Of a stretch of 64,000 nt of DNA, positions 1-64,000 are shown piece after piece (positions within the stretch are counted from its first letter, which is position 1; the number at the start of each line of letters is the position of its first letter). This stretch comes from a bacterium (lineage in GTDB: Bacteria > Bacteroidota > Bacteroidia > Chitinophagales > JADIYW01). The notes under the pieces were generated by a model that was not told where the DNA came from, did no database searches, and worked only from the letters and a program-made list of their open reading frames with translations. The stretch is from NCBI GenBank assembly GCA_037189845.1, contig JBBCIS010000008.1, positions 120,645 through 184,644 on the forward strand, in the 5' to 3' direction. Made by a program: the position numbers and the translations under genes.

Positions 1-1139
1 AACATCATCAGGAATGTGGAAATCAATGAAGTCGGAATGGCCAGCAATACGATCAATGAATCTCTTAAGCTGTGCAGGAACAGTAACATGATGGCTGCCA
101 CGAGGATGACTGCTATCATCAGGTCATGCTGTACTGCTTCTACGGACTGCATAGTGAAGATTGCGGAGTCGTCAGTCACGGCAATGTTCAGATTGATGTC
201 TTTGTACTTGACATGTAGCTGATCAATCATTTCGTGGATGGCCTTGCTGATTTCTACAGCATTGGATCCGCTTTGTTTTCTGATAATAATACCAATTCCA
301 TTGATACCATTGTATCTGTTGATAGATGCCGGATCTTTCAGGATGTCAGAAACTGTGGCTATATCTTTCAATCTTACAGTACTTCCCATAGGGCTGGGAC
401 TCTGGTAAATGACCATATTGCTGATCTGATCTGCCGACTGGAATCTACCTGCAAGACGAACAGTCATCTGTTCCTGATCATCTTTGACCTTGCCTGTGGG
501 AAATTCAAGATTGTCTTTGGCAATTTTCTGGGTCACCTGCAGGATAGAGAGGTTGTAATAATCAAGCTTTTCTTTGTCAATATTTACCTGGATTTCACGT
601 TCCTGACCACCGATCAAAGTCACCTGACCAACGCCTGATGTCTGCTGTATCTGAGGCAATACTTCCGTTTTGACTAAATCATAAAATTCAGAAGTATTCA
701 TATTGGATGTGGCCTGCAGCTGTAGTATCGGCTGATCACTGGGAACGACTTTAGAAATATTTGGCGTTTTGACATCATCCGGCAATTCACTGATGATACT
801 GTTAAACTTACGCTGTACTTCCTGTTGTTTGTCATCGATTTTTACCCCGAACTTAAATTCGGCTACAATCAATGACATACCCTCATAAGATTGGGTTGTA
901 ATGGTTTTTAAGCCGTCGATTCCAGCAAGGACATCTTCCAGCTTTTTGGAAACAGATTGCTCTACGTTGCTGGGATCAGCTCCCGGATATTGTGTCGTGA
1001 TAATGAGCGTAGGCTGGGAAAACTCCGGCATCAGCTCATAATTCAGCTTAGTATAGGCGGATATACCGGTCATGATCAGCACCAGAAAGATGACTATGAT
1101 CAGTGAAGGTCTTTCTATCGCTATCTTAGTTAATTTCAT
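1..1139 (-). CDS. RND efflux permease (AcrB/AcrD/AcrF family), N-terminal part; runs off the window edge
   Basis: Not in the ORF track because it is open at the edge. Manual translation from ATG at 1139 gives MKLTKIAIERPSLIIVIFLVLIMTGISAYTKLNYELMPEFSQPTLIITTQYPGADPSNVEQSVSKKLED, a typical AcrB N-terminus; lies downstream of the MFP gene. Confidence 0.93.
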   Translation of the reverse strand, partial: MKLTKIAIERPSLIIVIFLVLIMTGISAYTKLNYELMPEFSQPTLIITTQYPGADPSNVEQSVSKKLEDVLAGIDGLKTITTQSYEGMSLIVAEFKFGVKIDDKQQEVQRKFNSIISELPDDVKTPNISKVVPSDQPILQLQATSNMNTSEFYDLVKTEVLPQIQQTSGVGQVTLIGGQEREIQVNIDKEKLDYYNLSILQVTQKIAKDNLEFPTGKVKDDQEQMTVRLAGRFQSADQISNMVIYQSPSPMGSTVRLKDIATVSDILKDPASINRYNGINGIGIIIRKQSGSNAVEISKAIHEMIDQLHVKYKDINLNIAVTDDSAIFTMQSVEAVQHDLMIAVILVAAIMLLFLHSLRDSLIVLLAIPTSLISTFLMM

Positions 1140-1164
1140 ACTTTGATTTGTTCAGGATAAGTGA

Positions 1165-2226
1165 TTAGTTTTCAGCGATCGATACGCTTATTCCGTTAGT
1201 CAGATTCACCAAACCACCTACAGCCACTATATCATTTTCGTTCAGTCCGCTGATAACCTGTAGCCGGCTTTCATTGCTGGCTCCCAGCGTGACAGGTTGT
1301 CTTTGGGCCTTACCCTCTTTTATGACATACACCTCAGGATTTTTGTTGGAACCGATCAATGCAGTTCTTGGAATGCTCAAGCTGTTGGCACTTGCTATAT
1401 TATCCAGAGAAACGGTCCCGTACATCCCTGCTTTTAAAGGGTAAGCCGAACTGTTAGGAACCATGATCTTCACTATATAATTTTTAGTCTGGTCTGCTTT
1501 GCTGGCAATCACACCTACTGTGCCTGCATATACATGCTGAGGATAAACTTCTGTAGTAACACTAAGCTTCATACCTGTTTTGAATTTGGTAATATCCTTT
1601 TCCGGAACACTGATTTCTAATTTCAGGGTGCTGATATCTGTCAGCATCGCCATTTGTGCTCCCGGGCCTGCAAGTGATCCTATTTCAAAGTACTTCGCTG
1701 TAATAATGCCGCTGAAAGGTGCTTTGATGGTAGCCATAGAGATTTGTTTTTTATAAAGCTCTATCTGATACTTAAGTGTAGTGACCTGGCTTTGAGCATT
1801 ATCTACCTGTACTTCCGTTAATCCGGCTGAAGCATTGGTCATCCTTTGTGCTGTTTTTTCGGCGAGAGCAAGATTATTTTCTGCAATTTTTAATTGATTT
1901 TTAAGAATATCTGTATCTAACTGGGCTATCAGCTGGCCTGCTGTAACATGAGCTCCTTCCTGAATACCCACCTGAACAACTCTACCGGATGCTTCAGATG
2001 CAATGACAGCTTCCTTATTAGGCGAAAATGAACCTAAAAAATTGCTGGCAAATTCAAATGTTCCGGCTTTGAGCGTTTCTGCCTGAATCAGAACTGTTGC
2101 ATCCGGGTTCTTCTTATATACTCTTTCCTCCACTTTTTCCTGATTGGATTTCAATTTGAAAAAGGCGAAAACAGCAAGCCCTCCTACAACGATTGCAAAA
2201 ATGATTAAACGGACAGCATTGTTCAT
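1165..2226 (-). CDS. RND efflux periplasmic adaptor (membrane fusion protein)
   Basis: N-terminal TM anchor, lipoyl-like segments (ASEASGRV...G..V..GQLIAQLD; IKAPFSGII), position between TetR and AcrB. Confidence 0.92.
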   Translation of the reverse strand: MNNAVRLIIFAIVVGGLAVFAFFKLKSNQEKVEERVYKKNPDATVLIQAETLKAGTFEFASNFLGSFSPNKEAVIASEASGRVVQVGIQEGAHVTAGQLIAQLDTDILKNQLKIAENNLALAEKTAQRMTNASAGLTEVQVDNAQSQVTTLKYQIELYKKQISMATIKAPFSGIITAKYFEIGSLAGPGAQMAMLTDISTLKLEISVPEKDITKFKTGMKLSVTTEVYPQHVYAGTVGVIASKADQTKNYIVKIMVPNSSAYPLKAGMYGTVSLDNIASANSLSIPRTALIGSNKNPEVYVIKEGKAQRQPVTLGASNESRLQVISGLNENDIVAVGGLVNLTNGISVSIAEN

Positions 2227-2243
2227 ATAGTTGAATTGTATGT

Positions 2244-2858
2244 TTAAGATGATTTTTTGAAATATTGACGGATAAATCCGATAATGTATTCTTCTCTGGT
2301 CTGCATAAACTGCATATAATCTTCTTCACTGCACTGCAGCATTTGCTGGATCATATTTTTGGCAGCAAATGGAAAAAAGGTGACAGACATAAAGGTGATA
2401 AAGTGCTGCTGGGCCTCACCCTGCATTTCTCCGTTCCGGATGGCCTGCTCTATATCTTCCAGTATGGATCGTGTGAATTCATGACCATGCACAATCCTGA
2501 GCATTTGTGTGGGATGTGCATTGAATTCATTGAGCAGGAAAATATCCAGCTCCGGATCTTCCATTGCTTTGGCAAAATAATCTCTTGTAAACTGTATAAG
2601 CTTTTCTTCCAGCGGAAGATTTTTTTCCACAGTATTGCCTAAACGATATTTGATATCATAGAATTTCTCGGAAATTACGGCATCAAATAATTTCTCTTTA
2701 CTTCTGTAATAATAATGCAATGAGGTTCGCCCGATACCTGCCTCATCGGCAATATCCTGTAATCTGGCACCGGAAAGACCTTTACGGATAAAGATTTTCC
2801 TGGCAGCCTCTTTAATGACTTCTTCTATATCCTTTTTTTCCTCAGAAGCGTGTAACAT
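2244..2858 (-). CDS. TetR/AcrR family transcriptional regulator
   Basis: N-terminal HTH AARKIFIRKGLSGARLQDIADEAGIGRTSLHYYYRSKEKLF. Confidence 0.93.
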   Translation of the reverse strand: MLHASEEKKDIEEVIKEAARKIFIRKGLSGARLQDIADEAGIGRTSLHYYYRSKEKLFDAVISEKFYDIKYRLGNTVEKNLPLEEKLIQFTRDYFAKAMEDPELDIFLLNEFNAHPTQMLRIVHGHEFTRSILEDIEQAIRNGEMQGEAQQHFITFMSVTFFPFAAKNMIQQMLQCSEEDYMQFMQTREEYIIGFIRQYFKKSS

Positions 2859-2865
2859 AAAAGTC

Positions 2866-2879
2866 TGACATCAATGTCA
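2866..2879. promoter_or_regulatory. Palindromic operator TGACAT-ca-ATGTCA, probable TetR autoregulatory site
   Basis: Perfect 6-2-6 palindrome a few bp upstream of the TetR start codon. Confidence 0.55.
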
Positions 2880-2964
2880 AACCAAATATCTGCTTATTTA
2901 TGTAAAAAAACTTGTGACCGGACACTCATTTTTCTGTGATAACAGGATTTTAATATAAAATACG

Positions 2965-3858
2965 TTAAACCAGGATCTGTTCTTCCCGTAAAATTCTGAA
3001 TGTAGCATTTTCTACGAGCAGCGCTTCATCTTCTCTGCGCCGGAGCAATCCGTTCACGTTCGGCCAGAGACGTTTCATAGCTCTGATCTCAGCTGCAATT
3101 TTTGACAGGTTTTGTGGATCAATATATTTTTGAATGTTTTTCATTTCTTTTCTTCTGTCACCATCCAGTGAGCTGCCTCTGTTGAATACAAGACTCAGCA
3201 AGGCACCTTGTGCATCGGGAGGAAGCAGGTGCGCTTTGGGATAAATATTTCTCACCAGCTTTGCATATTTGCTCAGTGTAAACTGATAGAAAACACTTCG
3301 GGCAGCATCATAGGGAACAACGACGTGCTTCACCTGTGCTAATTTGTTTTTAGCTGCATTTCCTTTTAAGCCTACAACTTTTGACAATGTCTGTACATCA
3401 GCATCCGGAATAAAATTTTTCCATGTATTTCTGAATTCAGTTACTCCTACATAACCTAAATCATATCCTATACCAATAGTAATACCGCTCTCAACAGCCG
3501 GCCAGATCGGGTTTTTATATTTACTGTTATATGCTGCAGGAGAGGAGATCTCAAATTCAATGATTTTATTCAGGGAAATATTGCTGATGATCAATGATGT
3601 TCCTGCGGGAAGAGATATCAGCTTTTGAGAAAGGTAATCTTCCAGCTTCGTCAATGTCTGAGGTCCTAATACTCCATCCACATCTCTGCCGGTCAATCCT
3701 AAGATTTTTTGGATTTGCCTGACATATTCTATCAGCGTATTTCCTTCCGGAACAGCACCTATATACTTTAAAATGGCAATGGCTGTATTCTTGCCAAAGA
3801 AACCATCTGCATCAGCCCCGACAGTTTCCTGTATTTTTTTAATTCTTACTACTGACAT
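2965..3858 (-). CDS. Peptidoglycan-binding domain plus pesticin/lysozyme-like muramidase
   Basis: Two DG..G..T motifs (DGFFGKNT, DGVLGPQT) at the N-terminus; C-terminal FEISS..Y, WP..SGITIGIGYDLG, ALLSLVFNRG, GLLRRREDEA. Confidence 0.7.
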   Translation of the reverse strand: MSVVRIKKIQETVGADADGFFGKNTAIAILKYIGAVPEGNTLIEYVRQIQKILGLTGRDVDGVLGPQTLTKLEDYLSQKLISLPAGTSLIISNISLNKIIEFEISSPAAYNSKYKNPIWPAVESGITIGIGYDLGYVGVTEFRNTWKNFIPDADVQTLSKVVGLKGNAAKNKLAQVKHVVVPYDAARSVFYQFTLSKYAKLVRNIYPKAHLLPPDAQGALLSLVFNRGSSLDGDRRKEMKNIQKYIDPQNLSKIAAEIRAMKRLWPNVNGLLRRREDEALLVENATFRILREEQILV

Positions 3859-3932
3859 AATTGTGTATTTATACAGTATTAAATTAATGAATATTATAAA
3901 TGTTTTCGGTTTTTAATCAGAAAATATAAAAT

Positions 3933-3960
3933 AAAAAAGCGTTGTCAGAAATGACAACGC
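3933..3960 (-). terminator. Intrinsic terminator of the YceI gene
   Basis: GCGTTGTCA-gaaa-TGACAACGC 9-bp stem followed by a T-run on the minus strand. Confidence 0.8.
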
Positions 3961-3991
3961 TCCTAATAAAAAAATTGTACTTGTAAAAGTA

Positions 3992-4615
3992 TTAGTTACC
4001 TGCTACTAAATCAATTTTGAAGTTGATTTCTTCACTGATTAAGTCATCAGCCTGACCAGCATAGTTTATGCCCCAGTCAGCTCTTTTGATATTGAAGTCA
4101 GCATTTGCTTTCAATGCAGTTTCAGAGATTTCTGTTACGTTAGCTTTAAAAGTAATGTTTTTGGTAATGTCTTTGATTGTCAGGTTTGCAGAAACATCTA
4201 CAGTTGATACTCCCGTACCTGTTACATTTGTAATTTCCAATGTTGCTTCAGGAAATTTTGCTACTGCAAAGAAATCATCTGCTTTTAAGTGGCCATCCAG
4301 CTTTGTTTTCCACTCACCTTGTAAATCCAGTGCATTGATGGTTGTCATATCCAATACAAACTCACCGCCTGTGATCTGGTCGCCTGTTACAACTACCTTA
4401 CCGGATTTGATTTTAACCTCGCCATTGTGCTGACCACTTACTTTTCTACCGGTCCACAATACTTTAGACGCTTCTGTGTTTACACTTAATTCCGTACCTG
4501 CAGTTTCAACGACTTCGGCAGCATCAGTAGTAGTAGCTTTTTCTCCTTCAGGATTACTTACACATGCAGTAAATAACAGACCTGCAATTCCGAATACTAA
4601 GAATAGTTTTTTCAT
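3992..4615 (-). CDS. YceI family lipid/polyisoprenoid-binding lipoprotein
   Basis: Lipobox LFTAC; SKVLWTGRKVSGQHNG, LDGHLKADDFFAVAKFP, NLTIKDITK, FNIKRADWGINY. Confidence 0.88.
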   Translation of the reverse strand: MKKLFLVFGIAGLLFTACVSNPEGEKATTTDAAEVVETAGTELSVNTEASKVLWTGRKVSGQHNGEVKIKSGKVVVTGDQITGGEFVLDMTTINALDLQGEWKTKLDGHLKADDFFAVAKFPEATLEITNVTGTGVSTVDVSANLTIKDITKNITFKANVTEISETALKANADFNIKRADWGINYAGQADDLISEEINFKIDLVAGN

Positions 4616-4791
4616 GATTTTAATGATTTAAGGTTATAACGTTTTTTCGTTGTTATTGTTTCTGATGCTAATATAGTTGCTTTGTTTGGACAATTGTTGT
4701 ATATACAAATATTATTTTCTGAATTTTTAACATAATTTTTGAAATAGATAACAGAAAGACGCGTTTAGGGCGATATTTCTATTTAAAAAGG

Positions 4792-5506
4792 CTAACCAAA
4801 CATTTCAATCCATGCTTCTGTAGTCAGTGGCTTGTCATCACTTTCATTATATACTTTGTTGAAAAACCGGAATTGATCAGGAGTAAGAAGCATTATTGAT
4901 GTGAAGACACCTGCAGAAGATAAATAGGCCCGTTCTGCTACTTGCTGCGATTCAGCTTCAAGATTAATGATGTCTGTAATTTTCTGAATGGAAAGTACCG
5001 GAGGATTTCCGCCTTTAAGGTTGTCAAAAATGATGTGTTGATTTCCGTTTACCACCAATCGTTCATTGATAATGCCGTTGATCTTATCATATTTAGCATA
5101 ATGGTCGCTGACTTCAAAATTGTACACCGATTTTTTGAAAAGAAGGGTGTAAATTTTTAATGATTTTGGAGATACTGTCATTTTCGTTCAGCGTATCCCA
5201 GTCGATGTTGAGTATCCTGTAATCTTCTGAAAGCTCTTTTTCATCCTTCCAATATGTAAAGAATCCCATTTCCGGATCGTAGTATTCTATGATTTCATTT
5301 TTGATCTTATGTAAGTCAGAAGGGTCCGTATATTTAAAGTAATCCAGCTTCTCTAATACAGTGACAAACTCTTTACCTTCTTCTTGCAATTCCTTTCTTA
5401 CCTTATTGTTGTAGGGATCTTGGTTAAATATTCCTTTTGCTTTTTTAGAGTTATATATGAGATACAGGATAAAAACCAGAATTGCTACGTAAAGGAAATT
5501 ATTCAT
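4792..5506 (-). pseudogene. Hypothetical membrane-anchored protein split by a +1 frameshift (pseudogene or sequencing error)
   Basis: ORFs 5114-5506 and 4792-5181 overlap; removing one T from CAA TTTT GAA near 5117 gives a continuous ...KIGVQFEVSDHYAKYD... reading. Confidence 0.65.
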
Positions 5507-5720
5507 TCGAATGTTTTATATCCTGAAGTTATGTCATTTTATCCTGAGTTCATGATATTCCGGATTTTCATTCAGTAGTATTATTGAGTTTGTCTGGCTC
5601 AGGTGTTGCGTATGCACAACTCTGATAGAACGATCCCGATATCTATGCAGGACATCCGAATATTAATTCCTGGTGGTGTGGAAAGTCAAAGTAATAGCAG
5701 GAATAGCTGCCGTTAAAATC

Positions 5721-5740
5721 TCATTAGAAATTCATTAGAA
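5721..5740. promoter_or_regulatory. Tandem direct repeat TCATTAGAA x2 with 11-bp period, OmpR/PhoB-type binding site candidate
   Basis: Two exact 9-mers at 5721-5729 and 5732-5740, upstream of an OmpR-family regulator. Confidence 0.5.
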
Positions 5741-5803
5741 TGGATGTTATATATAGATGTAGTGAGCTGAATTAGGTATTTTTAGTCGAAATATTTGTGC
5801 ACC

Positions 5804-6484
5804 ATGCAAATTCTGATTGTAGAAGATGACAAAAGGATCAGCGATTTTCTGACGAAAGGTCTTGAAGAAAATGGCTGTCTGGTCACGCTTTGCAGAAATG
5901 CAGAGGATGTACTGGAAAGTTTTTTAAATATAGACTGGGGATTGATTATTGTGGATGTCATGCTACCGGGAATGGATGGTGTACAGCTTGTGCAGGTATT
6001 GAGATATAAGAAGATAGCTGCGCCTGTTCTGATGTTGAGTGCACTTGGTTCTGTGAATGATAAGGTGAGTGCGCTGGATTGCGGCGCGGACGATTATCTG
6101 ACCAAACCTTTTCATTTTGATGAGCTGCTATCCAGGATCAAGGCTGTGACAAGGCGTTTTCAGCTGGCGCAACAAACGACTCAATCTAATTCGGAGATTG
6201 TGATACAGGATATCCGGATAGATATGAATCAGTTCCAGGTGTTCGTCAACGAACAGCCGGCAGAATTATCTCCAAAGGAATTTAAGCTGTTGACTTATCT
6301 GGTGGATAATGCAAATAAAGCAGTGAGCCGATTGCAGATATTGAATGCTGTATGGGGTATCACTTTTGAAAATCATACCAATGTGGTGGATGTTTATATC
6401 TCTTATCTGAGAAGTAAAATAGAGAAAAACGGAAATAAATATATTCATACGGTCAAAGGAATTGGTTACATTTTCAAAGTATAG
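5804..6484 (+). CDS. OmpR/PhoB family two-component response regulator
   Basis: ILIVEDD, DVMLPGMDG, GADDYLTKPF, winged-helix end HTVKGIGY; ATG at 5804 preferred over TTG at 5795. Confidence 0.95.
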   Translation: MQILIVEDDKRISDFLTKGLEENGCLVTLCRNAEDVLESFLNIDWGLIIVDVMLPGMDGVQLVQVLRYKKIAAPVLMLSALGSVNDKVSALDCGADDYLTKPFHFDELLSRIKAVTRRFQLAQQTTQSNSEIVIQDIRIDMNQFQVFVNEQPAELSPKEFKLLTYLVDNANKAVSRLQILNAVWGITFENHTNVVDVYISYLRSKIEKNGNKYIHTVKGIGYIFKV

Positions 6485-6490
6485 ATTAAG

Positions 6491-7825
6491 ATGCAGCTGA
6501 AGAACAGGCTTTCGATATATTCAGTTTTGATTTTCAGTGTAGTCATTTTTGTGGCTTCTGCAGCCATTTATATTTCATTTTACCGGTGGATGAAGCATAA
6601 TGAAATCCAGATTCTGGAAAGTAAAACTTTGCTGGCAGCGGTATTTTATCTGGAGCAGGATGAAAGTAGTAATTCTGAACATGAGAGTATCAAGGATAAG
6701 CTGAGGAAGTCGATTTCCCGAAAGGATATAGCAATATATAATACACAAAATATTGTAGCCAGAGGTGAAATGTTACCGGACAAGAATATTACCGTGGAGT
6801 TTTTGAACACTATCAGAAAAAACCGGCAGGCTAATTTTACTACGGATAGATTTTTTTATAATGGCCTGTTTTATGCGGATAATGAGGGGAATTTTGTAGT
6901 GGTGGCCCGTGAGCTGAAAGATGATTTTGATAACCAGATGTACACTTTGCTGCAAATTCTGATTGTCGTATTTGTTATCGGGGTTATTTTGATTTATCTT
7001 TTTTCGCAGCTGCTGGGACGTTTTGCCTATGAGCCTATCATTCAGATTATAGAACAAATCAAGGAACGGGACAATAAAAACTTTTACGAACCTATCGTAC
7101 TGGAAAAGTCATATACTGAAATTGAAGATCTGGTCAGGACATACAATCATTTTATCGACAGGCTGGCGCAGACTTTTCATGTGCAGAAGAATTTTATAGA
7201 TTATGTATCTCATGAATTGCGTACACCTATCACTGCACTAATGGGGACACTGGAAGTGACGCATCAAAAAAAACGTACAGTAGATGAGTATCAGCAGGCA
7301 ATAGTCCAGTCAAAGCAATATGTCTACGATCTGGAAGAAACACTGGATAAAATGATGTTGCTGTCCGGGGTCAAAACAAGCTTTGAATTTAAGACAGTGC
7401 GTATAGATGAAATTATCTGGCAGGTGATAGAAAATGCTGTTTTGTATCATCAGGCTCAGATAGATGTAAAAATAGAGGTCGAAGATTCTGTCCATCTCAA
7501 TGTATATGGGAATACCAATCTATTGGCACTGGCTTTCAGCAACCTGGTAGAGAATGCTGTTAAATATTCTGATAACCAACCTGTTGAAGTTCTTCTGAAG
7601 AGTGTGGGAAGCAGTTTGCAAATAGAAATCATAGACAGGGGTATCGGTATTCCGGAAAGTGACCTGAATCAGATTACTCAAAATTTTTACCGGGGTAAGA
7701 ATACAAAAGGATACCAGGGAAAAGGTATTGGCTTGTCAATGGCACAGATTGTTTTTTCACTGCATAGGATGGAGTTGTCGGTGTATTCAGACGGGAAAGG
7801 TACAGTCGTGAAAGTGAGTGTATAA
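6491..7825 (+). CDS. Sensor histidine kinase (HAMP-HisKA-HATPase)
   Basis: Two TM segments, SHELRTP H-box, NLVENAVKYS N-box, DRGIGIP and GKGIGLS G-boxes. Confidence 0.95.
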   Translation: MQLKNRLSIYSVLIFSVVIFVASAAIYISFYRWMKHNEIQILESKTLLAAVFYLEQDESSNSEHESIKDKLRKSISRKDIAIYNTQNIVARGEMLPDKNITVEFLNTIRKNRQANFTTDRFFYNGLFYADNEGNFVVVARELKDDFDNQMYTLLQILIVVFVIGVILIYLFSQLLGRFAYEPIIQIIEQIKERDNKNFYEPIVLEKSYTEIEDLVRTYNHFIDRLAQTFHVQKNFIDYVSHELRTPITALMGTLEVTHQKKRTVDEYQQAIVQSKQYVYDLEETLDKMMLLSGVKTSFEFKTVRIDEIIWQVIENAVLYHQAQIDVKIEVEDSVHLNVYGNTNLLALAFSNLVENAVKYSDNQPVEVLLKSVGSSLQIEIIDRGIGIPESDLNQITQNFYRGKNTKGYQGKGIGLSMAQIVFSLHRMELSVYSDGKGTVVKVSV

Positions 7826-7928
7826 ATGATGATCCGGTGTATCTGTAAAAGGTGATATCAAATTCTTAACACATGTTTATTCCTGTAAAATCAGGAGGTT
7901 TCACTCATTTCTCTTATTTTAATAGGAT

Positions 7929-9221
7929 ATGAAGCTACACACCAGAATTTTTATCGGAATGCTGTTCGGAGTGGTTGCCGGATGGATTGTCAGACAGTTA
8001 GATTTACCGGCAGATACACTTTCTGTGATTAGTGCTTGGGTAGAACCGGTTGGTAAGATTTTTATGAACCTGATTTTCATGATGGTGATTCCTTTGATTC
8101 TGTCAGCATTGATCCTGGGAATAGCTGAGATCGGCGATTTACGCAAATTGGGGAGAATGGGTGGCTCACTTTTAAAATATACGTTGCTGGTAAGCTTTAT
8201 TGCTGTAATGATAGGTGTGAGTCTGGTCAATATTTTTAATCCCGGTAAAAGAATTTCAGAAAACACCCGTCAATATCTGTTGGAAGAATACCGAACGGAA
8301 GCTGCAAACGCTCAACAATTTTCTGAAGAGAATCAAAAGAAGACTGTAGGTGATATCGTTGCGAATTTGATACCTAAAAATCCTATACATGAGATGAGCC
8401 ATGCATTTGATCCTAAGAATACGGGTGGAGGATTGATTTCTGTAATGGTTTTTGCGTTGATTTTCGGTATAGCAATGGCTGCTGTCGGAGAGGTAAAATC
8501 CGCTCCCGTCAGGCAGTTTTTAGAATCTTTGTATGAGATCGTTTTAAAGGTAATAGGCTATGCAATGGCTTTGGCGCCGTATGGAGTTGCAGCTCTGCTG
8601 TTTAATATGGTTCTGAATGTAGGAGCAGATTTCCTGATATCTCTGATGTGGTATGTCGGAATTGTCTTGCTGGGATTAGCACTACATCAGTTTGTTACTT
8701 ATGCGATAGTGCTGAAATACTTTGCAAATAGAAATCCCTGGCAGTTCATGAAAGATATGGGTGAAGTGACTCTGACGGCATTTTCTACCAGCTCTAGCAA
8801 TGCTACGTTGCCGACAGCGATACGGGTGAGTATAGAAAAACTAAAGATTCCCAAGCCTGTTACACATTTTGTGCTGACAGTAGGCAGTACTGCCAATCAG
8901 AATGGAACCGCATTGTTTGAAGGCATTACAGTGTTGTTTCTGGCACAATGTTTCGATGTAGAGTTGTCTTTTACCTCTCAGATCATGGTCGTAGTTCTTT
9001 GTGTGCTGGCTGGTGTGGGTACCGCAGGAGTTCCCGGCGGGTCTCTGCCTGTGATTGTAACAATTTTAGTTTCTATAGGAGTACCGGGGGAGTCTATCGC
9101 ATTGATTTACGGAGTAGACAGAATTCTCGATATGTCACGTACTGTGATCAATGTCAACGGGGACATTACAGCAGCAGCTTATATTCAGCATCAGGAGGAG
9201 AAATTGATGGCAGAAGCTTAG
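7929..9221 (+). CDS. Dicarboxylate/amino acid:cation symporter (DAACS, GltP/DctA family)
   Basis: AFSTSSSNATLP, GSTANQNGTALF, GTAGVPGG, DRILDMSRTVINVNGD. Confidence 0.95.
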   Translation: MKLHTRIFIGMLFGVVAGWIVRQLDLPADTLSVISAWVEPVGKIFMNLIFMMVIPLILSALILGIAEIGDLRKLGRMGGSLLKYTLLVSFIAVMIGVSLVNIFNPGKRISENTRQYLLEEYRTEAANAQQFSEENQKKTVGDIVANLIPKNPIHEMSHAFDPKNTGGGLISVMVFALIFGIAMAAVGEVKSAPVRQFLESLYEIVLKVIGYAMALAPYGVAALLFNMVLNVGADFLISLMWYVGIVLLGLALHQFVTYAIVLKYFANRNPWQFMKDMGEVTLTAFSTSSSNATLPTAIRVSIEKLKIPKPVTHFVLTVGSTANQNGTALFEGITVLFLAQCFDVELSFTSQIMVVVLCVLAGVGTAGVPGGSLPVIVTILVSIGVPGESIALIYGVDRILDMSRTVINVNGDITAAAYIQHQEEKLMAEA

Positions 9222-9283
9222 AGCTTATTGAGGTAGACAGTCCTCCGTCAATAGTTCACCGTATTCGCTGATTTGTACTGGAG

Positions 9284-10102
9284 CTATCTTAATTTGTGTT
9301 CATTCTTGAAATTCGTGTCCGGTTTTTCTCTGCTAATAAGAGTAATTCCCAACCAATATGCAGGGGCCAATACAAATGCTGGTACCATCATCGGAAAGTA
9401 AAATGCCGGACTGATAAAATTGAACAGGAAGAAACAGATGATACCTATTCCGCAGAAAATGGTGAGTATGATTGTTGTCCATTTGGGAATGGATGCATTT
9501 CTGAATAATATCCAGCTCAGCCATACTGTAGAAAGATAAACAAGTGTTCTGCCGCTAGTTCTGATAAATTCATGGTAATCGTATTGAAGTATAAAATCGT
9601 CTGCATTTTTTCCTGAGCTGACCCAGGTATTCATTTCTTTACTTAAGTTGTATGAGCTGTAATTGTCCCATATCATCAGAATAACAGAAATGATAAATGG
9701 AATACTGATGAATTTTTGAATGGTTGAGATCTTATACCGGTATTGTTTTATGATAGCTATGAATCCTGTTGCAAATAATATTGTAGCAAAGAGCAGCATA
9801 CTATATCTGAAATGTTCTTCTGATATTCTTTCCAGTAATTTGGCAAACTCTTCGGGTGGGCCCAGCATCAACGGAGGTCCGATAACCGATCCCAATACAA
9901 AGAGATAAATTCCCCCTTTATTTGATCCGGGTGAAGAGATGAACCAACCTAACAGCCAGGAAACTACTGCCAGAATGAAGGAGGCTGTCAAGAAGTCTTT
10001 AAATGTATATGTAGTAGTCCAGTAAGGAGAGAAATTTGAAAGTATGGTGCTGAACGGTAAAATAACCAACAGGATGATGGATGATATTTTAAGGAATTTC
10101 AT
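9284..10102 (-). CDS. Hypothetical polytopic membrane protein
   Basis: Multiple hydrophobic segments; ATG at 10102 (MKFLKISS) preferred; lies downstream of an AraC gene. Confidence 0.7.
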   Translation of the reverse strand: MKFLKISSIILLVILPFSTILSNFSPYWTTTYTFKDFLTASFILAVVSWLLGWFISSPGSNKGGIYLFVLGSVIGPPLMLGPPEEFAKLLERISEEHFRYSMLLFATILFATGFIAIIKQYRYKISTIQKFISIPFIISVILMIWDNYSSYNLSKEMNTWVSSGKNADDFILQYDYHEFIRTSGRTLVYLSTVWLSWILFRNASIPKWTTIILTIFCGIGIICFFLFNFISPAFYFPMMVPAFVLAPAYWLGITLISREKPDTNFKNEHKLR

Positions 10103-10176
10103 TGATGTATAATTTGTTACCGGTAAAAATAATGAGCATATATTTTTATAAGTGGTACAAACAGGACGTTCTTGGA

Positions 10177-11007
10177 TCAATGTTCAAATTCTCCAAAATA
10201 TCTTTCAGGAGCTTTTTGCTCCAGTAAGTAAAACTGAGTAGGAGCGTAGCCGGTGTACTTTTTATAATTTCTGGAGAGATGCTGATAGTCGTAAAATCCA
10301 CTTTCGATAGCTATTGAAAACCAGTCTTTCTGTGGGAATCTGTTTTTGAGCAGATAGGCGAGATCCAGCCTGACCAGATTCTGATAATCTTTAGGAGTGA
10401 TACCGGTACAGGATTTAAAAGCCCGGTCAAATTGCCTGTAACATAGGTTGGACTGATTTGCATACCAGTCTAAGTTGTTTTGTTGAAAAGGGTTCAATAA
10501 CTGTCCGGCTATCTGATGTATAGGGTGTGTTTTTCTTTGGGTATTTTTGAATTGCCTGGTAAGAAATTCTTCTATGACCATAATCATTTCTGAATAATCT
10601 TTGCAGCCAGCCAGTTGTTCGTTGATCAGATGAATATCTCTTCCCGGTAGTAGTTCGCCGTCTATATATTGATTGCTCAGCTTTTCAGCAGAGATTTTAA
10701 ATACAGAAGACAGAACTCCTGGTTGAAATACAACCTGAAAGTTTAAAAAACGACTTCCTACTTTCCTATAGGTTAGTTCCGTATGTTGACCAAACAAAAC
10801 GACTTTATATTGAAAGTTTTTGCCGTTTCGGTAATCTGCATTTTCGCAGTCAAACGGTGTGAATTGCAGGCAATGTTCTATTCTGGGCCTGTATGCCTTT
10901 ACCTGACAGGAATGAAGAGGTTCATGTGTAAAATCAAAATCAATAATTCTGTAAAATCGTACAAAATCTTTAAGATGTGTTCCCGGTGCGATATTGTTTA
11001 ACAGCAT
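10177..11007 (-). CDS. AraC family transcriptional regulator (DUF6597-like N-terminus)
   Basis: C-terminal double HTH: RQFDRAFKSCTGITPKDY...R, IAIESGFYDYQHLSRNYKKYTGYAPT. Confidence 0.9.
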   Translation of the reverse strand: MLLNNIAPGTHLKDFVRFYRIIDFDFTHEPLHSCQVKAYRPRIEHCLQFTPFDCENADYRNGKNFQYKVVLFGQHTELTYRKVGSRFLNFQVVFQPGVLSSVFKISAEKLSNQYIDGELLPGRDIHLINEQLAGCKDYSEMIMVIEEFLTRQFKNTQRKTHPIHQIAGQLLNPFQQNNLDWYANQSNLCYRQFDRAFKSCTGITPKDYQNLVRLDLAYLLKNRFPQKDWFSIAIESGFYDYQHLSRNYKKYTGYAPTQFYLLEQKAPERYFGEFEH

Positions 11008-11133
11008 ATCTACGGGATTTTTGAGTTTGTAAATTGATTTTAAATGAAGTTAGTGATTTTTGTGATATGAAGAAAATACTATCTGCTTTTCTTTAAACAG
11101 GATATAACTTGTTTATTGAGTACTTGTGCATTA

Positions 11134-11520
11134 TTATTTCATCTGAACAGGATGGATAATATTGTCTTCTAATGTAACTTCTGTATCCGAAAAATCGATA
11201 AGCTTTAATTCAAATAATGAATTAAGCTGTTCAATGATCGTATTATCCAGGCCTTTTGGGACTTTTGAATATTGTTCTGCCATATAATCGACGTATTCTG
11301 TCACTGTTAGTTTACCTTTTGCATCCAGAAAAATTATCTGTGGCCATTCGTACATTGTAATCATTCTGGGACCATGTGGATCATGGACAACTATTTGTCT
11401 TTCATTCAGCCACATCCATGATGCAACTCTATAGAAATATTTGCCCTTAAATTCATACTCTGTTAAGGCGAGAAACTCAGGTATGTCTTTTTTGAAGTAC
11501 TTTTTAAATATGTTAAGCAT
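11134..11520 (-). CDS. Hypothetical protein with weak PqqD-like character
   Basis: 128-aa ORF; WPQIIFLDAKGKLTVTEYVDYMAEQY...IIEQLNSL resembles the PqqD helical pattern; unverified. Confidence 0.5.
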   Translation of the reverse strand: MLNIFKKYFKKDIPEFLALTEYEFKGKYFYRVASWMWLNERQIVVHDPHGPRMITMYEWPQIIFLDAKGKLTVTEYVDYMAEQYSKVPKGLDNTIIEQLNSLFELKLIDFSDTEVTLEDNIIHPVQMK

Positions 11521-11549
11521 AAACGAGACTTCAGTGGTTCGAAGATTGG

Positions 11550-12443
11550 TTATCTGGCTAATCTGAATTTTATGGGTACGGTCATTCGTGTTGTCACGGG
11601 CTTGTCATTATATATTGCCGGAATCCAATTGTCCTTCGTTAATTTCATTACACGCAATGCTTCTTCGCTCAACCCATCTTTGATACCTTCTTTGATCTCA
11701 AAATTATGGGCATTGCCCTCTTTGTCTATAACGAAAGTGATAATTACGGTTCCCTGTGTACCATTATCCAAAGCCATTTCCGGGTATCTGATATTGTAAT
11801 TTATGTGTGACATCATCTCACTTTTATCCCCTAAATATAGTGCTGGTCTGTCTAATTTTACTTCGATCACCCCCTCATCAGTAATTACTTCTGTCTCAAC
11901 ATCAGACTGGTTATCAGTAGGATTTTTATAAAATAAAAGTTCCTTGGTGTTGAAATTGTATTTTTGAATCAATCCTGATTGTTCATCAAAAAATTCCCAG
12001 ATTCCGATTCTTATATCTTCTTTGTAATTTCCCTGATTTCTAAGAGAAATTCCGTCTGAAAAGTAGGTTTTCCATTGTTCGCTCTTTTTGCCATCATGAT
12101 AGTTACCCTGGCTTTTGATTTTTCCTTTGTAACCATATTCTGTCCAAAGCCCTTCCTTTTTGTCATTTCTATAATGTCCCCTAGTATTGATCGTTCCACT
12201 ATAACCGTATTCTGTCCACAGGCTGTCTTTTAATCCATCTTTGTAATATCCTTCGATTTTCAATTTGTTATTACCATACTTCTGATATAAACCATGTTTG
12301 ATGTCCGGATTACTTTTTAAAACATAATAAACTTCGCTGTCATAAGACTTCTTAGGGCCGGTGGTGATTTTTATAGTTTCTTGTCCGAAAATATTCAGGC
12401 AGAAACCTGCAAAAAATAGAAATAATAAAATATAATCTTTCAT
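11550..12443 (-). CDS. Exported MORN-variant repeat protein with C-terminal TonB_C domain (paralog 1)
   Basis: Signal peptide; repeats such as GYYKDGLKDSLWTEY and GHYRNDKKEGLWTEY; TonB_C: IRYPEMALDNGTQGTVIITFVIDKEG...WIPA...PIKF. Confidence 0.85.
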   Translation of the reverse strand: MKDYILLFLFFAGFCLNIFGQETIKITTGPKKSYDSEVYYVLKSNPDIKHGLYQKYGNNKLKIEGYYKDGLKDSLWTEYGYSGTINTRGHYRNDKKEGLWTEYGYKGKIKSQGNYHDGKKSEQWKTYFSDGISLRNQGNYKEDIRIGIWEFFDEQSGLIQKYNFNTKELLFYKNPTDNQSDVETEVITDEGVIEVKLDRPALYLGDKSEMMSHINYNIRYPEMALDNGTQGTVIITFVIDKEGNAHNFEIKEGIKDGLSEEALRVMKLTKDNWIPAIYNDKPVTTRMTVPIKFRLAR

Positions 12444-12543
12444 GACTACAAGATATGCTTTTTATCATCTTTAGTCTATCAGTACTGTTTTAGAATGGGA
12501 TATTAAAAAACAGAGATCAGACATCTAAATCTTCTCTAACAAC

Positions 12544-13065
12544 TTAATCTTTTTCTATTAATCTGTTAAGGTCAAGTTTAAAACCGAAGAAACTTTGCAT
12601 GAGCGATTGGTCAACTCCCGCTTCTATCGTTTCAGCGTTTTTCCCTATCAGAGAGAATTTCCATTTTGATAATAGATCATACAATTCCTCTTCACAGAGT
12701 ATGTGTTTGAAATCTTTTAAATGTACATCACGATAACCGAAATCAGATCCGGCGTTGTAATCTGGGCCATAATGTATCCATGAATGAAACCATGTGTCAT
12801 ATGGTTTTTGATTCGTAAACATCTGACTGATATAGTACCTGGAATTACCTGTAGAATCGGTATAATTGAGTAAGTTAATACACAATTTTACTTTTACACC
12901 GCTGTCATACTTTTTGTAAGTCCAAGCCAGAACTAATGATAAATCATTTTCCTTGTCCCATTTGTTTTTAGGGAATTCAGTTGCAGCAATTATTGGATGA
13001 TTTTCCCGCTGTCCTTGTGCGGAAAAAGAAATTACAAGAGAAAGTAATAAAAACAAAATTCTCAT
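12544..13065 (-). CDS. Hypothetical exported protein
   Basis: 173-aa ORF with signal peptide (SFSAQG), between the two TonB_C paralogs. Confidence 0.7.
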   Translation of the reverse strand: MRILFLLLSLVISFSAQGQRENHPIIAATEFPKNKWDKENDLSLVLAWTYKKYDSGVKVKLCINLLNYTDSTGNSRYYISQMFTNQKPYDTWFHSWIHYGPDYNAGSDFGYRDVHLKDFKHILCEEELYDLLSKWKFSLIGKNAETIEAGVDQSLMQSFFGFKLDLNRLIEKD

Positions 13066-13068
13066 GGC

Positions 13069-14019
13069 TTATCTGCCTAATATGAATCTGATAGGTGCGG
13101 AAAATTTGACCCTGGATATTTCACCATCATGAATAGCCGGAAGCCAGCTGCCGGAAGTGAGTTGAATGACTCTGATACTTTCTTTATCTAATCCATATCC
13201 GACAGGTTTTTCTACTTCCACATTGCTAACAGTTCCGTCTTTCTCAACCACAAATGCAACGATTACGTTACCCTCAACACCATTATCCATCGCTAATTCG
13301 GGATATTTTACATTGCTTTGTATATGTCGCATGAACTCTTGGATACCTCCGATAAATGTCGGTATCCTTTCGACATTTATGGTAATACTTCCACTATCGG
13401 TTTTAACTGTAAGTTGTTGGTTGGGTACTTTTTCAATATAAAGTAGTTCTTTTTTGTCGTAGTCGTATTTTTGCATTAAAGAACCATCAGGATTATAAAA
13501 TTCCCAAATGCCGGTTTTTTTGTTGTTGTAATATTCTCCTTTACTTTCAATCTTTTCATTGTTGTAATAGCTGGTGCTGAGACCGTTTCTATTGTCTTTA
13601 CGATAAAAATCTTTCTGCAACAGAACCCCAGAAGTCGAATATGTGATCCAAATACTGTCTTTTACTCCACGTTTATAAAATCCTTCAGTGTTTTTTATCC
13701 CAGAATTATAATATTTTATAGATAGGCCGTGTAAGTGTCCGTCTTGATAATGATTTTGGGAAAGAGGGATTCCATCGTATCGGTATTCCGTCCAAAGACT
13801 GTCTTTTTCTCCATTTTTATAATATCCCGTAATTTCCAGGCGATCTTTGTATCCGAATTTCTGATAAGGCCCGTGTTTTACGCTCTTATCTTTTTTTAAA
13901 ACATAGTAAATCTCTTTCGTATAAGATTTTTTGGTTGCATCTACTATTTTGACGGTTTCCTGTGCGGAAACTCCCAGCGCAGAAAAAGTAAAAATCAGGA
14001 ATGCGAAAATTGTTTTCAT
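13069..14019 (-). CDS. Exported MORN-variant repeat protein with C-terminal TonB_C domain (paralog 2)
   Basis: Signal peptide; GYYKNGEKDSLWTEY-type repeats; VKYPELAMDNGVEGNVIVAFVVEKDG...WLPA...PIRF. Confidence 0.85.
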   Translation of the reverse strand: MKTIFAFLIFTFSALGVSAQETVKIVDATKKSYTKEIYYVLKKDKSVKHGPYQKFGYKDRLEITGYYKNGEKDSLWTEYRYDGIPLSQNHYQDGHLHGLSIKYYNSGIKNTEGFYKRGVKDSIWITYSTSGVLLQKDFYRKDNRNGLSTSYYNNEKIESKGEYYNNKKTGIWEFYNPDGSLMQKYDYDKKELLYIEKVPNQQLTVKTDSGSITINVERIPTFIGGIQEFMRHIQSNVKYPELAMDNGVEGNVIVAFVVEKDGTVSNVEVEKPVGYGLDKESIRVIQLTSGSWLPAIHDGEISRVKFSAPIRFILGR

Positions 14020-14033
14020 AAATTCAATATCAG

Positions 14034-15722
14034 TTAAGGATTAAATTTAACTGCTGCTGTATCATACAGGAAGTACCACTCATCTGCAACCATTACTTTT
14101 TTATAGCCACGGTCAGGATAATCTGTCAGGAATTTCTGCCATTCCGGGTCAAATAAATATCTGTCGTCGTACAAAAACAGCGGAGTGACATAATACATCT
14201 GAGTTTTCAGACTGTCAGCAAAATGCTCAAAGCTGGTCTTTTTCCATACTGCAGGTGTCCATTTATAGTGAATGGCTTTGTCCTGTGGAATAAAACAGAT
14301 GATACCGCCTTCGTTTTCGGAGATAGCAACAGTATCTTTCAATGGTGTGAATTTTTCCAATACTTTTGCTGCCCGCGCATTAAAGTTGCCTTTAGGTTCC
14401 CTGAAATTGTCAAAATAGGGGCGGCTTTTTGCACTGGGAGCCAGTATAATCAGCAGGAATACAAATATCGAAACCAATCCCAGCCGCTCTCTGGTAGCCA
14501 CAGGATTTTTCCAGCCGGTAAATCCATACGAAAGTGTCAGTATCAGTGTCAATAGGAGGATCAGCTGCAATACCATATAATGTTCTCTCGGGAAGATCAC
14601 TATGACGGAGATAAATGTAGGACTTACAACTATGGCCAGTAGCAACCAGTCCCATCCGTGAGATTTGAATTTAGTCCACCAGTTTTTAAAGCTGAACATT
14701 TTCAATGCGAATAAAGCGATCAACACCAACCCAAGAATGATGGTTCTCGGAATTTCTTTTAGCTTGAAAATGGATTCAGGAAGAAAAATATCTGTGTAAA
14801 ATTTCCATACATTTTCCAGGTAATGAGTGAAGTTGTATGCGAAGTGATGATAAATGGGAGCAGGATTGGCTTTGATTGCGTCACCAATATTTGCAACATC
14901 TCCGAAAACTTCTTTGATGATGATATCTGCATGTAGCTGCCATCTGTCGGGTCTTAAATCATTCCAGATGGTATAATTATAGGCAAAATGCTGCCCGAAT
15001 GCCGCGACAGCTCTGCCTCCTTCACCTTCAAAATTAAATAAAGGATTACCCAGCCATTTTTGTAATCCGACAGTTCCTATAATCAGAATAACAAACAATG
15101 CCCAGGTGAATTTCTCAATTTTTATCTTTTTGAAGAGCTGATATACCAGCAGTGAAATAATGATGATAAACAGCAGTAAATAACCCAGATACAGCTCCGG
15201 ACGCATGTACGATGCGAAAATAACTCCTCCGGCAATAATGATCACCTGGTCAATCCTCCTTTTGAAGAATGTGGAAACGACAAATGTCAGGGCAATCAGT
15301 GTTGTTGTGAAAAGTGAGATTTTAGGCCAGGAATAAAAGTTAATGTGAGATGCAATATAAAACATGGCAATCACCGCCGATACTAATGGCCTGATGCCTA
15401 TTCTGGTCCAGTAAATATAAAATAATACCCCGGGAACAACAGTCAGTACCTGAAAATTGAGGAGGTAGAGGTTCAGCGGATGAGATTGAAAAAAGTGTAA
15501 AAAATAATACCATGCTGCATAAATGGGTCCCCAGGCTTTCTGAAGCTTTGTTGCAAACAAAAGTCCGTTCTGCATATATAGACCTTCATCCCATCCCAGC
15601 ACGTCGGTAAATTCAGGAATTCTCCAGACACAAATAATTCCAAATGCAATGACAGCTATAAGTAAATACAAAAACATCAGCTTCGATGTTTTGGAAGAGG
15701 AGTTTACTATTTTCAGATTCAT
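14034..15722 (-). CDS. Polytopic membrane protein, putative GT-C fold glycosyltransferase
   Basis: Many TM helices; DE motif (GWDEGLY) in the first loop after TM1; soluble C-terminal domain. Confidence 0.55.
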   Translation of the reverse strand: MNLKIVNSSSKTSKLMFLYLLIAVIAFGIICVWRIPEFTDVLGWDEGLYMQNGLLFATKLQKAWGPIYAAWYYFLHFFQSHPLNLYLLNFQVLTVVPGVLFYIYWTRIGIRPLVSAVIAMFYIASHINFYSWPKISLFTTTLIALTFVVSTFFKRRIDQVIIIAGGVIFASYMRPELYLGYLLLFIIIISLLVYQLFKKIKIEKFTWALFVILIIGTVGLQKWLGNPLFNFEGEGGRAVAAFGQHFAYNYTIWNDLRPDRWQLHADIIIKEVFGDVANIGDAIKANPAPIYHHFAYNFTHYLENVWKFYTDIFLPESIFKLKEIPRTIILGLVLIALFALKMFSFKNWWTKFKSHGWDWLLLAIVVSPTFISVIVIFPREHYMVLQLILLLTLILTLSYGFTGWKNPVATRERLGLVSIFVFLLIILAPSAKSRPYFDNFREPKGNFNARAAKVLEKFTPLKDTVAISENEGGIICFIPQDKAIHYKWTPAVWKKTSFEHFADSLKTQMYYVTPLFLYDDRYLFDPEWQKFLTDYPDRGYKKVMVADEWYFLYDTAAVKFNP

Positions 15723-15826
15723 CTACCCAAAAATACTGATTTTATATGTGAACATTTTCTTAAAGTGGATAAGAAACAACCGTTTACTCTCAATTTTAAA
15801 TACTTTTATACAATAATTTTTAGAGT

Positions 15827-16981
15827 ATGTTTAAAAGGATATCTTATTTGTTTCTGATAACAATATTAATGACCTCCTGTACCGTGTTACAGCAGGCAGC
15901 TGAAAAGCAAAAACAAAATCAGCAAAAACAAAAAGAAAAACAAGCCGGAGGTGGTGGCGGTGCCAGAACCGGGCAGGCCGACAACAAGAACCGGGATGAT
16001 TATAACCCCGACGGTACAAGATACAGAGATAAGGTGTTCAATGAATTTGATGTCACCAGTGAAACATTTCTGACAGGTGTGCCTACCTGGAATGATGGAA
16101 AGACAGACCTGACAATAGATATTTATACTCCTAAAAATGATCAGATTTCAACCGGAAGGCCTTGTATTATATTCTACTTTGGAGGAGCGTGGGCTTCTAA
16201 AATGAAACAAGGCTTTGATGTATTCAACAGTGAGCTGGCCATGAGAGGATATGTGGCTATTTCCGGTGATTACAGAGTAGGGTTTTTACAGTCAAATTTA
16301 GCTATAGGATGTATTGGAGATATAGAAAAAAATATGACTGAGGCAGCGTTCAGAGGTTTTCAGGATACAAAAGCACTCATCAGACACGTACGTGCCAATG
16401 CTGCTAAATACGGGGTTGATCCGAATAAAATCTATGTAGCAGGTGGTAGTGCAGGAGGTGCAAATGCTCTGGGAGCTTTATATTTTCAGGATAATGAAGT
16501 TCCATCTGATATCGCCAGAAGTATCGGGAGTCTTGAATCTATCGGGAATTACAGAAATGTAAGCTCTAAGCCCAATGGCGTGATTACACTGGCAGGCCCT
16601 TTATTTGGTGGTCCGGAGGTGATAGAAAAGCAGAATGTACCGGTTTATCTTTTACAGGGACAATGTGATGAATTAATTCCATGGAATTATGCAAAAGCTT
16701 TTCCTCATTGCAAAAACAATAGTAAAATACCTACAGTAATGGGTTGTAATGCGTTGTATGAAAGGCTGAAAGCAGTAGGAGAGACAGTATGGTTTGATGT
16801 AGTATGCGGTGGAGGTCATGGATCATTTGAGTGGGGAATGGTGGAGCTCAACAGAAGGATGTCAAATTTTTGTTACTTAGTCATGAACAATCAAATGAGA
16901 ACCGGTGATTTTATCTTTATGCCGGCAAAAGTTACTTGTCCAGGAAAAACATTCCCGGAATGTGAAAAGTGGAAGAAATAA
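15827..16981 (+). CDS. Alpha/beta-hydrolase (carboxylesterase-like) lipoprotein
   Basis: Lipobox MTSC; FGGAW oxyanion region, GGSAGG nucleophile elbow, GQCD and GGGHG. Confidence 0.85.
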   Translation: MFKRISYLFLITILMTSCTVLQQAAEKQKQNQQKQKEKQAGGGGGARTGQADNKNRDDYNPDGTRYRDKVFNEFDVTSETFLTGVPTWNDGKTDLTIDIYTPKNDQISTGRPCIIFYFGGAWASKMKQGFDVFNSELAMRGYVAISGDYRVGFLQSNLAIGCIGDIEKNMTEAAFRGFQDTKALIRHVRANAAKYGVDPNKIYVAGGSAGGANALGALYFQDNEVPSDIARSIGSLESIGNYRNVSSKPNGVITLAGPLFGGPEVIEKQNVPVYLLQGQCDELIPWNYAKAFPHCKNNSKIPTVMGCNALYERLKAVGETVWFDVVCGGGHGSFEWGMVELNRRMSNFCYLVMNNQMRTGDFIFMPAKVTCPGKTFPECEKWKK

Positions 16982-17000
16982 TTAATAACGAAATAGTATG

Positions 17001-17028
17001 AAGGTTGCTGCAAAGGCAACCTTTTTTA
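17001..17028 (+). terminator. Intrinsic terminator between convergent genes
   Basis: AAGGTTGC-7nt-GCAACCTT followed by a T-run. Confidence 0.75.
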
Positions 17029-17035
17029 TTTTGCT

Positions 17036-18013
17036 TTAGTTCAGAGATTTTCTGATTTTCTCCATTGCTTCAGTATAGCTGACCTTACTTTTCCAATCCA
17101 ATTCTGTACGGGCTTTACTGACGATCACCCTTCTGTCAGAACTGGTCGCAATGACTGATTTGATGCCGATTGGAGGTTGAAGCCCGAAAGCCGGGAAAAC
17201 AACATTCATGATTTTTGCCATAGTAAGTGCTGTGCTTCTGGAGATTTTTCCTTTAGGTTGAAATCCTTTCATCGCTAACAGATCGGTAAAATATTGCTTC
17301 CAGGTGACACCATATTCATCCATGAAAAAATAGGTTTGATTATGTGCTACAGGCATAGTCATTATCCTGAAAATGCCATCAGCCAGATTTTCTGCATCGA
17401 TCAGGCAGGCATCTTTTTGCCCGTCATCCACGAGCCTGACTCCAAAAAATGACTGGGCTCTTTTGAGAGGTTCTCTTACCCAGATACTATCCGGACCTAT
17501 TACGGCAGCAGGTCTTACTATCGTATAAATGATGTTGTGTTGTGTGCAAAATGATTTGACCAGCTCTTCTGCATCAATTTTTGCATCATCATAGTGTACA
17601 CCACTTCTGACTAAAGGAACCGTTTCGTCCGGTAATCCTTTACTTCTGTCTATATATGTAGCAGGACCGAAAGAGCTGATATAGATGAAATGTCTGACGC
17701 CATGTTTCAGTGAATCTTCCAGCATCCATTGGGTCGCATCGTAGTGAGCCAGATAAAAATCTGCTTTCGTCCCATGATCTATTACTCTTGCGGCGCTATG
17801 AACGACTATATCGCAACCTTCAGTCAGATTTTTGATGTCAGCAGGTACACAGATATCCGCTTTTTTCATTTCTACACCTTTAGAAGTAAACTCATCTGTA
17901 TTACGAGGTGAAAAATATTGACCTGCAATACGATACTGGCCGTCCTGTAAAATTCTGTTCATCAAATTTTTACCTATCAGTCCGGTAATGCCTGTAATGA
18001 GAACTTTTGTCAT
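17036..18013 (-). CDS. NAD-dependent epimerase/dehydratase (extended SDR)
   Basis: LITGITGLIG Rossmann motif, VVHSAA, YDDAK catalytic YxxxK, IVRPAAVIGP. Confidence 0.9.
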   Translation of the reverse strand: MTKVLITGITGLIGKNLMNRILQDGQYRIAGQYFSPRNTDEFTSKGVEMKKADICVPADIKNLTEGCDIVVHSAARVIDHGTKADFYLAHYDATQWMLEDSLKHGVRHFIYISSFGPATYIDRSKGLPDETVPLVRSGVHYDDAKIDAEELVKSFCTQHNIIYTIVRPAAVIGPDSIWVREPLKRAQSFFGVRLVDDGQKDACLIDAENLADGIFRIMTMPVAHNQTYFFMDEYGVTWKQYFTDLLAMKGFQPKGKISRSTALTMAKIMNVVFPAFGLQPPIGIKSVIATSSDRRVIVSKARTELDWKSKVSYTEAMEKIRKSLN

Positions 18014-18051
18014 AATGATGAAAATTAAAAGAATTCGGTCTCAAATTAAAC

Positions 18052-18082
18052 AAAAAAGGAAAGGTTGTGAGCCTTTCCTTTT
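18052..18082 (-). terminator. Intrinsic terminator after fbp
   Basis: AAAAGGAAAGG-ttgtgag-CCTTTCCTTTT hairpin. Confidence 0.75.
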
Positions 18083-18103
18083 GATATTAAGTAGTTTGGA
18101 TCT

Positions 18104-19099
18104 TTACAGATAACCCAGCGCATCTTCTACATTTCCTTTGGAACCGATGAAGATAGGTACGCGCTGATGTAGTTCGGTAGGCTGTACATCCAGGATTCTA
18201 CCTGTTCCGGTAGATGCCAGCCCTTCTGCCTGCTCCTGAATAAATGACATCGGGTTACACTCGTACATCAGACGGAGCTTTCCTTTGCCACTCTTTCTTC
18301 CGGACGGATAGATGAAAATTCCACCTTTCAATAAATTTCTGTGAAAATCAGCTACCATTGAACCAATATATCTCAATGAATAAGGTTTTTTGTTGTCTGA
18401 ACTTTGACAATAATCAACATACTTCTGAACTCCGTCTTCAAAATCGTGGTAATTACCTTGATTCAGAGAATATATTTTACCTTTTTCAGGAGTTTTCAGG
18501 CTTGGATGTGATAAGCAGAATTCACCAATAGCAATATCCAGTGTAAATCCATTCACCCCATCGCCTGTTGTATATACAAGCATAGTTGATGAGCCATAGA
18601 TGACATATCCGGCAGCTACCTGCCTGTTTCCCGGTTGTAGAAAATCTTCGTCAGTACATGGTGTGCCGATAGGAGATAGTCTTTTATAGATAGAGAAGAT
18701 CGTTCCCACCGGAGCATTGCAGTCAATATTGGAAGAACCATCCAATGGGTCAAACAGCACTAAATACTTAGCATTTCTGCATTGAGGTTCATTGTGAAAT
18801 GATACGAAAGTGTCCTCTTCTTCAGAAGCTATTCCACAACATTCACCGCTGGTTTTAAGACATTTGATCAGAATATCGTTCGCGAACTCATCCAGCTTTT
18901 TGACTTCTTCACCCTGTACATTTGTGGAGCCGGCTTCACCCAGAATATGTTCTACCAGACCAGCTTTGCTGAGATCTCTGTTTACAATTTTTGCGGCTAC
19001 ACCTATATCTCTGAGTAATCTGGATAATTCTCCTGTTGCGCCCGGTGCGTCTTTTTGACCTTGTATGATAAATTCATCTAAGGTGATCAGTTTCTCCAT
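18104..19099 (-). CDS. fbp: Fructose-1,6-bisphosphatase class 1
   Basis: [36 protein letters not shown]. Confidence 0.97.
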
Positions 19100-19356
19100 G
19101 TGTTCAAATTGTCTGAGCGCAAATATATGGTTTAATATGAATTATGCTTTGGAAAAGCTTACTTATTACTGATTATTCAGATGTGCTTCTGAATAAAAGA
19201 GTTAATGAAGTTCTTCTCATGTTGATTAAAAATAAAAATGCACTTCAATCAGGTTTTTACTATAGATTTGAACTGTATTTATAATGTGTGTTTAATGATA
19301 TTGATTTCTTCAGAAAGGAAGGATAGAAATGAAGCAATTTAAACTTGACTGATCAA

Positions 19357-19385
19357 TAAAAAACGCCGCCTTTTAGGGCGACGTT
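19357..19385 (-). terminator. Intrinsic terminator after the TonB-dependent receptor
   Basis: Minus strand AACGTCGCC-ctaaaa-GGCGGCGTT followed by a T-run. Confidence 0.7.
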
Positions 19386-19414
19386 CTTATTTTAAGTGTA
19401 GTTATTGATATAGA

Positions 19415-21967
19415 TTAATTGGCAGATTTTTTAAACGAGTACTTAAGTGTGACGCCAAATGTAAGCGGGTCACCTAATACAGCAGCATAATGACCGGCAT
19501 TACCACCTGCAGGAAGTAATTGCTCGAAATAATCTTTGTCAGTCAGGTTACGACCCCAAACTGTAATAGAAAGACCATTGTCTGCTCTGAAACCAGCTCT
19601 GGCATTCAGTAAAGCATAACCATCAATATTCAGATATTGCGATGGCGATGGGCTGGATGAGAATTTACTTCTGAAAAATAAATCCACTCCTAAGAAATAA
19701 TTACCGGCTAAACCCAATAGTTTACCGTAGATCTGACCATCTCCACCGAATGAACCTGACCATTTAGAGATACCCGGAAGCTCTCCACCTGATATATCTT
19801 TAAATGCAGCCGTTCCACCTGTTTCCTCCAATGGCACCGGTGCATTAGTGAATTTTACATATTTTCCATCAGTATAAGCTAATGCCGTGTTGAATGTAAG
19901 ATTTTTGTTGACACGGAAGTTTCCGTCTAATTCAACTCCATGTACTCTTACTTTTTCAGCATTGGCAAGATATCCTCTGTTTACGCCCAACTCGGCAGTT
20001 TGTACCTGAGTTTGATAGTCATTAATGAGTGTGTGGAAGTAGGTTACATTCAAAATGGATTTGGTATTTGGACTACTTTTGATACCTACTTCTATGTGAT
20101 TGACACGTTCAGGCTTGATTTCTGCCAGTTCCAACATTGGTTGACCGTTAGCATTTGGAAGCCCTGCCGGATTTACACCTACAGGTTTGTAGCTGAGTGC
20201 ATAAGTTGCAAAACCGTTGATTTTCTTTGCTCTGTATGATAAGGTTGCCTGACCGGAAAAATTATGGTTTTTTACATCAGCTATGAATGCCTGACTGCCG
20301 TATACTGCGTTTTTCAGTGCAATCAATGCAGGATCATCTGTTTGTAAGCCACCAAATGTAGTTCTTTTGTAGTCCACATATTTTTTGTCATAGTTGTATC
20401 TCACACCCGGTAAGAAGTGGAATTTTTTTAATACTTCCCAGTCTGCCTGTGCAAACACTGCGGCTCCGAAAGTTTCTAATGTAGAGTTTGTTTTGATGCC
20501 ATAACCTTCAAAAAGGTTAGGTGTTTGCCATAATGGGCTGGTAGAGCTTTGGGAGAATCTCCATTGAGCAGAACCTGATTCTTCTGTACCGTCAATTGTG
20601 ATATTCTGGTCGATTAAGAATACCCCGATAACACCGCTTAATTTCTTATTGATTTCCCCTGCGTATCTTAATTCCTGAGACCAGTTTCTGTGTTTGGAAG
20701 GGTTTTGAGATTTTGCGAGTGCCTGTAATCCTGTAAAGTCTCTGTCATTGGACGGATCCCAGTTCCAGAATCTCCACGCAGTAGTTGATGTCAGCTTACC
20801 AGGACCTAATTTGATATCCACATTGGCAGATGCTCCACCTACGTCATTACCTGAACGCCATGGAGTATCGTGGTCTATTAATCTGTCGAAAGGATTTCTG
20901 CTTGGCAGCTCATAATTCAGATCTTTAATGATATTATCAAATTGTCTGTATTCAGCTCTTTGAGTTTTTACTACACCGGCCACTACCTGTGCATAACCTT
21001 CCGGTCGCTGACGGTTGTAATCTCCTGATAAAGTAATAGCAATATTATCTGTCGGCAGATAGAGAATCTGTCCTTTTACACCCAGGTTATTCAGGTCATT
21101 GATATATTTTTGAGTCACTATATTGTATACGTTGCCATCTCTTTGTGTTCCTGCAAACGATATTCTACCAGCAACTTTCTTGCTCCATAATGGTCCGGTG
21201 ACAGATGCTTTTGCCTGAATATATCCATAGTTTCCATAGCTGGCTTCAAAAGTAGCACCTGGCTGGAAGCTTGGTTTTCGGGTGGTAATATTGATAGCTC
21301 CTGCAGTTGTGTTTTTACCGAATAATGTTCCTTGTGGACCACGCAGGATTTCAACCCGTTCTACATCTATAAAGTCAAAAGTAGCAATTGCAGGTCTTGC
21401 ATGGTAAACTCCATCAATGTATACACCTACGCCCGGATCAATACCGTCATTTGTCAATCCAAATGTAGAGCCCAGACCACGAATGTTCAATGTTGTATTT
21501 CTTGGATTAGAAGTATATAACTGTAATGTAGGCGCACTTTCTTTGATTCTGTTTACGTTGAATGCTCCCTGGTCGTCAATTGCTTTTCCTCCGATAACAG
21601 AAATTGCAATTGGAATTTCTTGTAAGGTTTCTTCTCTACGACGTGCTGTTACTGTTACTTCTGTCAGTTCGATATTGTCATCCAAAATAATATCCAGATG
21701 AGTTTTTTCTTCTTCGATTTTGATTTCTCTGGTATTATAACCAACAGAACTGATTTTTAGAATATAAGGAAGTTCTTCAGGAACCTGAAGTTTAAAATTG
21801 CCGTCTTCATCAGCAATTGCATACAATTTTTCATTTTTAACTTCTACAGTGGCAAAAATAACAGGCTCATTAGCCGAATTTCTGATTTTTCCAGTGATGA
21901 ATTTTGCTGCATATGCATCTTGACCGATGAATAGTGCAATGGTAAGGAGTGTAAGTATTTTTTTCAT
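19415..21967 (-). CDS. TonB-dependent outer-membrane receptor with N-terminal CarboxypepD_reg-like domain; sulfur-depleted
   Basis: Signal peptide, VTVTARRREETLQEIP, plug motif ERVEILRGPQGTLFGKNTTAGAINI, barrel ending near YSF; no SusD partner; 0 Cys and 2 Met by manual count. Confidence 0.95.
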   Translation of the reverse strand: MKKILTLLTIALFIGQDAYAAKFITGKIRNSANEPVIFATVEVKNEKLYAIADEDGNFKLQVPEELPYILKISSVGYNTREIKIEEEKTHLDIILDDNIELTEVTVTARRREETLQEIPIAISVIGGKAIDDQGAFNVNRIKESAPTLQLYTSNPRNTTLNIRGLGSTFGLTNDGIDPGVGVYIDGVYHARPAIATFDFIDVERVEILRGPQGTLFGKNTTAGAINITTRKPSFQPGATFEASYGNYGYIQAKASVTGPLWSKKVAGRISFAGTQRDGNVYNIVTQKYINDLNNLGVKGQILYLPTDNIAITLSGDYNRQRPEGYAQVVAGVVKTQRAEYRQFDNIIKDLNYELPSRNPFDRLIDHDTPWRSGNDVGGASANVDIKLGPGKLTSTTAWRFWNWDPSNDRDFTGLQALAKSQNPSKHRNWSQELRYAGEINKKLSGVIGVFLIDQNITIDGTEESGSAQWRFSQSSTSPLWQTPNLFEGYGIKTNSTLETFGAAVFAQADWEVLKKFHFLPGVRYNYDKKYVDYKRTTFGGLQTDDPALIALKNAVYGSQAFIADVKNHNFSGQATLSYRAKKINGFATYALSYKPVGVNPAGLPNANGQPMLELAEIKPERVNHIEVGIKSSPNTKSILNVTYFHTLINDYQTQVQTAELGVNRGYLANAEKVRVHGVELDGNFRVNKNLTFNTALAYTDGKYVKFTNAPVPLEETGGTAAFKDISGGELPGISKWSGSFGGDGQIYGKLLGLAGNYFLGVDLFFRSKFSSSPSPSQYLNIDGYALLNARAGFRADNGLSITVWGRNLTDKDYFEQLLPAGGNAGHYAAVLGDPLTFGVTLKYSFKKSAN

Positions 21968-22010
21968 TTTATGATTTTGATATTGTTGTAAATGTTTGAT
22001 TGGTTAGGTG

Positions 22011-22061
22011 TTACAATATGCCACAACAATAGGGTCTGATAAAAATGAGTTGATTCTTCAT
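22011..22061 (-). CDS. Putative Cys-Cys leader peptide MKNQLIFIRPYCCGIL (16 aa)
   Basis: ATG AAG AAT CAA CTC ATT TTT ATC AGA CCC TAT TGT TGT GGC ATA TTG TAA, located between a TAnnTTTG promoter and the receptor start. Confidence 0.65.
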   Translation of the reverse strand: MKNQLIFIRPYCCGIL

Positions 22062-22084
22062 GGTGTCTAAGTATGATTCGGCAA

Positions 22085-22092
22085 CAAAGATA
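22085..22092 (-). promoter_or_regulatory. Bacteroidota sigma70 -7 element (TATCTTTG) for the leader-receptor transcript
   Basis: Exact TAnnTTTG match 23 nt upstream of the leader ATG. Confidence 0.7.
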
Positions 22093-22095
22093 TGA

Positions 22096-22163
22096 ATAGA
22101 TTTCTATATTCCTACTAATATTATAGATTAAATAGAAATAATAGATTAAATAGAGTTAGTAGG
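22096..22163. promoter_or_regulatory. Operator-like region with a direct repeat and a flanking inverted repeat
   Basis: ATAGATTAAATAGA at 22123-22136 and 22141-22154; CCTACTAA (22111-22118) and TTAGTAGG (22156-22163) are inverted. Confidence 0.5.
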
Positions 22164-22429
22164 GTTTGAGAATCAAAAAATTAGAATCAAAAAAATTATT
22201 GATTAAGGTGAAAAATTTAGCCGGATGTAAATGAATAGCCGGTTATCTGATTGTAATTCTGACAATTATTGAACTGTATTAAAATTTTGTAATTCTGTAA
22301 CTTTTTGAGAGATATTAAAGCCCGGAAAGTCTCCAGCCCCCAAAGAATGCTCTAATATTAAGAAAGGTTAAATATTTGCAAAAAGGACTGATTTTTATTG
22401 AATAGTCTGAGCCTTTATTATTTTTGAAT

Positions 22430-23788
22430 ATGCATATCCTTGTAGTGGATGACGATATCGCTTTTAATGATTTACTCAATAGATTTCTTACGAAAGAAGG
22501 TTTTATTGTGGAATCTGTTTACAGCTCAAAGGAAGTTTTAAATATCATTCAACAAAAAAGGGTAGATCTTGTCCTGGTAGATTACCAGCTGCCAGGTATG
22601 GACGGATTACAGCTGACAGAAAAAATCCACAACGAGCATCCGGGGTTACCGGTAATTCTGATCACCAATTATGCTGATATACGTGTCGCAGTAAATTCTA
22701 TCAAATTAGGTGCTTTTGAATTTGTAAGCAAACCGGTTATTCCGGATGAATTGCTGAAAATCATCAGGCTCGCGTTAACGAACACTTCAACTGTTACACA
22801 GAAAATATCTGTTCCTCCTCAGTATGTTATAGGTGAAAATGAAATGATGTCACAGCTGTGGAAACATCTTTCTGTAGTAGCGCCTACAAAAATGAATGTA
22901 TTGATCACGGGAGAAAGTGGTACAGGAAAAGAACATATCGCCCGGACTATCCACCAGATGAGCCGCCGTTCTCAGGGCCCGTTTGTGGCTGTAGATTGTG
23001 GTGCTTTGACTGTAGAGTTGGCTGGAAGTGAACTTTTCGGACATGTCAAAGGAGCTTTTACAGGAGCGAATGCAGATAAAAAAGGGCTTTTTGAAGAAGC
23101 TAAAGGCGGGACGCTGTTTCTGGATGAGGTTGGTAATTTACCTTATGAAATTCAGGTAGCATTATTGAGGGCAATTCAGGAGGAAACAGTTAAGAGAGTA
23201 GGAGGGAATAAGGAAATCAAAGTAGATGTGCGTCTGGTGGCAGCGACTAATGATAGGCTGGCGGAGAGTATAGAAAATCAGGTGTTCAGAAATGATCTGT
23301 TTCACCGTTTGAATGAATTTGAGCTTTATCTTCCGCCACTCAGAGACAGAATCAGTGATATTCTTGAATATTGTCAGTTCTTTATAGAGGCGGCCTGTGA
23401 GGAATTTGAGAAACCTGTGCTCAGATTGCATGAAGATGTAAAACAGATTTTTATGCATTATTCATGGCCGGGCAATCTGCGTGAGCTGAAAAACATTATC
23501 AGGAGAGCGGTCGTACTGGCAACCGGTGAAGAGCTGACGGCAGATCTACTTCCGGTAGGGTTGCAGGAAATGGCAATATCTGAACCATTGGTACAAAATG
23601 AAACTCTGAAAACAACCGGTCCGGTTCAGACTTTGAATATGAAAGATCAGAATCAGGAATTAGAAAAGCGCTTGCTGGTTGAAGCTTTGGAAAAATTCAA
23701 ATACAATAAAACAAAGGCTGCTGAAGCACTGAATATTGATCGTTCTACTTTGTACAAAAAGCTGAAGCAGTATAATATTGAAGCATAG
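22430..23788 (+). CDS. Sigma54-dependent response regulator (NtrC family: REC, AAA+, Fis HTH)
   Basis: ILVVDDD, DYQLPGMDG, GESGTGKE, GAFTGA, LFLDEVG, WPGNLREL, KTKAAEALNIDRSTLYKKL; ATG at 22430. Confidence 0.96.
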   Translation: MHILVVDDDIAFNDLLNRFLTKEGFIVESVYSSKEVLNIIQQKRVDLVLVDYQLPGMDGLQLTEKIHNEHPGLPVILITNYADIRVAVNSIKLGAFEFVSKPVIPDELLKIIRLALTNTSTVTQKISVPPQYVIGENEMMSQLWKHLSVVAPTKMNVLITGESGTGKEHIARTIHQMSRRSQGPFVAVDCGALTVELAGSELFGHVKGAFTGANADKKGLFEEAKGGTLFLDEVGNLPYEIQVALLRAIQEETVKRVGGNKEIKVDVRLVAATNDRLAESIENQVFRNDLFHRLNEFELYLPPLRDRISDILEYCQFFIEAACEEFEKPVLRLHEDVKQIFMHYSWPGNLRELKNIIRRAVVLATGEELTADLLPVGLQEMAISEPLVQNETLKTTGPVQTLNMKDQNQELEKRLLVEALEKFKYNKTKAAEALNIDRSTLYKKLKQYNIEA

Positions 23789-23802
23789 CTTTTTAAATAA
23801 AA

Positions 23803-23830
23803 AAGGTGAAGCCGTAAAGACCTCACCTGA
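23803..23830. terminator. Hairpin between convergent NtrC and GT2 genes
   Basis: AGGTGA(A)G...C(C)TCACCT with a preceding A-run. Confidence 0.55.
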
Positions 23831-23855
23831 GTTTCGCAATTATTTTGACCCCAAT

Positions 23856-25286
23856 TTATCCTCTTGTCAACCAACCTCTCCTGTTGGCGGTCAGTATGGC
23901 GTAAGGAGTAATCCAAAATAAAGCAAATGTATAGAAAACGCTATATGGATACGCCCAAAATGATTCCAATAGATTTTTGTGTCTTCTTGCATAAAAGAAC
24001 ACCTGTATGCTGGAGAATACTAATATTCCTGAAAGAGCTGATATGACAAATAATATCGGATGTGTGATCACAAAAACAAGCATTAATGCTGTCAAAGGCA
24101 ATGCTAAAATGACTCTCAGCCATTGATTCAGCAGTAAAATTCTCGGACCGATTTTAGAACCTTCGCGGAAGTTGGAAAATGCAAATTTGGTCATCATGAT
24201 ATTTTCTCTGACATTGCTTCTTTCCCAACGGGTAAACATTTTTTGGAGATTCTGATATTTTATAGGCACATCCGTCAATACATATGCATTTCTTTGGAAC
24301 AGCACATGATATCCTTGTTTCAGGATCATATTGGTCATTGCTCTGTCCTCACCGATATCTGAAGGTTGTCCCATGAAAGTCTGATTGATCCATTGGTCCA
24401 GACAATTCATCACTGCTTCTTTTCTGTATGCTGATAAGGCTCCCGGAGTACAAAGTACTGATCCCAGCATACTCTGAGCAGAACGGATAAATTCAAAGCT
24501 GAAGACGAAGCTGACATTGAGCATTTTAGGAATAATACCTTCATTCTGGTTCAATACCCTGACATTTCCTGCTACTGCACCGCATTTCTCATTCACTACA
24601 AACGGACTTGTCATGTTTCTCAACGTATCTTTTTTTACGATAGAATCACTGTCTACTGTAACAAAAATTTCTCCTGTAGCCAGGCCAAAACCTCTGTGCA
24701 GAGCGTGTCTTTTGCCTTTGTTTTCAGGCTGTTGAAAGATTGTTACCCTGTCTCCCAATTCATTTTTTGCTTTCTGCATCCAAAGCCAGGTGTCATCTTT
24801 ACTACCATCGTCTATTGCCAGTAGCTGGATTTTTTCTTTAGGATAATCACTAGCAGCAAGACTCATCAATGTCTGATACACCAGCTTGCCTTCATTGTAT
24901 GCCGGTACGATCACCGTACAGGCAGGCAGCTCTTCATCGGATACGGATGGAATAGATTTGTACCTGCGGTGTAAAACAAAAATGAAAAGCAGAAAACTCA
25001 ACTGTATGAACAACAGGCCGAAAGAAACGTATTTCACGGTCGGTCCCCAAAGCGTTTTCATTCTTTCCAGATGAAGCGCCTCAAATTTTGGGATAAGAAA
25101 AAATGCAGCAACAGCTGCTGCTATCATTACAGTAAATGTACTTGCCAGTAAGAGAATATCTCTTTTGCGAAGACAAGGAACTGCAACATTTTTTTGAACA
25201 TTTTTTGCAGTTTGCTGCGAAGAAGCATTGAAAGCTTCATAAGTCTCTTTGCTGGTCATTCGTTCGTTGATCACATACATAGGCAT
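23856..25286 (-). CDS. Processive GT2 glycosyltransferase, hyaluronan synthase/NodC-like
   Basis: Two N-terminal TMs, IVPAYNE, IDDGSKD, VTVDSDS, CTPGALSAYR, GEDRAMTN, MFTRWERS (QxxRW position), C-terminal TMs ending GWLTRG. Confidence 0.88.
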   Translation of the reverse strand: MPMYVINERMTSKETYEAFNASSQQTAKNVQKNVAVPCLRKRDILLLASTFTVMIAAAVAAFFLIPKFEALHLERMKTLWGPTVKYVSFGLLFIQLSFLLFIFVLHRRYKSIPSVSDEELPACTVIVPAYNEGKLVYQTLMSLAASDYPKEKIQLLAIDDGSKDDTWLWMQKAKNELGDRVTIFQQPENKGKRHALHRGFGLATGEIFVTVDSDSIVKKDTLRNMTSPFVVNEKCGAVAGNVRVLNQNEGIIPKMLNVSFVFSFEFIRSAQSMLGSVLCTPGALSAYRKEAVMNCLDQWINQTFMGQPSDIGEDRAMTNMILKQGYHVLFQRNAYVLTDVPIKYQNLQKMFTRWERSNVRENIMMTKFAFSNFREGSKIGPRILLLNQWLRVILALPLTALMLVFVITHPILFVISALSGILVFSSIQVFFYARRHKNLLESFWAYPYSVFYTFALFWITPYAILTANRRGWLTRG

Positions 25287-25336
25287 TAGTTTTTGGGACG
25301 ATAGAGTTGAAGAATTCTACCAGTCAGAATTGATTA

Positions 25337-25352
25337 GCCAATGATTGTGCCA
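25337..25352 (-). promoter_or_regulatory. Sigma54 -24/-12 promoter candidate for the GT2 gene
   Basis: Minus strand TGGCAC-AATCA-TTGGC against consensus TGGCAC-N5-TTGC, about 50 nt upstream of the start. Confidence 0.65.
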
Positions 25353-25383
25353 TGCGGTTTCCGGGTGTTTTTCAATAGTTTTT

Positions 25384-25422
25384 TGTAGGATTTTAGCGAC
25401 AGATTGTAGGATTTTCCTACGG
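25384..25422. promoter_or_regulatory. Tandem upstream activator sites (bEBP binding)
   Basis: TGTAGGATTTTAGCGACA (TGT-N12-ACA, 25384-25401) and TGTAGGATTTTCCTACGG (25405-25422, internal GTAGG/CCTAC palindrome). Confidence 0.6.
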
Positions 25423-25448
25423 TTTGTAGTGTGGGCGTGTTGTTTGAA

Positions 25449-27965
25449 CTATGTCAGTCCCGCAATTTCTGAATGAAGCTGTATCAGAATAGCATCCAGT
25501 TCCGGAATGAGCTTCTGAACTTCTTCTATTGTGCGGGAATGATTACCCATCTTTTCAAACACTTCAACAGATTGTAATCGCTCACTGAGATGCGTGATGC
25601 CGATTTGCTCACAACCGGATTTAAGCTGATGAGCCATTCGGGCCATTTCTGAAAAATCTTTTTTCTCTGTTGCAGCTTTCAGTACAACGATTTTGCTTTC
25701 AAAAGATTCCGTAAAAGATCTGCATACCTGTAGAATTTCGTCATCATTTGCATGATTCAAGGCCATTAATTGCTTCCAGTCAAAAGACGAAGATGAATTA
25801 CTCTTTTTGAAAGTTTTCTGAGATGCAAAAATTTCATCTATTGCCTGTAAAATATCTTTTTGTGTAAAAGGCTTCCCGAGCGTATTGGTAAAGCCTGATT
25901 CAATCAGTTCTTCGGCTTCTTTTTTACTGAGACTTGCTGATAAAGCAATTACCTGAGTTGTAAATTGACTTTTTACTTTCCGGAAAAAAGATTTTCCATC
26001 CATCTGAGGAAGATTCAGATCCGTCAGGATCAGGTCAAAGGCGCTTCCTTCGTTTTTTAATGCCTGCCAACCATCTTCTGCATTATTGAAAATGACCAGT
26101 TGCTGTATGTGATCTTTCAGATAATTCTGCAGAAGATATCCGTTCCATTCATCATCTTCTACTGCCAGAATACGAATAGGATACCAAACGTTTTCTGATT
26201 CTGTAATTTGTTCAGTGATATTATTTGCTGTGTAAGGAGCAGTTTTCACAGGTAATAGAATCGTGAATTCAGAACCTTTTCCGGGTGAAGATTTCAGTTT
26301 TATTTCTCCTCCGAAGCTTTCAATAATCTGCTTGGTAATAGATAATCCAAGTCCGGAACCATTAATATTTGTAACATGCTGAGTATTGATCTGATGAAAT
26401 GGCTGGAAAATAATTTCCTGGTTCTGAGCATCAATTCCGATTCCGGTATCTGTGATTTGAATCTGAACAGTTCTTTGGTCAATAAAGCTCCATTGAACAG
26501 CAATCCGCCCTTCTGTGGTAAACTTAAAAGCATTACTGATCAGGTTGAGCAAGATCTGTCTCAGTTTGATAGCATCTATCTGTATGGTGATGTTTTCAAA
26601 TTCAGGAGAATAGGCAATATTGAAATTCAGGTGCTGATTTTGCTGCTGATGCTGAAAAAGCAACAATAATTCCTGGCTTAAAGCCGGAATATAGACGTTG
26701 GAATTATCCAGCTGATAGGAGCCCGAATTGATTTTTGCCTGTTCAAGGATATTATTAATCAATTGCTGCAGATAAAAATTTGCCTGGAGAATACCCTGAA
26801 GATATTTATTGGAAGTTGCGCCATGAATTTCTTTGTTCAGCAGATTAGAAAAACCGGCAATGCTGTGGAGCGGAGTGCGGATTTCATGACTCATTCGGGA
26901 GAGGAAAATTTCTTTTGCCTGAGCCAGCTGTTCCGCCCGTTCTTTTTCTTCTTCTAATTTTTTACGGTAAATATGTGTCTGGGAAATATCTTTTATCAGG
27001 AAAATCAATAAAATCAAACCTAACAAAATACCTGCTCCGGCGATAATGAATGCTTCTTTATTGGAAGATTCAAGCTGTTGAATAGCCTGTTCCTGTTCGC
27101 GCCGCAGATTACTTGAATTGGTGCTTGCAATTTCATCCAGCAGTATCCTGATATTCTGCAACAACAATTGATTATAAGAAAGAATGCTCAGCTCAGTCGA
27201 ATATAGCTTCCTTTGGACCTGAATCTCATCATCAAGTACTTCTATCAGGATATCCTTTACTGCGGAAAGGGTCGTGTCAATAAAATAATCTCTTACAATC
27301 TGGCTGTTTTCGGTCAGCTCGATGTTGTAATTGAGCTGCTCCTGTTGTGTAGTAATGGTGTCAAAAGTAACCTTCTCTTTACCTCTGATCTTTCTGAAAA
27401 ATCCTGCAAATCCTTTATAGCTATCGGGAATTCTTACGATCTCAGTTTGTTCCACCGTATCTCTGTGTATGATCAGATCTTCTTTCTGAGTAATGGCAGT
27501 TTCTATAAATGCTGAATCAGAGATCTGATTTTTGATCTTATTGAGTGCCTGCTCTGTGAAAAAATGAGAATTCTGTCTGGTTTTGATAGCGATCAGCGTC
27601 TTGTATATATCTGACTTTTCAGCGACTCTTTGTCTCAGAGAATCCAGTTGAGCAGAATGAAGCGAAGACTCGCCTAATAAAAAATCCAGCTCATGGATTA
27701 AGCTGTCAGTTTTAGCCTTATGCTGCTCGGCCAGTATTTTCTCCTCTTTTTTGTTGGTGAGTATAAAATGATTGAGATGAAGATCCGTTTGAATGATAGA
27801 CTGAAAAATCTCATTGGTGATAGATGATTTGCTATCAGGTCGAACGATGCTTTGTATGGATTCTGAAGAATTCTGAAAGCTTTTTGCTCCCCATTGAATC
27901 AATGCCCAAAAAGTAATGGCGAGAATAATAATGATGAACCAGATTTTCGCAAGTGATCTCTTCAA
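25449..27965 (-). CDS. Hybrid sensor histidine kinase (periplasmic sensor, HisKA, HATPase, REC, Hpt)
   Basis: SHEIRTPL, NLISNAFKFT, DTGIGI, GSGLGLSI, LTDLNLPQMDG, Hpt AHQLKSGCEQIG. Confidence 0.95.
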   Translation of the reverse strand: MKRSLAKIWFIIIILAITFWALIQWGAKSFQNSSESIQSIVRPDSKSSITNEIFQSIIQTDLHLNHFILTNKKEEKILAEQHKAKTDSLIHELDFLLGESSLHSAQLDSLRQRVAEKSDIYKTLIAIKTRQNSHFFTEQALNKIKNQISDSAFIETAITQKEDLIIHRDTVEQTEIVRIPDSYKGFAGFFRKIRGKEKVTFDTITTQQEQLNYNIELTENSQIVRDYFIDTTLSAVKDILIEVLDDEIQVQRKLYSTELSILSYNQLLLQNIRILLDEIASTNSSNLRREQEQAIQQLESSNKEAFIIAGAGILLGLILLIFLIKDISQTHIYRKKLEEEKERAEQLAQAKEIFLSRMSHEIRTPLHSIAGFSNLLNKEIHGATSNKYLQGILQANFYLQQLINNILEQAKINSGSYQLDNSNVYIPALSQELLLLFQHQQQNQHLNFNIAYSPEFENITIQIDAIKLRQILLNLISNAFKFTTEGRIAVQWSFIDQRTVQIQITDTGIGIDAQNQEIIFQPFHQINTQHVTNINGSGLGLSITKQIIESFGGEIKLKSSPGKGSEFTILLPVKTAPYTANNITEQITESENVWYPIRILAVEDDEWNGYLLQNYLKDHIQQLVIFNNAEDGWQALKNEGSAFDLILTDLNLPQMDGKSFFRKVKSQFTTQVIALSASLSKKEAEELIESGFTNTLGKPFTQKDILQAIDEIFASQKTFKKSNSSSSFDWKQLMALNHANDDEILQVCRSFTESFESKIVVLKAATEKKDFSEMARMAHQLKSGCEQIGITHLSERLQSVEVFEKMGNHSRTIEEVQKLIPELDAILIQLHSEIAGLT

Positions 27966-28259
27966 AACTTTTTATATTGGTGAAAGAATTCCTGAACGTA
28001 TAAAGTTAATGATAATTACCATCGAAAAGGAATTGAGATAGCACCACGGCACTCGTATTTAAAAGCACTAATACACGAATTGTATTTTCGGGCATATCAT
28101 TACATCTTTATCCATCATATGTACAACCAAACTGCTTACAAAAGCAGTGCTTTATCCATTTATTAGTGAATTTGTGGCTATCTCTTTGAAAGATTGTCCG
28201 TCAGATATCTGATAGAAAGTTAAATGTGAATGCTCTGAGATCTCCTATGAGACAAATGA

Positions 28260-28865
28260 TTACTTCAACGCTTTATTGTCGATAATTTCTATACTTTTTA
28301 TAGCTCCTGTAGGAGTGATACGAATATTTTTACTGCCTTTGGGTACATAGAAATAGTATTCAATATTAGAATCGATCAGGCTTACTTCTTCAGCATCTCC
28401 GGTATTATAATAGATTTTGTGCTTGTATTCTAATTGACCGGAATGAATATCTTTAGAAACAGACCATCCTTCCATTAAGGCAAAACCCAGAAAAATGGAA
28501 AAAAATAAAGCCATAAAACTTCTTAGAAAGAGACTGTCGGCATATTCTACTGCTTCTTCTTCCGGCATTTCAGATTTTATTTTTTTGATAGCGAAAAATT
28601 GTCTGACCCATTTCTTTTCGCTGTGCTTCATGAATAAGTTCCTGATAAGAAAAGGATAGTAAGAAACCAGCATCATTACGATAAATACAATAGGATGTGA
28701 AGTCATTACTGCAATAGGGCTGATCAGAATATCCATGACGGTAGAATACTTCAGTATATTGATCCCCAGCTGATAAAATACTACAGTTTCTTTCAGAATA
28801 CCTAAAACGACCAGGTACAGGTATCCGAGAGGAAGTAAGCTCTGGGCTCTATCAATATATTTCAT
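28260..28865 (-). CDS. Hypothetical membrane protein
   Basis: 201-aa ORF with three hydrophobic segments. Confidence 0.7.
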   Translation of the reverse strand: MKYIDRAQSLLPLGYLYLVVLGILKETVVFYQLGINILKYSTVMDILISPIAVMTSHPIVFIVMMLVSYYPFLIRNLFMKHSEKKWVRQFFAIKKIKSEMPEEEAVEYADSLFLRSFMALFFSIFLGFALMEGWSVSKDIHSGQLEYKHKIYYNTGDAEEVSLIDSNIEYYFYVPKGSKNIRITPTGAIKSIEIIDNKALK

Positions 28866-29031
28866 ATCCGGTTGATTGAAAATATGTAAATATCAGACAG
28901 CTTTTGCAGAAATGAAAATGTAGAAACAGCTTTTTCGGTAAAAAGCACCAGATGCAAGAGGAGGTGTAAAGTCAATAGTGAAAATAATAGACAGAAGACA
29001 GTATTTCCGTCCTCTGCCTATCATGTCAAAT

Positions 29032-29688
29032 TTATATTTCCATTTCCGGGACGAAATCAGGAACGATCAGCTTGCCGGCAGTTTTAGCAACGATCTCTTC
29101 TACGCTGACACCAGGCGCACGCTCCAATAAGTGGAAAGCACCGTCTTTTACATCAAAAACACCGAGATCGGAAACGATTTTTTTGACGCATCCTACACCT
29201 GTAAGAGGTAAGGAGCATTCCGGTAAAAGTTTGGATTCGCCTTCTCTGTTGGTATGCTGCATGGCTACAATGATATTTTTTGCGGATGCTACCAGATCCA
29301 TCGCTCCACCCATACCTTTGACCATTTTGCCCGGAATTTTCCAGTTGGCAATATCTCCGTTTTCAGAAACTTCCATAGCACCCAGAACAGTCAGATCTAT
29401 TTTCCCGGCACGTATCATACCGAAGCTTTCTGCTGAGTCGAAGAATGAACCGCCCGGGATAACAGTGACGGTTTCCTTTCCCGCATTGATTAAGTCCGGG
29501 TCTACGTTTTCTTCTGTAGGATATGGCCCCATGCCCAACATACCATTTTCGGACTGGAGCATGATCGTCATACCTTCCGGCACATAGTTGGAAACAAGGG
29601 TTGGGATGCCGATGCCAAGATTGACATAAAATCCATCCTGTAATTCTTTTGCTATTCTTTTGGCAATGCCATATTTATCTAGAGCCAT
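29032..29688 (-). CDS. scoB: 3-oxoacid CoA-transferase subunit B
   Basis: [14 protein letters not shown] catalytic Glu, KGMGGAMDL. Confidence 0.95.
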
Positions 29689-29698
29689 GATTGTTTTT

Positions 29699-29799
29699 GT
29701 TTAAAGTTTGAATTGTTTAAGGTCTAAAGTTACTTTCGCCTGTCAGGCAGTTCGGTTGCATAGCATAACTTTAAACTTTGAATCTTAAACTTTAAACTA
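29699..29799. repeat. Intergenic inverted repeat with 7-bp periodic arms (copy A)
   Basis: Left arm TTTAAAG/TTTGAAT/TTTAAGG/TCTAAAG; right arm CTTTAAA/CTTTGAA/TCTTAAA/CTTTAAA. Confidence 0.75.
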
Positions 29800-30492
29800 C
29801 TTGAGCTGTACAGTTCTTTTCTCAATACGTTTTTCGTAATTCTTTCCTTCAAAAATGCGGTGAACATACACACCTGCAACATGAATATGGTCAGGATCCA
29901 ATTCACCCGGTTGTACCAGCTCTTCTACTTCAACAATAGTGATCAGTCCGGCTTTTGCCATCGGAACGCTGAAGTTTCTGGTAGATTTTCTAAAAACAAG
30001 ATTGCCTAAAGTATCGCCTTTCCATGCTTTGATCAATGCAAAATCAGCATATAGCGCATGCTCCATCAGGTGCATTTTGCCGTTAAATTCTCTGACCTCT
30101 TTGCCTTCTGCGATTTCTGTACCGTAACCTGCAGGGGTGAAAAATGCCGGAATACCCATTCCTGCCATCTGAATACGTGTAGCCAAAGTGCCTTGCGGTA
30201 CTAGATCTACTTCAAGCTCTCCGCTCAATAGCTGACGTTCAAATTCTTTGTTTTCTCCTACATAGGAAGAAATCATTTTTTTGACTTGCTTTGTCTGCAA
30301 CATCAAACCAATACCGAAATCATCTACTCCGGCATTATTGGAGATACAAGTCAGATTGCTGACACCTTTTCTGATGAGTGCCTGTATGAGATTTTCAGGA
30401 ATACCATTCAGCCCGAAACCTCCCAACATCAAGGTAGACCCCGATTCTATATCGAAGATGGCTTCGTCAGCATTGTTGTACACTTTATTCAT
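29797..30492 (-). CDS. scoA: 3-oxoacid CoA-transferase subunit A
   Basis: LMLGGFGLNGIPENLI, ISNNAGVDDFG, PQGTLA, FFTPAGYGT; ATG at 30492 (MNKVY) preferred. Confidence 0.95.
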   Translation of the reverse strand: MNKVYNNADEAIFDIESGSTLMLGGFGLNGIPENLIQALIRKGVSNLTCISNNAGVDDFGIGLMLQTKQVKKMISSYVGENKEFERQLLSGELEVDLVPQGTLATRIQMAGMGIPAFFTPAGYGTEIAEGKEVREFNGKMHLMEHALYADFALIKAWKGDTLGNLVFRKSTRNFSVPMAKAGLITIVEVEELVQPGELDPDHIHVAGVYVHRIFEGKNYEKRIEKRTVQLK

Positions 30493-30725
30493 GGATATAT
30501 CATTGTTTTTGGTGAGGCCAAAATACGAAAGTTTTAGAAATCGGGATGTAATACGGATTGTAATTTTAAAATAGGCCAATATTTTAAAATGTTACAATCG
30601 TTAATGCCGATGTTCCGAAAGCTTTCGGAATCAAATAGAGCAATGAATCCGCCGTGGCGGAGAATATTGATCTATATTGAATGTGCGAACGGTATAATAA
30701 ATTGCTCAGATCTTGCAAGACTGGA

Positions 30726-32147
30726 CTATATCTCATACAAGTGCTTCCATGGTTGAGCTGCTTCCAGCTCGTATGCCAGTTCCAGGAGTAATGCGTCCTG
30801 TCCATGAGCGGCGGCAAACTGTAATCCTAAAGGCAATCCTAAGCTGTCTGTTCCTACTGGTAAAGAAATCGCAGGTGCTCCGGAAACATTCTGCATGCCC
30901 GGGAAAGGAGCATAATAAGATGCTCTTTTCAGAATTTCTTTACTGGATAATAAGGGGGACAGGTAACCGATTTCGGGTGTTCTCAAAGTGGTGACCGGAG
31001 TCAGAAGTATATCATACTTCTGCATCAGCTCTGATTCAAGCTGCTTCATTGTTTTCTTTAAAGTTTGTACACTCTTAGGAAATCGAAGGATGTTTTTCAG
31101 AAAAGTATTGCTGAGTCCGTAAGTAAACGGTTCCAGATTATCTGTATCTATTTTGGATTTGACCATCAGACCGCCCGTACGTGTCAGCATAAATGCCAGA
31201 AATCCATAGTAATTCAGATAGTGGTTCATCATTTCTTCCATATTGACAGGAATGACGATTTGCTCCACATCATGACCCAAAGATTCCAGTAAAATAGCTG
31301 TATCTGATAATGCTTTGTAAGTGTCGGCATCTATGTGTCCCGGTTCGCCCGGAGCTTTGTTTTCTATAAAAGCTATTTTCAGCCTTTTTTTCAACGGTTC
31401 TTTTACATGACCGATGGATGGCAGCTTGGGATTTTTATAAAATTTTTCTGCTTCAGAATAAAATGCTGCTGTATCTCTGACACTTCTGGTCAATACACCC
31501 TGATAGCCGATATTGATAGGCATAAATTCTGCGCCATCAAAATTGACCAGTCTTTGCCTGGTTGGTTTTAATCCTACAAGTCCGCAACAAGCCGCAGGAA
31601 TACGCGTAGAACCTGCGCCGTCATTGGCCTGAGCAATAGGCACTACACCACTGGCAACCAATGCTCCCGAACCGGATGATGAGCCTCCCGGTGTATGATT
31701 CGTATTCCATGGATTGCGGGTGATGCCCCATTTTTCATTTTCTGTGCTGCAAATCAGACCAAACTCCGGCATGGTAGATTTTCCCATGTAATTCAGTCCG
31801 GTGGACAGCATCTGGTTGACAAATGTGCCGTTTTTGGAAGCAGGTTTTGCTTTGAATACACCTGTTCCCAGTTGAGTCGGATATCCTTTGATGTGATCAT
31901 TATCTTTGATAAAAGTAGGAACTCCGTAGAAAAAACCGCTTTTGTTAGATTGTCTCGCCTCGAGTGCTTCTGCGTGAGTGTCTAAAACTATTGCATTCAG
32001 AATGGGATTGACCTTTTTAGCTCTTGCGATGGCTGCTTCTGTAACTTCTTTTACAGATACCTTTTTTGAGCGAATGGCTTCTGCCGTAGCAGTTGCGTCC
32101 ATAGTACCTAATGCATCATCAGAAAATGCGTGTATTGTTAAAGACAT
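30726..32147 (-). CDS. Amidase signature family enzyme
   Basis: GVPTFIKD, GGSSSGS, DGAGSTRIPAACCGLVGLKPT. Confidence 0.93.
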   Translation of the reverse strand: MSLTIHAFSDDALGTMDATATAEAIRSKKVSVKEVTEAAIARAKKVNPILNAIVLDTHAEALEARQSNKSGFFYGVPTFIKDNDHIKGYPTQLGTGVFKAKPASKNGTFVNQMLSTGLNYMGKSTMPEFGLICSTENEKWGITRNPWNTNHTPGGSSSGSGALVASGVVPIAQANDGAGSTRIPAACCGLVGLKPTRQRLVNFDGAEFMPINIGYQGVLTRSVRDTAAFYSEAEKFYKNPKLPSIGHVKEPLKKRLKIAFIENKAPGEPGHIDADTYKALSDTAILLESLGHDVEQIVIPVNMEEMMNHYLNYYGFLAFMLTRTGGLMVKSKIDTDNLEPFTYGLSNTFLKNILRFPKSVQTLKKTMKQLESELMQKYDILLTPVTTLRTPEIGYLSPLLSSKEILKRASYYAPFPGMQNVSGAPAISLPVGTDSLGLPLGLQFAAAHGQDALLLELAYELEAAQPWKHLYEI

Positions 32148-32210
32148 TTTAGTATCAGTTATATGTGTAAATGTAGAGTATTCTATGGAAGAATTGATAT
32201 TAATATTGAA

Positions 32211-33611
32211 TCATTCGGTGCCCGGAAAAACAGTGAGTACCTGATTTTTATACAAGACAATTTTAGTTTTTCTTTTTCCAAAGATTTTGATGACAGGCTG
32301 ATTTTCTACAGGATAATCTCTCATATCATTACAAACAGGGCTGTATGCTATGTAAGAGTAATCTCTGATAGAGAATTCAGAAATATCTTTTAATCTTTCT
32401 CCCGAAGTCAAATCCGTTTGTTGCTGACTGCAAAATAACGGAAATGCCGACGCTATTTCTCCTGGTGGAATATCGTATTCGGAGATATAGCGGAAAAAAT
32501 CTTTCCTGCTTTTCTCATAAGAAAGATACTGCAAAGTGACATCCCAGCCATTGCTCAGCTGAATAGGGTACAACCAGAAATGTCCTGAAATAAATGCAGC
32601 CAAAGTAATAGCTACCCAGAATTTGCTGAAAGCAATCTGCTTCCATTGAGAAATGATCAGGAATATCATTCCGACATGAATGATCATGAAATATCTGTGG
32701 CCGATAGGATTGCTGAATAGCAACATGCTGGTATTGAGCACGATGAATATCAATGTGGTAGTGAAAAGGATCTTTCGGATATTACCGGATAGCGGCTTTG
32801 CCCTGATGGTGGTGACAGCACATAAAAACAATATGCTTAAAGGAAGGAGCCCATAGTCTACAAATCCTCTGGTAATGCCGATGACATTACTGAGTAGCTG
32901 TTGGATAGAGGCTACATCTCTGTGTGTTTTCCAGGAGTCAGAAGGAGTGGAGATCATCCATCCTGTCTGATCATAATGATAAAAATGCCATAGTAAGAGC
33001 GGTATACATGCTGCTGTCAGAAGTATGATATTATTTCTCCAGTTCCTAAAATCAGTAATGAGATAACTGCCCAGGCAAACTATTCCGATCATTTGTCCCC
33101 GGATACTACATGCACTTAATCCCCATATGCCCATGAGAAGCCAGAAATTTCTTTTCTCTATTATTCCGATGATTGCTGTCAGAAAGAATGCAATTTGTAT
33201 GATATCATAAGACATCATAGTGGATTGAGTCAGGATATAAGGATGCAGTAACAGAAATAATAGCCCAACGATTCTGGCAATGGAAAATGTGGTGATTTTC
33301 TGGCAGATATAAACAAATGCGAAAACCATCAGCCATAAAAAAGGCAGCATGGCAATATGGCTTACAGCTAAAGTTTTGCCGAATATTTTCCAGCAGAACA
33401 TCAGGTATATCTGAAACAGGGTAGGATGTCCTGCATCCCATTTTAAAGGAGCTATGGCGTTTTGAATGCCGTTGTCATAGAACCACTGTGCTACGGAAGA
33501 TGTGAGAATCGTATCCCAAAAAAAAGGAACGTTCAGGCATAAGAGTATTACCGCCAGATAAAATCCGGCTCCGGCAGCAAATAATTTTTGACTGAGTGGA
33601 TCTAATCGCAT
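32211..33611 (-). CDS. Polytopic membrane protein, putative GT-C (ArnT/PMT-like) glycosyltransferase
   Basis: About ten TM helices; PFFWDT and AGHPT in the first loop; small C-terminal soluble domain. Confidence 0.55.
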   Translation of the reverse strand: MRLDPLSQKLFAAGAGFYLAVILLCLNVPFFWDTILTSSVAQWFYDNGIQNAIAPLKWDAGHPTLFQIYLMFCWKIFGKTLAVSHIAMLPFLWLMVFAFVYICQKITTFSIARIVGLLFLLLHPYILTQSTMMSYDIIQIAFFLTAIIGIIEKRNFWLLMGIWGLSACSIRGQMIGIVCLGSYLITDFRNWRNNIILLTAACIPLLLWHFYHYDQTGWMISTPSDSWKTHRDVASIQQLLSNVIGITRGFVDYGLLPLSILFLCAVTTIRAKPLSGNIRKILFTTTLIFIVLNTSMLLFSNPIGHRYFMIIHVGMIFLIISQWKQIAFSKFWVAITLAAFISGHFWLYPIQLSNGWDVTLQYLSYEKSRKDFFRYISEYDIPPGEIASAFPLFCSQQQTDLTSGERLKDISEFSIRDYSYIAYSPVCNDMRDYPVENQPVIKIFGKRKTKIVLYKNQVLTVFPGTE

Positions 33612-33696
33612 CCTGAAAGATTCAAAAACAATATGAGGAAATTTATTGAATAACTATAAAATCCGTCATCTGCAAGGTATTCATATTTGGAAATAA

Positions 33697-33750
33697 TAGC
33701 ACAAAGCTTCAAGCTTGCACGTCAGCCATTTGGTGCAAGCGGTTTTTTAT
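33697..33750 (-). repeat. Degenerate remnant of an attC-like repeat or terminator hairpin downstream of the RelA/SpoT cassette
   Basis: GCTTGCAC-12nt-GTGCAAGC hairpin; minus strand TGACGTGCAAGCTTGAAGCTTTGTGC resembles, from memory, the interior of Bacteroidota cassette repeats. Confidence 0.35.
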
Positions 33751-33824
33751 TTTCAGTTGTCTATTGTATATTGAAAGTTTCTTTGATTCTAAAATAGAAG
33801 TTTGGAGGATAGGGGACAAACGAA

Positions 33825-34772
33825 TTATTGGATAAATGCATAATAATTATCATCTACTAACTCTAACACCGTTCTTGCAGCACCTGTTTGCCCCCACATA
33901 AACTCGCCTTCTTTGAGTTCGCTTTCAAAGAAAAAATTAGCCTCTTCCTTTTCAACTTCACAATAAATATCCTTAACTTTTTCATACCCATCTGTCAAAA
34001 CTTTTAAGGAAATATTGTTCTCTTTCATTTCTTCAAAAAGTTTACTTGTACTCTTTATGTTTTTTCCTCGATTACCAAAAGCATAGTCTAAAAAAGCTTG
34101 TAAACTATCAAGGTTAAATTCCACATTATAACTAAATGCATTTGCTTCTTTCGCAGACTCAATTAAGATACTGTTGTTAATCTCTATTTGATTTTTTATT
34201 TCTTCAAACTGCTCATCCGATTCTTCAAGTTTAGCGCTAATCCTAGATAATTTACGTCTGAACTCTATTGGCACTTGAGATTCCGACTTATGTTCAATTT
34301 CAGCCCAAGCATGCATTAAAACCGTTCTTATTTGTAATTCAGCTTTTAGATTTTCTAAACCTCTATAATTAGGAGCATTTAACCAATTTTTTTTGATTTT
34401 AACTACAAAGTGATGGGATCGGTATCCAAATTGGTCATAGTCTAGATTTTCAATTTTATTCTCATCAAAAGTGCTATTGAATTCCTTTCTAACAATTTTC
34501 TTTATTTTATCTATATCACTTTGATAGTAACAAATAATTCTAACTCCACAAATATCTTCGATTTCACTGAATGGATCTTGATAGCTTTTACGTTGAATTT
34601 TGCCAATAAAAGAATCAGAATCTTTAGTTCTGTAATTAATTGATAAGTAAGGAATACTATTTTCCTTTAATAATAATTCTAAAGCCTGCGAAATATTATA
34701 ACCTAGTTTTTCATACCTCTCGTACAACTCTTTATAAGACTGAGAGATCAAAGAAAGATCGAGTTTTTTCAT
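33825..34772 (-). CDS. RelA/SpoT-domain protein (small alarmone synthetase-like) with an in-frame loss in the EHxxxYK motif
   Basis: YRTKDSDSFIGK, IEDICGVRII, FGYRSHHFVV, ELQIRTVLMHAWAEIEHK directly followed by SESQ. Confidence 0.85.
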   Translation of the reverse strand: MKKLDLSLISQSYKELYERYEKLGYNISQALELLLKENSIPYLSINYRTKDSDSFIGKIQRKSYQDPFSEIEDICGVRIICYYQSDIDKIKKIVRKEFNSTFDENKIENLDYDQFGYRSHHFVVKIKKNWLNAPNYRGLENLKAELQIRTVLMHAWAEIEHKSESQVPIEFRRKLSRISAKLEESDEQFEEIKNQIEINNSILIESAKEANAFSYNVEFNLDSLQAFLDYAFGNRGKNIKSTSKLFEEMKENNISLKVLTDGYEKVKDIYCEVEKEEANFFFESELKEGEFMWGQTGAARTVLELVDDNYYAFIQ

Positions 34773-34805
34773 TCTTAAAATTTATAATACTATTCCTCAA
34801 ATGGC

Positions 34806-34937
34806 GCATTACGTTTCGGGGCTTTGCGATGGTGGGGCAATCGAAGTGGAAAACTTCAATTTTTCACAAAAGTTGAACCGAAGAACAACTTTTGAAAGTT
34901 GCAGTTTCGCCCCACTATTGCAAAACCCTTGTTATGC
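34806..34937 (-). mobile_element. attC-like integron cassette recombination site (132-bp imperfect hairpin)
   Basis: Minus strand GCATAAC (R'')...GGTTTTGC AATAGTGGGC...AAAAGTTG/CAACTTTT...GCCCCACCATC GCAAAGCC...GTAATGC (R', GTT mutated to GTA); lies exactly between the AbiH stop and the SAS start. Confidence 0.7.
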
Positions 34938-34955
34938 GACGTTCTTTTTTGATTA

Positions 34956-35908
34956 TTAAAGGAGTTTTAATTGAGTGTCTTCGATTTCTAATTCGGTGCA
35001 ATGCTTATAGGTTAAAAATTGTTCATCAATGTTAAGTTCTTGCATTATTTTTTTGCTGATTGTATATCATTCTCAGAATAATAGTATAAAGTCCATTTTA
35101 ATGAATTACCTTTTATTTCTGATATTTTTTTAAAATACGGAAAATCAATTTGATTGTAAGAATGACCTAATACAACAATTTCATCAACACTTTTTAATTC
35201 ATTAAAATACTCAGAATTATTTTCTATAACTGTTTCGGTTGGTTTTCTCATCATATCGTAAAATGAGGAAACTGCATTTTCTGCAAACTTTTCGTGTCCT
35301 ACTTCTCCAGATTCGACATTGCCATCTTCATCGATTGTAAGAAAGGCATTTTCATCACCATATAACGCTTGTCTAACATTGAAATCCTCAGATTTTTTTC
35401 CGTGTCCAAAAATCAATTCTTCACCAACTTTATTATGTATGTGTAAAATATTGCTTAATGGAATTCTGTAGGTATGTTCTAAAATTTCGGTGTAGTTAAA
35501 AGTGATGTAATAATCAGATTTATCCAATTTGTAAGTTCTTTTAACTTCTTCAATCTCTAACGAGTTAATCCATTCTTCAAAGCCATTTCTAATATTTTTT
35601 AAAAGTTCCTCACATTCTTGTTCAACATAAATCTGTGCATCATTCCAATCACCATCTCTAAAGTCGTCGGATGCAAAATTTGGGCTATTTTCACCAATAA
35701 TATCGGTTATTGAATCATAAATAATATCTTTTTCTAAACTTGTTTAAAAGTCAGACCACAAGTCAGAATCACTTTCAACGGAATAAAACGTTTCCATTGC
35801 CTCTAAAATATCAGTTCTATTTTCATTTAGATAAACGTAAAAATCAGAATATTTGCAAGCTATTTTGTGACTTATATCGAAGCCGTTTCCTAGAATAAAT
35901 AATTTCAT
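34956..35908 (-). pseudogene. AbiH-family abortive infection protein, disrupted
   Basis: MKLFILGNGFDISH N-terminal motif, ITFNYT, IVVLGHS; in-frame TAA at 35744-35746 (WSDF*TSL) and a frameshift at the A7 run near 35048-35054; repaired frame ends at TAA 34956. Confidence 0.8.
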
Positions 35909-35950
35909 TGTTCTCTTGTTGTTTGTTGGTTTGCCTGCGTTAGAATGACA

Positions 35951-35981
35951 CATAACGTTTGTGTTTGCGCCATATGGCGTT
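35951..35981 (-). mobile_element. Half attC-like or attI-like site at the 5' end of the cassette array
   Basis: Minus strand CGCCATATGGCG CAAACACAAAC GTTATGT matches the right end of the 34806-34937 site (GCAAAGCCCCGAAAC GTAATGC). Confidence 0.5.
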
Positions 35982-36336
35982 AATCTCCCTTATAATTATC
36001 TTCCAAGAAGATTGACAAAATCTCATTGAAGGCTGTAATATAAAAAGGAGAAAAGAAAGATATTGTATTTTAATCGATAATTGTATCTATGTGAGTAACT
36101 AAATATGTGTTGTGTGTAGTTGAGTTTATTCATCTATATTCAGAGATTGCACAACTGTAAAGTGTCAGCACTTTTATAAAGTATGATAGTCGAGCGGAAT
36201 TGGCTTCGAAATGGTTCGATATACTCTCCACAAGTCCTCAGGCTCCGATTAGCAGCTCCGCTACAGCCCGGATAGAACGAAATATCACCCGCCGCACATA
36301 GCCTTGAGTAGCTTCGGCTTGATTCAATCACTAGAC

Positions 36337-36368
36337 TTCGACTCCGTGGTCAGTGAGCGGGAGTCGAA
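36337..36368. repeat. REP-like palindrome
   Basis: TTCGACTCC...GGAGTCGAA perfect 9-bp stem; related degenerate sequences near 36203-36250 and 46353-46375. Confidence 0.55.
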
Positions 36369-36799
36369 CTGCTCTGCCACCGTGGCGGGAAGATGTAGTG
36401 ATAGCCGGATTAGCTACCAACTTTGTATTCGCATTTTGAAGCTGTTGAAATTGTCATGCTCTTTCTGTGCTACTGGTCTGTTTATTTGTACTTATACCGA
36501 TTACATATCTGTAATAGTCCAATCTTGCCTTTGGCAAATTGTCCTAAACAGCTATTGTTCCGATACGAAAATGTAACAAGTCGCTACACGAACTGACATT
36601 TTTATCTATCGGAATTGGCATATCGGCATTAACCATTCTAAAATTTTAAAATAGTGTAAAATTAGAATTGGTATTATTCCCAAAACGCTGAGAAGATTTG
36701 AAATTATAGTGCAATATTTACTGTGTGTTTTCTGAAAAATGACCTGCATTGTCATGAACAATGATTCGGATCTTTTGTCAATAGTATTGAGTTATATCT

Positions 36800-37633
36800 A
36801 TGAAAAATAAACTTACGCTTGGTTTCTCGCCCTGTCCTAATGATACTTTTATCTTTGATGCCTTGATCCACCGGAAGATTGATACGAAAGGGCTGGAGTT
36901 TGAAGTGGTGATGGATGATGTGGAAGCGCTGAATAAAATGGCGGAGCAGGGGCAGCTGGATATTACGAAGCTGAGCTATCACGCTTTTGTGTATATGACA
37001 CAACAATATCAGCTTTTGCATGCCGGCAGTGCGCTGGGTCACGGATGTGGTCCTCTGTTGATAGCGAAAGAGAAACTGACAGAACGTCAAATCAATGAAG
37101 GACGGATTGCTATACCGGGAAAGCTGACTACGGCTAATTTTCTTTTGTCGGTGGCTTACCCAAAAGCGAAAAACAAGCAGAGTGTTTTGTTCTCAGAGGT
37201 AGAGAATGCTGTACTTTCGGGTGAGTATGATGCAGGATTGCTGATACATGAAAACCGTTTTACGTATGAGGAAAGAGGTCTGGTGAAAATCATTGATCTG
37301 GGAGATTATTGGGAAAATCTGACATGGTTGCCGATACCGTTAGGCGGAATTGTCATAAAAAGGGATTTTTCTCAGGAACAAAAACAGTTGGTATCGGATT
37401 TGATTCGCCAGAGTGTGGAGTTTGCATTTAAAAACACCGAACAAGCGATGCCTTTTATCCGCCAGTTTGCACAAGCGATGTCAGATGATGTGATGTTGAA
37501 GCACATAGGATTGTATGTGAATGAGTACAGTGTGGATTTAGGGGATAAGGGAAAAACTGCCGTTCAAAGATTATTTGATTCAGCAGTGGAAGCAGGTTTG
37601 GTAAAAGACTATACAACTCCGATCTGGATTTAA
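36800..37633 (+). CDS. mqnD: 1,4-dihydroxy-6-naphthoate synthase (futalosine pathway)
   Basis: LGFSPCPNDTFIF, DVEALN, GSALGHGCGP, LIHENRFTY, LPIPLGG, HIGLYVNEYS. Confidence 0.93.
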   Translation: MKNKLTLGFSPCPNDTFIFDALIHRKIDTKGLEFEVVMDDVEALNKMAEQGQLDITKLSYHAFVYMTQQYQLLHAGSALGHGCGPLLIAKEKLTERQINEGRIAIPGKLTTANFLLSVAYPKAKNKQSVLFSEVENAVLSGEYDAGLLIHENRFTYEERGLVKIIDLGDYWENLTWLPIPLGGIVIKRDFSQEQKQLVSDLIRQSVEFAFKNTEQAMPFIRQFAQAMSDDVMLKHIGLYVNEYSVDLGDKGKTAVQRLFDSAVEAGLVKDYTTPIWI

Positions 37634-37650
37634 TTATAAAAAGATATCTC

Positions 37651-38589
37651 ATGTTCTGTAAAACTGCTGTCCGTTCTTCCAAAATTTTTGCTGCTATTAT
37701 TATTGTTCTGGTAGCTTCCTGCAAGTCGGCACAAAAGGCTGCCGAATCTGTCAAGGTAACATTGGATGAACCAATCTCTACAGACAAAACGTTGCTCTGG
37801 CAGATTTCCGGTAAAGATCTGAGCCGGCCATCCTATCTGTTTGGAACAATACATGTGATATCATCTGAAGATTTTCATTTGGGAGATAATGTATTAAAAA
37901 AACTGGGACAAGCCAATCAGCTGGTTTTGGAGATGGATATGAAGGATGTCAATACGCTGGAAGTAGCTCAGGCAAGTATCTTGCCGGATAACAAAACCAT
38001 TAAAGATTATCTGCATGAAGATGATTACTTGCTGGTAGAGTCTTTCTTCGCAGATTCATTAGGCGCTCCGGTGTCATTATTCAAGACGGCTTATGCCCGG
38101 TTGAAACCTTTCTTTTTACAGCAGATGATTTATCTCAAATACCTCGGAGATAATACCAGCTCTTATGAAATGGAATTCATAGACAAAACCAGCGACAGAA
38201 ATATAGAAATTGTTGGTTTGGAAACGCTTACAGAGCAATTGGCACTGATAGATGAAATGACGTTGGAGGAGCAATATGCAGGTCTTTTGAAAACTATCCG
38301 GGACGGGTACATTCAGGATTTGTATCTGGATACACTGATTCAAACCTATAAATCTCAGGATATTCAGAAATTGTATGAAATGGTCATCAGCAGTAGTGAT
38401 GAGTACACAGATATTACTAATACTCTGATAGACGAACGGAATAAAAACTGGATACCTAAATTAGTGGCAGCATTTCAGAATGGAAGTGCATTTGTAGCAG
38501 TTGGCGCCGGACATCTGGGAGGACAGTTAGGATTGATAGAACTCTTGAGAAAAGAAGGTTATACTGTTCAGCCGATTTCAGCAGACTAA
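37651..38589 (+). CDS. TraB/GumN family lipoprotein
   Basis: LLWQISG...SYLFGTIH, GLET..EQ, RNKNW, AVGAGHL. Confidence 0.9.
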   Translation: MFCKTAVRSSKIFAAIIIVLVASCKSAQKAAESVKVTLDEPISTDKTLLWQISGKDLSRPSYLFGTIHVISSEDFHLGDNVLKKLGQANQLVLEMDMKDVNTLEVAQASILPDNKTIKDYLHEDDYLLVESFFADSLGAPVSLFKTAYARLKPFFLQQMIYLKYLGDNTSSYEMEFIDKTSDRNIEIVGLETLTEQLALIDEMTLEEQYAGLLKTIRDGYIQDLYLDTLIQTYKSQDIQKLYEMVISSSDEYTDITNTLIDERNKNWIPKLVAAFQNGSAFVAVGAGHLGGQLGLIELLRKEGYTVQPISAD

Positions 38590-38648
38590 GCACGAAATCA
38601 TCGTTACTGAAAAAGGATAATTTTGTTCAGAAACGAATTTTATGCTGT

Positions 38649-39347
38649 TTATTCCGGGTAATTGCTGAGTGCCAGAATATATTTATCAATATATAGCTGT
38701 TGTTCTTTGGATTTATACTGCTGGATATAACGCGGATGTTCCAGCACCTGTAAGCGATCAAACAGTTTTGCTTCTTTATTCAGCTTATGGATAAAATCAG
38801 CATTTTTTCTGCCCAGTATAAAAACTTCAGAGGTGTCCAGACCTAAGCTGATATGCTTCTTTAATGACGCTATCATGAATTCTTTCACCATTGCGAAGAG
38901 CGTATTGTCGTCATAATAATTGGCGTTGAGCCATTTACCGTCTTTGGTTTGCTGTATAATGGCTAAAGGAAAAGGAGAGTTGATATAGAAATTTTTGTAA
39001 AAAGCGTTAGCACCTCCGTATTCTGCAATCATATCGTATATGAAAACAGAAGAGATTTCGTGTGTATATGCTGATCTCATTTCAATACCACAGACACTTT
39101 TCAGCCTTTTAGTATCTGTAAAAGGTACACCGGTCACTCCTGCACCGTTGCGGCTTGGATTGATGCCTACAATAAATTTGCGCTGTTGGGTATCGTTGTA
39201 GTATTTATGATAAAACTGCTGCATGACTTCCAGGGTTTCCGGATTGTCCAGGTAGGGATTGAGTACGCGGAAACCATCAGGAAGCTGACCGGAATAGTGT
39301 AAGCTTCGATTGAATTCAATGACTTTATCGGCAAAAGTTTTTATCAT
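38649..39347 (-). CDS. Uracil-DNA glycosylase superfamily protein (SMUG2/DUF4918-like)
   Basis: GINPSRNGAGVTGVPFTD, NANYYD, LEHPRYIQQY. Confidence 0.85.
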   Translation of the reverse strand: MIKTFADKVIEFNRSLHYSGQLPDGFRVLNPYLDNPETLEVMQQFYHKYYNDTQQRKFIVGINPSRNGAGVTGVPFTDTKRLKSVCGIEMRSAYTHEISSVFIYDMIAEYGGANAFYKNFYINSPFPLAIIQQTKDGKWLNANYYDDNTLFAMVKEFMIASLKKHISLGLDTSEVFILGRKNADFIHKLNKEAKLFDRLQVLEHPRYIQQYKSKEQQLYIDKYILALSNYPE

Positions 39348-39441
39348 AAGCTGGTTGATTGGCTTTTTGGGTATACTTCCTAAAATACAATAAAAAAGGA
39401 CATCCTGCGATGTCCTCTGTCTGTTTGTATATTGTTTTGTA

Positions 39442-40764
39442 TTATTTGAACGGAACTTTCATCTTGCCACCCGGAGCCATTGTGCTCATTTTTTTCATCA
39501 TTTTTTTCATTTCTTCGAATTGTTTGATGAATTGATTGACATCTTTAATATCACTACCTGAACCTTTTGCAATACGATTTCTTCTGCTGCCATTTAGTAA
39601 GTCGGGATTTGCTCTTTCTGCCGGAGTCATGGAGAAAATCATCGCTTCGATTTTCTTGAACGCATTGTCGTCGATGTCGATATCTTTTAACGCTTTACCC
39701 ATACCCGGTATCATACCCAACAAATCTTTGATGTTACCCATTTTACGGATTTGGTTGAGCTGACCAAGAAAGTCATCAAAATCAAACTGATTTTTAACGA
39801 TTTTCTTTTGTAGTCTTGCAGCTTCTTTAGCATCAAAGTTTTCCTGCGCTTTCTCTACGAAAGACACAATATCACCCATGCCGAGGATACGTTGTGCCAT
39901 CCTTTCCGGATAGAAAACGTCCAATGTATCAAGCTTCTCACCACGGCTGACAAATTTGATGGGCTTGTCAACAGTATATTTAATGGAAAGAGCCGCACCA
40001 CCGCGTGTGTCACCATCCAGCTTGGTCAGCACGACACCATCAAAGTTGATTTTATCATTGAAAGCTTTGGCAGTATTTACCGCATCCTGACCTGTCATGG
40101 AATCCACAACAAAAAGAGTTTCCTGAGGCTGGATAGCTTGCTTCACGCGAGCAATTTCATCCATCATCTGCTGATCTACAGCCAGACGACCGGCAGTATC
40201 CACGATAACTACATTATAGTTTTTGGATTTTGCGTATGCGATGGCGTTTTGAGCAATTTCTACAGGATTCTTATTTTCGATTTCACTGTAAACCTCTACG
40301 CCGATTTGTTCTCCCAATACTTTTAGCTGATCTATCGCAGCAGGGCGATATACATCACAGGCAACGAGCAGGGGCGTGCGTTTCATTTTAGTTTTAAGGT
40401 GATGTCCCAGCTTACCGGTAAAAGTGGTTTTACCGGAACCTTGCAAACCGGAAATCAGCACTATAGCAGGATTACCTTTGATATTGATATCTTCTACATT
40501 GCCGCCCATCAGCTCGGTCAGCTCATCAGAAACGATTTTTACCATTAATTGTCCCGGCGAGACAGCATTGATGACCTTTTCTCCAATGGCTTTATCTTTG
40601 ATTTTATCGGTAAATTCTTTCGCAATTTTATAATTCACGTCAGCATCTACCAATGCTCTTCTGATTTCTTTGACTGTAGCAGCGATATTGAGGTCGGTGA
40701 TTTTGCCTTGGCCTTTGAGGTTTTTAAACGCTGAGTCTAACCGGTCCTGAAGATTTTCAAACAT
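39442..40764 (-). CDS. ffh: Signal recognition particle protein Ffh
   Basis: MFENLQDRL, GLQGSGKTT, DTAGR, TKLDGDTRGGAALS, M domain; ATG at 40764. Confidence 0.98.
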   Translation of the reverse strand: MFENLQDRLDSAFKNLKGQGKITDLNIAATVKEIRRALVDADVNYKIAKEFTDKIKDKAIGEKVINAVSPGQLMVKIVSDELTELMGGNVEDINIKGNPAIVLISGLQGSGKTTFTGKLGHHLKTKMKRTPLLVACDVYRPAAIDQLKVLGEQIGVEVYSEIENKNPVEIAQNAIAYAKSKNYNVVIVDTAGRLAVDQQMMDEIARVKQAIQPQETLFVVDSMTGQDAVNTAKAFNDKINFDGVVLTKLDGDTRGGAALSIKYTVDKPIKFVSRGEKLDTLDVFYPERMAQRILGMGDIVSFVEKAQENFDAKEAARLQKKIVKNQFDFDDFLGQLNQIRKMGNIKDLLGMIPGMGKALKDIDIDDNAFKKIEAMIFSMTPAERANPDLLNGSRRNRIAKGSGSDIKDVNQFIKQFEEMKKMMKKMSTMAPGGKMKVPFK

Positions 40765-41004
40765 AATTCTCCTTTTTGAATGGAACTGCAAAAATAAAAT
40801 AAGCTACTTAAAAAAGGGATTTTTTACTAACTAATTCACTAAATAAAAAGAAGTCTTCTTTGCTAAAATCTCTTTTGTATGAAAATGAGAATCTATATTA
40901 ATATACAGGTCATAAAAACTCATACATCACATTGCAGTCCTGACAGAACCGACACGACAGTGATGTGGAACAGCGCAGATGAATGACTGCTTTGAATAGA
41001 GGCA

Positions 41005-41035
41005 AAACAAAAAAGCGAAGCATTGCTGATTCGCC
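41005..41035 (-). terminator. Intrinsic terminator after hisS
   Basis: Minus strand GGCGAA-tcagcaatgc-TTCGCT followed by TTTTTGTTTT. Confidence 0.65.
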
Positions 41036-41059
41036 TGTGTATAACTGTATAAAGTCTGA

Positions 41060-42385
41060 TTACTCTTCAATCAATTGATTACCGGAAATAATTTCAACAG
41101 CCTCTGATGTGCTGAAAAGTTTTTGCTTCCCGGTTCTAAGATCTTTGATAGTGACTTTGTTTTCTTTGATTTCAGCTTCGCCCAGAATTGCCATATAAGG
41201 AATGCCTTTTTTATCAGCATAAGCAAATTGTTTTTTAAGCTTACCCGGTTCAGGATAAACTTCGGTCGCAATCCCTGAAGCTCTGAGCTCAGATGCTAAT
41301 GCCAGCGAATGCCTCATTTCTGCATCAGAAAAAACTGCTGCTAAGACTTTGGTGCTGGTTTTTACCGGCTCCAGCATATTGAGCTGCTGCATGGCTGTGA
41401 AAATTCTGTCCAATCCAAGTGTTGTTCCCACGGAAGGCATATCTTTTCCGGTAAACATGCCAATGAGCTTGTCATATCTGCCGCCGCCTGTCAGACTGCC
41501 CATGTGCGGCTGGTCAGTGAGTTTGGTTTCGAAAATGGGACCTGTGTAATAATCCAGGCCTCTTGCAAGCGATAAATCAAATGCGTAGTGTTTGTTATCA
41601 ACTCCTAATTGTTCCAAAAATCCGAAAAGCTGCCTGGTTTCCGCAATACCTTCCTGAGCCATCTCAATTCCTGCAAGAGCTTCAGATAAAGTGTCCAGAT
41701 TGAGCTGTTGATTCAATAAATCTCCCAGTTTCTGAATAGCGCTTTCAGGTAGCTCTTTCTCTGACAGTTCTTTTTGAACTTCTAACCAGGGCATTTTATC
41801 CAGCTTGTCTATCGAACGGCAAACTTCCTGCGTCATATCTGATGCCAGACCGGCATATTGTGTAATACCGTTGAGGATTTTGCGGTTATTGATTTTGATC
41901 AGGAATGTAGTAAATCCTAAAGTTTTTAATACTTCGTAAGCGATAGCTACCATTTCAGCGTCTATCAACATGGAAGTAGAGCCTACTGCATCTATATCAC
42001 ACTGGTAAAATTCTCTGAATCTGCCCTGATGTGGTTGTGGTCTGTCAGCACGCCAGACAGGTTGAATCTGATATCTTTTAAAGGGTAGAGGTAGATCCGG
42101 GTTCATGGCCACCACTCTGGAAAAAGGAACGGTCAGGTCATAATGTAAAGCTGCCTGATCCTTTGTTCCCGGCTTGTAGTCTAATCTATAGATAAGTCTG
42201 TCTGCATCTTCACCGTATTTGCCGGCCAATACATCCAGATACTCAATTGCAGGAGTTTCGATGGGAGCGAAGCCATATTTTTTAAATACCTGACGCATAG
42301 TATCCGTTATGCGTTCGCGGTGCAACATCTGTTCCGGTAAAAAATCTCGCGCGCCTTTAAAAACTCTCGGTTTAATTTGACTCAT
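41060..42385 (-). CDS. hisS: Histidine--tRNA ligase
   Basis: KGARDF, YDLTVPF, GRFREFYQCD, LARGLDYYTG, GGGRYD. Confidence 0.97.
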   Translation of the reverse strand: MSQIKPRVFKGARDFLPEQMLHRERITDTMRQVFKKYGFAPIETPAIEYLDVLAGKYGEDADRLIYRLDYKPGTKDQAALHYDLTVPFSRVVAMNPDLPLPFKRYQIQPVWRADRPQPHQGRFREFYQCDIDAVGSTSMLIDAEMVAIAYEVLKTLGFTTFLIKINNRKILNGITQYAGLASDMTQEVCRSIDKLDKMPWLEVQKELSEKELPESAIQKLGDLLNQQLNLDTLSEALAGIEMAQEGIAETRQLFGFLEQLGVDNKHYAFDLSLARGLDYYTGPIFETKLTDQPHMGSLTGGGRYDKLIGMFTGKDMPSVGTTLGLDRIFTAMQQLNMLEPVKTSTKVLAAVFSDAEMRHSLALASELRASGIATEVYPEPGKLKKQFAYADKKGIPYMAILGEAEIKENKVTIKDLRTGKQKLFSTSEAVEIISGNQLIEE

Positions 42386-42962
42386 CTTTACAATTATATG
42401 TCGTGGTAATACTAAAATTTTTCTCTTTCATCCAAAGGATTTTCTGATATCCCTCTGCTCTCAGTGCTGTACCGGAAACATAATAGATCTTTTGCTGAGT
42501 ATGGAAAATCTTGTTTCTGGATTCCCGTTCAGCTTCTATATAAAAAGGTGTACTGAAATCATCTCTTAGAAAGCTGACTTTCAGACTTTTCACAGGAATG
42601 GAGGAGCTGTTCGTGTTATACCGGATGACACTCACGGAATCACTTCCTTCCAATGGTTCAAGAATAGTGTCGATCGTAAAATAATCATACCAGGCTGATT
42701 TACGGACATCCATATCTGCAAGTATTTTTAACTCCTTGGTCCAGTCAAATTTGCTGATATCTACAGATTGCTGATCATGTTCGCCGTTAATTTCTCCTTC
42801 TTTATAGATCTGACAGGATTTTCCTTTAAAATGGATTACTTCCTGCTCAACGAAAGCTTTTAAGTCAAAGAACTCTTCTTCGGAATGTTTGCCGACTTTA
42901 CTGTCATCTTTACAGGAAATAAAGCTTAATAAGGTCAATATGATAATGTAACGTAATCTCAT
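42372..42962 (-). CDS. Hypothetical lipoprotein
   Basis: Lipobox FISC; overlaps both neighbours, so likely in the same operon. Confidence 0.75.
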   Translation of the reverse strand: MRLRYIIILTLLSFISCKDDSKVGKHSEEEFFDLKAFVEQEVIHFKGKSCQIYKEGEINGEHDQQSVDISKFDWTKELKILADMDVRKSAWYDYFTIDTILEPLEGSDSVSVIRYNTNSSSIPVKSLKVSFLRDDFSTPFYIEAERESRNKIFHTQQKIYYVSGTALRAEGYQKILWMKEKNFSITTTYNCKDESN

Positions 42963-44488
42963 GAAATGATAATATTTCCGGTCATTTCAGCAGGAATATC
43001 TATGCCCATTACGGATAAAACAGACGGAGCGATATCAGCCAGCTTTCCATTTGCAATCTTTCCGTTGGCTTCCTGATTGATATAAAATACCGGTACAAGA
43101 TTTTTAGTGTGTGCAGTATTGGGACTTCCGTCAGCATTTTTCATATAGTCAGCATTGCCGTGATCGGCTGTCACTATAATGTGATAATCGTATTTCAAAG
43201 CAGCTTCTACCAGCTCTTTGACACATTGATCTACTGTTTCGGCTGCTTTCATTGCTGCTTCAAAAACGCCTGTATGGCCTACCATATCTGTATTGGCAAA
43301 ATTAAGACAGATGAAATCCGGTTGTGTGCTGCTGATAGCTTCCAGCGCTTTGTTTTTTAGCTCATAAGCGCTCATTTCAGGTTGCAGATCGTAAGTTGCT
43401 ACTTTCGGAGAATTAGCTAAGATTCTGTTTTCCTTAGAGAAAGGTTCTTCACGGCCTCCGGAAAAGAAGAATGTAACGTGAGGATATTTCTCTGTTTCAG
43501 CCATTCTGAGTTGTGAACGTCCGGCATTTTCTATCACTTCGCCTAAAGTCACAGGAATAGGATCTTTGCCGTAAGCAACATGTACTCCTGTAAAAGTGGC
43601 ATCATAGATAGTCATAGTCAGGTAATAGAGCGGCAATGTTTGCATGTCATAATCAGGAAAATCTTTCTGAGTCAATACCTGGGTGATTTCACGGCATCTG
43701 TCAGTTCTGAAATTGAAAGCAATCACCACATCATTTTCACGAATAGTAGCAACGGGTTGTAAATCTTCATTTACAATAGCAACAGGTCCAATAAATTCAT
43801 CTGTTTGCTCTTTATTATAAGCCTGACGAATGGCTTCTGCTGCAGAAATTGCTTTCTCTCCGGTGCCAAATCTCAGTAAATCATAAGCTTTTTTAATCCG
43901 TTCCCATCTTTTATCCCTGTCCATAGCATAATAGCGTCCGCATACAGAGGCTATTTTCGTAGGGTATTTTTCAATATATGCCTGTAGATCAGCGATAAAT
44001 CCCAGCCCGGATTTGGGATCTGTATCTCTTCCGTCAGTAAAAGCATGTACAAAGCTTTGTTGGACGCCATTGTCATCCGCCATTTTTATCAGTGCTTTCA
44101 AATGATCGGTATGAGAGTGGATGCCGCCGTCAGAAACCAGTCCAATGAAATGTACTGGCTTATTGTTTTCTTTTGCATGACGGAAAGCTTCAATGAGCGC
44201 TTTGTTTCTGAAAAACTCCCCGCTTTCGATATTTTTCTGAATCAGCAACAAATCCTGCCAAACCACACGGCCAGCTCCGAGATTCATGTGGCCGACCTCG
44301 GAATTCCCCATCTGGTCATCCGGCAAACCCACATGTTCGCCATAGGTGAGTAGAGTAGCATTGGGATATTTTTGATATAAGCTATCTACAAAAGGAGTAT
44401 TGGCAGCCTGGATGGCACTGGAACTTGCATCGGTGTTAATGCCCCATCCATCCATGATGATTAAGAAAGCTTTTTTGTTTTTCAACAT
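42959..44488 (-). CDS. gpmI: 2,3-bisphosphoglycerate-independent phosphoglycerate mutase
   Basis: LIIMDGWG, QMGNSEVGH, GRYYAMDRD, ETEKYPHVTFFF, DMVGHTG, TADHGN. Confidence 0.97.
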   Translation of the reverse strand: MLKNKKAFLIIMDGWGINTDASSSAIQAANTPFVDSLYQKYPNATLLTYGEHVGLPDDQMGNSEVGHMNLGAGRVVWQDLLLIQKNIESGEFFRNKALIEAFRHAKENNKPVHFIGLVSDGGIHSHTDHLKALIKMADDNGVQQSFVHAFTDGRDTDPKSGLGFIADLQAYIEKYPTKIASVCGRYYAMDRDKRWERIKKAYDLLRFGTGEKAISAAEAIRQAYNKEQTDEFIGPVAIVNEDLQPVATIRENDVVIAFNFRTDRCREITQVLTQKDFPDYDMQTLPLYYLTMTIYDATFTGVHVAYGKDPIPVTLGEVIENAGRSQLRMAETEKYPHVTFFFSGGREEPFSKENRILANSPKVATYDLQPEMSAYELKNKALEAISSTQPDFICLNFANTDMVGHTGVFEAAMKAAETVDQCVKELVEAALKYDYHIIVTADHGNADYMKNADGSPNTAHTKNLVPVFYINQEANGKIANGKLADIAPSVLSVMGIDIPAEMTGNIIIS

Positions 44489-44583
44489 TGCTTATAGTGT
44501 GTTATTATAATTTTCTTAACTTATTTTAACTTTGGCTGCTTTTGGCACAAATTATGCAGCAATTCCGCAAAATTACGTTTTAT

Positions 44584-44988
44584 ATGTCCTTAAAAAAACT
44601 AATCCGACTTGTTTTTACCTTAATAATTTTATTGGGAGTGAATTCAGTTGTATTAGCTCAGAATTTTCAAAATGTGGTTTCCGGCTCATTGTCCAATGGT
44701 AATGTGAGAGAGTTATCTAAACATTTTGACAAAAGGGTACAGGTTACTATAGATAAAAAGACAGAATATTACAGCAGCTCTCAGGCGGAAATTATTGTCA
44801 GAGATCAGCTGGAGCAAATGGGTAATAAAAACTTTACGCTTATCAGAAGTGGTCTGGCTGAAGGTGATACCGCCGAGTTTTATATCGGAGAAATCAGATG
44901 CAGCAAAGGTGCGGTCAAAGTATATATTTATGCCCGAAAAGTTGCAGATACGCCCTATATTCAGGAAATTAGATTCGAGAAAAATTAA
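44584..44988 (+). CDS. DUF4783-like exported protein
   Basis: Signal peptide; GNVRELSKHFDKRV, YSSSQAEIIVRD; ATG at 44584. Confidence 0.7.
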   Translation: MSLKKLIRLVFTLIILLGVNSVVLAQNFQNVVSGSLSNGNVRELSKHFDKRVQVTIDKKTEYYSSSQAEIIVRDQLEQMGNKNFTLIRSGLAEGDTAEFYIGEIRCSKGAVKVYIYARKVADTPYIQEIRFEKN

Positions 44989-44993
44989 TCGAA

Positions 44994-45848
44994 GTGCTTT
45001 TAGACGAACCTGCTTTAAAGAAATTTATATTAAATGCTTTAGAGGAAGATGTCAGAGATGGTGACCATACCTCTCTTGCATGCATTCCTGGAGAGGCTGC
45101 CGGACATGCCAAATTACTAATCAAAGAAGATGGGATTTTAGCAGGAATACCTGTTGCTATTGCTGTTTTTGCTGCTGTAGACCCAACCCTGGAAATGGAT
45201 ATTTTCATGGATGAGGGTGATGCAATGAAAAAGGGAGATATCGCTTTCAAAGTTTCAGGCTCTGCTATCAGTATTCTGACCGCTGAGCGCCTGGTGCTCA
45301 ACTGTATGCAGCGTATGAGCGGTATCGCTACTTTAACCGGTAAATACGTCAAAGCTATAGAAGGAACTCATGCAAAAGTAATTGATACCCGTAAAACAAC
45401 ACCGGGCATCCGTATGTTGGAAAAATATGCTGTAACCGTTGGCGGTGGCGCTAATCATCGCATGGGATTGTACGATATGATCATGATCAAAGATAATCAT
45501 GTAGATTTTAGTGGTGGAATTCCTCAGGCGATTGCCCGTACACATGAGTATCTGAAAGCGAAAGGGCTGGATTTGAGAATCGAAGTAGAAACCAGGAATC
45601 TGGATGAAGTTCGTCAGATATTGGTAACAGGCGGTGTTCACAGAATCATGCTGGACAATTATACTCCGGAGCTGATGAAGGAAGCTGTCGCACTGATAGA
45701 CGGAAAATATGAAACGGAAGCTTCAGGGGGAATCAAATTGGATACCATCAGATCTTATGCTGAAACAGGTGTTGATTTTATTTCCATAGGAGCTTTAACG
45801 CATTCTGCTACTTCATTGGATTTAAGTCTGAAAGCGGTATTTGTTTAA
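44994..45848 (+). CDS. nadC: Nicotinate-nucleotide pyrophosphorylase (carboxylating)
   Basis: DTRKTTPG, HRMGLYDMIMIKDNH, EVET, IMLDN, EASGGI. Confidence 0.97.
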   Translation: MLLDEPALKKFILNALEEDVRDGDHTSLACIPGEAAGHAKLLIKEDGILAGIPVAIAVFAAVDPTLEMDIFMDEGDAMKKGDIAFKVSGSAISILTAERLVLNCMQRMSGIATLTGKYVKAIEGTHAKVIDTRKTTPGIRMLEKYAVTVGGGANHRMGLYDMIMIKDNHVDFSGGIPQAIARTHEYLKAKGLDLRIEVETRNLDEVRQILVTGGVHRIMLDNYTPELMKEAVALIDGKYETEASGGIKLDTIRSYAETGVDFISIGALTHSATSLDLSLKAVFV

Positions 45849-45953
45849 AGTTTAAGAGCTTGCCCGCCGGGGTGGTTTGAAGTTCAAGGTTGCTTGCGCT
45901 CAATGGATTTCGGACAAAAAACTTTAAACCTTAAACAATAAAACTTTAAACAC
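45843..45953. repeat. Intergenic inverted repeat with 7-bp periodic arms (copy B)
   Basis: GTTTAAAGTTTAAG...TTTGAAGTTCAAGG versus CTTTAAACCTTAAACAATAAACTTTAAAC. Confidence 0.75.
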
Positions 45954-45955
45954 TC

Positions 45956-46303
45956 ATGAAAGATTGGAAAAATGCGTTGGGTAGCCTGTATGATGCGATG
46001 CCTAAAGATCCTGATGGTGATAATACTTACGAAGAGCCTGTAGAACAGGAAGAGACGTGGAAACCTTCAAAAGATATTGTTTACATTTTCAAAGACAGTA
46101 AAAGACGCAATGGCAAGACTGTTACCATCGTGGAAGGATTGCAGGCTCCGGACGATGTTTTGGAACAAATTGCCAAAAAGCTGAAAACTGTTTGTGGTGT
46201 AGGCGGCTCTGTAAAGGATAGAGAAATCATGATCCAGGGTGATTTCAGGCAAAAGGTGAAAGAAGTTCTGGATAAAGAAGGATTTAAGACTAAGATAAAA
46301 TAG
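45956..46303 (+). CDS. yciH: SUI1 family translation initiation factor
   Basis: KRRNGKTVTIVEG, LKTVCGVGGSVKDREIMIQGD. Confidence 0.9.
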   Translation: MKDWKNALGSLYDAMPKDPDGDNTYEEPVEQEETWKPSKDIVYIFKDSKRRNGKTVTIVEGLQAPDDVLEQIAKKLKTVCGVGGSVKDREIMIQGDFRQKVKEVLDKEGFKTKIK

Positions 46304-46500
46304 TTTAAGGTTTAAAGTTGGCTTGCGCAACGATAACTGTCTGAACTATGATACCTCGACTACGCTTCGCACAGGTTTGTAGTGATTGTTTTGATTATTG
46401 TGATTGGTTGCAGAGAAATAATCACTGTTCTCATAAAAATCATAATAATCACACTTCAGACGATAATCAGGCGTTAGCAATTCCAATACTCAATACCCAG
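46303..46500. repeat. Composite intergenic repeats (heptamer arm, REP-like piece, GATT/AATC inverted arms)
   Basis: GTTTAAGGTTTAAAG; CCTCGACTACGCTTCGCACAGG; GTGATTGTTTTTGATTATTGTGATT versus AATCACTGTTCTCATAAAAATCATAATAATCAC. Confidence 0.55.
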
Positions 46501-46511
46501 AAACCTCAAAT

Positions 46512-47000
46512 ATGCTGAAAGGAAAAGAATTGATAGCATTAGCGAAGTCTGCGCAGAAAGATCATCAGAAAATCTTTCATCAGCTGCGTCAGCTTTCCAA
46601 TAATGATGTCAACGAGCTTTTTCATACTGCTCATGAAGATATTTTTCAGGAAATCAATTGTTTAGACTGTGCTAATTGTTGCAGCACTACACCTGCTTTG
46701 ATTACAGATAAAGATGCGCAACGTATAGCCAGACACTTAAAAGTCTCTGTCAAAGAGTTTTATCAGAAATATACTGTAAGAGATGATGATGGTGATGATG
46801 TATTCAGGCAAACACCTTGTGTCTTTTTAGGTAAAGATCATTATTGTTCTATCTATGATGTGCGTCCCAATTCCTGCAGAGAATATCCGCATACAGACCA
46901 TCCGAAGATGAAACAGATTTTAGATATCACTTTCAAAAACAGGGAAATATGTCCGGCAGTTTTTGATATAGTAGATATGATGAGAAGGTTAGATGACTGA
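46512..47000 (+). CDS. YkgJ family cysteine-cluster (putative Fe-S/Zn) protein
   Basis: CLDCANCC, PCVFL, CSIYDVRPNSCREYP. Confidence 0.9.
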   Translation: MLKGKELIALAKSAQKDHQKIFHQLRQLSNNDVNELFHTAHEDIFQEINCLDCANCCSTTPALITDKDAQRIARHLKVSVKEFYQKYTVRDDDGDDVFRQTPCVFLGKDHYCSIYDVRPNSCREYPHTDHPKMKQILDITFKNREICPAVFDIVDMMRRLDD

Positions 47001-47159
47001 GTTTACCAAAAAACAGAAATTGATAATTACGGGTTTGTGTGCTCCATAAATGGTTCTCATTTTTTACCTGTTTTCTAATTACAATTACCCTCATGATTTT
47101 AAATTAATTAAGAAACTAAACCATAAGATTATTGTAATTTCGGCAAGTCAAATAGTTAT

Positions 47160-48242
47160 ATGAGAAATTTTCTACTGATATTGAGCATAGTACTGACAGG
47201 ATTATCCTGTAAGCCGGATAAGGATGCATTTGTCATTGAGGGTAAAATTGATGGACTGAATGTACCTTATGTTTATCTGGTACATCCGGAAGAAGCAGGT
47301 GGAAAACTGGATACGCTGGAAGTTAAAAACGGAGCATTCAGAATCAAAGGAAATATTGAAAACGCAAATGTTTATCTCATCGCCTTTGGAGAAGAATTTA
47401 TGCCTTTGGAAATATTTCTGGAGCCCGGAAAATTCAATATCACAGGAAGCCTGAAAGATTTTAATTCCTTGAAAATTTCCGGTGGAAAGCTGCAGGAAGC
47501 ATATAATAAATACGTAGAGCTGACTTCTCCGTTTAATGATGATTTTATTGCAGAAAGTAAGAAGCTGGAAGCCGCAAAAGCAGAAGGAAATGCTGAAATG
47601 ACAGACTCTGTTGCCAATAAGCTGGATGAAATTAAAGACCGGTATTATGAAGTATCTTATGACTATATCGAAAACAGACCTGTAGATATTTTTACTGCCA
47701 AAATGATTTCAGAAGTTTTGATCGCATATCCTGATATTGAAAGATTACAACCATTAGTAGATCAGTTTGATCCTTATGTAAAAGGATCTTCTTACGGTCA
47801 GCGTATTATAAATACATTGGCAGTCATGAAAAAAACTTCTGTTGGTACAGAGGCTCCTTTATTTGCCATGTTTGATATTGAAGGGAATGAAAAAACACTG
47901 GAAAGCATGAAAGGCAAATATGTGCTGATCGATTTCTGGGCTTCGTGGTGCAAGCCTTGCAGAGATGAAAATCCACGCCTGGTCAGCTTGTATCAAAAAT
48001 TCAAAGGACCAAAATTCGAAATTCTTGGAGTATCCATTGATCAGAGTAAGACAAAATGGAAAGAAGCAGTGGAGGCTGATAAGTTAGTCTGGACACAAGT
48101 GATAGATGAAAATTCAGTCGCTAACAAAGAATATGGCATCATATCTATTCCGTCAAATATTTTGATTGATCCACAGGGAGTTATTATTGCTAAAAATGTT
48201 TTCGGAAAAAAGTTAGAAGCTAAGCTTCAGGAAGTTTTATAG
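47160..48242 (+). CDS. TlpA/thioredoxin-like lipoprotein with DUF4369-type N-terminus
   Basis: Lipobox GLSC; LIDFWASWCKPCRDENP. Confidence 0.92.
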   Translation: MRNFLLILSIVLTGLSCKPDKDAFVIEGKIDGLNVPYVYLVHPEEAGGKLDTLEVKNGAFRIKGNIENANVYLIAFGEEFMPLEIFLEPGKFNITGSLKDFNSLKISGGKLQEAYNKYVELTSPFNDDFIAESKKLEAAKAEGNAEMTDSVANKLDEIKDRYYEVSYDYIENRPVDIFTAKMISEVLIAYPDIERLQPLVDQFDPYVKGSSYGQRIINTLAVMKKTSVGTEAPLFAMFDIEGNEKTLESMKGKYVLIDFWASWCKPCRDENPRLVSLYQKFKGPKFEILGVSIDQSKTKWKEAVEADKLVWTQVIDENSVANKEYGIISIPSNILIDPQGVIIAKNVFGKKLEAKLQEVL

Positions 48243-48350
48243 TGGTGTCAGATTCAACATTGCACAAGGTAAAATAAGGTACCTGATTCTTTTAATTTTC
48301 TCTTTGTATTATCTGTTTCAGTTGGTTACCGGGTGATAAAAAAGAAAAAT

Positions 48351-48764
48351 CTACCTCGAAGACTTCATGGCTGGAATTTTTGTAATGGCAGGATTGAGCA
48401 ACAGTGATTCATATAATTCCGAAGCCATATCAATGAGTTGGATTTTGCCTTCCTCATTAAAATAAACGCCCCATCCATAAGATTTAGAAAGAGGAGATGT
48501 CCGTAAACAAGGTTGTCCCTTTGAGAAAAAGATCATTTTTTGCTCCGGTAATTCAGATTCTGACCAGCCTTGTCTGAGGGCGTGGATACCAAAAATCAGC
48601 TCGTCAGAAGTGTGGGAGAGAGGCTGCTGGCTCAGCCATTCATATTGATATCGGGCAATGGATTTTTTGTCATCTTTCAATGGTGGAACAGATGCTTGCT
48701 CTGCTTTTGAGTCCTTTGCAACTGTTATAAGTGTATTGAAGTAATTTGTTGTATGTGTTTTCAT
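48351..48764 (-). CDS. Conserved hypothetical protein (DUF6157-like)
   Basis: HTTNYFNTLITVAKD, FFSKGQPCLRTSPLSKSYGWG. Confidence 0.75.
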   Translation of the reverse strand: MKTHTTNYFNTLITVAKDSKAEQASVPPLKDDKKSIARYQYEWLSQQPLSHTSDELIFGIHALRQGWSESELPEQKMIFFSKGQPCLRTSPLSKSYGWGVYFNEEGKIQLIDMASELYESLLLNPAITKIPAMKSSR

Positions 48765-48933
48765 CTGATATGTTTTATTTTGATAGCTAACAGGCTTTTT
48801 GATATATAAATAACTTTTGGTCAGGGGAAAATCATATCTGTTTCTGAGAAATTTTGGAATGTAAAAATGATTAAAAGTACTTTATGGCTAAAATTAGTTT
48901 GAGAATACTTTTAACTTAGATTCTTCAAATTTA

Positions 48934-50025
48934 ATGAAGGTGGAAATAAAATACACTATTGATGAGCGGGCCGAAGCTTTTTTAATAACATATCTTAATA
49001 ATGCTTCACCCACAGGGTATGAGGAGAACGGACAACGTATTTGGATAGATTATCTCAAGCCATATATAGATACATACAAGGTAGATAACTATGGAACAGT
49101 TACAGCTATAGTTAATCCAGAAGCAGAATACAAAGTGGTGATCGAAGCGCATGCCGATGAAATATCATGGTATGTCAGCTATATCAACGACAACGGCTTA
49201 TTGCATGTCATCAGAAATGGCGGCAGTGATCACATGATTGCACCGTCTATGCGGGTAAACATACACACGGATAATGGATTTGTAGACGGCGTTTTCGGAT
49301 GGCCGGCCATTCATCTGAGAAAAGAGAAAGAACATACGCCTAAAATTTCAAACATCACTATAGATGTAGGTGCTACTACCAGAGAAGAAGCTGAGAAGAT
49401 GGGTATTCATGTGGGCTGTGTCATCACCTACAAAGATGAATTCTATACACTCAATGATAAATATTACGGTGGCCGTGCGCTGGATAACCGTATAGGAGGC
49501 TTTATGATTGCTGAGGTGGCGAGATTACTGCATACTAATAAGGATAAGCTTCCTTTCGGCTTGTATGTAGTCAATGCTGTACAGGAAGAAGTCGGACTGA
49601 GAGGAGCAGAAATGGCAGTAGAATGGATCAAGCCGGATATGGCGATTATTACGGATGTTTGCCATGATACTTCTACGCCAATGATAGATGTTAAAGAAAC
49701 GGGAGATACCAGATGCCACAAAGGACCTGTAATTACTTATGCTCCGGCAGTACAGAACAATGTAAGAAAAATGATTATTCAGGCAGCGCAGGACAATAAC
49801 ATACCGTTCCAGCGCGATGCTTCTTCCAGAGTAACAGGTACAGATACAGATGCATTTGCCTATGGTAATGGGGGAGTACCTTCCGCATTAATATCTTTAC
49901 CAATGAGATATATGCATACTACAGTAGAAATGGTGTCTAAATCAGATGTCGCTGAAACTATAAAATTGATTTATGCAACATTATTAACCATTGACCCGAA
50001 ACGCTCGTTAAAGTATATTGATTAA
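48934..50025 (+). CDS. M42 family metallopeptidase
   Basis: EAHADEI, RALDNRIG, VQEEVGLRGA, TGTD, PMRYMHT. Confidence 0.93.
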   Translation: MKVEIKYTIDERAEAFLITYLNNASPTGYEENGQRIWIDYLKPYIDTYKVDNYGTVTAIVNPEAEYKVVIEAHADEISWYVSYINDNGLLHVIRNGGSDHMIAPSMRVNIHTDNGFVDGVFGWPAIHLRKEKEHTPKISNITIDVGATTREEAEKMGIHVGCVITYKDEFYTLNDKYYGGRALDNRIGGFMIAEVARLLHTNKDKLPFGLYVVNAVQEEVGLRGAEMAVEWIKPDMAIITDVCHDTSTPMIDVKETGDTRCHKGPVITYAPAVQNNVRKMIIQAAQDNNIPFQRDASSRVTGTDTDAFAYGNGGVPSALISLPMRYMHTTVEMVSKSDVAETIKLIYATLLTIDPKRSLKYID

Positions 50026-50074
50026 GAATAATGCATTTACAGTGTGAAAATGAGTGAAGCAGTGTATGAAATGG

Positions 50075-50102
50075 GAGGTAGTCAGCTTGACTGCCTCTTT
50101 AT
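50075..50102 (+). terminator. Intrinsic terminator between convergent genes
   Basis: GAGGTAGTCA-gct-TGACTGCCTC-TTTAT. Confidence 0.75.
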
Positions 50103-50121
50103 ATTTAAAGCAAGAGTATCA

Positions 50122-50499
50122 TTACCTCTTTAGCTCTACCATATAAGAGGTAACTTTTTTGATCTTTTGGGAAGAAGTGCTGGCGAATTCATAAAAATGA
50201 CTGAATGCCAGTTCGTAGCTGTCAAAAACCAGTGTTCCATGAGCAGCGCCGTATTTCCCGTGGGATATGATCTGATGAATAATCAGGGATTTTGGGATCC
50301 GTTCGACATTTGAAAGAAAATCTTTTACATTGTTCCAGCCATAAATAGTGGTATCTCCAACAATCTCCATTTCATAATCTTCTGTCACCAGTGTTTCAAA
50401 AGTTTGGAGATCATTTTTGGCGTAAGCTAAATGGGAATCGTAGATAATTTTACGTTTGGGTGAATTGTTACAGTCTTTAGGGGAATAAACTTTTATCAT
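50122..50499 (-). CDS. SnoaL/NTF2-like protein
   Basis: DCNNSPKR, IISHGKYGAAHG; 125 aa. Confidence 0.7.
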   Translation of the reverse strand: MIKVYSPKDCNNSPKRKIIYDSHLAYAKNDLQTFETLVTEDYEMEIVGDTTIYGWNNVKDFLSNVERIPKSLIIHQIISHGKYGAAHGTLVFDSYELAFSHFYEFASTSSQKIKKVTSYMVELKR

Positions 50500-50509
50500 A
50501 TATACGGGG

Positions 50510-51037
50510 TTAACTCATTTTCAATAAATTCTGTACGGTACTGATATTTCTGCTGGTTGCTTTTACTTTAAGTTTATTTTCAAAAAAATTGTTCGATAAT
50601 TTTGCTTTTGCAGCTCCTTCCGGTAGGTAGAAATACAGATTTGACTCGTAAATACTGAACTTTTCTTCGCCGGCTTCAAAATCTTTTAACGTCAGAATCT
50701 GATCAGTTGTTATATTTTTATTAAAGAATGTCACAAAAACCTTATTTGGGGGATAATCTACAGGGAAAGGATTCTGATCTAAAATTCTTTCCAGAATTTC
50801 CCTGCTGACAACAATAGCTTCAACATTACAGGAGAATTTTTCATTGATCAGCCGTTGTATATTTTCTTTGACTTCACCTGGATTTTCCTTGCTGGATAGA
50901 ATGATATTGCCGCTCTGGATATAAGTAAGCACATCCATATAGCCATATTCTGACAAATGCTTTTTCAGATCAGCCATTTTGATCAGGTTTTTACCTGAAA
51001 CATTCACTGCACGTAGAAGGACAATATGTTGCTGCAT
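50510..51037 (-). CDS. DUF1697 family protein
   Basis: LLRAVNVSGKNLIKMADLK, TYIQSGNII, TSRN. Confidence 0.9.
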   Translation of the reverse strand: MQQHIVLLRAVNVSGKNLIKMADLKKHLSEYGYMDVLTYIQSGNIILSSKENPGEVKENIQRLINEKFSCNVEAIVVSREILERILDQNPFPVDYPPNKVFVTFFNKNITTDQILTLKDFEAGEEKFSIYESNLYFYLPEGAAKAKLSNNFFENKLKVKATSRNISTVQNLLKMS

Positions 51038-51235
51038 ATTTTAATTTGAAATTATAAAGAAATTATTTTCAAGAGTTGCGGCTGAGGTAAAAATGTAACT
51101 GTTGTAAAAATAGTTTTGATAGATCAATATACAATATAAAAGAACTGCTATCAGGATAGCAAGGATATGTCTTTTGGAAGAATATGCAACAATTCAATTT
51201 AGGATACTTTTAATATCAGTTGATTTTATATTTTT

Positions 51236-51628
51236 GTGTCGATGAGGAAGTTTATCTGGAAATTTTACACACTATTTTTTGGGGTTTTAGTGCTTGTGTC
51301 CTGTAATTCAGGTTCGGATGTGGAAATTGATCAGGATTTGCTGATAAACAGCTGGGTTTGCGTAGAGATTTTCAATAATGATGAAGAGAGAGAAATTTTC
51401 CCGGGAGCATATTCACTGGAAATAAATAATGATAATACCTATTCTTATAAAGCAGGGATGCACGAAGACAATGGCAGCTGGAGCATAGTCAAAGAAGATG
51501 TGTTGCTGAATAGTAAAGATGGTGAAACCAGGGCATTATCTGTTTTAACTTTAAATGATACTACTCTGGTGCTGGAAATGGAGCAAATGGGCGATAATAT
51601 AAGAATGCATTTTACTCCGGAGATCTGA
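51236..51628 (+). CDS. Lipocalin-like lipoprotein
   Basis: Lipobox LVSC; LINSW, GSWSI, LNDTTLVL; start may be ATG 51242. Confidence 0.65.
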   Translation: MSMRKFIWKFYTLFFGVLVLVSCNSGSDVEIDQDLLINSWVCVEIFNNDEEREIFPGAYSLEINNDNTYSYKAGMHEDNGSWSIVKEDVLLNSKDGETRALSVLTLNDTTLVLEMEQMGDNIRMHFTPEI

Positions 51629-51785
51629 TGGGTGCATTTTCTTAAGCTGGATTTAATAGCAGAAAAACATTTACAGGCTCATTTTGCCTGTAAATTACGT
51701 CAAATCATTACATTCATTTAAAATTAGCATGTTCAGTATATAGGTAAGGATATTGTATCTTTGCACCCTTATCGCAAAACACTAT

Positions 51786-53582
51786 ATGCAGAATATTCGA
51801 AATATTGCTATCATCGCACACGTTGACCACGGCAAAACTACACTCGTTGACAAAATTTTATGGGCTTGTAAAACTTTTGCTGATCACGAACAAACCGGTA
51901 CTTTAATTCTTGACAATAATGAGTTGGAAAGAGAGAGAGGTATCACTATCGTATCAAAAAACGCATCAGTAAGATACAAGGATTATAAAATCAACCTGAT
52001 AGATACTCCTGGTCACGCTGACTTTGGCGGCGAGGTAGAGCGTGTATTGAAAATGGCTGATGGTGTTTTACTATTGGTAGATGCATTTGAAGGTCCGATG
52101 CCTCAGACGCGTTTTGTATTGCAAAAAGCATTGGAGCTGGGTTTGAAGCCAATTGTGGTAGTCAATAAGGTGGACAAAGAAAACTGTACGCCGGATGAAG
52201 TACACGAAAAAGTGTTTGATCTGATGTTCCAGCTGGATGCTACAGAAGATCAGCTGGATTTCCCGACATTGTATGGTTCAGCACGTTCAGGCTGGATGAG
52301 CACAGACTGGAGAAAACCTAAAGAAGATATCAATGACTTGTTAGATGCAGTAATTGAGCACATCCCGGCACCGAAAATACAGGAAGGTTCACTTCAGCTG
52401 CAGATCACATCATTGGATTATTCATCTTTCGTGGGTCGTATTGCTATCGGCCGTTTATTCAGAGGTACATTAAAAGCAGGTATGCCTGTATCTTTGGTAA
52501 AACGTGACGGCAAGGTTGTCAAATCCCGTATCAAAGAGCTTTTGGTTTTTGAGGGTATGGGTAAAGTAAAAGTGGATGAAGTTCAGCCGGGTGAAATCTG
52601 TGCAGTGACAGGAATTGAAGGATTTGAGATCGGTGATACTATCGCTGATTATGAAAATCCTGAGGCAATGACTGCTATTTCGATAGATGAGCCTACAATG
52701 AGCATGTTGTTTACTATCAATGATTCTCCATTCTTTGGTCGTGAAGGTAAATTTGTTACCTCCCGCCATATCAAAGAAAGATTGGAAAAAGAATTAGAGA
52801 AAAATCTTGCGCTTCGTGTACAGGCAGGCGCTACAGCAGATAGCTTTAAAGTATTCGGTCGTGGAGTATTACACTTATCTGTATTGATCGAGACCATGCG
52901 TCGTGAAGGATACGAGCTTCAGGTAGGTCAGCCGCAGGTGATCTTTAAAGATATAGACGGAAAACGTCATGAGCCGATAGAGGAATTGACAATTGACCTT
53001 CCGGAAGAAAGATCCGGTACGGCTATAGAAATGGTTGCCCGTCGTAAAGGCGATATGAAAAATATGGTATTGAAAGGCAATCGCGTTATCCTTGACTTTG
53101 AAATTCCTTCCAGAGGTATCATAGGATTGCGTACTGAAATGATCACAGCTACATCCGGAGAAGCAGTAGTAACACATCGTTTCATTGGTTACCAGCCGCA
53201 CAAAGGTGAGATTCCCGGTCGTTTGAATGGTTCTATCATTTCTAAAGAACAAGGCGAAGCTATCGCATACTCATTGGATAAATTACAGGACAGAGGTAAA
53301 TTCTTCGTTGAGCCGGGTGATGAAATCTACACAGGTATGGTGATCGGAGAAAACTCCCGTCAGGATGACCTTGTTGTAAACTGTACAGTAACTAAAAAGC
53401 TGACAAACGTTCGTGCATCAGGTTCTGATGATAAAGTAAAACTAGCTCCTCCGGTTAAATTCTCTTTAGAGGAAGCATTGGAATATATCCAGGGTGATGA
53501 ATACGTAGAGTTGACACCTAAATCAATTCGTATCCGTAAGATCTACCTGGACGAGAATGAGCGTAAACGCCGCGGTAAATAA
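51786..53582 (+). CDS. typA: Translational GTPase TypA/BipA
   Basis: RNIAIIAHVDHGKTTLVD, ERERGITI, DTPGHADF, GRGVLHL; ATG at 51786 with TATCTTTG promoter box at 51756. Confidence 0.98.
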   Translation: MQNIRNIAIIAHVDHGKTTLVDKILWACKTFADHEQTGTLILDNNELERERGITIVSKNASVRYKDYKINLIDTPGHADFGGEVERVLKMADGVLLLVDAFEGPMPQTRFVLQKALELGLKPIVVVNKVDKENCTPDEVHEKVFDLMFQLDATEDQLDFPTLYGSARSGWMSTDWRKPKEDINDLLDAVIEHIPAPKIQEGSLQLQITSLDYSSFVGRIAIGRLFRGTLKAGMPVSLVKRDGKVVKSRIKELLVFEGMGKVKVDEVQPGEICAVTGIEGFEIGDTIADYENPEAMTAISIDEPTMSMLFTINDSPFFGREGKFVTSRHIKERLEKELEKNLALRVQAGATADSFKVFGRGVLHLSVLIETMRREGYELQVGQPQVIFKDIDGKRHEPIEELTIDLPEERSGTAIEMVARRKGDMKNMVLKGNRVILDFEIPSRGIIGLRTEMITATSGEAVVTHRFIGYQPHKGEIPGRLNGSIISKEQGEAIAYSLDKLQDRGKFFVEPGDEIYTGMVIGENSRQDDLVVNCTVTKKLTNVRASGSDDKVKLAPPVKFSLEEALEYIQGDEYVELTPKSIRIRKIYLDENERKRRGK

Positions 53583-53606
53583 TGTATGCAACTTTTATAT
53601 AAAGAT

Positions 53607-53640
53607 AAGCTCCTGTCATCCGGCAGGAGCTTGCTTTTTT
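53607..53640 (+). terminator. Intrinsic terminator after typA
   Basis: AAGCTCCTGTC-atcc-GGCAGGAGCTT-gc-TTTTTT. Confidence 0.85.
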
Positions 53641-53792
53641 AATGAAGATCACTAATTCAGATCATCAGTATTCTTTGGATAAAACAAACAGTCTGTAAAT
53701 AAAAAATAAATTGTACCTTTGCATCCGTTTACAAACCCTGCCCAAACTATTGATAGCAAAGCAGGCATTAAAAAACTAAAACATTTTTTAAA

Positions 53793-54299
53793 ATGGCAGT
53801 TAAAATTCGTCTTCAAAGACACGGTAAAAAAGGAAAACCTTTTTACAAAATTGTTGCTGCAGACAGCAGAGCAAGAAGAGATGGTAAATTCATCGAAGCA
53901 TTGGGTTCTTACAACCCGACTACAGTTCCTGCAACTATCGAATTAGATGTTGACAGATCTGTTTACTGGTTACAGAATGGTGCAGAGCCAACTGACACAG
54001 TAAAATCTATCCTTCAGTTCAAAGGAGCGCTTTACAAAAAACACTTGTTAAGAGGTGTTGCTAAAGGATCTTTTTCAGTAGAAGAGGCAGAAGCTAAATT
54101 TGGTGAGTGGATCGCTAACAAAAACAATATTGTTGTAGCTGCTCAGGATGGCGCAAAAGCTAAAAAACTAGCTGCTTACGAAGCATCTGTACAAGCCGGA
54201 AAAGAAAGAGCTGAAGCAAGATTGAAGTCAAAAGAAGTAGCAGAAGAGGCTCCGGCAGAGGAAGCTGCTGCTGAAGCTGAAGAAAATAGCGCAGAATAA
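53793..54299 (+). CDS. rpsP: 30S ribosomal protein S16 with Bacteroidota C-terminal extension
   Basis: [25 protein letters not shown]; TACCTTTG promoter box at 53714. Confidence 0.98.
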
Positions 54300-54349
54300 T
54301 CTTTCTTTTCTGAAGAAAGTTCACTTCTAAGATTTTCTTGCATTTTATC

Positions 54350-54856
54350 ATGAATGATCTCGTACAAATAGGTAGTATTCAAAAAGCTCATGGTGTCAAA
54401 GGCATTATGAAAATCAGAGTCACTCCTGAGTACATGGAAGATTTACTACAGATGGATGCCGTTTTTATACAGACATCCAAAGATACATTGCCTTACTTTG
54501 TCAAAAGCGTAGAAGCTATAGCAGAAGACTCGGCATTGTTACTGGTAGAAGAAATCGACAGCAAAGAGCAGGTCATTCCGCTGATGAAGTGCCCGATCCT
54601 CGCCAGAGAAGAAGATCTCAGTGTGGAATTGGAAGAATGGGAATCTCTCGTCGGATACTATATCATAGATAAGACAGCAGGAGACGTAGGCGAAATTATT
54701 GAGATCATCGAGATGCCGCATCAGGACCTTGCCAAAGTCAGATATCAGGACAGAGAAGTATTTATACCCATTCACGAAGATCTTGTGGAAGAAGTGGACG
54801 AAGAAGCGAAAAAATTATTCATGGATTTGCCCGAAGGTTTTTTTGAAGTTTTCTAG
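54350..54856 (+). CDS. rimM: Ribosome maturation factor RimM
   Basis: [15 protein letters not shown]-barrel C-terminus [11 protein letters not shown]; operon context. Confidence 0.93.
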
Positions 54857-54861
54857 TTGAT

Positions 54862-55548
54862 ATGCGCATAGATATACTTTCAGCAGTTCCCGAGCTTTTG
54901 AGCAGTCCGTTCAGCCACTCCATCATGAAGAGGGCAGCAGACAAAGGAATACTGGAAGTGCATGTGCACAATGTCAGAGATTATTCCACGCTGAAACATA
55001 AGCAGATAGATGATTATCAGTTTGGAGGCGGGGCAGGAATGGTAATGATGATCGAGCCTGTTTTAAGGTGTATCGAACATCTCAGCTCTGAAAGAAAATA
55101 CGACGAAATTATCTTTCTTACACCCGACGGCGAGCTATTGAATCAGAGTATTGCCAATCAGCTTTCACTGAAAGAAAATCTGATTTTAGTCTGTGGACAT
55201 TATAAAGGCATAGACGAAAGATTGAGAGAACACGTCATTACTAAAGAGATTTCTATAGGAAATTATGTGCTTTCGGGAGGCGAGTTGCCGGCCGCAGTGT
55301 TGGTGGACAGTATTGGCAGACTGATCCCCGGAGTTTTGAACGATGAGACCTCAGCTTTGTCAGATTCATTTCAGGACGATCTTTTGTCACCGCCCGTGTA
55401 TACCCGGCCAGCCGATTACAATGGCTGGAAAGTTCCGGAAGTGCTGTTGAGCGGACATGCGGCAAAGATAGAAGCCTGGAGGCATGAAAAAGCTATAGAA
55501 AGAACGCTTCAGAGACGACCGGAATTAATAAAAGATAAACAAAACTAA
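54862..55548 (+). CDS. trmD: tRNA (guanine-N1)-methyltransferase
   Basis: [36 protein letters not shown]. Confidence 0.98.
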
Positions 55549-55617
55549 AGTACAGATAAACTATTTGGATTGTAGTAAATTTGTACTAACTTTGCACACC
55601 GATTTAAAGAAAGAGAA

Positions 55618-55968
55618 ATGGATATCATTAAAACTCTCGAAAAAGACCTTATACCACAAAGAAATTTCCCTGAATTCAAAGCAGGAGACAATATCAGCGT
55701 ACACTACAAAATCATTGAAGGCGCGAAAGAACGTATTCAGATTTTCCGTGGTGATGTTATCCAACGCAAAGGAAGCGGTCTTACACAAACTTTCACAGTT
55801 AGAAAAATCTCTAATGGTGTAGGCGTTGAAAGAATTTTCCCGGTTTACTCTCCAAACATTGCGGAGATTGAGTTGCACAAAAAAGGTAAAGTACGCAGAG
55901 CTCGTATCTACTACCTACGCGACTTGAAAGGTAAAGCTGCGAGAATCAAAGAATTAAGAAAAGGGTAA
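55618..55968 (+). CDS. rplS: 50S ribosomal protein L19
   Basis: [35 protein letters not shown]; TAACTTTG box at about 55586. Confidence 0.98.
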
Positions 55969-55989
55969 TTCCTGATCAGAAATATCATC

Positions 55990-56024
55990 AAGGCCTCCAT
56001 GTAAATGTGAGGCCTTTGTGTTTT
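55990..56024 (+). terminator. Intrinsic terminator after rplS
   Basis: AAGGCCTC...GAGGCCTT followed by TGTGTTTT. Confidence 0.7.
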
Positions 56025-56175
56025 GGAGAAATAGGTATGTATGATGGCAGTTGACGGGCTTTCAGCTCATAGTCCTCACTGCATTGCATTCCGTTGCGGG
56101 CTACCCGCTTCTATCCCGACTGCGCATACGCAAGACACTTTCAGGATTAAAATTTTAGTGTCATATTTGACTATA

Positions 56176-56619
56176 ATGATATCACAATCCATCCTTCGCC
56201 TGGAAGCTATTCTGGAAACAGCACCGGAATTACTGAAAACAATCAGTGAAGAAGAATTTGCATACAAGCCTTCGCGTGATAAATGGAGCAAAAAGCAAAT
56301 GCTCGGGCATCTGATTGATAGTGCTGCAAACAATCATCAGAGATTTATTCGCGGGCAATTTGAACATAATCCCGAGATCAGGTATGACCAGAATAAATGG
56401 AATGAGTTCAGCTATTACCAACAGATTGACCCTCGTCAGCTGATTGATTTCTGGGTACTTTATAACAGACAATTAATTGAAATTATAAAACGAATACCCG
56501 ATGAGAATTTAGTAAGACAAGTTAAAGTAGGAGAGACTCTTCTCAGTCTGGATTTTCTGATCGCAGATTATGTCGGACATTTAGAGCATCATTTGAAAGA
56601 AATAATTTCTTATCAGTAA
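56176..56619 (+). CDS. DinB family protein
   Basis: KWSKKQMLGHLIDSAANNHQRF, DYVGHLEHHL; ATG at 56176 preferred. Confidence 0.9.
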   Translation: MISQSILRLEAILETAPELLKTISEEEFAYKPSRDKWSKKQMLGHLIDSAANNHQRFIRGQFEHNPEIRYDQNKWNEFSYYQQIDPRQLIDFWVLYNRQLIEIIKRIPDENLVRQVKVGETLLSLDFLIADYVGHLEHHLKEIISYQ

Positions 56620-56747
56620 ATGCCACAACTATTTTCTTTCCTAAAATAGATTGATAAATATTTATTTACATTTATCAGATAAAGTTAATCTAATAGATTG
56701 TACGATCACCTGAAAGTTACAGAGTAGTATAATAGGTTTATAGAAGA

Positions 56748-56846
56748 ATGAAAGTAAGAGAAGGCGGAAAAATACGACTGCATGAAACATGGCAATGGAC
56801 AAGCGGGAATCATTCCGGGGGAACATCTGTCATTGAAGAGCAATAA
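56748..56846 (+). pseudogene. 3' remnant of a conserved small beta-rich hypothetical gene
   Basis: Short frame MKVREGGKIRLHETWQWTSGNHSGGTSVIEEQ*; GKIRLHE.WQWTSG...S.IEE recalled as the C-terminus of a widespread hypothetical family. Confidence 0.5.
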
Positions 56847-56895
56847 ATTATACAGCTCATTTTAATTTTTGTGAAATAAATTCAGTTAAATAATT

Positions 56896-56939
56896 GCGAA
56901 ACCGAAAGGTTGCGTTTATATTTGATACCAATTGGTTTC
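56896..56939. promoter_or_regulatory. Two ArsR-type operator palindromes flanking a -7 box
   Basis: CGAAACC-gaaa-GGTTGCG and GATACC-aatt-GGTTTC around TATATTTG (56917-56924). Confidence 0.6.
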
Positions 56940-56952
56940 ATAAGCGAGTAAA

Positions 56953-57267
56953 ATGAGAAGAGATATCTTTCAGGCAATTGCCGATCCTACCAGACGGGCT
57001 ATCATTACACTCATAGCTATTCAGGCAATGACGCCTAACGCTATTGCCGAGCATTTTGACACTTCCAGACAGGCTGTTTCCAAGCACCTCAGGATTTTGC
57101 AGGAATGTGAGCTGATTAGGCCCGAACAGCAAGGGCGTGAGATATATTATACGCTGGAAATTGAAAAAATGAAAGAAATTGATCAATGGCTGGAACAATT
57201 CCGGAAGATATGGGAGACAAAATTCAGCCAGCTGGATAAATTATTAGTAACTCTGAAAAAACAATAA
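56953..57267 (+). CDS. ArsR/SmtB family transcriptional regulator
   Basis: [35 protein letters not shown]. Confidence 0.93.
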
Positions 57268-57268
57268 A

Positions 57269-58180
57269 ATGAATACAAATCTCTTATTCGATTTTTCTGT
57301 CAATAAAGAAAATAATACGATCCACGTTAAGCGTGAATTTGATGCTAATCTCGGAATGGTCTGGAAAGCATGGACGACTGCTGAGCTGCTTGACCAATGG
57401 TGGGCTCCGGCTCCGTACAGAAATCAGACCAAGTCAATGGATTTTCGGGAGGGCGGCACATGGCTTTATTCAATGATAAGTCCTGAGAATGAAACGCACT
57501 GGTCCCGGTTTGATTATGAGAAAATTGATGAACAAAAGAGCTATACTGGTTTAGATGCTTTCTGTGATGAAACAGGAAAAATCAACACCGATTTTGACCG
57601 TATGCACTGGGAAAATGTTTTCAGCGAAACAGCCGGGCATACAACGGTAAACATTACGATATCAGTAGGTTCCTGGGATACACTGAAAAAAATTATACAG
57701 ATGGGCTTCAAAGAAGGTTTTACACAAGGTCTGAATCAGCTGGAAGAATTGCTGTCAAAGCAAAAAGCAAGTAACAAAATTACCATCAGCACTACTGTAA
57801 ATGGAGATGTTCAACAAGTCTGGAAGCACTATACCGAACCGGCACATATTACACAATGGAATTTCGCACATCCATCCTGGCATTGCCCGTCAGCTACCAA
57901 TGATATGCGGGTAGGTGGAAAATATTCTGCAAGAATGGAAGCAAAAGATGGAAGCTACGGATTTGATTTTGAGGCGGTATACGATGAAGTCATTGCCGGC
58001 AAAAGTTTTAGCTATACCATGTCAGACGGACGCAGCGTATCTGTCTTGTTCAATGAAAATAAAGGGCAGACCGAATTAATTATCACTTTTGATCCGGAGG
58101 AAGTAAATCCTGTGGAAATGCAAAAAGCTGGCTGGCAGGCTATTCTGGATAATTTTAAAAATTACTCCGAAGCACAATAA
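57269..58180 (+). CDS. Tandem SRPBCC (AHSA1/START-like) domain protein
   Basis: Two domains: VWKAWTTAELLDQWWAP...MDFREGG and VWKHYTEPAHITQWNFA...NDMRVGGKY...QKAGWQAILDNF. Confidence 0.88.
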   Translation: MNTNLLFDFSVNKENNTIHVKREFDANLGMVWKAWTTAELLDQWWAPAPYRNQTKSMDFREGGTWLYSMISPENETHWSRFDYEKIDEQKSYTGLDAFCDETGKINTDFDRMHWENVFSETAGHTTVNITISVGSWDTLKKIIQMGFKEGFTQGLNQLEELLSKQKASNKITISTTVNGDVQQVWKHYTEPAHITQWNFAHPSWHCPSATNDMRVGGKYSARMEAKDGSYGFDFEAVYDEVIAGKSFSYTMSDGRSVSVLFNENKGQTELIITFDPEEVNPVEMQKAGWQAILDNFKNYSEAQ

Positions 58181-58220
58181 CCACAATATTACAGACAAAT
58201 ATCTTTTTAAAACAATAACG

Positions 58221-58625
58221 ATGGTCAGAGCTATTGCCAATGATATAATTGCTTACAATCAATCAAGAGATGGTGATGACAAAGCTATATGCGAATTGCT
58301 GGCAACAGAAATTACCCGTAATCTGCCCGGCGCAGTCAATAAAATATGGCATGCGCATCCTGTATGGTTTCTTGATGACAATCCGATAGCAGGCTATAGT
58401 AAGCAGAAATCCGGCATCAGACTGATGTTTTGGAGCGGAGCAGATTTTGAAGAGAATGTGCTGAATGTCAAAGGTGGAAAATTTAAGGATGCTTCCATTT
58501 TTTACAATTCAGTAGACGAAATCAATATCAGCGACTTAAAGCGGTGGCTGCAAAAATCCATTGAGATTCAGTGGGATTATAAGAATATTGTAAAAAGAAA
58601 AGGTAAGCTTGAGCGGCTGAAATAA
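58221..58625 (+). CDS. DUF1801 (YdhG-like) protein
   Basis: KIWHAHPVWF, GIRLMFWSG. Confidence 0.85.
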   Translation: MVRAIANDIIAYNQSRDGDDKAICELLATEITRNLPGAVNKIWHAHPVWFLDDNPIAGYSKQKSGIRLMFWSGADFEENVLNVKGGKFKDASIFYNSVDEINISDLKRWLQKSIEIQWDYKNIVKRKGKLERLK

Positions 58626-58668
58626 AGCCATTTGTAATTTTTAATCTATTATCAAAAAATATTTAGCG

Positions 58669-58725
58669 ATGCCATTTCAGGCATATTTAGACAACATAGA
58701 AAAGAAAACAGGTAAAACAGCGTAA
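58669..58725 (+). pseudogene. N-terminal remnant of a DUF4287-like gene
   Basis: MPFQAYLDNIEKKTGKTA* resembles the recalled DUF4287 start MSFQAYLDNI..KTGK; no recognisable continuation. Confidence 0.5.
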
Positions 58726-58888
58726 ATCTATTTACAGAAGCTGCACAAACCTGATTTTGAGAACGTGAAAGAAACGATATAAACGTATCTTCGGCTTTTG
58801 TACACCAAAAGATTTTCAGCGTTTTTATACTATAACATAACCATACAGTTTTTAATATTTTAAGCAAATACAAATAGTTTGATCATCC

Positions 58889-59563
58889 ATGAAAATAAAC
58901 AATGTTCTGTTGCTGCTGATAAGCGCAGCTTGCCTGTTGAGCTGTCATTCAAATTTAAAAGAAGAGAAAAAGCAACAGGAAAATAATTACGTCTTCTTTC
59001 TGCACAATAAGTTTCTGGAAGATAATGTGTCAGGAACATTGGATCCTAAGTACAACACTAAGGCAGAATATAATGAGATCGTTGAGTCTTTTAAAAAAGA
59101 TGGGTTTATCGTAATCAGTGAAAAAAGAAACCCAAAGACCAACGGAAAAGCGTATGCTCAAAAAGTGGTATTACAAATTGATAGTCTGATTGCAAAAGGA
59201 GCAAACCCTCAACATATTACTGTAGTGGGAACATCCAAAGGCGGTTATATTGCACAATTTGTCTCTTCTTATGCCGGAAATCCCGATCTGAATTTTGTAC
59301 TCATAGGTTGCTACCAGGAGTCTGATTTGAATACATTTCCTGAGATAAATTTTTGTGGAAATATCTTAACTGTTTATGAAAGGTCCGATACGTTCGGAGT
59401 ATCAGCTATTAAAAGAAAAGAGCTTTCACAGCTTCCCGTCGGACATTTCAAAGAAATCGAAGTCAACACGGGATTAAAGCACGGCTTTTTGTATCCTGCA
59501 TCAGATGAATGGATAAAGCCGGCCAAAATGTGGGCGAGACAAAACTATGATTTGAAAGAGTAG
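58889..59563 (+). CDS. Alpha/beta-hydrolase fold lipoprotein
   Basis: Lipobox LLSC; GTSKGG nucleophile elbow, GLKHGF. Confidence 0.75.
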   Translation: MKINNVLLLLISAACLLSCHSNLKEEKKQQENNYVFFLHNKFLEDNVSGTLDPKYNTKAEYNEIVESFKKDGFIVISEKRNPKTNGKAYAQKVVLQIDSLIAKGANPQHITVVGTSKGGYIAQFVSSYAGNPDLNFVLIGCYQESDLNTFPEINFCGNILTVYERSDTFGVSAIKRKELSQLPVGHFKEIEVNTGLKHGFLYPASDEWIKPAKMWARQNYDLKE

Positions 59564-59648
59564 AAATTGCTTATTTTTCCGAATCTTCATTTAGTATTTC
59601 TGTCCGGATTTCTTCGTCAGGAATATACCATTCAATAAAAACGATCAG

Positions 59649-60018
59649 ATGACATTCAGATATGCCCGGCATACAGCCGATTTAAAAAGAATAGAGGAAT
59701 TTTATACAGTAATTGTTGGTCTTGAAAAATTAGGAGGATTTCAGGATCACGACAACTATGATGGCATCTTCTTAGGATTTCGGGATCAAAGCTGGCACCT
59801 GGAATTTACAGTTTCCGATGAAAATCCGGTGAGTAAATTTGATGAAGATGTTTATGTAAAGACGGAAATAGAGCGCAGCTATCAGGAAACGCATTACAGC
59901 CAATATTATCCCGATAGAAACGCCCAAAAATCCATACTGGCAAAAGTCTGGATTACAGATTGCGGATCCTGACGGATATAAAATCATTTTCGCTATCAGA
60001 CAAACCCCGGCTTTCTGA
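59649..60018 (+). pseudogene. VOC/glyoxalase (YycE-like) gene, frameshifted
   Basis: RYARHT, HDNYDGIFLG, WHLEFT in frame 1; KNPYWQKSGLQIADPDGYKIIF in another frame ending TGA 60018; shift near 59870-59878. Confidence 0.75.
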
Positions 60019-60082
60019 CCTGAAGGGAATAGCAGACAATAAAAATTTCAAGTTAGAAAAACACACAATAAGAAATATTAAA

Positions 60083-61966
60083 ATGAAACAAAATTTAATA
60101 ATTACAGGAATTCTAACAATCATCACGCTTTTCATTGATCCCGTTCAGGCACAAAAAAAAAGCTACTCTGCTCAGATTGACAGTATTCTGCAAACAACGC
60201 AGCCAAGATCTTTTAACGGAGTAGTAGTTGTATCACAAAATGGCAAGACGCTTTATTCCAAAGCCTATGGATATTCAGATTTTAACAAGAAAAAACCACT
60301 CGATATTTCGGACAGATTTTCTACTATGTCTTTAGCCAAGCAAATTACTGCGACACTCATTCTGCTGGAAGTAGAGAAAGGGACAATTGATTTGCATACA
60401 CCTATCAGAAAGTATTTGCCTGATCTGAAATACTCATGGGCGGATACAGTGACAGTTCATCATTTGCTGAATAATACTTCAGGGTTACATAGTGAAAGTA
60501 TAGATCAGCCGCTCAAATTTATTCCGGGAACAACATTCAGCTATTCCAATATCGGATTTTCTATTGCAGCAAAGGTACTGGAAGCACAATCCGGTAAAAG
60601 CTATCGGCAGCTGGTCACTGAATTATTTTCAAAATGTGGAATGACACAAAGCGCATATCCAACAAAAAAGAACAGATCTATGCTTTCGAAAGGGCATACT
60701 ATTAAGGAAAACGGAGATGCTGTCCTGAATAAGAGCATTAGCTTTCAGCCGACTCTTTTCCCCGGAAGTCATTTAATGGTGACAGCAGGCGATCTGGCAT
60801 TGTGGAATGAATGTCTGCACAATGGAAAGCTATTACAACCTGCTACTTACGATTTGATGGTCAATTATAGTACAACAGCTGTTCATCCTTTGTTTAGCAA
60901 AGAACCTGTCGGATATGGCTATGGATTGCGCATCAATGAAAAAAACGGCTTTTATGAAATAGGCCATACCGGATTTCACTCCGACGAAGGTTTTACTGCA
61001 GTGAATTTATATTATCCTGAAACCAATACCAGTGTGGTCGTTCTGGAAAATCAGGCAAACGAAAACTTTGACATTGCCTATCATTTTGAGCAGGAAGTCA
61101 GAAAAATAGTACTTAATAGCGAGCTTGTCAAAACTGTATCAAATCATGGCATCAACTCGTTGAAACAACAAATCAGTTCAATCATAGCTGGTAAAAAGGC
61201 AACAATCGGTATAGCTGTTTTGGGGCCGGATAGCAGCTCTATTGATTTTGATGGCGACAGCTTTTTCCCGATGCTGAGCACATTCAAGTTTCCTGTTGCA
61301 TTGACTGTTTTAAATAAAGTGGAGAAAGGGGAGCTATCCATGAATCAAAAGATATTCATTAAAAAAGAGGAGTTGCTGGAAAATACCTGGAGTCCTTTCC
61401 AAAAGAAGTTTCCCGAAGGCAATATTGCTATAACTATAGAAGAAGCGTTGACGTGGGTGACCTCTTACAGTGATAATAATCTTACAGATATTTTATTGAG
61501 ACTAATCGGTGGAACTGGACAAGTGGCTCAATTTATTGACAGCGATCAATTTATTATTAAAAACAATGAGGAAGATATGCATCAGAACTGGGATGCACAA
61601 TTGGTCAATAAAATTACACCAAAAGAATCTATCCGTTTGTTACAGCAATTTGATAGTGAAAAAATGTTGAATCAGGAACACACCCAATGGCTGTACAATG
61701 CTATGGTAAATAGCAATACCGGTCTGCAGCGTTTAAGAGGCAAGCTCCCTCAGGAAGTGATAGTCGCACACCGTACAGGGACTTCTTTTACCAATGATGC
61801 AGGGTTGACAGGTGCCATCAATAATTTCGGAATCATAGAGCTGCCGGACAAACAAAAAATATACATTGCCGTGTTTGTACATAATACAACGGAAGCGTTC
61901 AGCAAAGGAGAAGAAATCATTGCTGATATTGCAAAAGCCGTGTATGACTATTATCTGAAAAAATAG
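60083..61966 (+). CDS. Fusion of a class C-like serine hydrolase and a class A (A2-like) beta-lactamase
   Basis: One signal peptide; domain 1 SLAK, YSN, GHTG; domain 2 STFK, SDN, NEEDMH, HRTG; ATG at 60083 preferred. Confidence 0.85.
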   Translation: MKQNLIITGILTIITLFIDPVQAQKKSYSAQIDSILQTTQPRSFNGVVVVSQNGKTLYSKAYGYSDFNKKKPLDISDRFSTMSLAKQITATLILLEVEKGTIDLHTPIRKYLPDLKYSWADTVTVHHLLNNTSGLHSESIDQPLKFIPGTTFSYSNIGFSIAAKVLEAQSGKSYRQLVTELFSKCGMTQSAYPTKKNRSMLSKGHTIKENGDAVLNKSISFQPTLFPGSHLMVTAGDLALWNECLHNGKLLQPATYDLMVNYSTTAVHPLFSKEPVGYGYGLRINEKNGFYEIGHTGFHSDEGFTAVNLYYPETNTSVVVLENQANENFDIAYHFEQEVRKIVLNSELVKTVSNHGINSLKQQISSIIAGKKATIGIAVLGPDSSSIDFDGDSFFPMLSTFKFPVALTVLNKVEKGELSMNQKIFIKKEELLENTWSPFQKKFPEGNIAITIEEALTWVTSYSDNNLTDILLRLIGGTGQVAQFIDSDQFIIKNNEEDMHQNWDAQLVNKITPKESIRLLQQFDSEKMLNQEHTQWLYNAMVNSNTGLQRLRGKLPQEVIVAHRTGTSFTNDAGLTGAINNFGIIELPDKQKIYIAVFVHNTTEAFSKGEEIIADIAKAVYDYYLKK

Positions 61967-61994
61967 TGTTTACGTAGCTCTCAAATAAAAAACA

Positions 61995-62498
61995 GTGATA
62001 GACGAAATCGTCAGAATAGAAAACTCGTTACTAAAAGTATATGAGCTGAAAATTTCAGATCTTACTGAAGATCATGAGTGTGAGGAATATTCTGGATTTA
62101 ATTTTCAAATCAATAACCGGAGAGTAAAGTTCAGAAAGGCGAAAATAACACCTAAGAAAACAGGACTATTTGTCACTTTATGGAAAAGAAATTCAGAAGG
62201 GGATACGATACCTTTTCATGTAGACGATGACTTTGATTTCTATATCATTGCTGCAGAACAAGATCAGAATTTTGGATTTTTTCTTTTCCCCAAAGCAGTT
62301 TTAAGCGAAAAGCAGATCCTGACGAATGATAGTAAAGAAGGGAAAAGAGGATGTAGAGTTTATCCCAATTGGTGTATTCCTGAAAATAAGCAAGCACAGA
62401 AAACCAAAATGTGGCAAACAAAATACTTTATTGATTTTTGTAAAAAGGAAGAAGATATTTTTGTAGATTTTGAGCGGATATTTTTTAGTGAACAATAA
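61995..62498 (+). CDS. MepB family protein
   Basis: FRKAKITPKKTGLFVTLWKR, FFLFPK, GKRGCRVYP.W. Confidence 0.85.
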   Translation: MIDEIVRIENSLLKVYELKISDLTEDHECEEYSGFNFQINNRRVKFRKAKITPKKTGLFVTLWKRNSEGDTIPFHVDDDFDFYIIAAEQDQNFGFFLFPKAVLSEKQILTNDSKEGKRGCRVYPNWCIPENKQAQKTKMWQTKYFIDFCKKEEDIFVDFERIFFSEQ

Positions 62499-62508
62499 AG
62501 AAAGAGTA

Positions 62509-62751
62509 ATGGAGAAAAAGTTGAATGAAACAAGTACGGAAGAGCTGCTTAAAAACAAAAAGACGTTAATTGTAATTACAGGACTTCTGGCTGTTGTACT
62601 AGTTATTTTACTGATTAAAACTATTTATTCATCAGTGACAAAAGGATATGATTCGTTAATAGCAGTACCGCTTGCACTTTCTCCGATTGTAATTATCAAC
62701 TATAAGAAAATCAGAGATATTCAAAAAGAATTGCAGTCGCGAAATAACTGA
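62509..62751 (+). CDS. Small two-TM hypothetical protein
   Basis: STEELLKNKK, two hydrophobic helices, IQKELQSRN; ATG at 62509. Confidence 0.7.
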   Translation: MEKKLNETSTEELLKNKKTLIVITGLLAVVLVILLIKTIYSSVTKGYDSLIAVPLALSPIVIINYKKIRDIQKELQSRNN

Positions 62752-62777
62752 TAGGAACCTAATTAGTTCGTCATACA

Positions 62778-63971
62778 CTATTTGTTCAGTTTAGGAGCTA
62801 TTCTCAGTAGGATCATTGTCAAAACTGCCAGTGCGAATGTTGTAGCAAATAAAGTAAGAGCTGTTTCACCCTGAAAAATCCCGATAGCTGCGGCTACTGC
62901 TGCACCTAATCCCATTCTCGAAAATCCTCCCAATGCCGATGCTGCACCAACATTACCTGTAAACGGCACCAATGAAGCAGCTGTCGTATTGGGATTGATA
63001 AACCCGGTTAAGAATAAGATAGAAAAAGAAGCCACAACCATCCATTTGTATTGAATATGTTCGTTGAAATGTATCATCAGCATCGCTATAAAAGTGACGA
63101 TACACAACAAGACAGAAACCACGTTGGCAATTTTGACATAATGTACATACTTTGTAATGACGCCATTCAGATAGCTTCCTCCGATAAATCCGGCCGCATT
63201 TACTGCAAATACAATGGAAAAAGTCGATTTGTCTAATCCGTACAACGTCAGAAATATAAATGAAGCCGAGCTGATATATGCATACAAAACAGACATGGAT
63301 ACACTGCCAGCCAGCGTATAGGTCAGAAAAGTCCTGTTTTTAGAAATTTCAAAATAATCACCTGCAATCTTTTGTACACTGAGCTTATTGGAATGCATGT
63401 AAATGCTGGTCTCCGGCAGGAAGAAAAAAATCATGAGCATGACCAGAGAAGAAAAAAATGTCAGAAAGAAAAAGATATATCTCCAGCCGATAGTCTCTAC
63501 GAAAAAGCTGCCTATGCTGGGTGCGATCAGAGGTGCGACTCCCATGACCAGCATCAGTGAGGAAAAAGCTTTGGCCCTTTGATCTCTTTCAAACACATCA
63601 CTGATGATCGCATTGGAAGCGACCATACCTACGCAACCGCCCAAAGCCTGTAGCAGACGCATCCCTGTCATTGTTTGGATATCAGGTGACAATGCACAAC
63701 CCAATGCCGCAATCGCATATATCAGGAGACCAAACAATAGTGGTTTTTTCCTGCCGTACTTATCTACTATCGGTCCATAAATGAGTTGTCCGATAGCGAT
63801 TCCTATAAAATAGGATGTCAGTGTAAATGCTACCTGCTTCTCATTAGTGCCAAAGTCTTTAGCTATCTGCTGAAATCCGGGCAGATACATATCTATAGAA
63901 AATGGTCCGAGAGCTGCTAAAATTCCCAACAATACGATCAGGAAAGTTTTATTGATAAGTGCTTGCGACAT
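62778..63971 (-). CDS. Bcr/CflA family MFS multidrug efflux transporter
   Basis: PFSIDMYLPGF, GQLIYGPIVDKYGRKKPL, RLLQALGG, APLIAPSIG, LPET. Confidence 0.95.
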   Translation of the reverse strand: MSQALINKTFLIVLLGILAALGPFSIDMYLPGFQQIAKDFGTNEKQVAFTLTSYFIGIAIGQLIYGPIVDKYGRKKPLLFGLLIYAIAALGCALSPDIQTMTGMRLLQALGGCVGMVASNAIISDVFERDQRAKAFSSLMLVMGVAPLIAPSIGSFFVETIGWRYIFFFLTFFSSLVMLMIFFFLPETSIYMHSNKLSVQKIAGDYFEISKNRTFLTYTLAGSVSMSVLYAYISSASFIFLTLYGLDKSTFSIVFAVNAAGFIGGSYLNGVITKYVHYVKIANVVSVLLCIVTFIAMLMIHFNEHIQYKWMVVASFSILFLTGFINPNTTAASLVPFTGNVGAASALGGFSRMGLGAAVAAAIGIFQGETALTLFATTFALAVLTMILLRIAPKLNK

Positions 63972-64000
63972 TGATGATGATTCAAATGTACTGGATAATT

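Follow-up and report, generated by a model that had tools for sequence, protein, structure and literature searches.

The window, a 64,000-nucleotide stretch of a Chitinophagales genome, encodes a TonB-dependent receptor that has been almost entirely stripped of sulfur-containing residues. The near-sulfur-free build of the receptor is found phylum-wide and its control elements are tied to sulfur metabolism; it is therefore most likely switched on under sulfur starvation, for scavenging. The preferred reading, to which a probability of about 0.75 is given, is that the receptor is a stand-alone, sulfur-sparing outer-membrane importer that belongs to a sulfur-limitation response, is gated at two levels and takes up a sulfur source. 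Selection would have removed Met and Cys from the protein, so that a shortage of sulfur amino acids would not prevent synthesis of a large and probably abundant receptor. The Bacteroidota dominate in soils, waters and guts, and their sulfur acquisition is poorly charted.

The receptor and its sulfur content

The features of the gene and of the region upstream are collected in Table 1. CarbopepD_reg_2, Plug and TonB_dep_Rec_b-barrel all exceed their Pfam gathering cut-offs, and an N-terminal CarboxypepD_reg-like domain is typical of Bacteroidota receptors. The AF2 model (pLDDT 69.8, pTM 0.72) has long paired strands, and the top 50 Foldseek matches to it are all TonB-dependent transporters, the best being FyuA (TM 0.79 on the target). 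This confirmed the fold and did not indicate the ligand; a PDB sequence search with the receptor matched siderophore and B12 receptors, in their plug domains only. The LTEVTVTA stretch fits the usual TonB-box consensus by eye and is of low confidence in the AF2 model. The last barrel strand, ...LKYSF, at which an aromatic C-terminal beta-signal would be expected, is followed by a KKSAN tail; tails of this type are common to the closest relatives, and most orthologs stop at an aromatic residue. By its predicted plug and modelled C-terminal 22-strand barrel, the protein is an outer-membrane TonB-dependent transporter.

Table 1. Annotated features of the receptor gene and its upstream region, in window coordinates.
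Feature	Position	Strand	Basis
Gene of the 850-aa TonB-dependent receptor, without Cys and with Met1 and Met611 only	19415..21967	(-)	translation and Pfam
Predicted signal peptide MKKILTLLTIALFIGQDAYA, followed by AKF	21908..21967	(-)	by eye from translation; putative cleavage site
CarboxypepD_reg-like N-terminal domain, residues 24-106	21650..21898	(-)	PF13715, 57.7 bits, cut-off 32.2
TonB-box-like LTEVTVTA, residues 101-108, directly N-terminal to the plug	21644..21667	(-)	by eye
Plug domain, residues 115-224	21296..21625	(-)	PF07715, 67.4 bits, cut-off 23.9
Beta-barrel domain, residues 358-808 (Pfam envelope)	19544..20896	(-)	PF00593, 116.4 bits, cut-off 27
Met611 codon, sole internal Met	20135..20137	(-)	translation, ortholog alignment
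Intrinsic terminator hairpin, then U-run	19355..19391	(-)	fold -17.1 kcal/mol, z -5.17
Leader ORF MKNQLIFIRPYCCGIL and stop, tandem Cys codons at 22023-22028, ending 43 nt before the receptor ATG	22011..22061	(-)	sequence and ortholog conservation
Hairpin 5' arm TATTGTTGT, Tyr-Cys-Cys codons of the leader	22023..22031	(-)	folding
Hairpin 3' arm ACAACAATA, 13-21 nt upstream of the receptor start codon	21981..21989	(-)	folding
TATCTTTG, putative -7 element (motif TAnnTTTG), 23 nt upstream of the leader ATG	22085..22092	(-)	by eye; putative promoter
TAATCTATAATATTAGTAGGAAT, operator-like dyad where the -33 region is expected	22108..22130	(-)	resembles TAGTCTATAAAATTnGTAGAcTA at Chitinophagaceae orthologs
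Second operator-like word CTACTAACTCTAT	22150..22162	(-)	pattern CTACTAAnTCTAT

An initial annotation, made from the sequence of the window, had described the gene as monocistronic, with its own terminator and without a SusD, and had counted, initiator aside, a single Met and no Cys. This description stands; it gave no strand, and the ORF is on the minus strand. A strong terminator hairpin and U-run follow the stop codon, no susD is adjacent, and no sulfur-related gene neighbours the receptor in the window: downstream, after a 315-nt gap, lies a gene for fructose-1,6-bisphosphatase, and upstream is a divergent sigma54 activator. Met1 and Met611 (in GQPMLEL) are the only sulfur-containing residues of the translation. 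The 11 Met and 2 Cys given for a 627-aa beta-lactamase fusion elsewhere in the window (ORF 60083-61966) were likewise correct. After the predicted cleavage, the mature receptor would contain a single sulfur atom, that of Met611.

The comparison with other receptors of the genome, which the same annotation had called for, found that they are not equally Met-poor. At 0.24% Met+Cys, initiator included, the receptor is the lowest of the 31 TonB-receptor-like ORFs in the 4.09 Mb genome; the second-lowest has 0.48% and the other full-length ones have 1.14-2.72%. The genome has 2794 ORFs with 150 aa or more, whose median is 2.82%; the receptor has the 8th lowest fraction among them, being by far the longest of the extremes. 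One FadL-like and one SusC-like protein of the genome are also low, with approximately 0.4%. The binomial probability of at most one Met or Cys in 849 residues is 7e-10 at the proteome median and 3e-6 at the receptor mean of 1.8%. The Met+Cys content is thus far below that of the paralogs and of the proteome, as it is for sulfur-sparing proteins.

It is extremely improbable that the low content is just the ordinary composition of an outer-membrane beta-barrel plus chance, with no functional message. Outer-membrane proteins are generally Cys-poor. Barrels are generally without Cys, the 30 other receptor-like ORFs have 0-6, and other exported proteins of this genome go down to about 0.4% Met+Cys; Met, however, discriminates, with 4-31 in the full-length paralogs against one internal Met here, and the binomial value of 3e-6 already takes the receptor mean as its base. 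This composition would also not account for the depletion of approximately 200 orthologs across orders, in loci where a neighbouring barrel protein keeps about 10 Met, nor for co-located proteins that are not barrels (binding proteins, TauD and O-acetylhomoserine sulfhydrylase) and are sulfur-free as well. The paralog and ortholog controls largely refute composition plus chance.

The orthologs, drawn from Flavobacterium, Chitinophagaceae, Sphingobacteriaceae and Cytophagales with 55-94% identity, have 0 Cys and mostly 1-3 Met, often the initiator alone. Nearly all of 119 homologs at 63-94% identity have 0 Cys and 1-5 Met, and for the 79 orthologs in named genomes the medians are 1 internal Met and 0 Cys. 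The control for these values is an outer-membrane barrel protein of approximately 930 aa from the same Flavobacterium loci, with a median of 10 Met. Where Met or Cys do occur in the orthologs, they fall mostly in the cleaved signal peptide; Met611 is the one semi-conserved Met of the family, present in 20 of 33 aligned orthologs. Judged from these comparisons, the conserved depletion points to selection and not to drift.

The gene itself is present in only 1 of 40 relatives of the genome; among 301 Bacteroidota genomes from 142 genera, it is present in 16 genomes from 7 genera. Since close relatives mostly do not have it, synteny within its own lineage is uninformative. The orthologs with 94% and 78% identity likewise stand alone among unrelated genes. 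A search of sequencing runs with the receptor sequence found it in two soil-metagenome DNA runs and in no RNA run.

Leader peptide and upstream control elements

The leader ORF upstream of the receptor is kept in the 94% ortholog (MKNQLIFIRPYCCVQL) and in the 78% ortholog (MRPYRLFIRPYC, then stop). An upstream short ORF with at least two Cys in its last 8 codons is present at 64 of 81 orthologs, compared with 10 of 506 control genes at the same loci; the 17 orthologs without such a leader include those of Spirosoma and Olivibacter. Leader endings vary by lineage, with ...RPYCC.. (...RPYCCGIL in the window), ...MMCMCW in Flavobacterium and ...RCC(C). Short ORFs containing CC are frequent in this genome, with about 50 intergenic cases, and the significance of the leader therefore rests on its conservation. 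With equivalents in other lineages, the predicted ORF is a short ORF of the type found in leader-peptide attenuators.

The 3' arm of the hairpin is the exact complement of the Cys-codon arm, and so the leader can pair with the initiation region of the receptor. In the window this hairpin is the minimum-energy fold, yet it is weak (-8.6 kcal/mol, z -1.1) and no better than shuffles. Flavobacterium orthologs have an analogous 3' arm at the same place upstream of the receptor, with a different sequence. There, TGTGTATGTGTTGGTAA of the leader and CTACTAATCACATATAC form the stem (-15 to -19 kcal/mol, z about -3), and the hairpin of leader codons and initiation region reaches -15.1 kcal/mol at z -3.35. 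No intrinsic terminator is present in the 43-nt spacer between leader and receptor, and an Rfam search over 19000-22600 (E up to 1) found nothing relevant to the leader. The Cys codons can pair with the initiation region and no terminator intervenes, which points to control of translation and not of transcription. Bacteroidota largely do without Shine-Dalgarno-led initiation.

The sulfur depletion had been put forward as independent support for a Cys leader upstream. That leader is now supported both by its conservation in orthologs and by leaders of the same kind ahead of the cysteine and methionine assimilation genes of this genome. A CCCCC leader precedes the CysM-like cysteine synthase operon, a CCCC leader the sulfite-reductase-like operon and a CCC leader the gene for O-acetylhomoserine sulfhydrylase (metY), each with an intrinsic terminator. 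The O-acetylhomoserine sulfhydrylase is itself nearly sulfur-free, with a single internal Met and no Cys over its 431 aa.

Upstream of the leader lie a putative promoter, recognised by the Bacteroidota -7 motif TAnnTTTG, and two operator-like sequences. The pattern of the second of these occurs 5 times in the genome, once 55 nt upstream of the cysC-cysD-cysN operon. In a genome scan, related sites precede genes for a 1-Cys peroxiredoxin, a TauE-family permease, the sulfatase, cysC-D-N and a SusC-like protein, the best site of the genome being 21 nt upstream of the 1-Cys peroxiredoxin. The motif is AT-rich, with 34 genome sites at 6 or fewer mismatches, several of them at unrelated genes; drawn from a scan without a proper background model, a regulon based on these dyads is only suggestive.

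From these elements, expression of the receptor is probably gated twice. A repressor, probably of the Rrf2 type, would act on the dyads over the promoter, and the 16-codon leader peptide would act as a sensor. With Cys-tRNA plentiful, the ribosome would pass the tandem Cys codons and depart, and the freed codons would bind the A-rich stretch ahead of the receptor gene, hiding the initiation region. With Cys in short supply, the ribosome would stall at the Cys codons, the pairing would be blocked and the receptor would be translated.

Gene neighbourhoods and the likely substrate

It had been suggested that homologs be checked for sulfatase, tau, ssu, TauE or Rrf2 genes nearby, and Rrf2, sulfatase, TauD, TauE and SsuA-like neighbours were indeed found. 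An Rrf2 regulator is immediately upstream of the receptor ortholog in 56 Flavobacterium loci. The cultivable F. saccharophilum DSM 1811 (L073) and F. denitrificans DSM 15936 (L032) are examples of strains with an Rrf2-leader-receptor-DUF2490 unit. Two metagenome-contig homologs, with 44-48% identity, have the order Rrf2-DUF2292-receptor, followed in one of them (L170) by TauE. The order is receptor-MFS-TauD-TauD in another locus (L172) and receptor-MFS-TauD-sulfatase in Sphingobium. The Zavarzinia homolog is accompanied by a sulfatase, TauD, an SsuA-like binding protein with an ABC transporter, and TonB-ExbBD; its TauD proteins contain, apart from the initiator, neither Met nor Cys. In other bacteria, Sphingobium and Zavarzinia included, the sulfur-poor homologs are 34-48% identical and lie beside Rrf2, TauD, TauE, sulfatase or SsuA-like genes. 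In Olivibacter, a sulfatase is directly downstream of the receptor ortholog. A sulfur-free O-acetylhomoserine sulfhydrylase is near the receptor in a Prolixibacteraceae locus, and sulfur-free PBP-like or PstS-like binding proteins adjoin it in five lineages. By its predicted cis-elements and the gene context of its relatives, the receptor is tied to sulfur assimilation or scavenging.

The Rrf2 association could also be read in terms of oxidative stress. Met and Cys would then have been avoided to make a surface protein resistant to oxidants (HOCl, H2O2), within an oxidative-stress regulon under a redox-sensing Rrf2 protein. The Rrf2 partner does have four clustered Cys, as Fe-S or redox sensors typically do, and the best operator-like site is that of the 1-Cys peroxiredoxin, although the 1-Cys peroxiredoxin LsfA is a sulfate-starvation protein in Pseudomonas. 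This reading is very unlikely, as it leaves unexplained the Cys/Met-codon leaders that pair with the initiation region, the like leaders on cysteine synthase, sulfite reductase and metY, and the TauD, sulfatase, TauE and SsuA neighbours.

IscR also belongs to the Rrf2 regulators, and an iron-chelate (siderophore-type) receptor under an IscR-like Rrf2 protein would agree with the JGI name of the homologs, 'iron complex outermembrane receptor protein', with the best fold matches (FyuA, PqqU, YncD and Fiu) and with the best NCBIfam match, the siderophore-receptor subfamily TIGR01783. However, the TIGR01783 score of 133.9 bits is below the cut-off of 223.5, all equivalog models are far below theirs, and the receptor resembles solved siderophore receptors in the plug only, with overall identity of 12-17%. 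No iron-related genes were seen among the neighbours of the sampled relatives, while sulfur genes recur, and iron control would select neither a sulfur-free protein nor Cys/Met leaders. An iron function is thus very doubtful, and the generic name conceals a receptor family.

The PstS-like and PstC/A-like neighbours in several lineages might instead indicate uptake of phosphate or phosphoesters. PBP_like_2/PstS-family proteins adjoin the receptor in loci L006, L007, L010, L013, L015 and L030, and the L008 permease that was tested exceeds the PstC equivalog cut-off. The co-directional, directly adjacent binding proteins, however, have 0-2 Met and 0 Cys, against 5 Met and 2 Cys in an ordinary PstS of the same loci; four of the adjacent proteins match PBP_like_2 below threshold only, and in L013 a sulfur-free O-acetylhomoserine sulfhydrylase stands between the receptor and the Pst-like genes. 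The genome of the window has no homolog of the adjacent binding proteins, and no usable PDB relative was found for those of the PstS-like type B. Because the PstS-like neighbours are sulfur-free, phosphate uptake is rejected as highly improbable.

The initial annotation had proposed a scavenging importer for sulfate esters, sulfonates or similar compounds, and each of its suggested checks that could be run was favourable. A sulfur source is the preferred substrate, and after import it would be passed to partners in the periplasm or inner membrane whose genes lie elsewhere in the genome. A sulfate ester, a sulfonate or another organosulfur anion is the probable substrate; inorganic sulfate or thiosulfate is possible and less likely. 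The genome has one sulfatase, which is not sulfur-poor, and no homologs of TauD, SsuD or SsuA were found in it, and therefore 'sulfate esters or sulfonates' stays a substrate that we infer. A bolder and rather unlikely version would have the family as the outer-membrane gate of an unrecognised, energised uptake of inorganic sulfur oxyanions (sulfate/thiosulfate) in Bacteroidota. In some lineages it would feed sulfur-free PstS-like binding proteins and Pst-like ABC permeases, and its switch would be a new translational attenuator in which the Cys/Met codons of the leader mask an initiation region without a Shine-Dalgarno sequence.

The identity of the ligand would tell whether Bacteroidota need TonB energy for sulfate esters, sulfonates or even sulfate. 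A conserved transporter of approximately 830 aa, often free of sulfur in its mature form, is an unusually clean case of elemental sparing, and the family could serve as a ready genomic marker of sulfur limitation in metagenomes. Together, the receptor, the Cys/Met leaders and the Rrf2 sites outline a putative sulfur regulon that is directly testable in cultivable Flavobacterium. The leader offers a simple model of how, in bacteria without Shine-Dalgarno-led translation, ribosome stalling could govern initiation.

Comparison with known systems

The plug and 22-strand barrel fold of the receptor is shared with FyuA, PqqU, YncD and Fiu (PDB 4epa, 9c4o, 6v81 and 6bpm), to which its model was matched by Foldseek at E 3e-30 to 8e-27 and TM 0.65-0.79 on the target. 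These differ in having no extra N-terminal domain in their structures, the identity is 13-16% and their likeness is not informative on the ligand. The order of N-terminal CarboxypepD_reg domain, plug and barrel is that of SusC/RagA proteins. The receptor falls outside that family, however, with a TIGR04056 score of 92.4 bits against a cut-off of 368.25 and no adjacent SusD, and it is about 150-200 aa shorter than a typical SusC.

Sulfate-starvation-induced proteins of E. coli and Pseudomonas (Sbp, CysP, TauD and others) are sulfur-depleted, and a sulfur-free phycocyanin set was reportedly described in cyanobacteria by Mazel and Marliere in 1989. As in such proteins, which are produced in large amounts under sulfur limitation, Met and Cys are nearly eliminated in the receptor, in the O-acetylhomoserine sulfhydrylase of the genome, and in the TauD and binding proteins beside homologs. 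Those proteins are known to be induced, whereas the receptor is likened to them by composition and context. No outer-membrane transporter of approximately 830 aa with phylum-wide sulfur depletion was found described in the literature, nor was an account found of the receptor family, or of Cys/Met leaders ahead of the receptor, in Bacteroidota.

SftP is listed among the characterised TonB-dependent transporters (PMC3400609). In the work of Kahnert and Kertesz on Pseudomonas putida S-313, SftP is reportedly the TonB-dependent receptor that belongs to the sulfate-ester utilisation cluster. Like the receptor of the window, it is of the outer-membrane TonB-dependent type and has a link to a sulfur-starvation regulon. 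Its cluster includes a TauD-family alkylsulfatase or sulfatase, and the receptor homologs in Sphingobium, Zavarzinia and L172 are likewise encoded with such proteins. Unlike SftP, the receptor comes from the Bacteroidota, has an N-terminal CarboxypepD_reg domain and stands alone in the genome; SftP has a LysR-type regulator, whereas the receptor has a Cys leader and probably an Rrf2 regulator.

The leaders have their closest parallel in the poly-cysteine leader short ORFs of mycobacteria and the Cys leaders of Actinobacteria, which lie ahead of sulfur-assimilation genes and have been read as ribosome-stalling cysteine sensors (bioRxiv 10.1101/834739; PMC1262725). The terminator-bearing leaders of this genome at the cysM-like, sulfite-reductase-like and metY genes are like these. 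The receptor leader differs in that it has no terminator and its Cys codons can pair with the region where translation of the receptor begins, and the Flavobacterium leaders differ further in mixing Met with Cys codons.

Sulfur content of the receptor and its family

The receptor gene encodes a product of 850 aa in which residues 1 and 611 are the sole Met and Cys is absent, in agreement with the initial annotation, as are the 11 Met and 2 Cys of the 627-aa beta-lactamase fusion in the window to which it had been compared. A CarboxypepD_reg-like domain, a Plug and a TonB-dependent-receptor barrel are each recognized above the Pfam gathering score; scores against the SusC/RagA model and every siderophore-receptor model are far below the cut-offs. 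Every PDB match of the AlphaFold model (pLDDT 69.8, pTM 0.72) is a TonB-dependent transporter, with FyuA at the top (TM 0.79 on the target). Five residues, KKSAN, follow the usual terminal aromatic residue; such tails (KKSN, KRSAN, SRSNR) are confined to the closest relatives and most orthologs stop at F, Y or L. The gene had been described as monocistronic, with its own terminator and without SusD. This is borne out by a strong terminator hairpin (-17.1 kcal/mol, z -5.2) 3' of the stop codon, by a fructose-1,6-bisphosphatase gene downstream and a divergent sigma54 activator gene upstream, and by the lack of an adjoining SusD gene.

Receptor paralogs were gathered by iterative HMM search of the whole 4.09-Mb genome. 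With 0.24% Met plus Cys the receptor is the lowest of 31 receptor-like ORFs; the second-lowest has 0.48% and the remaining full-length ones 1.14-2.72%, so the genome's other receptors are not equally Met-poor. It ranks 8th lowest among the 2794 ORFs of at least 150 aa (median 2.82%) and is by far the longest of the extreme cases. The O-acetylhomoserine sulfhydrylase of the same genome (431 aa) has one internal Met and no Cys, therefore sulfur sparing here extends beyond the receptor. A second sulfur-poor transporter, SusC-like and of 1035 aa, contains, with the initiator left out of the count, 3 Met and 1 Cys; downstream come a SusD-like gene and genes for three paralogous membrane proteins of 440-500 aa. 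An S16-like and an L4-like ribosomal protein also have no Cys and no Met beyond the initiator.

Among the matches listed from 5.8 billion proteins are 119 homologs with 63-94% identity to the receptor; Spirosoma, Chitinophaga, Olivibacter and Paraflavitalea are among their sources. Almost all of them lack Cys and have 1-5 Met, and in 27 the initiator is the only Met. A further 80 loci from named genomes, mostly Flavobacterium but also Chitinophagaceae, Sphingobacterium, Parapedobacter, Prolixibacteraceae, Dysgonamonadaceae and Ohtaekwangia, gave orthologs with, in the median, a single internal Met and no Cys; a different outer-membrane barrel protein of about 930 aa in the same Flavobacterium loci has a median of 10 Met. 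The stray Met and Cys of the orthologs are mostly in the signal peptide, Met611 being the sole semi-conserved one, so that many of the mature proteins (about 830 aa) would be entirely free of sulfur. The depletion is a family trait. Chance or a generic barrel composition might have produced such a protein, but at the receptor mean the binomial probability of at most one Met or Cys in 849 residues is 3e-6, and the paralog and ortholog controls exclude both. Remoter homologs (30-49% identity, without the N-terminal domain) are frequently sulfur-poor as well.

The distribution of the gene is patchy: it is present in 16 of 301 sampled Bacteroidota genomes (7 of 142 genera), and among 40 genomes closely related to this one a single genome carries it. 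Similarity of the FBPase assigns the genome to a bacterium of the Chitinophagales. The sequencing runs matching this DNA are from soil metagenomes only.

Leader peptides and candidate operators

A short ORF precedes the receptor, with a TAnnTTTG-type -7 box 23 nt before its ATG. The leader reads MKNQLIFIRPYCCVQL in a 94% identical ortholog and MRPYRLFIRPYC-stop in a 78% identical one. Chitinophagaceae leaders end in ...RCC, ...RCCCL or ...HRCCTGKS, and those of Flavobacterium are ORFs of 34-37 codons ending in ...SSMMCMCW at an unchanged distance from the receptor. The depletion had been put forward as separate support for the Cys leader, and the leader is indeed kept: 64 of 81 orthologs are preceded by a short ORF whose final eight codons include two or more for Cys, versus 10 of the 506 other genes of these loci. 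The leaders of the three closest orthologs (the window, L086 and L087) share FIRPYC, with a TGA stop in place of the second Cys codon in L086. Such a conserved peptide sequence may mean that the nascent chain itself contributes to stalling.

There is no terminator between leader and receptor, and no Rfam model matches the leader. The Cys/Met (sensor) codons are complementary to the stretch directly upstream of the receptor start. The two partners are TATTGTTGT and ACAACAATA in the window, and TGTGTATGTGTTGGTAA and CTACTAATCACATATAC in Flavobacterium (-15 to -19 kcal/mol, z about -3). The pairing arms vary by lineage and the complementarity is kept. Because the hairpin of the window itself is weak (-8.6 kcal/mol, z -1.1), the case for pairing rests on the comparison across lineages.

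The promoter region of the receptor contains two dyads, TAATCTATAATATTAGTAGGAAT and CTACTAACTCTAT, that resemble TAGTCTATAAAATTnGTAGAcTA at the Chitinophagaceae orthologs. Similar sites precede four genes or operons elsewhere in the genome and the second sulfur-poor SusC-like gene (TACTCTATTTAATTGATATACTA). The motif is AT-rich and matches unrelated places too, so the evidence for a common operator shared by the receptor and sulfur genes is suggestive only.

Control of the receptor is probably double, by a repressor, probably of the Rrf2 type, on the promoter dyads and by a leader-peptide switch. While Cys-tRNA (in Flavobacterium also Met-tRNA) is abundant, the ribosome would clear the leader and the sensor codons would then pair with the receptor initiation region. 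Bacteroidota depend for initiation on an unstructured A-rich leader instead of a Shine-Dalgarno sequence, and such pairing should therefore block it. When Cys is scarce the ribosome would stall on the sensor codons and the region would stay open; the composition poor in Met and Cys would allow the receptor to be made while both amino acids are scarce. That the switch works in this direction, that a repressor takes part and that sulfur limitation induces the gene are inferences.

The intergenic regions of the whole genome were scanned for short ORFs containing adjacent Cys codons, and three strong cases emerged, all ahead of assimilation genes; sirohaem-synthesis genes come after the sulfite/nitrite-reductase-family gene. 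Together these have the appearance of a Cys attenuation regulon of the classical type in this member of the Chitinophagales.

Coordinates of the features discussed (window numbering unless prefixed; C, positions in the same genome outside the window; L, loci of other genomes with receptor orthologs or homologs)
Feature	Position	Strand	Remarks
Receptor gene	19415-21967	-	850 aa
Receptor C-terminus	19415-19432	-	...LKYSF-KKSAN
Leader ORF MKNQLIFIRPYCCGIL	22061-22011	-	16 codons, ends 43 nt upstream of receptor ATG
Leader ...AAAACCCCCQLTKGRGMSKAK	C8:92176-92286	-	five-Cys run, then terminator; ahead of CysM-like cysteine synthase operon
Leader MGKSCKISMCCCCRNSDRVR	C8:334369-334431	+	four-Cys run, then terminator; ahead of sulfite/nitrite-reductase-family gene
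Leader MMLRKMSGQMNCCCTNLV	C11:2819-2875	-	three-Cys run, then terminator; ahead of O-acetylhomoserine sulfhydrylase
Cysteine synthase operon	C8:89058-92097	-	CysM-like, JAB/MPN protease, ThiS-like carrier, ThiF-rhodanese
Operator-like site	C8:454762		upstream of 1-Cys peroxiredoxin
Operator-like site	C1:93211		upstream of TauE/SafE-family permease
Operator-like site	C1:711052		upstream of sulfatase
Operator-like site	C1:423824		upstream of cysC-cysD-cysN operon
SusC-like gene and following genes	C1:78719-87521	+	
S16-like protein	53793-54299	+	168 aa
L4-like protein	C3:621069-621707		
Rrf2 and DUF2490 genes	C9:126840-128244	-	adjoining
Second DUF2490 gene	C7:174798-175544		beside Cys/Met-metabolism PLP enzyme
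DUF2292 gene	L170:8724-8912		between Rrf2 gene and receptor
DUF2292 gene	L171:8720-8899		between Rrf2 gene and receptor
Sulfur-poor binding protein	L006:4756-5769		adjoins receptor ortholog
Sulfur-poor binding protein	L007:4802-5806		adjoins receptor ortholog
Sulfur-poor binding protein	L010:8578-9543		adjoins receptor ortholog
Sulfur-poor binding protein	L015:2574-3548		adjoins receptor ortholog
Sulfur-poor binding protein	L030:8666-9613		adjoins receptor ortholog; Flavobacterium

Gene neighbourhoods and the probable ligand

Homologs had been expected beside sulfatases, tau/ssu, TauE or Rrf2 genes, and such neighbours were found. In 56 Flavobacterium loci an Rrf2 regulator is immediately upstream on the same strand, often with a DUF2490 outer-membrane protein downstream. 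In Olivibacter a sulfatase is directly downstream, and a Cys/Met-metabolism PLP enzyme is near the receptor in four loci, that of Prolixibacteraceae (461 aa) having no Met or Cys besides the initiator. Remoter homologs were seen, in one sampled locus each, as Rrf2-DUF2292-receptor-TauE (L170), Rrf2-DUF2292-receptor (L171) and receptor-MFS-TauD-TauD. Sphingobium yanoikuyae has receptor-MFS-TauD-sulfatase. Zavarzinia has two such receptors with a sulfatase, TauD, an SsuA-like ABC system, TonB-ExbBD, a luciferase-type monooxygenase, a rhodanese and a Sulf_transp permease. The TauD proteins of these two clusters have no Met or Cys beyond the initiator.

The Rrf2 and DUF2490 genes that flank the receptor in Flavobacterium adjoin each other in this genome, away from the receptor; the Rrf2 protein is 47% identical to the one upstream of the Flavobacterium receptors, and the dyad sites may define its regulon. 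The DUF2292 proteins (59-62 aa), found beside receptor homologs of 44-48% identity, are encoded in the slot that the Cys/Met leader ORF has in Flavobacterium.

In five lineages a co-directional, directly adjacent gene encodes a PBP-like or PstS-like binding protein with 0-2 Met and no Cys; an ordinary copy of PstS encoded in these loci contains 5 Met and 2 Cys. The Flavobacterium protein is PstS-like, and PstC/A/B-like genes come after its gene; four of the five match PBP_like_2 only below threshold, with no relative in the PDB. Phosphate-related uptake, iron-chelate uptake under an IscR-like regulator and oxidant resistance would each explain one observation, but none of the three accounts for the Cys/Met leaders in combination with the sulfur-gene contexts.

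The depletion is confirmed, and on sequence grounds the receptor is most likely a sulfur-limitation protein. The proposed scavenging importer is supported by the family-wide depletion, the Cys/Met leaders and the sulfur-gene neighbours of relatives. Homolog neighbours point to sulfate esters or sulfonates as the ligand; sulfate or thiosulfate may also be considered, given that the PstS-like partners of some Bacteroidota are sulfur-free. The genome itself has one sulfatase (CSPSR type), one SulP-type and one TauE-type permease, and cysC-D-N, sulfite-reductase and cysM genes; homologs of TauD, SsuD and SsuA are absent.

Comparison with known systems

A full-text literature search found no description of this receptor family or its sulfur-free composition and, for Bacteroidota, no Cys/Met leaders acting on the initiation region of a transporter. 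The production of sulfur-depleted proteins under sulfur starvation is an established concept, and SftP is a TonB-dependent receptor in a sulfate-ester cluster of Pseudomonas. The CysM-like operon has the gene order of the pathway by which Mycobacterium tuberculosis makes cysteine with the CysO thiocarboxylate, a species in whose phylum poly-Cys leader ORFs are also used. Leader ORFs with Cys codons have been described in Actinobacteria and mycobacteria (PMC1262725; bioRxiv 10.1101/834739).

Follow-up and report, generated by a model that had tools for sequence, protein, structure and literature searches.

In the window (the whole 64,000-nucleotide stretch of DNA that was analysed), the minus strand carries a gene for a TonB-dependent receptor of 850 amino acids (19415-21967) with CarboxypepD_reg-like, Plug and beta-barrel domains. 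The protein has no cysteine and one internal methionine, and it ranks 1/976 for low Cys plus Met content among the ORFs of this genome of at least 400 amino acids. The identical contig is also present in assembly GCA_037189325.1.

A compact set of features was found upstream of the receptor gene on the same strand. A predicted -7 promoter box of the Bacteroidota type (TAnnTTTG; TATCTTTG, 22085-22092) is followed by a predicted leader ORF (ATG to TAA, 22011-22061; 16 codons and a stop; peptide MKNQLIFIRPYCCGIL), which contains tandem cysteine codons, TGT TGT (22023-22028), the proposed stalling or sensing site. A 43-nt spacer then separates the leader ORF from the receptor ATG at 21967. The box is the only TAnnTTTG match on the minus strand of the 456-nt intergenic region, where ~0.26 would be expected, and its location relative to the operator-like motif described below and to the leader ORF is kept across orthologous loci. 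The leader ATG lies 23 nt past the final base of the box, which predicts a 5′ UTR of ~15-18 nt. The sequence-only reading of this DNA had placed the box, the ORF, the cysteine codons, the spacer and the receptor ATG at these positions, and every coordinate proved exact. It had also pointed out that the Tyr-Cys-Cys codons, TATTGTTGT (22031-22023), have a reverse-complementary partner, ACAACAATA (21989-21981); on the minus strand the complementarity is indeed perfect, two G-U pairs lengthen the stem, and the stem belongs to the minimum free energy fold. By fold and duplex computation the 5′ arm of the hairpin, UAUUGUUGUGG, comprises the Tyr-Cys-Cys codons plus GG (22021-22031, minus strand), and the 3′ arm, UUACAACAAUA (21981-21991, minus strand), occupies positions -24 to -14 relative to the receptor AUG. 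Between this arm and the start codon lies the proximal part of the receptor initiation region, which is A-rich (UCAAAAUCAUAAA; 21968-21980, minus strand). A site search of the leader and spacer (21968-22084) detected neither an intrinsic terminator nor a terminator-like site, in agreement with the earlier claim of a terminator-free spacer, and a U-run was also absent. No family was matched when the leader was scanned with the Rfam covariance models.

An operator-like palindromic motif, CTACTAATATTATAGA (22112-22127, read on the plus strand), is located 19 nt upstream of the -7 box and may serve as a transcription factor site; a weaker copy, CTACTAACTCTATTTA, is found at 22147-22162 on the minus strand. 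Flavobacterium (TCTACTAATTTTATAGA), Chitinophagaceae and Sphingobacterium loci have a matching motif immediately upstream of the receptor promoter, and regulation by a transcription factor bound to this conserved palindrome is probably superimposed on that by the leader. A genome-wide scan for CTACTAA-N4-ATAGA returned 3 exact matches, which is about the chance level, and no regulon could be defined. A sigma-54 promoter linking the receptor to the divergent NtrC-type regulator was also considered, but the TGGCAT-N5-AACA sequence in the leader, judged by eye, does not fit GG-N10-GC and the candidate was rejected.

The features of this locus are real, yet each of them alone is close to chance. 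The fold of the 131-nt leader has a z of -0.99, and 34/200 shuffled sequences fold equally well; since significance was not reached, the whole-leader fold was dropped as evidence by itself. The duplex between the cysteine codons and the 3′ arm (-10.7 kcal/mol) gave z = -2.08 and p = 0.045, with z = -1.76 in a repeat run. An upstream CC-containing ORF (ATG-started, within 260 nt) precedes 3.2% of the ORFs of at least 200 amino acids in this genome. The significance of the leader features thus comes from their conservation in orthologues and from the parallel elements in the same genome.

Cysteine leaders in orthologous loci and at sulfur genes

The short CC-type ORF, whose conservation the sequence-only reading had proposed as a check, turned out to precede orthologous receptors in 64/81 genome loci, and a Cys-cluster leader ORF was found in 53/76 metagenome loci. 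Among 14 randomly sampled non-Flavobacterium orthologues, 7 had a Cys-cluster leader, against the background of 3.2% (binomial P = 9e-8). The Flavobacterium leader peptides terminate in MMCMC(W); RCC, RCCCC or HCCCCCCC is found in Chitinophagaceae-like leaders and YCCC or SSCCCC in Sphingobacteriaceae-like ones, and PYCC, FYCC, PMCCC and DCCCCC are among the clusters of the metagenomic leaders. The PYCC motif is common to the window leader and to one orthologue, L161. The window leader holds only two cysteine codons, a point that counts against it. Across lineages the Cys cluster is the sole conserved part of the leader peptides, the remaining sequence and the length varying freely. In 85/90 Flavobacterium-type loci the first ATG past the -7 box shares the frame of the cysteine codons, at 11 different in-frame distances, and this in-frame length variation argues for translation of these predicted leaders. 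One orthologue (L011) is near-leaderless, with the ATG 4 nt past the box.

The distribution is not uniform. In the Chitinophagaceae-like and some other orthologues, T-runs or terminator-like hairpins are found in place of the spacer stem, and some orthologues have no leader, including L002, the sole same-family relative that carries the receptor. The receptor gene is absent from five genomes of the same genus and present in 1/19 other genomes of the family. In the genomes and metagenomes searched there was no receptor relative above 65% identity that could be used to test the exact stem of the window.

Other cysteine leaders were detected in the same genome. Leaders of the MCCCC, CCCCC and CCC types are found, along with strong intrinsic terminators, ahead of a sulfite-reductase-type gene, the cysteine synthase gene (cysK) and the O-acetylhomoserine sulfhydrylase gene (metY). 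The metY leader has an 11-bp stem followed by T8, and it is kept in 12 of the 19 relatives in which metY was matched, almost all of them members of the same family. An Rfam scan of these three poly-Cys attenuators gave only a sub-threshold Phe_leader match.

The composition of the window receptor is shared by its family: the 79 genome orthologues have a mean of 0.04 cysteines and 0.9 internal methionines, and the metagenome copies have 0 cysteines. With no cysteine and one internal methionine, the window receptor could therefore be made during sulfur shortage. Genes for a CysG-N/TauE fusion, O-succinylhomoserine sulfhydrylase (MetZ) and two sulfatases neighbour orthologous receptors, as do Cys/Met PLP enzymes, Rrf2 and DUF2490 genes; beside the window receptor no sulfur-related neighbour gene was found. 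The label of sulfur-uptake receptor, which the sequence-only reading had given to this protein, gains support from the nearly Cys/Met-free family, from these sulfur gene contexts and from the poly-Cys leaders of the same genome. The substrate of the receptor is presumably a sulfur source in organic or esterified form.

Stem geometry and predicted mode of control

The stem geometry recurs in five lineages whose sequences differ (the window, Flavobacterium, L161, the L169 type and the SYCCC type): the partner of the Cys-codon arm ends 12-24 nt upstream of the receptor AUG, and the stem falls at -33 to -12. In L161, UAC-UGU-UGU pairs with ACAGUAA; the window counterpart is UAU-UGU-UGU with ACAACAAUA. 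The Flavobacterium stem has a z of about -4, and 88% of its cells are paired vs 16-52% for slid controls. For the duplexes of 35 leaders from outside Flavobacterium, z averaged -0.19 and was below -1.64 in only 4. ACA-type partners are easily found, because A/C-rich sequence lies upstream of starts. The covarying stem that the sequence-only reading had proposed to look for did not emerge within Flavobacterium: RNAalifold and pair counts on 36 Flavobacterium leaders revealed no compensatory changes, though 88% of the cells are paired. A G/A-C/U covariation that was apparent by eye in Flavobacterium leaders was in the wrong register and was rejected.

The conserved leaders of the orthologues, the composition of the receptor, the gene neighbours and the poly-Cys leaders of the same genome make it very likely that the window leader is a cysteine-sensing, ribosome-stalling element. 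Since the arrangement of a CC mini-gene ahead of a Cys-free receptor is found repeatedly across Bacteroidota, a shortage of cysteine is most likely sensed by the ribosome, with the sulfur-scavenging receptor being turned on in response. We infer that the ORF is translated, that ribosomes stall, that the initiation region is unmasked, in which direction regulation runs and what kind of substrate the receptor takes up. Transcription would begin a few bases past TATCTTTG, and the 16-codon ORF would be translated. When Cys-tRNA is plentiful, the ribosome would pass Tyr-Cys-Cys, reach the stop codon and depart, so that the 5′ arm would pair with the 3′ arm; the hairpin, with its base at -14, would then abut the A-rich initiation region, and receptor initiation would be low. 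When Cys-tRNA is scarce, the ribosome would pause with a cysteine codon in the A site and cover the 5′ arm, leaving the 3′ arm single-stranded, and the receptor would be translated. A ribosome terminating normally at UAA would also briefly cover part of the 5′ arm.

With a ribosome on the cysteine codons, the modelled P(unpaired) rose from 0.27 to 0.94 for positions -30 to -14, and from 0.56 to 0.85 for positions -20 to +13. The proximal region (21968-21980) had values of 0.74 vs 0.83 in the two states and is thus largely open either way. The stem spans -26 to -14, and the start codon and positions -13 to -1 are mostly open in both modelled states; the translational effect, if any, could therefore be modest. 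The attenuation model put forward from the sequence is supported, its cysteine-sensing part by the conservation of the Cys-cluster leaders; the masking of initiation is a plausible step, with the caveat that the stem leaves the start codon and positions -13 to -1 largely open.

That openness of the proximal region would also fit a leader that senses cysteine by stalling but whose output is set by transcription or by the fate of the mRNA, the hairpin being secondary. The stalled ribosome could block Rho loading, change RNA polymerase pausing or shield the mRNA from cleavage. Because the other cysteine leaders of this genome and several orthologous receptor leaders have terminators or T-runs, the device could be read as basically transcriptional in this phylum, and Rho dependence was the initial proposal for the terminator-less cysteine leaders of Mycobacterium (PMC1262725). 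The spacer of the window has no terminator, however, the 43-nt A-rich and C-poor sequence is predicted to be a poor Rho loading site, and the start-adjacent stem geometry recurs in five lineages. We consider this account of the output rather unlikely.

Two further explanations would deny the leader a sensing role. The ORF and the hairpin may be non-functional or coincidental here, with a transcription factor at the promoter palindrome, of the Rrf2 type or another, as sole control. That every feature alone is near chance speaks for this, as do the overlap of the conserved operator-like motif with the promoter and the orthologues, L002, L088, L093 and L094 among them, in which the motif is present and the Cys leader absent. 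Coincidence is nevertheless improbable, given that Cys-cluster leaders precede this receptor family far above background, that L161 has the same stem geometry together with the PYCC motif, and that three sulfur genes of the genome carry poly-Cys leaders. The small ORF might instead encode a functional Cys-containing micropeptide, metal-binding or redox-active for example; small proteins rich in cysteine are known, and conservation of the ORF extends to its reading frame. Conservation is nevertheless confined to the Cys cluster, with length and other residues free, and similar ORFs followed by terminators precede cysK, metY and the sulfite reductase gene, which leaves this explanation with hardly any probability.

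We therefore favour the reading in which a ribosome-mediated, cysteine-sensing leader controls a sulfur-starvation receptor via translational unmasking, to which we assign a probability of roughly 55%. A broader proposal, which we advance tentatively and at slightly worse than even odds, is a phylum-wide, so far undescribed "cysteine ribulon" of Bacteroidota, in which Cys or Cys/Met leaders would gate both sulfur-assimilation enzymes (via terminators) and a dedicated TonB-dependent receptor that is free of sulfur. Control of the receptor would be translational in this genome and in Flavobacterium, with the stalled ribosome freeing an A-rich landing region without a Shine-Dalgarno sequence; the receptor, which a DUF2490 protein often accompanies, would be a new outer-membrane uptake route for a sulfur compound. 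To our knowledge, initiation in Bacteroidota is not led by Shine-Dalgarno sequences, and the locus would offer a natural system for testing how RNA structure ahead of a gene controls initiation in bacteria that do not use such pairing. A testable functional label would be gained for a large, so far "generic" family of TonB-dependent receptors and for the associated DUF2490 proteins, as sulfur-starvation-induced, sulfur-free and likely sulfur importers. The natural variants, with two to seven cysteine codons and with or without a terminator or a second operator, form a comparative series.

Relation to known cysteine leaders and attenuators

A literature search for Bacteroidota cysteine leaders and for sulfur-regulated TonB receptors found neither described, as the sequence-only reading had supposed. 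That reading had taken the erm/cat leaders as precedent; the closest system is instead the polycysteine leaderless sORF attenuator of mycobacteria (Canestrari et al., bioRxiv 10.1101/834739), in which ribosomes stalled on the Cys tract block a Cys-codon duplex that sequesters the downstream ribosome-binding site. Two consecutive cysteine codons suffice there, and several loci per genome respond jointly as a "Cys ribulon" (bioRxiv 10.1101/834739). The principle of sensing cysteine through translational attenuation was thus already known. The window shares with the mycobacterial system a short ORF with at least two consecutive cysteine codons (TGT TGT here), in this case ahead of a putative sulfur-uptake gene. 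The mycobacterial sORFs are leaderless, whereas the window ATG lies 23 nt past its predicted promoter box; the element masked in mycobacteria is the Shine-Dalgarno region, whereas here the base of the stem, at -14, adjoins A-rich sequence. An outer-membrane TonB-dependent receptor is the target in the window, unlike in mycobacteria, and the mycobacterial element is known experimentally, that of the window from its sequence.

The trpL/hisL-type attenuators and the poly-Cys units of the same genome likewise have a leader ORF rich in the sensed codons, with ribosome position selecting the RNA structure; the trpL/hisL type has an intrinsic terminator, whereas the receptor leader has neither a terminator nor a U-run. 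In the erm/cat systems a leader-stalled ribosome opens a hairpin that limits downstream initiation, and the resemblance is mechanistic only. What makes the ribosome stall there is a drug together with the nascent peptide rather than the charging of a tRNA, and the hairpin sequesters both the Shine-Dalgarno sequence and the start codon, whereas the window stem is confined to the distal portion of the initiation region. The window leader, unlike those of erm/cat, is not followed by a resistance gene. The uORFC-8-2 upstream of cysS in Rhodobacterales, a predicted Cys-tRNA sensor, has two tandem, highly conserved cysteine codons inside a stem (Brewer et al. 2021, PMC8632094); it differs from the window leader in its terminator with a U-run, in its tRNA synthetase target and in its occurrence in Alphaproteobacteria, and the two have no sequence similarity. 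The window leader would extend the sensing of cysteine by leader ORFs via tRNA charging from Actinobacteria and Alphaproteobacteria to Bacteroidota, and would add an outer-membrane transporter as a new class of target for cysteine leaders.

Leader ORFs with cysteine codons in the genome

On the minus strand, the -7 promoter box (TAnnTTTG, here TATCTTTG) is located at 22092-22085. It is followed by a 16-codon ORF coding for the peptide MKNQLIFIRPYCCGIL, with its ATG at 22061, tandem TGT TGT Cys codons at 22028-22023 and a TAA stop at 22013-22011. A 43-nt spacer separates this stop from the receptor ATG at 21967. The segments TATTGTTGT (22031-22023) and ACAACAATA (21989-21981) are perfect reverse complements, and these two arms, together with two G-U pairs, make up the central part of the leader's minimum-free-energy fold. 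The layout and coordinates proposed in the sequence-only reading thus match the minus strand exactly. Its statement that the spacer carries no intrinsic terminator also held, since no terminator-like site was found from the promoter box to the receptor start. A scan of the leader against Rfam matched no family. Weighed singly, each of the features in the window is unimpressive. The fold of the 131-nt leader had a z of -0.99, and the duplex that the Cys-codon segment forms with the spacer was better than 95.5% of dinucleotide shuffles (z = -2.08; -1.76 in a second run). The TAnnTTTG box is present in a single copy on the minus strand of the 456-nt intergenic region (0.26 expected), and an ATG-started upstream ORF with CC is found within 260 nt of 3.2% of this genome's ORFs of 200 aa or more. 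Upstream of the receptor promoter, at 22322-22336 (minus strand), a terminator-like hairpin, CTGGAGACTTTCCGG, precedes a T-rich tail; the same strand has no gene upstream for it to terminate.

The whole assembly was scanned for upstream ORFs with CC. Few have three or more consecutive Cys, and three of these stand out: MGKSCKISMCCCCRNSDRVR ahead of a 708-aa nitrite/sulfite-reductase-family gene, a leader ending in ...AAAACCCCCQLTKGRGMSKAK ahead of a cysteine synthase gene, and MMLRKMSGQMNCCCTNLV ahead of the O-acetylhomoserine sulfhydrylase gene (metY). These units, which lie outside the window (L083:170-295, plus strand; L084:1024-1187 and L085:1350-1476, minus strand), are covered by no Rfam family. 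A strong intrinsic terminator is located behind each leader, with an 11-bp stem and T8 in the metY unit. In type all three are classical transcription attenuators. In the metY unit the leader, with CC to CCCCC, has been retained by 12 of the 19 relatives for which metY gave a match; almost all of these 19 belong to the same family. Leader ORFs are evidently a means by which this organism senses its supply of Cys-tRNA, and the one before the receptor is a relative of these units that lacks a terminator.

Leaders and stems of orthologous receptors

The comparison of orthologue leaders is the decisive test for the element. None of five same-genus genomes has the receptor gene, and of 19 other genomes in the family a single one carries it, 57% identical and lacking a leader ORF; the top matches, in genomes as in metagenomes, reached 65% identity. 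There being no close relative, the window's exact leader cannot be aligned at the nucleotide level, but its architecture can be compared. An identical contig, JBBCKK010015528.1, is present in GCA_037189325.1, an assembly with contig numbers above 15,000, versus 15 contigs in the window's genome. It may be that this bacterium was binned out of the assembly of a host or a metagenome.

A single layout is common to almost all Flavobacterium loci: a conserved palindrome is followed by TAnnTTTG and, ∼45 nt later, by an ATG. The frame that this ATG opens spans 28-47 codons, varies in its N-terminal part and closes with MMCMC(W), which leaves 45-55 nt to the receptor ATG. In 85 of 90 Flavobacterium-type loci the first ATG past the box shares the reading frame of the Cys codons, at 11 distances that are all multiples of three; such in-frame length variation is best read as the signature of a translated frame. 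In the other lineages the leaders differ, and the Cys cluster is the sole common part: RCC, RCCCL, RCCCC and HCCCCCCC in Chitinophagaceae-like genomes, YCCC and SSCCCC in Sphingobacteriaceae-like genomes, and SYCCC, PMCCCMM, DCCCCC, FYCC and SYCC in metagenomes. The leader of the metagenome locus L161, MKPPIIPYCCRPKLRKQY, has the P-Y-C-C motif in common with the window. A Cys-cluster leader was present at 64 of 81 genome loci and 53 of 76 metagenome loci. When the phylum was sampled evenly, 7 of 14 non-Flavobacterium orthologues had CC or longer runs (binomial P = 9e-8 versus the 3.2% background).

The Flavobacterium stem joins the Cys/Met codons GUGUAUGUGUUGGUA to UACUAAUCACAUAUAC, a segment that stops 12 nt short of the receptor AUG (duplex z ∼-4 versus shuffles). 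Among 36 distinct Flavobacterium leaders, 88% of cells were paired, versus 16-52% with the partner slid by 1-3 columns. In these leaders the stem showed no covariation, and no pair had changed on both sides beyond one cell. Hence, of the conserved short ORF and covarying stem anticipated from the window, the ORF with its Cys cluster recurs, but the covariation was not observed within Flavobacterium. In 35 other leaders the mean duplex z was -0.19, and only four were below -1.64. ACA-rich sequence is common ahead of Bacteroidota start codons, and therefore duplex energy alone cannot settle the question of the stem. The stem geometry recurs with differing sequences in five lineages (positions in nt upstream of the receptor AUG): the window (UAUUGUUGUGG with UUACAACAAUA, -24 to -14), L161 (UUACUGUUGUCGA with UCGAAAACAGUAA, -29 to -15), the L169 type (UUGCUGUAUG with CAUACAGCAA, within -35 to -12), the SYCCC type (UUGUUGUUG with CAACAACA, -33 to -24) and Flavobacterium (-27 to -12). 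For Tyr, L161 has UAC where the window has UAU, a synonymous difference, and the partner arm differs accordingly, with GUA in place of AUA. In L194 and several Chitinophagaceae-like leaders, the Cys codons are instead followed by T-runs or terminator-like hairpins; the family therefore holds transcriptional variants beside terminator-less ones, and both forms of the leader-receptor unit coexist in the phylum. Hairpins of this kind with U-runs were seen past the Cys codons in the receptor leaders of L194 (MRRIRSYCCMHR) and L121.

The receptor family and its promoter palindrome

The 850-aa protein has the domains of a TonB-dependent receptor (N-terminal CarboxypepD_reg-like, plug and beta-barrel), but no specific NCBIfam equivalog was reached. 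The genes around it in the window have no link to sulfur: downstream lies that of a class 1 fructose-bisphosphatase, and upstream a divergent one for a sigma-54-dependent response regulator. With no Cys and a single internal Met, the receptor is the poorest in sulfur amino acids among the genome's 976 ORFs of 400 aa or more (median 2.8%). MetY, itself encoded behind a poly-Cys leader, ranks third among the long proteins for low sulfur content. Orthologues from genomes (n = 79) average 0.04 Cys and 0.9 internal Met, and metagenomic copies (n = 76) have 0 Cys and 0-4 Met; the family as a whole (∼155 orthologues of ∼850 aa each, with 0 Cys and mostly ∼0-2 internal Met) is essentially sulfur-free. 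Depletion of sulfur-containing residues is an established pattern in proteins induced by sulfur starvation. Orthologues are found in sulfur-related contexts. In a Chitinophagaceae genome the gene is flanked by a siroheme-synthase-N/TauE fusion (upstream) and by a DUF2490 protein and O-succinylhomoserine sulfhydrylase (downstream), in Parapedobacter two sulfatases lie immediately upstream, and in a Prolixibacteraceae MAG it is flanked by a binding-protein-like gene and a Cys/Met PLP enzyme. Because the family is sulfur-poor and its orthologues occur in such contexts, the earlier label of sulfur-uptake receptor is reasonable, as a putative one. A DUF2490 gene lies downstream of the receptor in 50 of 81 loci compared. 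In the window's own genome, DUF2490 homologues adjoin an Rrf2 regulator (C9:126855-128160) and a Cys/Met PLP enzyme (C7:173626-175460). Given these three associations, DUF2490 may be a sulfur-regulon outer-membrane protein.

In all lineages, as compared in the window and the leaders of L011, L016, L030 and L087-L092, a palindromic operator-like motif (CTACTAA-N4-ATAGA / AGTCTA-N9-TAGACT) is located close upstream of the -7 box. It reads TCTACTAATTTTATAGA in Flavobacterium, AGTCTAnnAAnnnnTAGACT in Chitinophagaceae and CTACTAATATTATAGA in the window (22112-22127, with a weaker copy at 22147-22162; motif region 22096-22163). In Chitinophagaceae-like loci the motif recurs in the spacer that separates the leader stop from the receptor ATG. 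The motif is a putative second control layer. The obvious candidate is an Rrf2-type regulator, because an Rrf2-family gene adjoins the receptor in Flavobacterium (immediately upstream in 59 loci, nearly all of this genus). In the window's genome a 50%-identical Rrf2 lies beside a DUF2490 gene, on a contig other than the window's. A genome-wide palindrome scan defined no regulon, exact core matches being about as many as expected by chance. A 17/17 match to the Flavobacterium operator consensus (TCTACTAATTTTATAGA) is located at C8:454766-454781, 21 nt upstream of a gene that by eye resembles one for a 1-Cys peroxiredoxin.

Mechanism and known systems

A 30-nt ribosome footprint was placed on the first Cys codon and pairing probabilities were recomputed. 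In the window, the probability of being unpaired rose from 0.27 in the free leader to 0.94 at -30 to -14, from 0.74 to 0.83 at -13 to -1, and from 0.56 to 0.85 at -20 to +13; in a Flavobacterium leader the last region went from 0.49 to 0.74. By this model the hairpin, which had been proposed to mask initiation, does not bury the start codon and instead directly borders the initiation region on its 5′ side. In that position it could well limit initiation, since Bacteroidota do without Shine-Dalgarno pairing and need the A-rich stretch ahead of the start to be unstructured, but how strongly is not computable.

Beyond the presence of the ORF and stem and their conservation in kind, the mechanistic steps are those that we infer. 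It is likely (probability ∼0.85) that a Cys-sensing ribosome-stalling leader raises receptor expression when cysteine is short. A ribosome stalled on the Cys codons would free the 3′ arm of the hairpin and unmask receptor initiation; we lean slightly towards this specific translational step, with which the modelled opening is consistent. The main rival explanation keeps the same Cys sensor and sets the output through Rho, polymerase pausing or mRNA stability. The predicted exposure of the start codon would suit it; we regard it as possible but rather doubtful. That the ORF arose by chance and that a promoter-bound factor is solely in control is improbable: the palindrome and the weakness of the single features speak for it, and the Cys clusters of the orthologues against it. 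Least probable is a functional micropeptide; the in-frame length variation is compatible with one, and outside Flavobacterium the leaders have nothing but the Cys cluster in common.

The sequence-only reading had likened the element to erm/cat leaders; closer comparators exist. Cys-responsive leader ORFs are established in mycobacteria, as polycysteine leaderless sORFs in which ribosome stalling relieves a duplex of the Cys codons with the Shine-Dalgarno region of the next gene; this duplex is backed by compensatory mutants, and two consecutive Cys codons are enough (bioRxiv 10.1101/834739). Mycobacterial Cys leaders had been predicted earlier, and the absence of terminators noted (PMC1262725). 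In Rhodobacterales, a tandem-Cys uORF with a terminator lies ahead of cysS (PMC8632094). In the literature covered, which does not include all journals, neither Cys leaders nor a TonB receptor under sulfur regulation was found described for Bacteroidota, in line with the earlier remark that no described example was known for a sulfur-uptake receptor of this phylum. The window leader differs from classical attenuators in lacking a terminator and, unlike the mycobacterial polycysteine sORF, it is not leaderless, has no Shine-Dalgarno sequence to mask, and has an outer-membrane receptor as its target.

Follow-up and report, generated by a model that had tools for sequence, protein, structure and literature searches.

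How did two damaged genes of phage-defence type come to lie between a membrane protein gene and a menaquinone biosynthesis gene, and what are the hairpin-like sequences that adjoin them? This question is raised by a window of 64,000 nucleotides of contig JBBCIS010000008.1 (the whole stretch of DNA that was analysed), in which an earlier note, made from the letters alone, had described a decaying, integrase-less cassette array. The evidence presented below indicates that the insert is very probably the fossil of a small cassette array, derived from an integron-like system of gene capture that occurs widely in Bacteroidota and Chlorobi.

The AT-rich insert and its flanks

The insert has a length of 2.3 kb and is AT-rich, as had been claimed, with a GC content of about 0.27-0.32 over positions 33750-36000 in comparison with about 0.40 in the flanks. 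On the minus strand it presents, in this order, a head site, an AbiH gene, a hairpin, a RelA/SpoT gene and a half hairpin. The left flank is an open reading frame for a polytopic membrane protein (32211-33611, minus strand), which the earlier note had named GT-C and which matched no Pfam family. The right flank is a menaquinone biosynthesis gene of the mqnD type (36800-37633, plus strand; Pfam PF02621, 7e-75). An empty site between these two genes, which the earlier note had advised to look for in relatives, was found in genome G013, in which the homologue of the left-flank gene is separated from the mqnD homologue by 85 bp. A search of the window agreed with the earlier statement that it contains no tyrosine recombinase gene. 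A weak match to the Rfam family Flavo-1, observed at 36261-36415, belongs to dispersed repeats that are unrelated to the arrays.

A complete hairpin and the remnant of a second one

The putative attC-like recombination site of cassette 1 (34797-34948, with the hairpin itself at 34806-34937, 126-132 nt) was characterised by folding, by a covariance model built from it (R1), by covariation and by the conservation of its boxes. As single-stranded DNA, the segment 34806-34937 exhibited a folding energy of -33.6 kcal/mol (z -5.3) for the plus strand, compared with -27.8 kcal/mol (z -3.6) for the minus strand. The asymmetry was more marked with R1, whose scores were 162.7 bits for the plus strand but only 24.6 bits for the minus strand. 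The folding of the plus strand and its R1 score establish the complete hairpin of the earlier note as real, with the plus strand as the folded one.

The two boxes of the hairpin are TTACG at 34809-34813, where the consensus is TAACG, and TGTTA at 34930-34934. The deviating base, 34810, corresponds to the change from GTT to GTA that had been noticed in the central site. The column of this base contains an A in 97% of the 63 aligned members of the family; the change is found in no other of the 63 copies, and at this position all copies but that of the window are paired.

The degenerate repeat reported at the other end of the insert proved to be one half of a hairpin, the remnant of the site of cassette 2 (33697-33756, plus strand). 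In the alignment, 29 of 30 nucleotides (33698-33727) are identical to positions C1:96657-96686 of genome G022, which sit inside a family member of that genome (hairpin 96620-96771). Of the folded strand, the remnant keeps just the 3' half, with the central loop motif and the 3' arm, TTTTAT replacing TGTTAT. The 5' half is deleted and the surviving half is the one that adjoins the RelA/SpoT gene. The covariance model alone, with its filters off, missed this remnant. The reading of 33715-33755 as a plus-strand intrinsic terminator was rejected, as the alignment derives this sequence from the 3' arm of the hairpin.

The hairpin belongs to a large family

BLAST of the hairpin against this genome matched only the hairpin itself, i.e. 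a single near-identical copy, and no Rfam family was found for it. This single copy looked like a refutation, which was overturned when relatives, nhmmer and the covariance model revealed a diverged family. When R1 was searched in 401 genomes of the order, relatives were obtained in 258 of them; the repeat is thus a member of a large family. Same-strand hairpin arrays reach at least 25 copies, spaced 0.6-2.4 kb (genome G189, C2:494-522 kb), and of 17 hairpins of the G189 array 15 are placed -16 to +61 nt from the stop codon of an opposite-strand ORF.

The structure statistics were determined on 63 hairpin copies from 12 genomes. In these copies 90% of the cells are paired compared with 69% in shuffles, and compensatory changes are present in 27 of the 34 pairs. 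The covariation score is 0.50 compared with 0.15 in shuffles, is matched by none of 500 shuffles, and is 0.06-0.10 in slid controls. The boxes TAACG and TGTTA are conserved at 95-100%, and on the folded strand, which is the strand opposite the genes, two G.U pairs do not vary. The consensus presents a 4x1 internal loop and a C.A mismatch, the extrahelical G and T of the classic attC not being evident. A literature search found no paper on these hairpins in Flavobacteriales.

The cargo genes

The cargo of cassette 1 is a pseudogene of the AbiH family (34956-35908, minus strand), identified by homologues, by PADLOC (AbiH) and by Pfam PF14253. This Pfam family is not matched full-length in one frame but in two pieces, separated by a nonsense codon, and a frameshift lies close to the end. 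In comparison with intact homologues of 317 aa (88-95% identity), the lesions are a TAA codon at 35744-35746 and the loss of a single base in the T-run at 35048-35054. The stop codon of the intact frame, at 34956-34958, is separated from the end of the hairpin model by 7 nt; together with the stop-codon positions in the G189 array, this supports the earlier observation that gene ends abut the sites.

An intact AbiH cassette is carried by a metagenome contig (L108), which presents a close nucleotide alignment to the window and encodes a protein 95% identical. The similarity between the two starts with the AAAYGTTATG core, which is preceded by a different upstream cassette, and continues into the hairpin. 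Among the homologue contexts examined, only this contig yielded a cassette comparison; in Chryseobacterium-type arrays, AbiH homologues of 90% identity had no adjacent R1 hairpins.

Cassette 2 contains a RelA/SpoT-domain gene, small alarmone synthetase-like (33825-34772, minus strand; Pfam PF04607, 2e-21; PADLOC PDC-S33, 8e-18), as an open ORF of 315 aa that starts 25 nt past the end of the hairpin model and 37 nt past the box. The protein gave a YjbM-like match in NCBIfam, below the cut-off, and its relatives in the PDB are RelQ/RelP-type enzymes. With CapRel-type structures there was no sequence match, and about 150 residues form a C-terminal extension of the window protein. Compared with 8 homologues, in which the residues KLAY are invariant, the protein lacks KLAY, the gap being in-frame and right after WAEIEH, and is about 20 residues short at its C-terminus. 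Considering these losses, the term lesions, used earlier for both cargo genes, is apt for RelA/SpoT as well, even though its frame is uninterrupted. Homologues of this protein at 67-69% identity had no adjacent R1 hairpins.

The two cargo genes belong to families linked to phage defence, as had been proposed, AbiH by Pfam and PADLOC and RelA/SpoT by Pfam and the PADLOC candidate PDC-S33. The profile matches relate them to AbiH, known from abortive infection in Lactococcus, and to toxic small alarmone synthetases. Unlike the intact members of those defence families, both copies in the window are damaged.

The head site

The half site that had been described at 35951-35981 is part of an attI-like head site (35951-35989, minus strand), which reads GGGAGATTAACGCCATATGGCGCAAACACAAACGTTATG on the minus strand and has its presumed crossover triplet GTT at 35956-35954. 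The stretch ...GGnAGATnAACnCCATATGGCGCAAACACAAACGTTnTG of this site is present in 3 copies in this genome, one of which (C1:341427-341469) is located directly 3' of the end of a recombinase pseudogene. The half site is thus real and conserved. When the head-site sequence of the window was sought after the intact recombinases of same-genus genomes, only a short AAAC..GTT core was found.

The approximately 100 nt upstream of the head site (35990-36094, minus strand) exhibit 76% identity to C8:647561-647702, and are common only to the window and to a second recombinase-less head, at C8:647561-647660. Their sequence weakly resembles the end (...SPFDDL-stop) of recombinase genes from the same genus. 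Judged from this sequence, the segment may hold the vestige of a recombinase 3' end, or a promoter.

The hairpins are linked to a tyrosine recombinase

Within a set of 64 GTDB loci with recombinase relatives, from Bacteroidota and Chlorobi, 95 hairpin matches were found, with at least one match in 35 of the loci. All 95 are on the strand opposite the Xer/IntI-like recombinase and 93 are downstream of it. The same downstream, opposite-strand layout is present in two same-genus genomes (G003 and G004), in G340 and also in this genome, at C1:338-341.8 kb, here with a recombinase pseudogene. In four genomes (G129, G029, G104 and G085) the recombinase is divergent, i.e. not co-oriented with the array. 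Across genomes, hairpin and recombinase co-occur (odds ratio 3.8, p = 1e-9); hairpins are present without a strong recombinase match in 96 genomes, and a recombinase without any R1 match in 44.

The array recombinases reach 182-210 bits on the IntI model TIGR02249 (cut-off 265), skipping model positions ~181-237; a true IntI, used as positive control, scored 421.6 bits. They are devoid of the IntI extra domain and carry an extra N-terminal domain. Among the 401 genomes of the order a single one has a classical IntI, and R1 hairpins are absent from it. The search for an IntI-like gene elsewhere in the genome, which the earlier note had advised, yielded a C-terminal recombinase pseudogene at C1:341471-341814 but no classical IntI, the best protein of this genome scoring 80 bits against the cut-off of 265. 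An intact array recombinase is present in 5 of 5 same-genus genomes and absent from this one. The genome does contain two intact Xer-like genes (C14:32368-33252 and C3:516863-517687), whose proteins are 24-34% identical to the array recombinases and lack the N-terminal domain.

The earlier note had named a single-copy repeat, not tied to gene boundaries elsewhere and recombined by no integrase, as the finding that would speak against it. These points were looked at, and the repeat belongs to a large family, abuts gene ends and is tightly linked to a tyrosine recombinase elsewhere.

Alternative explanations

The AAC...GTT ends of the hairpins, the imperfect palindrome of which one strand folds better, and the co-oriented single-gene cassettes with stop codons abutting the site would all fit the remnant of a classical integron, that is a strict CALIN whose ordinary attC sites were served by an IntI from elsewhere or by a mobile integron. 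We give this explanation almost no credence, as the IntI cut-off is not reached by any protein of this genome, the one IntI-bearing genome of the 401 is without R1 hairpin, and the array-linked recombinase lacks the IntI extra domain. Moreover, surveys with IntegronFinder are near-empty for Bacteroidetes (PMC9024848), from which we infer that hairpins as common as these are unlikely to match the attC model. The CALIN-like reading of the earlier note therefore stands as regards a decaying, recombinase-less array of two cassettes, and falls as regards a classical integron. It is also very improbable that the hairpin is a non-autonomous repeat (MITE- or REP-like), a structured RNA or a terminator between two independently gained defence genes, with no cassette system at this locus. 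Its single copy by BLAST in this genome and the resemblance of 33715-33755 to a plus-strand intrinsic terminator point in this direction, and RNA and DNA are indistinguishable by folding alone. However, an mRNA terminator is contradicted by the G.U pairs, which lie on the antisense strand of the genes, and no Rfam family was matched as for a structured RNA. Terminal duplications and dispersed near-identical copies, as for a MITE, were not observed; the copies are diverged and form ordered same-strand arrays that abut stop codons at gene ends. All 95 matches are oriented relative to a recombinase, and in the independent copy on L108 the cassette boundary is at the GTT core.

The array could also be dormant and not dead, if an Xer-like or incoming recombinase moved the AbiH cassette in trans, a situation that we consider improbable. 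The genome has its two intact Xer-like genes, the head site is intact and conserved in its 3 copies, and the array recombinase family is close to Xer. Nevertheless, the Xer-like proteins are distant from the array recombinases and without their N-terminal domain, the sole complete hairpin is altered at a nearly invariant A, and half of the second hairpin is deleted. Furthermore, both cargo genes are damaged, which argues for a long neutral decay.

A probable decayed array of an integron-like system

We therefore retain the reading of the insert as a fossil array. In the intact system, the head consists of an Xer/IntI-related tyrosine recombinase, with the extra N-terminal domain and without the IntI extra domain, and of a head site with an AAAC-GTT core directly after the recombinase stop codon. 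It is followed by co-oriented AT-rich cassettes of one or a few genes each, and every cassette closes with an imperfect hairpin, about 130-150 nt long, whose TAACG...TGTTA ends are invariant. The hairpin would fold from the strand opposite the genes, and recombination at GTT would insert cassettes at the head site and excise them between neighbouring hairpins. By analogy with attC, the recombinase most likely acts on the folded single-stranded DNA at GTT.

For the window, an immobile array with non-functional cargo is most likely, since the recombinase is gone from the locus and survives in the genome as one pseudogene only, both cargo genes are damaged, the sole complete hairpin has GTA and the distal hairpin is cut. 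The term immobilised, used earlier, finds its support in the same features, i.e. the lack of an intact recombinase in the genome, the unique change in the GTT triplet and the halved distal site.

Comparison with known systems

The closest published system is rAID-1, short for recombinase-associated acquired interbacterial defence, whose clusters occur in gut Bacteroidales (Ross et al. 2019, bioRxiv 10.1101/471110; PMC12247911). These clusters present a motif directly 3' of the stop codon that ends the recombinase gene, co-directional short low-GC genes and intergenic repeats called reminiscent of integrons, and the mechanism of array formation was called open (bioRxiv 10.1101/471110; PMC12247911). 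Compared by this published description, the architecture of the intact relatives found here is alike, and R1-type hairpins follow homologous recombinases in Bacteroidales MAGs too (L130, L121, L200 and L204). The repeats and the motif 3' of this stop codon are both present here in form. Where rAID-1 is defined by at least 2 co-directional genes with a GC of 41% or less, the window has two minus-strand genes at about 0.27-0.32. In contrast, the cargo of rAID-1 is composed of orphan type VI immunity genes and that of the window of AbiH and RelA/SpoT, of phage-defence type; rAID-1 was defined in Bacteroidales, and the window host is of another order; and rAID-1 has its recombinase at the locus, which the window lacks, the genome holding just the C-terminal pseudogene. 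The rAID-1 papers describe sequence motifs only, and no covarying, strand-specific hairpin with AAC/GTT boxes.

The likeness to sedentary chromosomal integrons and CALINs (IntI, attI and attC, as in the Vibrio cholerae array with its VCR sites) is in the co-oriented, mostly single-gene cassettes, in the imperfect hairpin with AAC...GTT ends of which the gene-opposite strand folds better, in the boundary at GTT and in the head site adjoining the recombinase gene. Integrons also carry defence genes as cargo (bioRxiv 10.1101/2024.07.02.601686), as here. Unlike IntI, however, the recombinase lacks the IntI extra domain and carries an additional N-terminal one. The attI site of integrons is 5' of a divergent intI, whereas the head site here is 3' of a recombinase that is usually co-oriented. 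The hairpin sites are conserved in sequence across a phylum, those of integrons within one lineage, and the classic extrahelical bases of attC are not evident in them.

Significance for gene capture in Bacteroidota

The window locus itself, with no recombinase, a mutated site and broken cargo, is a dead end. It is nevertheless a clean natural example of array decay, and its hairpin is a natural GTA variant of the site. Beyond this locus, we lean towards the view that Bacteroidota and Chlorobi own a phylum-wide sister of the integron, in which a non-IntI recombinase recombines a strand-specific hairpin of about 130-150 nt at GTT, with rAID-1 as one branch and with anti-phage genes among the cargo elsewhere. 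By its covariation, strand asymmetry, AAC/GTT boxes and recombinase linkage, the hairpin family is a concrete candidate for the recombination substrate of rAID-type arrays, and would extend this type of system to other orders and to Chlorobi, with cargo of phage-defence type. This matters because Bacteroidota are regarded as almost devoid of integrons; IntegronFinder surveys recorded almost no integrons or CALINs in Bacteroidetes (PMC9024848). If the view is true, the capture of cassettes as folded DNA can do without the domain considered essential to it, and the standard integron surveys overlook a large part of all cassette arrays.

An AT-rich insertion carrying two damaged genes

The segment at window positions 33700-36000 shows a GC content of 0.27-0.32, compared with about 0.40 in its flanks, and sits between two divergent housekeeping-type genes. 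On the left, a minus-strand gene (32211-33611) encodes a polytopic membrane protein of 466 aa, read as a GT-C product in an earlier note, for which no Pfam match was obtained at E 0.01; on the right lies a plus-strand mqnD-type gene (36800-37633) matching PF02621. The earlier note had called for a comparison with relatives for an empty site. G013, a same-family genome, has homologues of both flanking genes just 85 bp apart, which identifies the material between the flanks in the window as inserted. Read along the minus strand, the insert has first a conserved head site (35951-35989, minus strand) and an AbiH-family gene, then a long, imperfectly paired hairpin (34806-34937) and a RelA/SpoT-domain gene (33825-34772, minus strand), and last one half of another hairpin (33697-33756).

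The AbiH gene is matched by both PF14253 and the PADLOC AbiH profile, each time in two pieces. Comparison with intact homologues (317 aa, 88-95% identity) and with the nucleotide sequence of L108, a metagenome contig, revealed a nonsense codon (TAA, 35744-35746) and a run at 35048-35054 that is one base short. The stop codon of the original frame (34956-34958) lies 7 nt away from where the hairpin model ends. The RelA/SpoT gene has an uninterrupted frame of 315 aa with a match to PF04607; the solved structures related to its product are RelQ/RelP-type enzymes, and the protein matches the PADLOC defence candidate PDC-S33 (8e-18). Eight homologues of 325-345 aa all have KLAY directly following WAEIEH; the window protein lacks these four residues and is about 20 residues short at the C-terminus. 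Both cargo genes are thus damaged, in agreement with the lesions claimed earlier, the interruption being found in AbiH only.

Two other kinds of repeat lie close to the array. A GC-rich block (36200-36440) consists of short repeats with many further occurrences in the genome, e.g. at C1:752679, C1:562806, C8:574854 and C1:420389. Its weak plus-strand match to Rfam Flavo-1 (36261-36415, 29 bits) is under the threshold of 42, which is passed by one copy elsewhere in the genome (C9:5781-5903); this repeat type showed no consistent association with cassette arrays. Upstream of mqnD, two adjacent intergenic units of 60-80 nt (36483-36562 and 36620-36678) have at least 10 copies in the genome, often as the same pair (C1:544374-544506, C8:213395-213537, C9:108418-108515, C1:448715-448848 and C1:752773-752900).

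A large family of strand-specific hairpins

BLAST detected no second copy of the hairpin in its own genome; copies in relatives are 71-90% identical, with unrelated flanks. A covariance model trained on six copies (R1), with at most seven candidates scored per genome, matched in at least 258 of the 401 genomes and at least 99 of the 158 genera of the order, and the matches line up as same-strand arrays. In one genome (G189:C2:494-522 kb), at least 25 copies are spaced by 0.6-2.4 kb. The ORFs in such arrays are on the strand opposite the hairpins, and in the G189 array the stop codon lies -16 to +61 nt from the hairpin for 15 of 17 hairpins. The genome-wide search, which the earlier note had proposed as a check, places the hairpin in a large family with further, diverged copies in its own genome, in small arrays of the same type, e.g. 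at C1:745-752 kb and C1:338-341 kb (the cassette arrays spanning C1:745500-752500 and C1:338000-341900).

Folded as single-stranded DNA, the window hairpin reaches -33.6 kcal/mol on the plus strand (z -5.3) and -27.8 kcal/mol on the minus strand. An alignment of 63 copies from 12 genomes gave standard pairs in 90% of cells versus 69% after shuffling, compensatory changes at 27 of 34 pairs, and a covariation score of 0.50 versus 0.15 in shuffles, a score that none of 500 shuffles matched and that fell to 0.06-0.10 in slid-partner controls. The outer stem is near-invariant (5'-TAACG 95-100%, TGTTA-3' 84-100%), and two G.U pairs, which would be C.A mismatches on the other strand, do not vary on the modelled strand. 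It is thus the strand opposite the genes that folds; this rules out an mRNA terminator and parallels integron attC sites, which fold from the bottom strand. The analysis establishes the array architecture, the covarying, strand-specific hairpin and its conserved AAC/GTT boxes. The window copy carries T for A at base 34810, i.e. GTA for GTT on the gene strand, and, alone among the 63 copies, is unpaired at that column.

The linked recombinase is not a classical IntI

With the integron-integrase profile (cut-off 265 bits), no protein of the genome reached the cut-off, the top match having 80 bits. A classical IntI was found in only one of the 401 genomes, G047, where the integrase (G047:C40:3592-4530, locus L189) served as positive control with 421.6 bits; that genome has no R1-type hairpin. 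The enzyme adjacent to the arrays is another type of tyrosine recombinase (350-410 aa, with an extra N-terminal domain), which scores 182-210 bits on the IntI model and about 200-222 bits against NF040815. Since its match to the IntI model covers only positions 1-180 and 238-315, it lacks the IntI-specific insertion. The search over the 401 genomes found it in 206, including all five same-genus relatives, and not in the genome of the window.

Recombinase and hairpin co-occur per genome with an odds ratio of 3.8 (p = 1e-9, phylogeny ignored), and the strongest evidence for their association is positional linkage. In 64 loci with relatives of the array recombinase, taken from a species-representative collection (Flavobacterium, Pedobacter, Daejeonella, Chitinophaga, Cecembia, Bacteroidales MAGs and Chlorobiaceae), all 95 R1 matches are on the strand opposite the recombinase and 93 are downstream of it. 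The same layout is found in the same-genus genomes G003 and G004, while in G129 (L075, G129:C28:78000-97000, at 12381-15932), G029, G104 and G085 recombinase and array are transcribed divergently, the arrangement of classical integrons. Since Chlorobiaceae MAGs (L216, L218, L219, L221 and L247) have the same recombinase family together with R1-type hairpins, the system is not limited to Bacteroidota.

Head site, cassette boundary and distal remnant

What the earlier note took for a half site is conserved and has three copies in the genome. One (C1:341427-341469) is directly 3' of a frameshifted recombinase pseudogene (C1:341471-341814); this pseudogene, all that the genome retains of the array recombinase, stands at the head of a small array containing R1 hairpins. 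Another (C8:647660-647702) heads a recombinase-less run of AT-rich genes; in this region (C8:647561-649629), the head site is followed by three co-oriented genes of 0.28-0.36 GC, with no detectable R1 hairpins between them. The head site and the hairpin 3' ends have the AAACGTTAT core in common.

In L108, an intact AbiH cassette is preceded by a different upstream cassette. Similarity to the window begins at AAAYGTTATG, runs through the gene into the hairpin and is lost in the hairpin distal arm; by this onset, the upstream boundary of the cassette falls at the GTT core, just where integrons have it.

At the distal end, the degenerate repeat remnant noticed earlier turned out to be half a hairpin, with 29/30 identity between window 33698-33727 and the interior of a family member in G022. 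In the alignment, it keeps the central loop motif and the 3' arm, with TTTTAT as a degenerate form of the TGTTAT box, and nothing of the 5' half remains. The remnant is the site belonging to the RelA/SpoT cassette itself; the deletion that cut it also accounts for the truncated end of the RelA/SpoT gene.

Relation to known systems

Integrons were almost absent from Bacteroidetes in the IntegronFinder 2.0 survey (PMC9024848). Among published systems, rAID-1 of gut Bacteroidales comes closest; in it, a XerD-like recombinase stands at the 5' end, a motif lies directly 3' of its stop codon, the genes are co-directional and low in GC, and the intergenic repeats were likened to integrons (bioRxiv 10.1101/471110). 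According to a 2025 follow-up, how the arrays form is still an open question (PMC12247911). We found no literature on the hairpin structure, nor on the system in orders beyond that of rAID-1.

The hairpin is linked to a recombinase other than classical IntI, the cassette boundary is at GTT, and the window copy has decayed. By the proposed mechanism, the recombinase would act on the folded strand at GTT, inserting cassettes at the head site and also excising them. The decaying cassette array described in the earlier note is confirmed as an observation and supported as an interpretation, with the correction that it is not a classical integron, since the linked recombinase is not a classical IntI. 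The window array is probably no longer mobile and is presumably not expressed. It belongs to a Bacteroidota integron-like system, of which the window locus itself is a fossil.

Follow-up and report, generated by a model that had tools for sequence, protein, structure and literature searches.

An exported fusion of an S12-type serine hydrolase and a class A beta-lactamase in Bacteroidota, and the gene pair behind it

The window analysed here, a 64,000-nt stretch of DNA from the genome of an uncultured, soil-type member of the Bacteroidota, contains a gene that encodes an S12-type (R61 DD-peptidase-like) serine hydrolase and a class A beta-lactamase in one polypeptide, P0001. Considering all the evidence, we estimate a probability of about 0.7 that P0001 is a real, maintained and exported two-enzyme protein, which originated once from a gene pair and combines an S12 hydrolase domain with a working class A domain. 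The main point extends beyond this gene: a widespread, horizontally mobile pair ties an uncharacterised S12 hydrolase to several beta-lactamase classes.

The only natural beta-lactamase fusions described in the literature searched are of the LRA-13 type, the class C-class D 'bifunctional' enzymes of the Massilia, Duganella, Janthinobacterium and Telluria group (PMC5967600, PMC13436346, PMC6131288), which the sequence-only reading of this DNA had rightly named as the precedent. Neither a class A/PF00144 fusion nor an S12-class A operon pair was described in our literature searches, whose coverage is incomplete. P0001 and the LRA-13 type are both single exported polypeptides with two penicillin-recognising serine-hydrolase folds, each possessing its own catalytic serine, and both are natural, chromosomal and found in environmental bacteria. 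The architecture of P0001 differs from the precedent in composition (S12 DD-peptidase-like plus class A here, class C plus class D there) and in phylum (Bacteroidota versus Betaproteobacteria), and the N-domain of P0001 is probably not a beta-lactamase. With no class D domain and an N-domain that falls outside class C, P0001 does not belong to the LRA-13 type ('class SCD') and is analogous to it in layout only.

Domain organization of P0001

The gene occupies 60083..61966 on the + strand as a single open frame of 627 codons plus stop, from the ATG at 60083 to the TAG at 61964-61966, and its start agrees with the N-termini of five aligned homologues. The 627-aa product is predicted to be exported. 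Its signal peptide, residues 1-23 (60083..60151, +) as read from the alignment, has the sequence MKQNLIITGILTIITLFIDPVQA followed by QKK, and AF2 pLDDT is below 50 over residues 1-25. It resembles a type I signal, with a putative cleavage site between VQA and QKK; the lipobox Cys present in most relatives is missing from it in the alignment. This N-terminal signal peptide is the only one in P0001, as had been claimed, and none precedes the class A part.

The N-domain covers residues 24-346 (60152..61120, +) on the basis of PF00144, AF2, Foldseek and profile matches. It carries the catalytic motifs S83-L-A-K86 (60329-60340, +), Y154-S-N156 (60542-60550, +) and H295-T-G297 (60965-60973, +), the last preceded by Gly to give GHTG at 294-297. 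A linker of about residues 347-356 (VKTVSNHGIN; 61121..61150, +), variable among fusions, leads to the class A domain of residues 357-627 (61151..61963, +), which is assigned as subclass A2-like (RASA/CME/TLA-like) by NCBIfam, TM-score and identity. Its motifs, all on the + strand, are S399-T-F-K402 (61277-61288), S463-D-N (SDN 463-465; 61469-61477), NEEDMH 495-500 with E496 and H500 (61565-61582) and R564-T-G (HRTG 563-566; 61772-61780). Every motif of the two complete catalytic sets proposed earlier is located in this one ORF, and the junction lies inside the range of 61100-61160 that had been named for it. The Pfam matches of both domains are far above chance: PF00144 covers residues 46-333 with E 4e-55, and PF13354 covers residues 384-599 with E 2e-36.

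Origin from a gene pair and association with beta-lactamases

The stand-alone counterpart of the N-domain is a 351-aa hydrolase. In 26 of 80 Bacteroidota genomes encoding it, a class A gene follows on the same strand at a distance of up to 1 kb, and the gap from the S12 gene to the class A gene is 2-12 nt in 21 of these. The other side of the distribution is represented by 51 of the 80 genomes, where no beta-lactamase was found within 8 kb of the hydrolase. The paired downstream beta-lactamases score above the SubclassA2 cut-off. Unfused downstream class A proteins carry their own 20-aa signal peptide at the place where the class A part of the fusion starts, and the class A part of P0001 begins at its mature N-terminal helix. 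In the fusions, a linker of 6-12 residues stands where the stop codon, the spacer and the second signal peptide are found in unfused pairs; its length and sequence differ among the fusions. An alignment of fused and stand-alone class A proteins was built from signal-trimmed pieces of the loci. The comparison indicates that the fusion derives from a gene pair in which an S12 hydrolase is followed by a subclass A2 beta-lactamase, and it serves as a Rosetta stone for this widespread operon pair.

In such a tightly packed pair, the stop codon, the spacer of 2-12 nt and the signal peptide of the second gene would all have been lost through one small deletion, and purifying selection has maintained the fusion since. 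The resulting linker is predicted to be a short flexible tether (AF2 pLDDT below 50 at residues 352-355), and the model of the whole P0001 has a pTM of 0.61, versus 0.90 for the N-domain alone. Because the orientation of the domains has no confident prediction, we infer only that independent action is most likely. Composition, promoter and terminator scans of the locus revealed nothing distinctive, and in same-genus genomes the only flanking gene shared with the window was an MFS transporter gene, on a short contig.

The S12 hydrolase has further partners. A gene located upstream of the fusion at 58889..59563 (+) encodes a 224-aa lipoprotein in which the sequence GTSKGG forms a GxSxG-like motif. 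Its product has no match in Pfam, NCBIfam or PDB sequences, yet it is a recurrent S12 partner: it is 54-67% identical to the product of the gene that immediately follows the stand-alone S12 gene in six genomes and 79% identical to that of the gene upstream of another fusion, P0002, and in P0256 this domain precedes an S12 domain as an N-terminal fusion. Seven more representatives of 523-548 aa resemble P0256 in having an N-terminal extension of about 210-225 residues ahead of the S12 match. We describe the 224-aa protein as hydrolase-like on the strength of the GxSxG-like motif and weak Abhydrolase_5 matches in the fused relative. Between its gene and the fusion lies a frameshifted YycE-like (glyoxalase-fold, PF22658) gene at 59649..60018 (+), where a 125-aa homologue in L104 is matched by frame 0 of the window and then by frame +1.

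Metallo-beta-lactamases (MBLs) are also found in association with the S12 hydrolase. One S12 relative, P0064, is fused to a B1 enzyme, and an MBL gene is located directly downstream of the S12 gene in L057 and of the fusion P0006. Four class A-S12 fusions in the reverse order were discovered (P0246, P0249, P0253 and P0262), together with a class A-alpha/beta hydrolase fusion. Altogether, the S12 gene adjoins three kinds of beta-lactamases, in no fewer than eight genera and with either gene coming first.

Since the S12 hydrolase occurs beside or fused to B1 MBLs and class A enzymes from two lineages, the latter in both orders, its role is most likely tied to beta-lactam exposure, and it probably has some role in beta-lactam defence. 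Three candidate roles may be considered. The hydrolase might be a penicillin-binding D-peptidase that has to be shielded from the drug, a back-up enzyme for cell-wall trimming that tolerates beta-lactams, or an enzyme whose substrates are these same drugs or the products of their ring opening. The S12 domain is catalytically dead in the reverse-order P0246 and P0262, which fits poorly with a purely catalytic shared role. A more specific proposal is offered tentatively, as one that we consider rather improbable as a whole: the 351-aa family would be an unrecognised accessory with which Bacteroidota resist or catabolise beta-lactams, working with an adjacent class A enzyme of either lineage or with a B1 metallo enzyme. 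As a penicilloate/cephalosporoate amidase or esterase it would process ring-opened beta-lactams, a second step of detoxification or catabolism, or else it would be a beta-lactam-tolerant DD-peptidase that sustains cell-wall trimming under drug pressure; P0001 would be the Rosetta stone of this system and the 224-aa GTSKGG lipoprotein its third member. If the hydrolase aids resistance or beta-lactam breakdown, it represents a new accessory resistance function, one that would escape today's resistance-gene catalogues, as no NCBIfam model names it above its cut-off. Should it play no such part, the locus remains a clear-cut example from nature of an operon turned into a fusion with loss of the internal signal peptide.

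The strongest alternative, unlikely in our judgement and still one to be taken seriously, is a neutral fusion of neighbours with unrelated substrates, in which genes 2-12 nt apart fuse by small deletions and persist as both halves go on working. The very small intergenic gaps suit this explanation, and so does the range of different neighbour fusions (224-aa domain-S12, class A-alpha/beta hydrolase and S12-MBL). The lack of confident inter-domain contact in the AF2 model, with its pTM of 0.61, points the same way, as does the forward fusion being absent among the 95 relatives confirmed by a pattern scan of 185,579 species genomes. On the other hand, the adjacency with beta-lactamases of three kinds across genera and in both orders is far above that of a random neighbourhood, and the fusion clade is old and under purifying selection. 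Where genes for exported hydrolases lie so close together, fusions could arise often and be nearly neutral; if so, adjacency would prove co-regulation and not biochemical coupling.

Relationships of the two domains

The fold search with the full-length model returned class A matches only, and the N-domain was modelled separately for its own fold search (AF2, pLDDT 93.6). Conservation of S83, K86, Y154, N156, H295 and G297 ranges from 61 to 70 out of 70 relatives. The R61 DD-peptidase has HTG as its third motif, whereas class C enzymes have KTG. The PF00144 match, the SxxK, YxN and H/K-x-G motifs and the fold all place the N-domain in the S12/R61 type. Profile matches to Pab87, alkaline D-peptidase, Flp and R61 range from E 1e-37 to 1e-45, compared with 5e-22 or weaker for class C enzymes. 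The Foldseek ranking agrees in putting D-peptidases and DD-peptidases ahead of class C, with a TM-score of 0.77 to R61. These comparisons group the N-domain with DD-peptidases of the R61 type and with D-stereospecific hydrolases of S12, and not with class C, in line with the earlier suggestion that the first domain may be a peptidase or esterase; it is predicted to be a catalytically competent S12 serine hydrolase whose active site follows the SxxK/YxN/HTG pattern. Members of MEROPS S12 such as Streptomyces R61, Bacillus cereus ADP, Pyrococcus Pab87, S. aureus Flp/FmtA and Ochrobactrum D-amino-acid amidase share these motifs and the fold (TM-score 0.71-0.77). However, the identity of the N-domain to them is only about 20-24%, and it belongs to a distinct Bacteroidota subfamily whose members are usually 351-aa lipoproteins. 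Its family is linked to beta-lactamases by operon and fusion, and we found no such link described for the MEROPS enzymes.

A true double beta-lactamase comparable to LRA-13, where the N-domain is a divergent class C-like enzyme and the fusion widens the hydrolytic spectrum, was also considered. It draws on the PF00144 fold with SxxK and YxN, on weak matches of the N-domain to class C models, and on the recurrent partnering with other beta-lactamases, for which class C/class D fusions provide a parallel (PMC5967600). We regard it as improbable, and clearly more so than a neutral fusion, given H295-T-G in place of the K315-T-G of class C, a score of 47 bits against the bla_class_C (NF033085) cut-off of 415, and the higher ranking of D-peptidases and DD-peptidases in both profile and fold searches.

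The C-domain is a class A beta-lactamase by profile score, catalytic residues and fold. It exceeds the cut-off of 200 bits of NCBIfam bla_class_A (NF033103) with 258 bits for the whole protein and 251 for the domain alone. In the alignment with RASA-1 and TLA-1 all class A catalytic residues are found in P0001 (S70, K73, S130, D131, N132, E166 and R234-T-G), and the predicted structure superimposes on TLA-1 and TLA-3 with a TM-score of 0.95 and an rmsd of 1.1-1.3 A, and on PER-1 and PER-2 with 0.93-0.95. Among NCBIfam models, RASA, SubclassA2 and CGA/CIA fit it best, and the nearest structures are TLA-1 and PER; the affinity to subclass A2 proposed from the sequence alone is supported. The domain scores below the cut-off of every allele family. 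It reaches 309 bits (312 as a domain) for the SubclassA2 equivalog NF012099, narrowly under the cut-off of 320, which an unfused clade-mate from L062 (287) does not reach either, and 390-393 bits for the RASA family NF040609 against a cut-off of 600, which makes it a relative of the RASA family by these profiles and not an allele of it. Identity is 60-66% to Elizabethkingia, Chryseobacterium and Riemerella enzymes and 61% to RASA-1.

The same STFK/SDN/E166...H170/R-T/A-G motifs occur in RASA-1 (Riemerella), CME (Elizabethkingia), CGA/CIA (Chryseobacterium), TLA-1, PER and VEB. Unlike these stand-alone subclass A2 extended-spectrum enzymes, the C-domain lacks its own signal peptide and is placed behind another enzyme. 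The replacement of KTG by RTG had been pointed out from the sequence; it is real but not unusual, as RTG, RAG or RSG is found in 111 of the 120 closest stand-alone enzymes, RASA-1 among them. R234 being the norm in the clade, the motif was dropped as an oddity.

RASA-1 is experimentally active and raises penicillin MICs in E. coli (PMC10899037). From the identity to this enzyme we infer that the C-domain hydrolyses beta-lactams; as an enzyme of the RASA/CME/TLA kind it would hydrolyse penicillins in the periplasm, and probably some cephalosporins. The genome contains no full class A gene other than that of P0001. A decayed or repurposed pseudo-enzyme serving as a binding module is very unlikely: the fusion P0005 appears with Tyr at the Glu166 column and the reverse-order P0262 lacks catalytic residues in both domains, but P0001 keeps the full residue set in a fold that is predicted with pLDDT above 92 and matches TLA-1.

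Conservation of the fusion

The same architecture was found in five other metagenomic proteins, representing 90%-identity clusters from unrelated samples, which are 59-67% identical to P0001. In the N-domain tree the fusions group as a single clade (SH-aLRT 99); in the C-domain tree they are unresolved as a clade, which is compatible with a single origin. The claim of a true fusion is therefore upheld by these five clusters, by the single clade and by selection on both halves, and loss of a stop codon absent from all homologues, once named as what would overturn it, does not apply to five diverged homologues that are fused too. An assembly artefact, or a recent stop-codon loss confined to this genome, has next to no probability, considering that 2484 nt of DNA are identical in the 702 kb NCBI assembly contig and in an independently built Logan contig from run SRR27999908, both encoding a protein identical to P0001, and that the five homologues show the same junction logic with no second signal peptide. 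The dN/dS values between the fusions P0003 and P0004 are 0.11 for the N-domain and 0.10 for the C-domain; values of about 0.1 on either side of the junction argue against an artefact as well, and indicate that both halves evolve under purifying selection.

Two active sites on one exported chain

The fusion gene (60083-61966, forward strand) consists of one open frame of 627 residues, from the ATG at 60083 to the stop codon at 61964-61966. An alternative longer frame starts with TTG at 59960; the ATG at 60083 matches the aligned N-termini of five homologues. Pfam domains PF00144 (residues 46-333, E 4e-55) and PF13354 (residues 384-599, E 2e-36) were found in the protein. Both catalytic motif sets listed in the sequence-only reading are present, with SLAK (83-86), YSN (154-156) and GHTG (294-297) in the N-domain, and STFK (399-402), SDN (463-465), NEEDMH (495-500) and HRTG (563-566) in the C-domain. 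The single signal peptide claimed there is also borne out: it is N-terminal, and the class A part opens at its own mature N-terminal helix. Two intact active sites are carried on one exported chain. The two domains are joined by a short, variable linker, whose pLDDT drops below 50 at residues 352-355, and the domain orientation is not confidently predicted (pTM 0.61 for the whole protein versus 0.90 for the N-domain alone).

The papers searched describe no natural beta-lactamase fusions other than the LRA-13-type class C/class D proteins, previously named as the known precedent (PMC5967600, PMC13436346, PMC6131288). The LRA-13 type joins class C to class D, whereas the protein in the window joins an S12 hydrolase (PF00144) to class A. 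No class A/PF00144 fusion or operon pair was described in the literature searched, whose coverage is incomplete, so that this absence is not proof.

The genome of the window (4.09 Mb, 15 contigs) is 100% complete, and its TypA shares 83-91% identity with proteins that carry the label of uncultured Chitinophagales. The fusion gene is absent from five genomes of the same genus, and more distant relatives have separate genes only, with at most 57% identity (at most 41% for full-length ones); the fusion is therefore an accessory gene in this genome. It is the sole full class A gene there. One subclass B1 metallo-beta-lactamase is encoded elsewhere (G000:C4:110099-110743, 268 bits, above cut-off), within a 351-aa open frame that is longer than a typical B1 enzyme.

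The S12 and class A domains

No NCBIfam model scored above its cut-off for the N-domain; the best was D-aminopeptidase with 76 bits, and the class C model gave 47 bits, below its cut-off of 415. A profile built from 70 N-domain sequences was searched against solved structures and matched Pab87 (E 1.6e-45), alkaline D-peptidase (E 2.9e-44), Flp (E 8e-41), D-stereospecific hydrolase dHy1 (E 3e-37) and R61 DD-peptidase (E 5e-37), with class C enzymes at E 5e-22 or weaker. The fold ranking of a separate N-domain model (pLDDT 93.6, pTM 0.90) agrees with this order, with Flp, B. halodurans PBP, Pab87, R61 (TM-score 0.77), D-amino-acid amidase, ClbP and DltE at the top and class C lower. The earlier caution that the first domain may be an esterase or peptidase was thus well placed, since both rankings put peptidases ahead of class C. 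The catalytic positions are conserved among the 70 relatives: S83 in 69, K86 in 68, Y154 and G297 in all, N156 in 61 and H295 in 62. The third motif has His in R61 DD-peptidase and Lys in class C beta-lactamases. Because of its His third motif, the conserved catalytic positions, and the profile and fold order, we read the N-domain as a predicted active S12 hydrolase, and "class C-like" holds at the fold level only.

For the C-domain, the top NCBIfam model was the RASA family (390 bits, below the cut-off of 600), followed by SubclassA2 (309-312 bits versus 320); the general class A model passed with 258 bits (cut-off 200). The nearest solved structures are TLA-1 and TLA-3, then PER, and the superposition of the model on TLA-1 gave a TM-score of 0.95. 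The proposed resemblance to subclass A2 agrees with these best-ranked models and structures, though the SubclassA2 score stays just below its cut-off. Among stand-alone proteins, chromosomally encoded enzymes from Elizabethkingia, Chryseobacterium and Riemerella come closest (60-66% identity). The Arg of RTG is present as had been noticed, but it is no oddity: Arg at Lys234 is usual in the clade, where the third motif of the 120 closest stand-alone enzymes is RTG in 65, RAG in 36 and RSG in 10. The third motif of RASA-1 is RAG, and in E. coli this enzyme increases the MICs of penicillin and ampicillin (PMC10899037). Taken together, these results indicate that the C-domain most likely works as a penicillinase or an extended-spectrum enzyme. 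One other fusion, P0005 (L105 6001-7893), has NYFEIH where the other forward fusions have NE(E/x)DMH, with an apparent Tyr at the Glu166 column.

Gene pairs, recurrent partners and age of the fusion

By scanning one genome per species from 185,579 species, a stand-alone 351-aa homologue of the N-domain was found at 80 loci (50-68% identity), in genera including Flavobacterium, Chryseobacterium, Epilithonimonas, Pedobacter, Sphingobacterium, Dyadobacter, Chitinophaga and Taibaiella. Genera of different classes are intermixed on short branches in its tree, which points to horizontal spread. At 26 of the 80 loci the hydrolase gene is followed, on the same strand and within 1 kb, by a gene for a class A beta-lactamase; at 21 of them the stop-to-start gap is just 2-12 nt. 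Most of these enzymes fall in a CGA/CIA-like clade, share about 42% identity with the C-domain and score above the SubclassA2 cut-off; three group with the clade of the C-domain itself (Flavobacterium sp., 55%; Chitinophaga dinghuensis, 59%; Taibaiella chishuiensis, 62%). In the unfused pairs the hydrolase ends in S-x-L-L-K and the beta-lactamase has its own 20-residue signal peptide (...FAQ|N), and in the fusions a variable linker of 6-12 residues takes the place of the stop codon, spacer and second signal peptide. The lipoprotein signal (L-S-C) is usual in the stand-alone hydrolase; its Cys is lost in the window's protein and its nearest relative.

The same hydrolase is also fused to a subclass B1 metallo-beta-lactamase (CHM/BMHC-like, above the B1 cut-off) in P0064 (586 aa, loci L003-L005), a protein present in at least three sequencing runs. 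Genes for an alpha/beta hydrolase and a CGA/CIA-like class A enzyme come next after it. A metallo-beta-lactamase gene lies directly downstream of the stand-alone hydrolase in Flavobacterium aquicola, and a gene of that fold is next downstream of fusion P0006. Among neighbours, a 308-aa alpha/beta hydrolase is the second commonest (20 loci). The reverse order, class A then S12, was found by exhaustive HMMER search of 1.84 billion representatives in four metagenomic clusters (P0246, P0249, P0253 and P0262; L108 and others). In P0246 both Ser and Lys are gone from the S12 SxxK motif, and P0262, with catalytic residues gone from both domains, looks like a double pseudo-enzyme. Other architectures among the relatives are class A with a C-terminal alpha/beta hydrolase (P0280, 527 aa), alpha/beta hydrolase with S12 and a dienelactone-hydrolase-like domain (P0317, 775 aa), and OstA/LptD_N with class A (P0336, 755 aa).

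The C-domain would hydrolyse beta-lactams in the periplasm, and the N-domain, acting on its own, would have a D-configured peptide, amide or ester as substrate. Its repeated pairing with beta-lactamases of three kinds suggests that the role of the N-domain is tied to beta-lactam exposure; it may be a drug-sensitive peptidase in need of protection, a DD-peptidase that tolerates the drug and serves as back-up, or an enzyme acting on the drugs or their opened products. The main rival explanation is that very tight packing of the genes yields such fusions as neutral by-products. Beyond the fusion itself, the finding gains its weight from a testable link of an unnamed hydrolase family to beta-lactamases across a phylum.

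A search of 5.8 billion proteins for forward fusions revealed five further clusters (624-633 aa, 59-67% full-length identity) from unrelated samples, so that the homologue comparison proposed in the sequence-only reading did recover the same architecture. All six fusions form one clade with long internal branches (SH-aLRT 99) in an N-domain tree that includes 79 stand-alone relatives; the tree of the C-domain lacks resolution and is compatible with one origin. For the closest pair of fusions (86% identity), dN/dS came to 0.11 in the N-domain and 0.10 in the C-domain. An NCBI assembly contig of 702 kb and a separately assembled Logan contig of 12 kb both encode the identical protein, with the same flanking genes, and each matches the window exactly over 2484 nt. 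On the basis of these assemblies, the homologous clusters, the single clade and the dN/dS, the fusion is a true one, as first claimed, and is old and maintained by selection. The same evidence effectively rules out both a misassembly and a fresh loss of a stop codon.

Neighbouring genes

Upstream of the fusion is a gene for a 224-aa lipoprotein with a GTSKGG motif (58889-59563, forward strand), which had no match in Pfam, NCBIfam or PDB sequence searches. P0256 has an N-terminal domain of about 210 residues ahead of its S12 domain, and by direct reading this domain shares YVFFLHNKF, GTSKGGYIAQ and NTGLKHGF with the 224-aa protein. The same layout was indicated by match position in seven more 50%-identity representatives of 523-548 aa (P0271, P0278, P0287, P0296, P0335, P0353 and P0371). 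In six genomes a member of the family comes immediately after the stand-alone hydrolase gene, and a 79%-identical gene is upstream of the nearest fusion, P0002, with the same YycE-like gene. These sequence comparisons define the 224-aa family as an uncatalogued domain family with a putative Rosetta-stone link to the S12 hydrolase.

The YycE-like glyoxalase-fold gene (59649-60018, forward strand), which lies between the 224-aa gene and the fusion, contains a frameshift: frame 0 fits the first ~70 residues of a 125-aa homologue at L104, and frame +1 the remainder (...AIRKRIT..PKNPYWQK..DPDGYKIIFAI). Either the gene is a pseudogene or the shift stems from a sequencing error. A MepB-like gene (61995-62498, forward strand) starts 29 nt past the fusion stop, and convergent to it is a Bcr/CflA-family MFS efflux transporter (62778-63971, reverse strand); both families are drug-associated.
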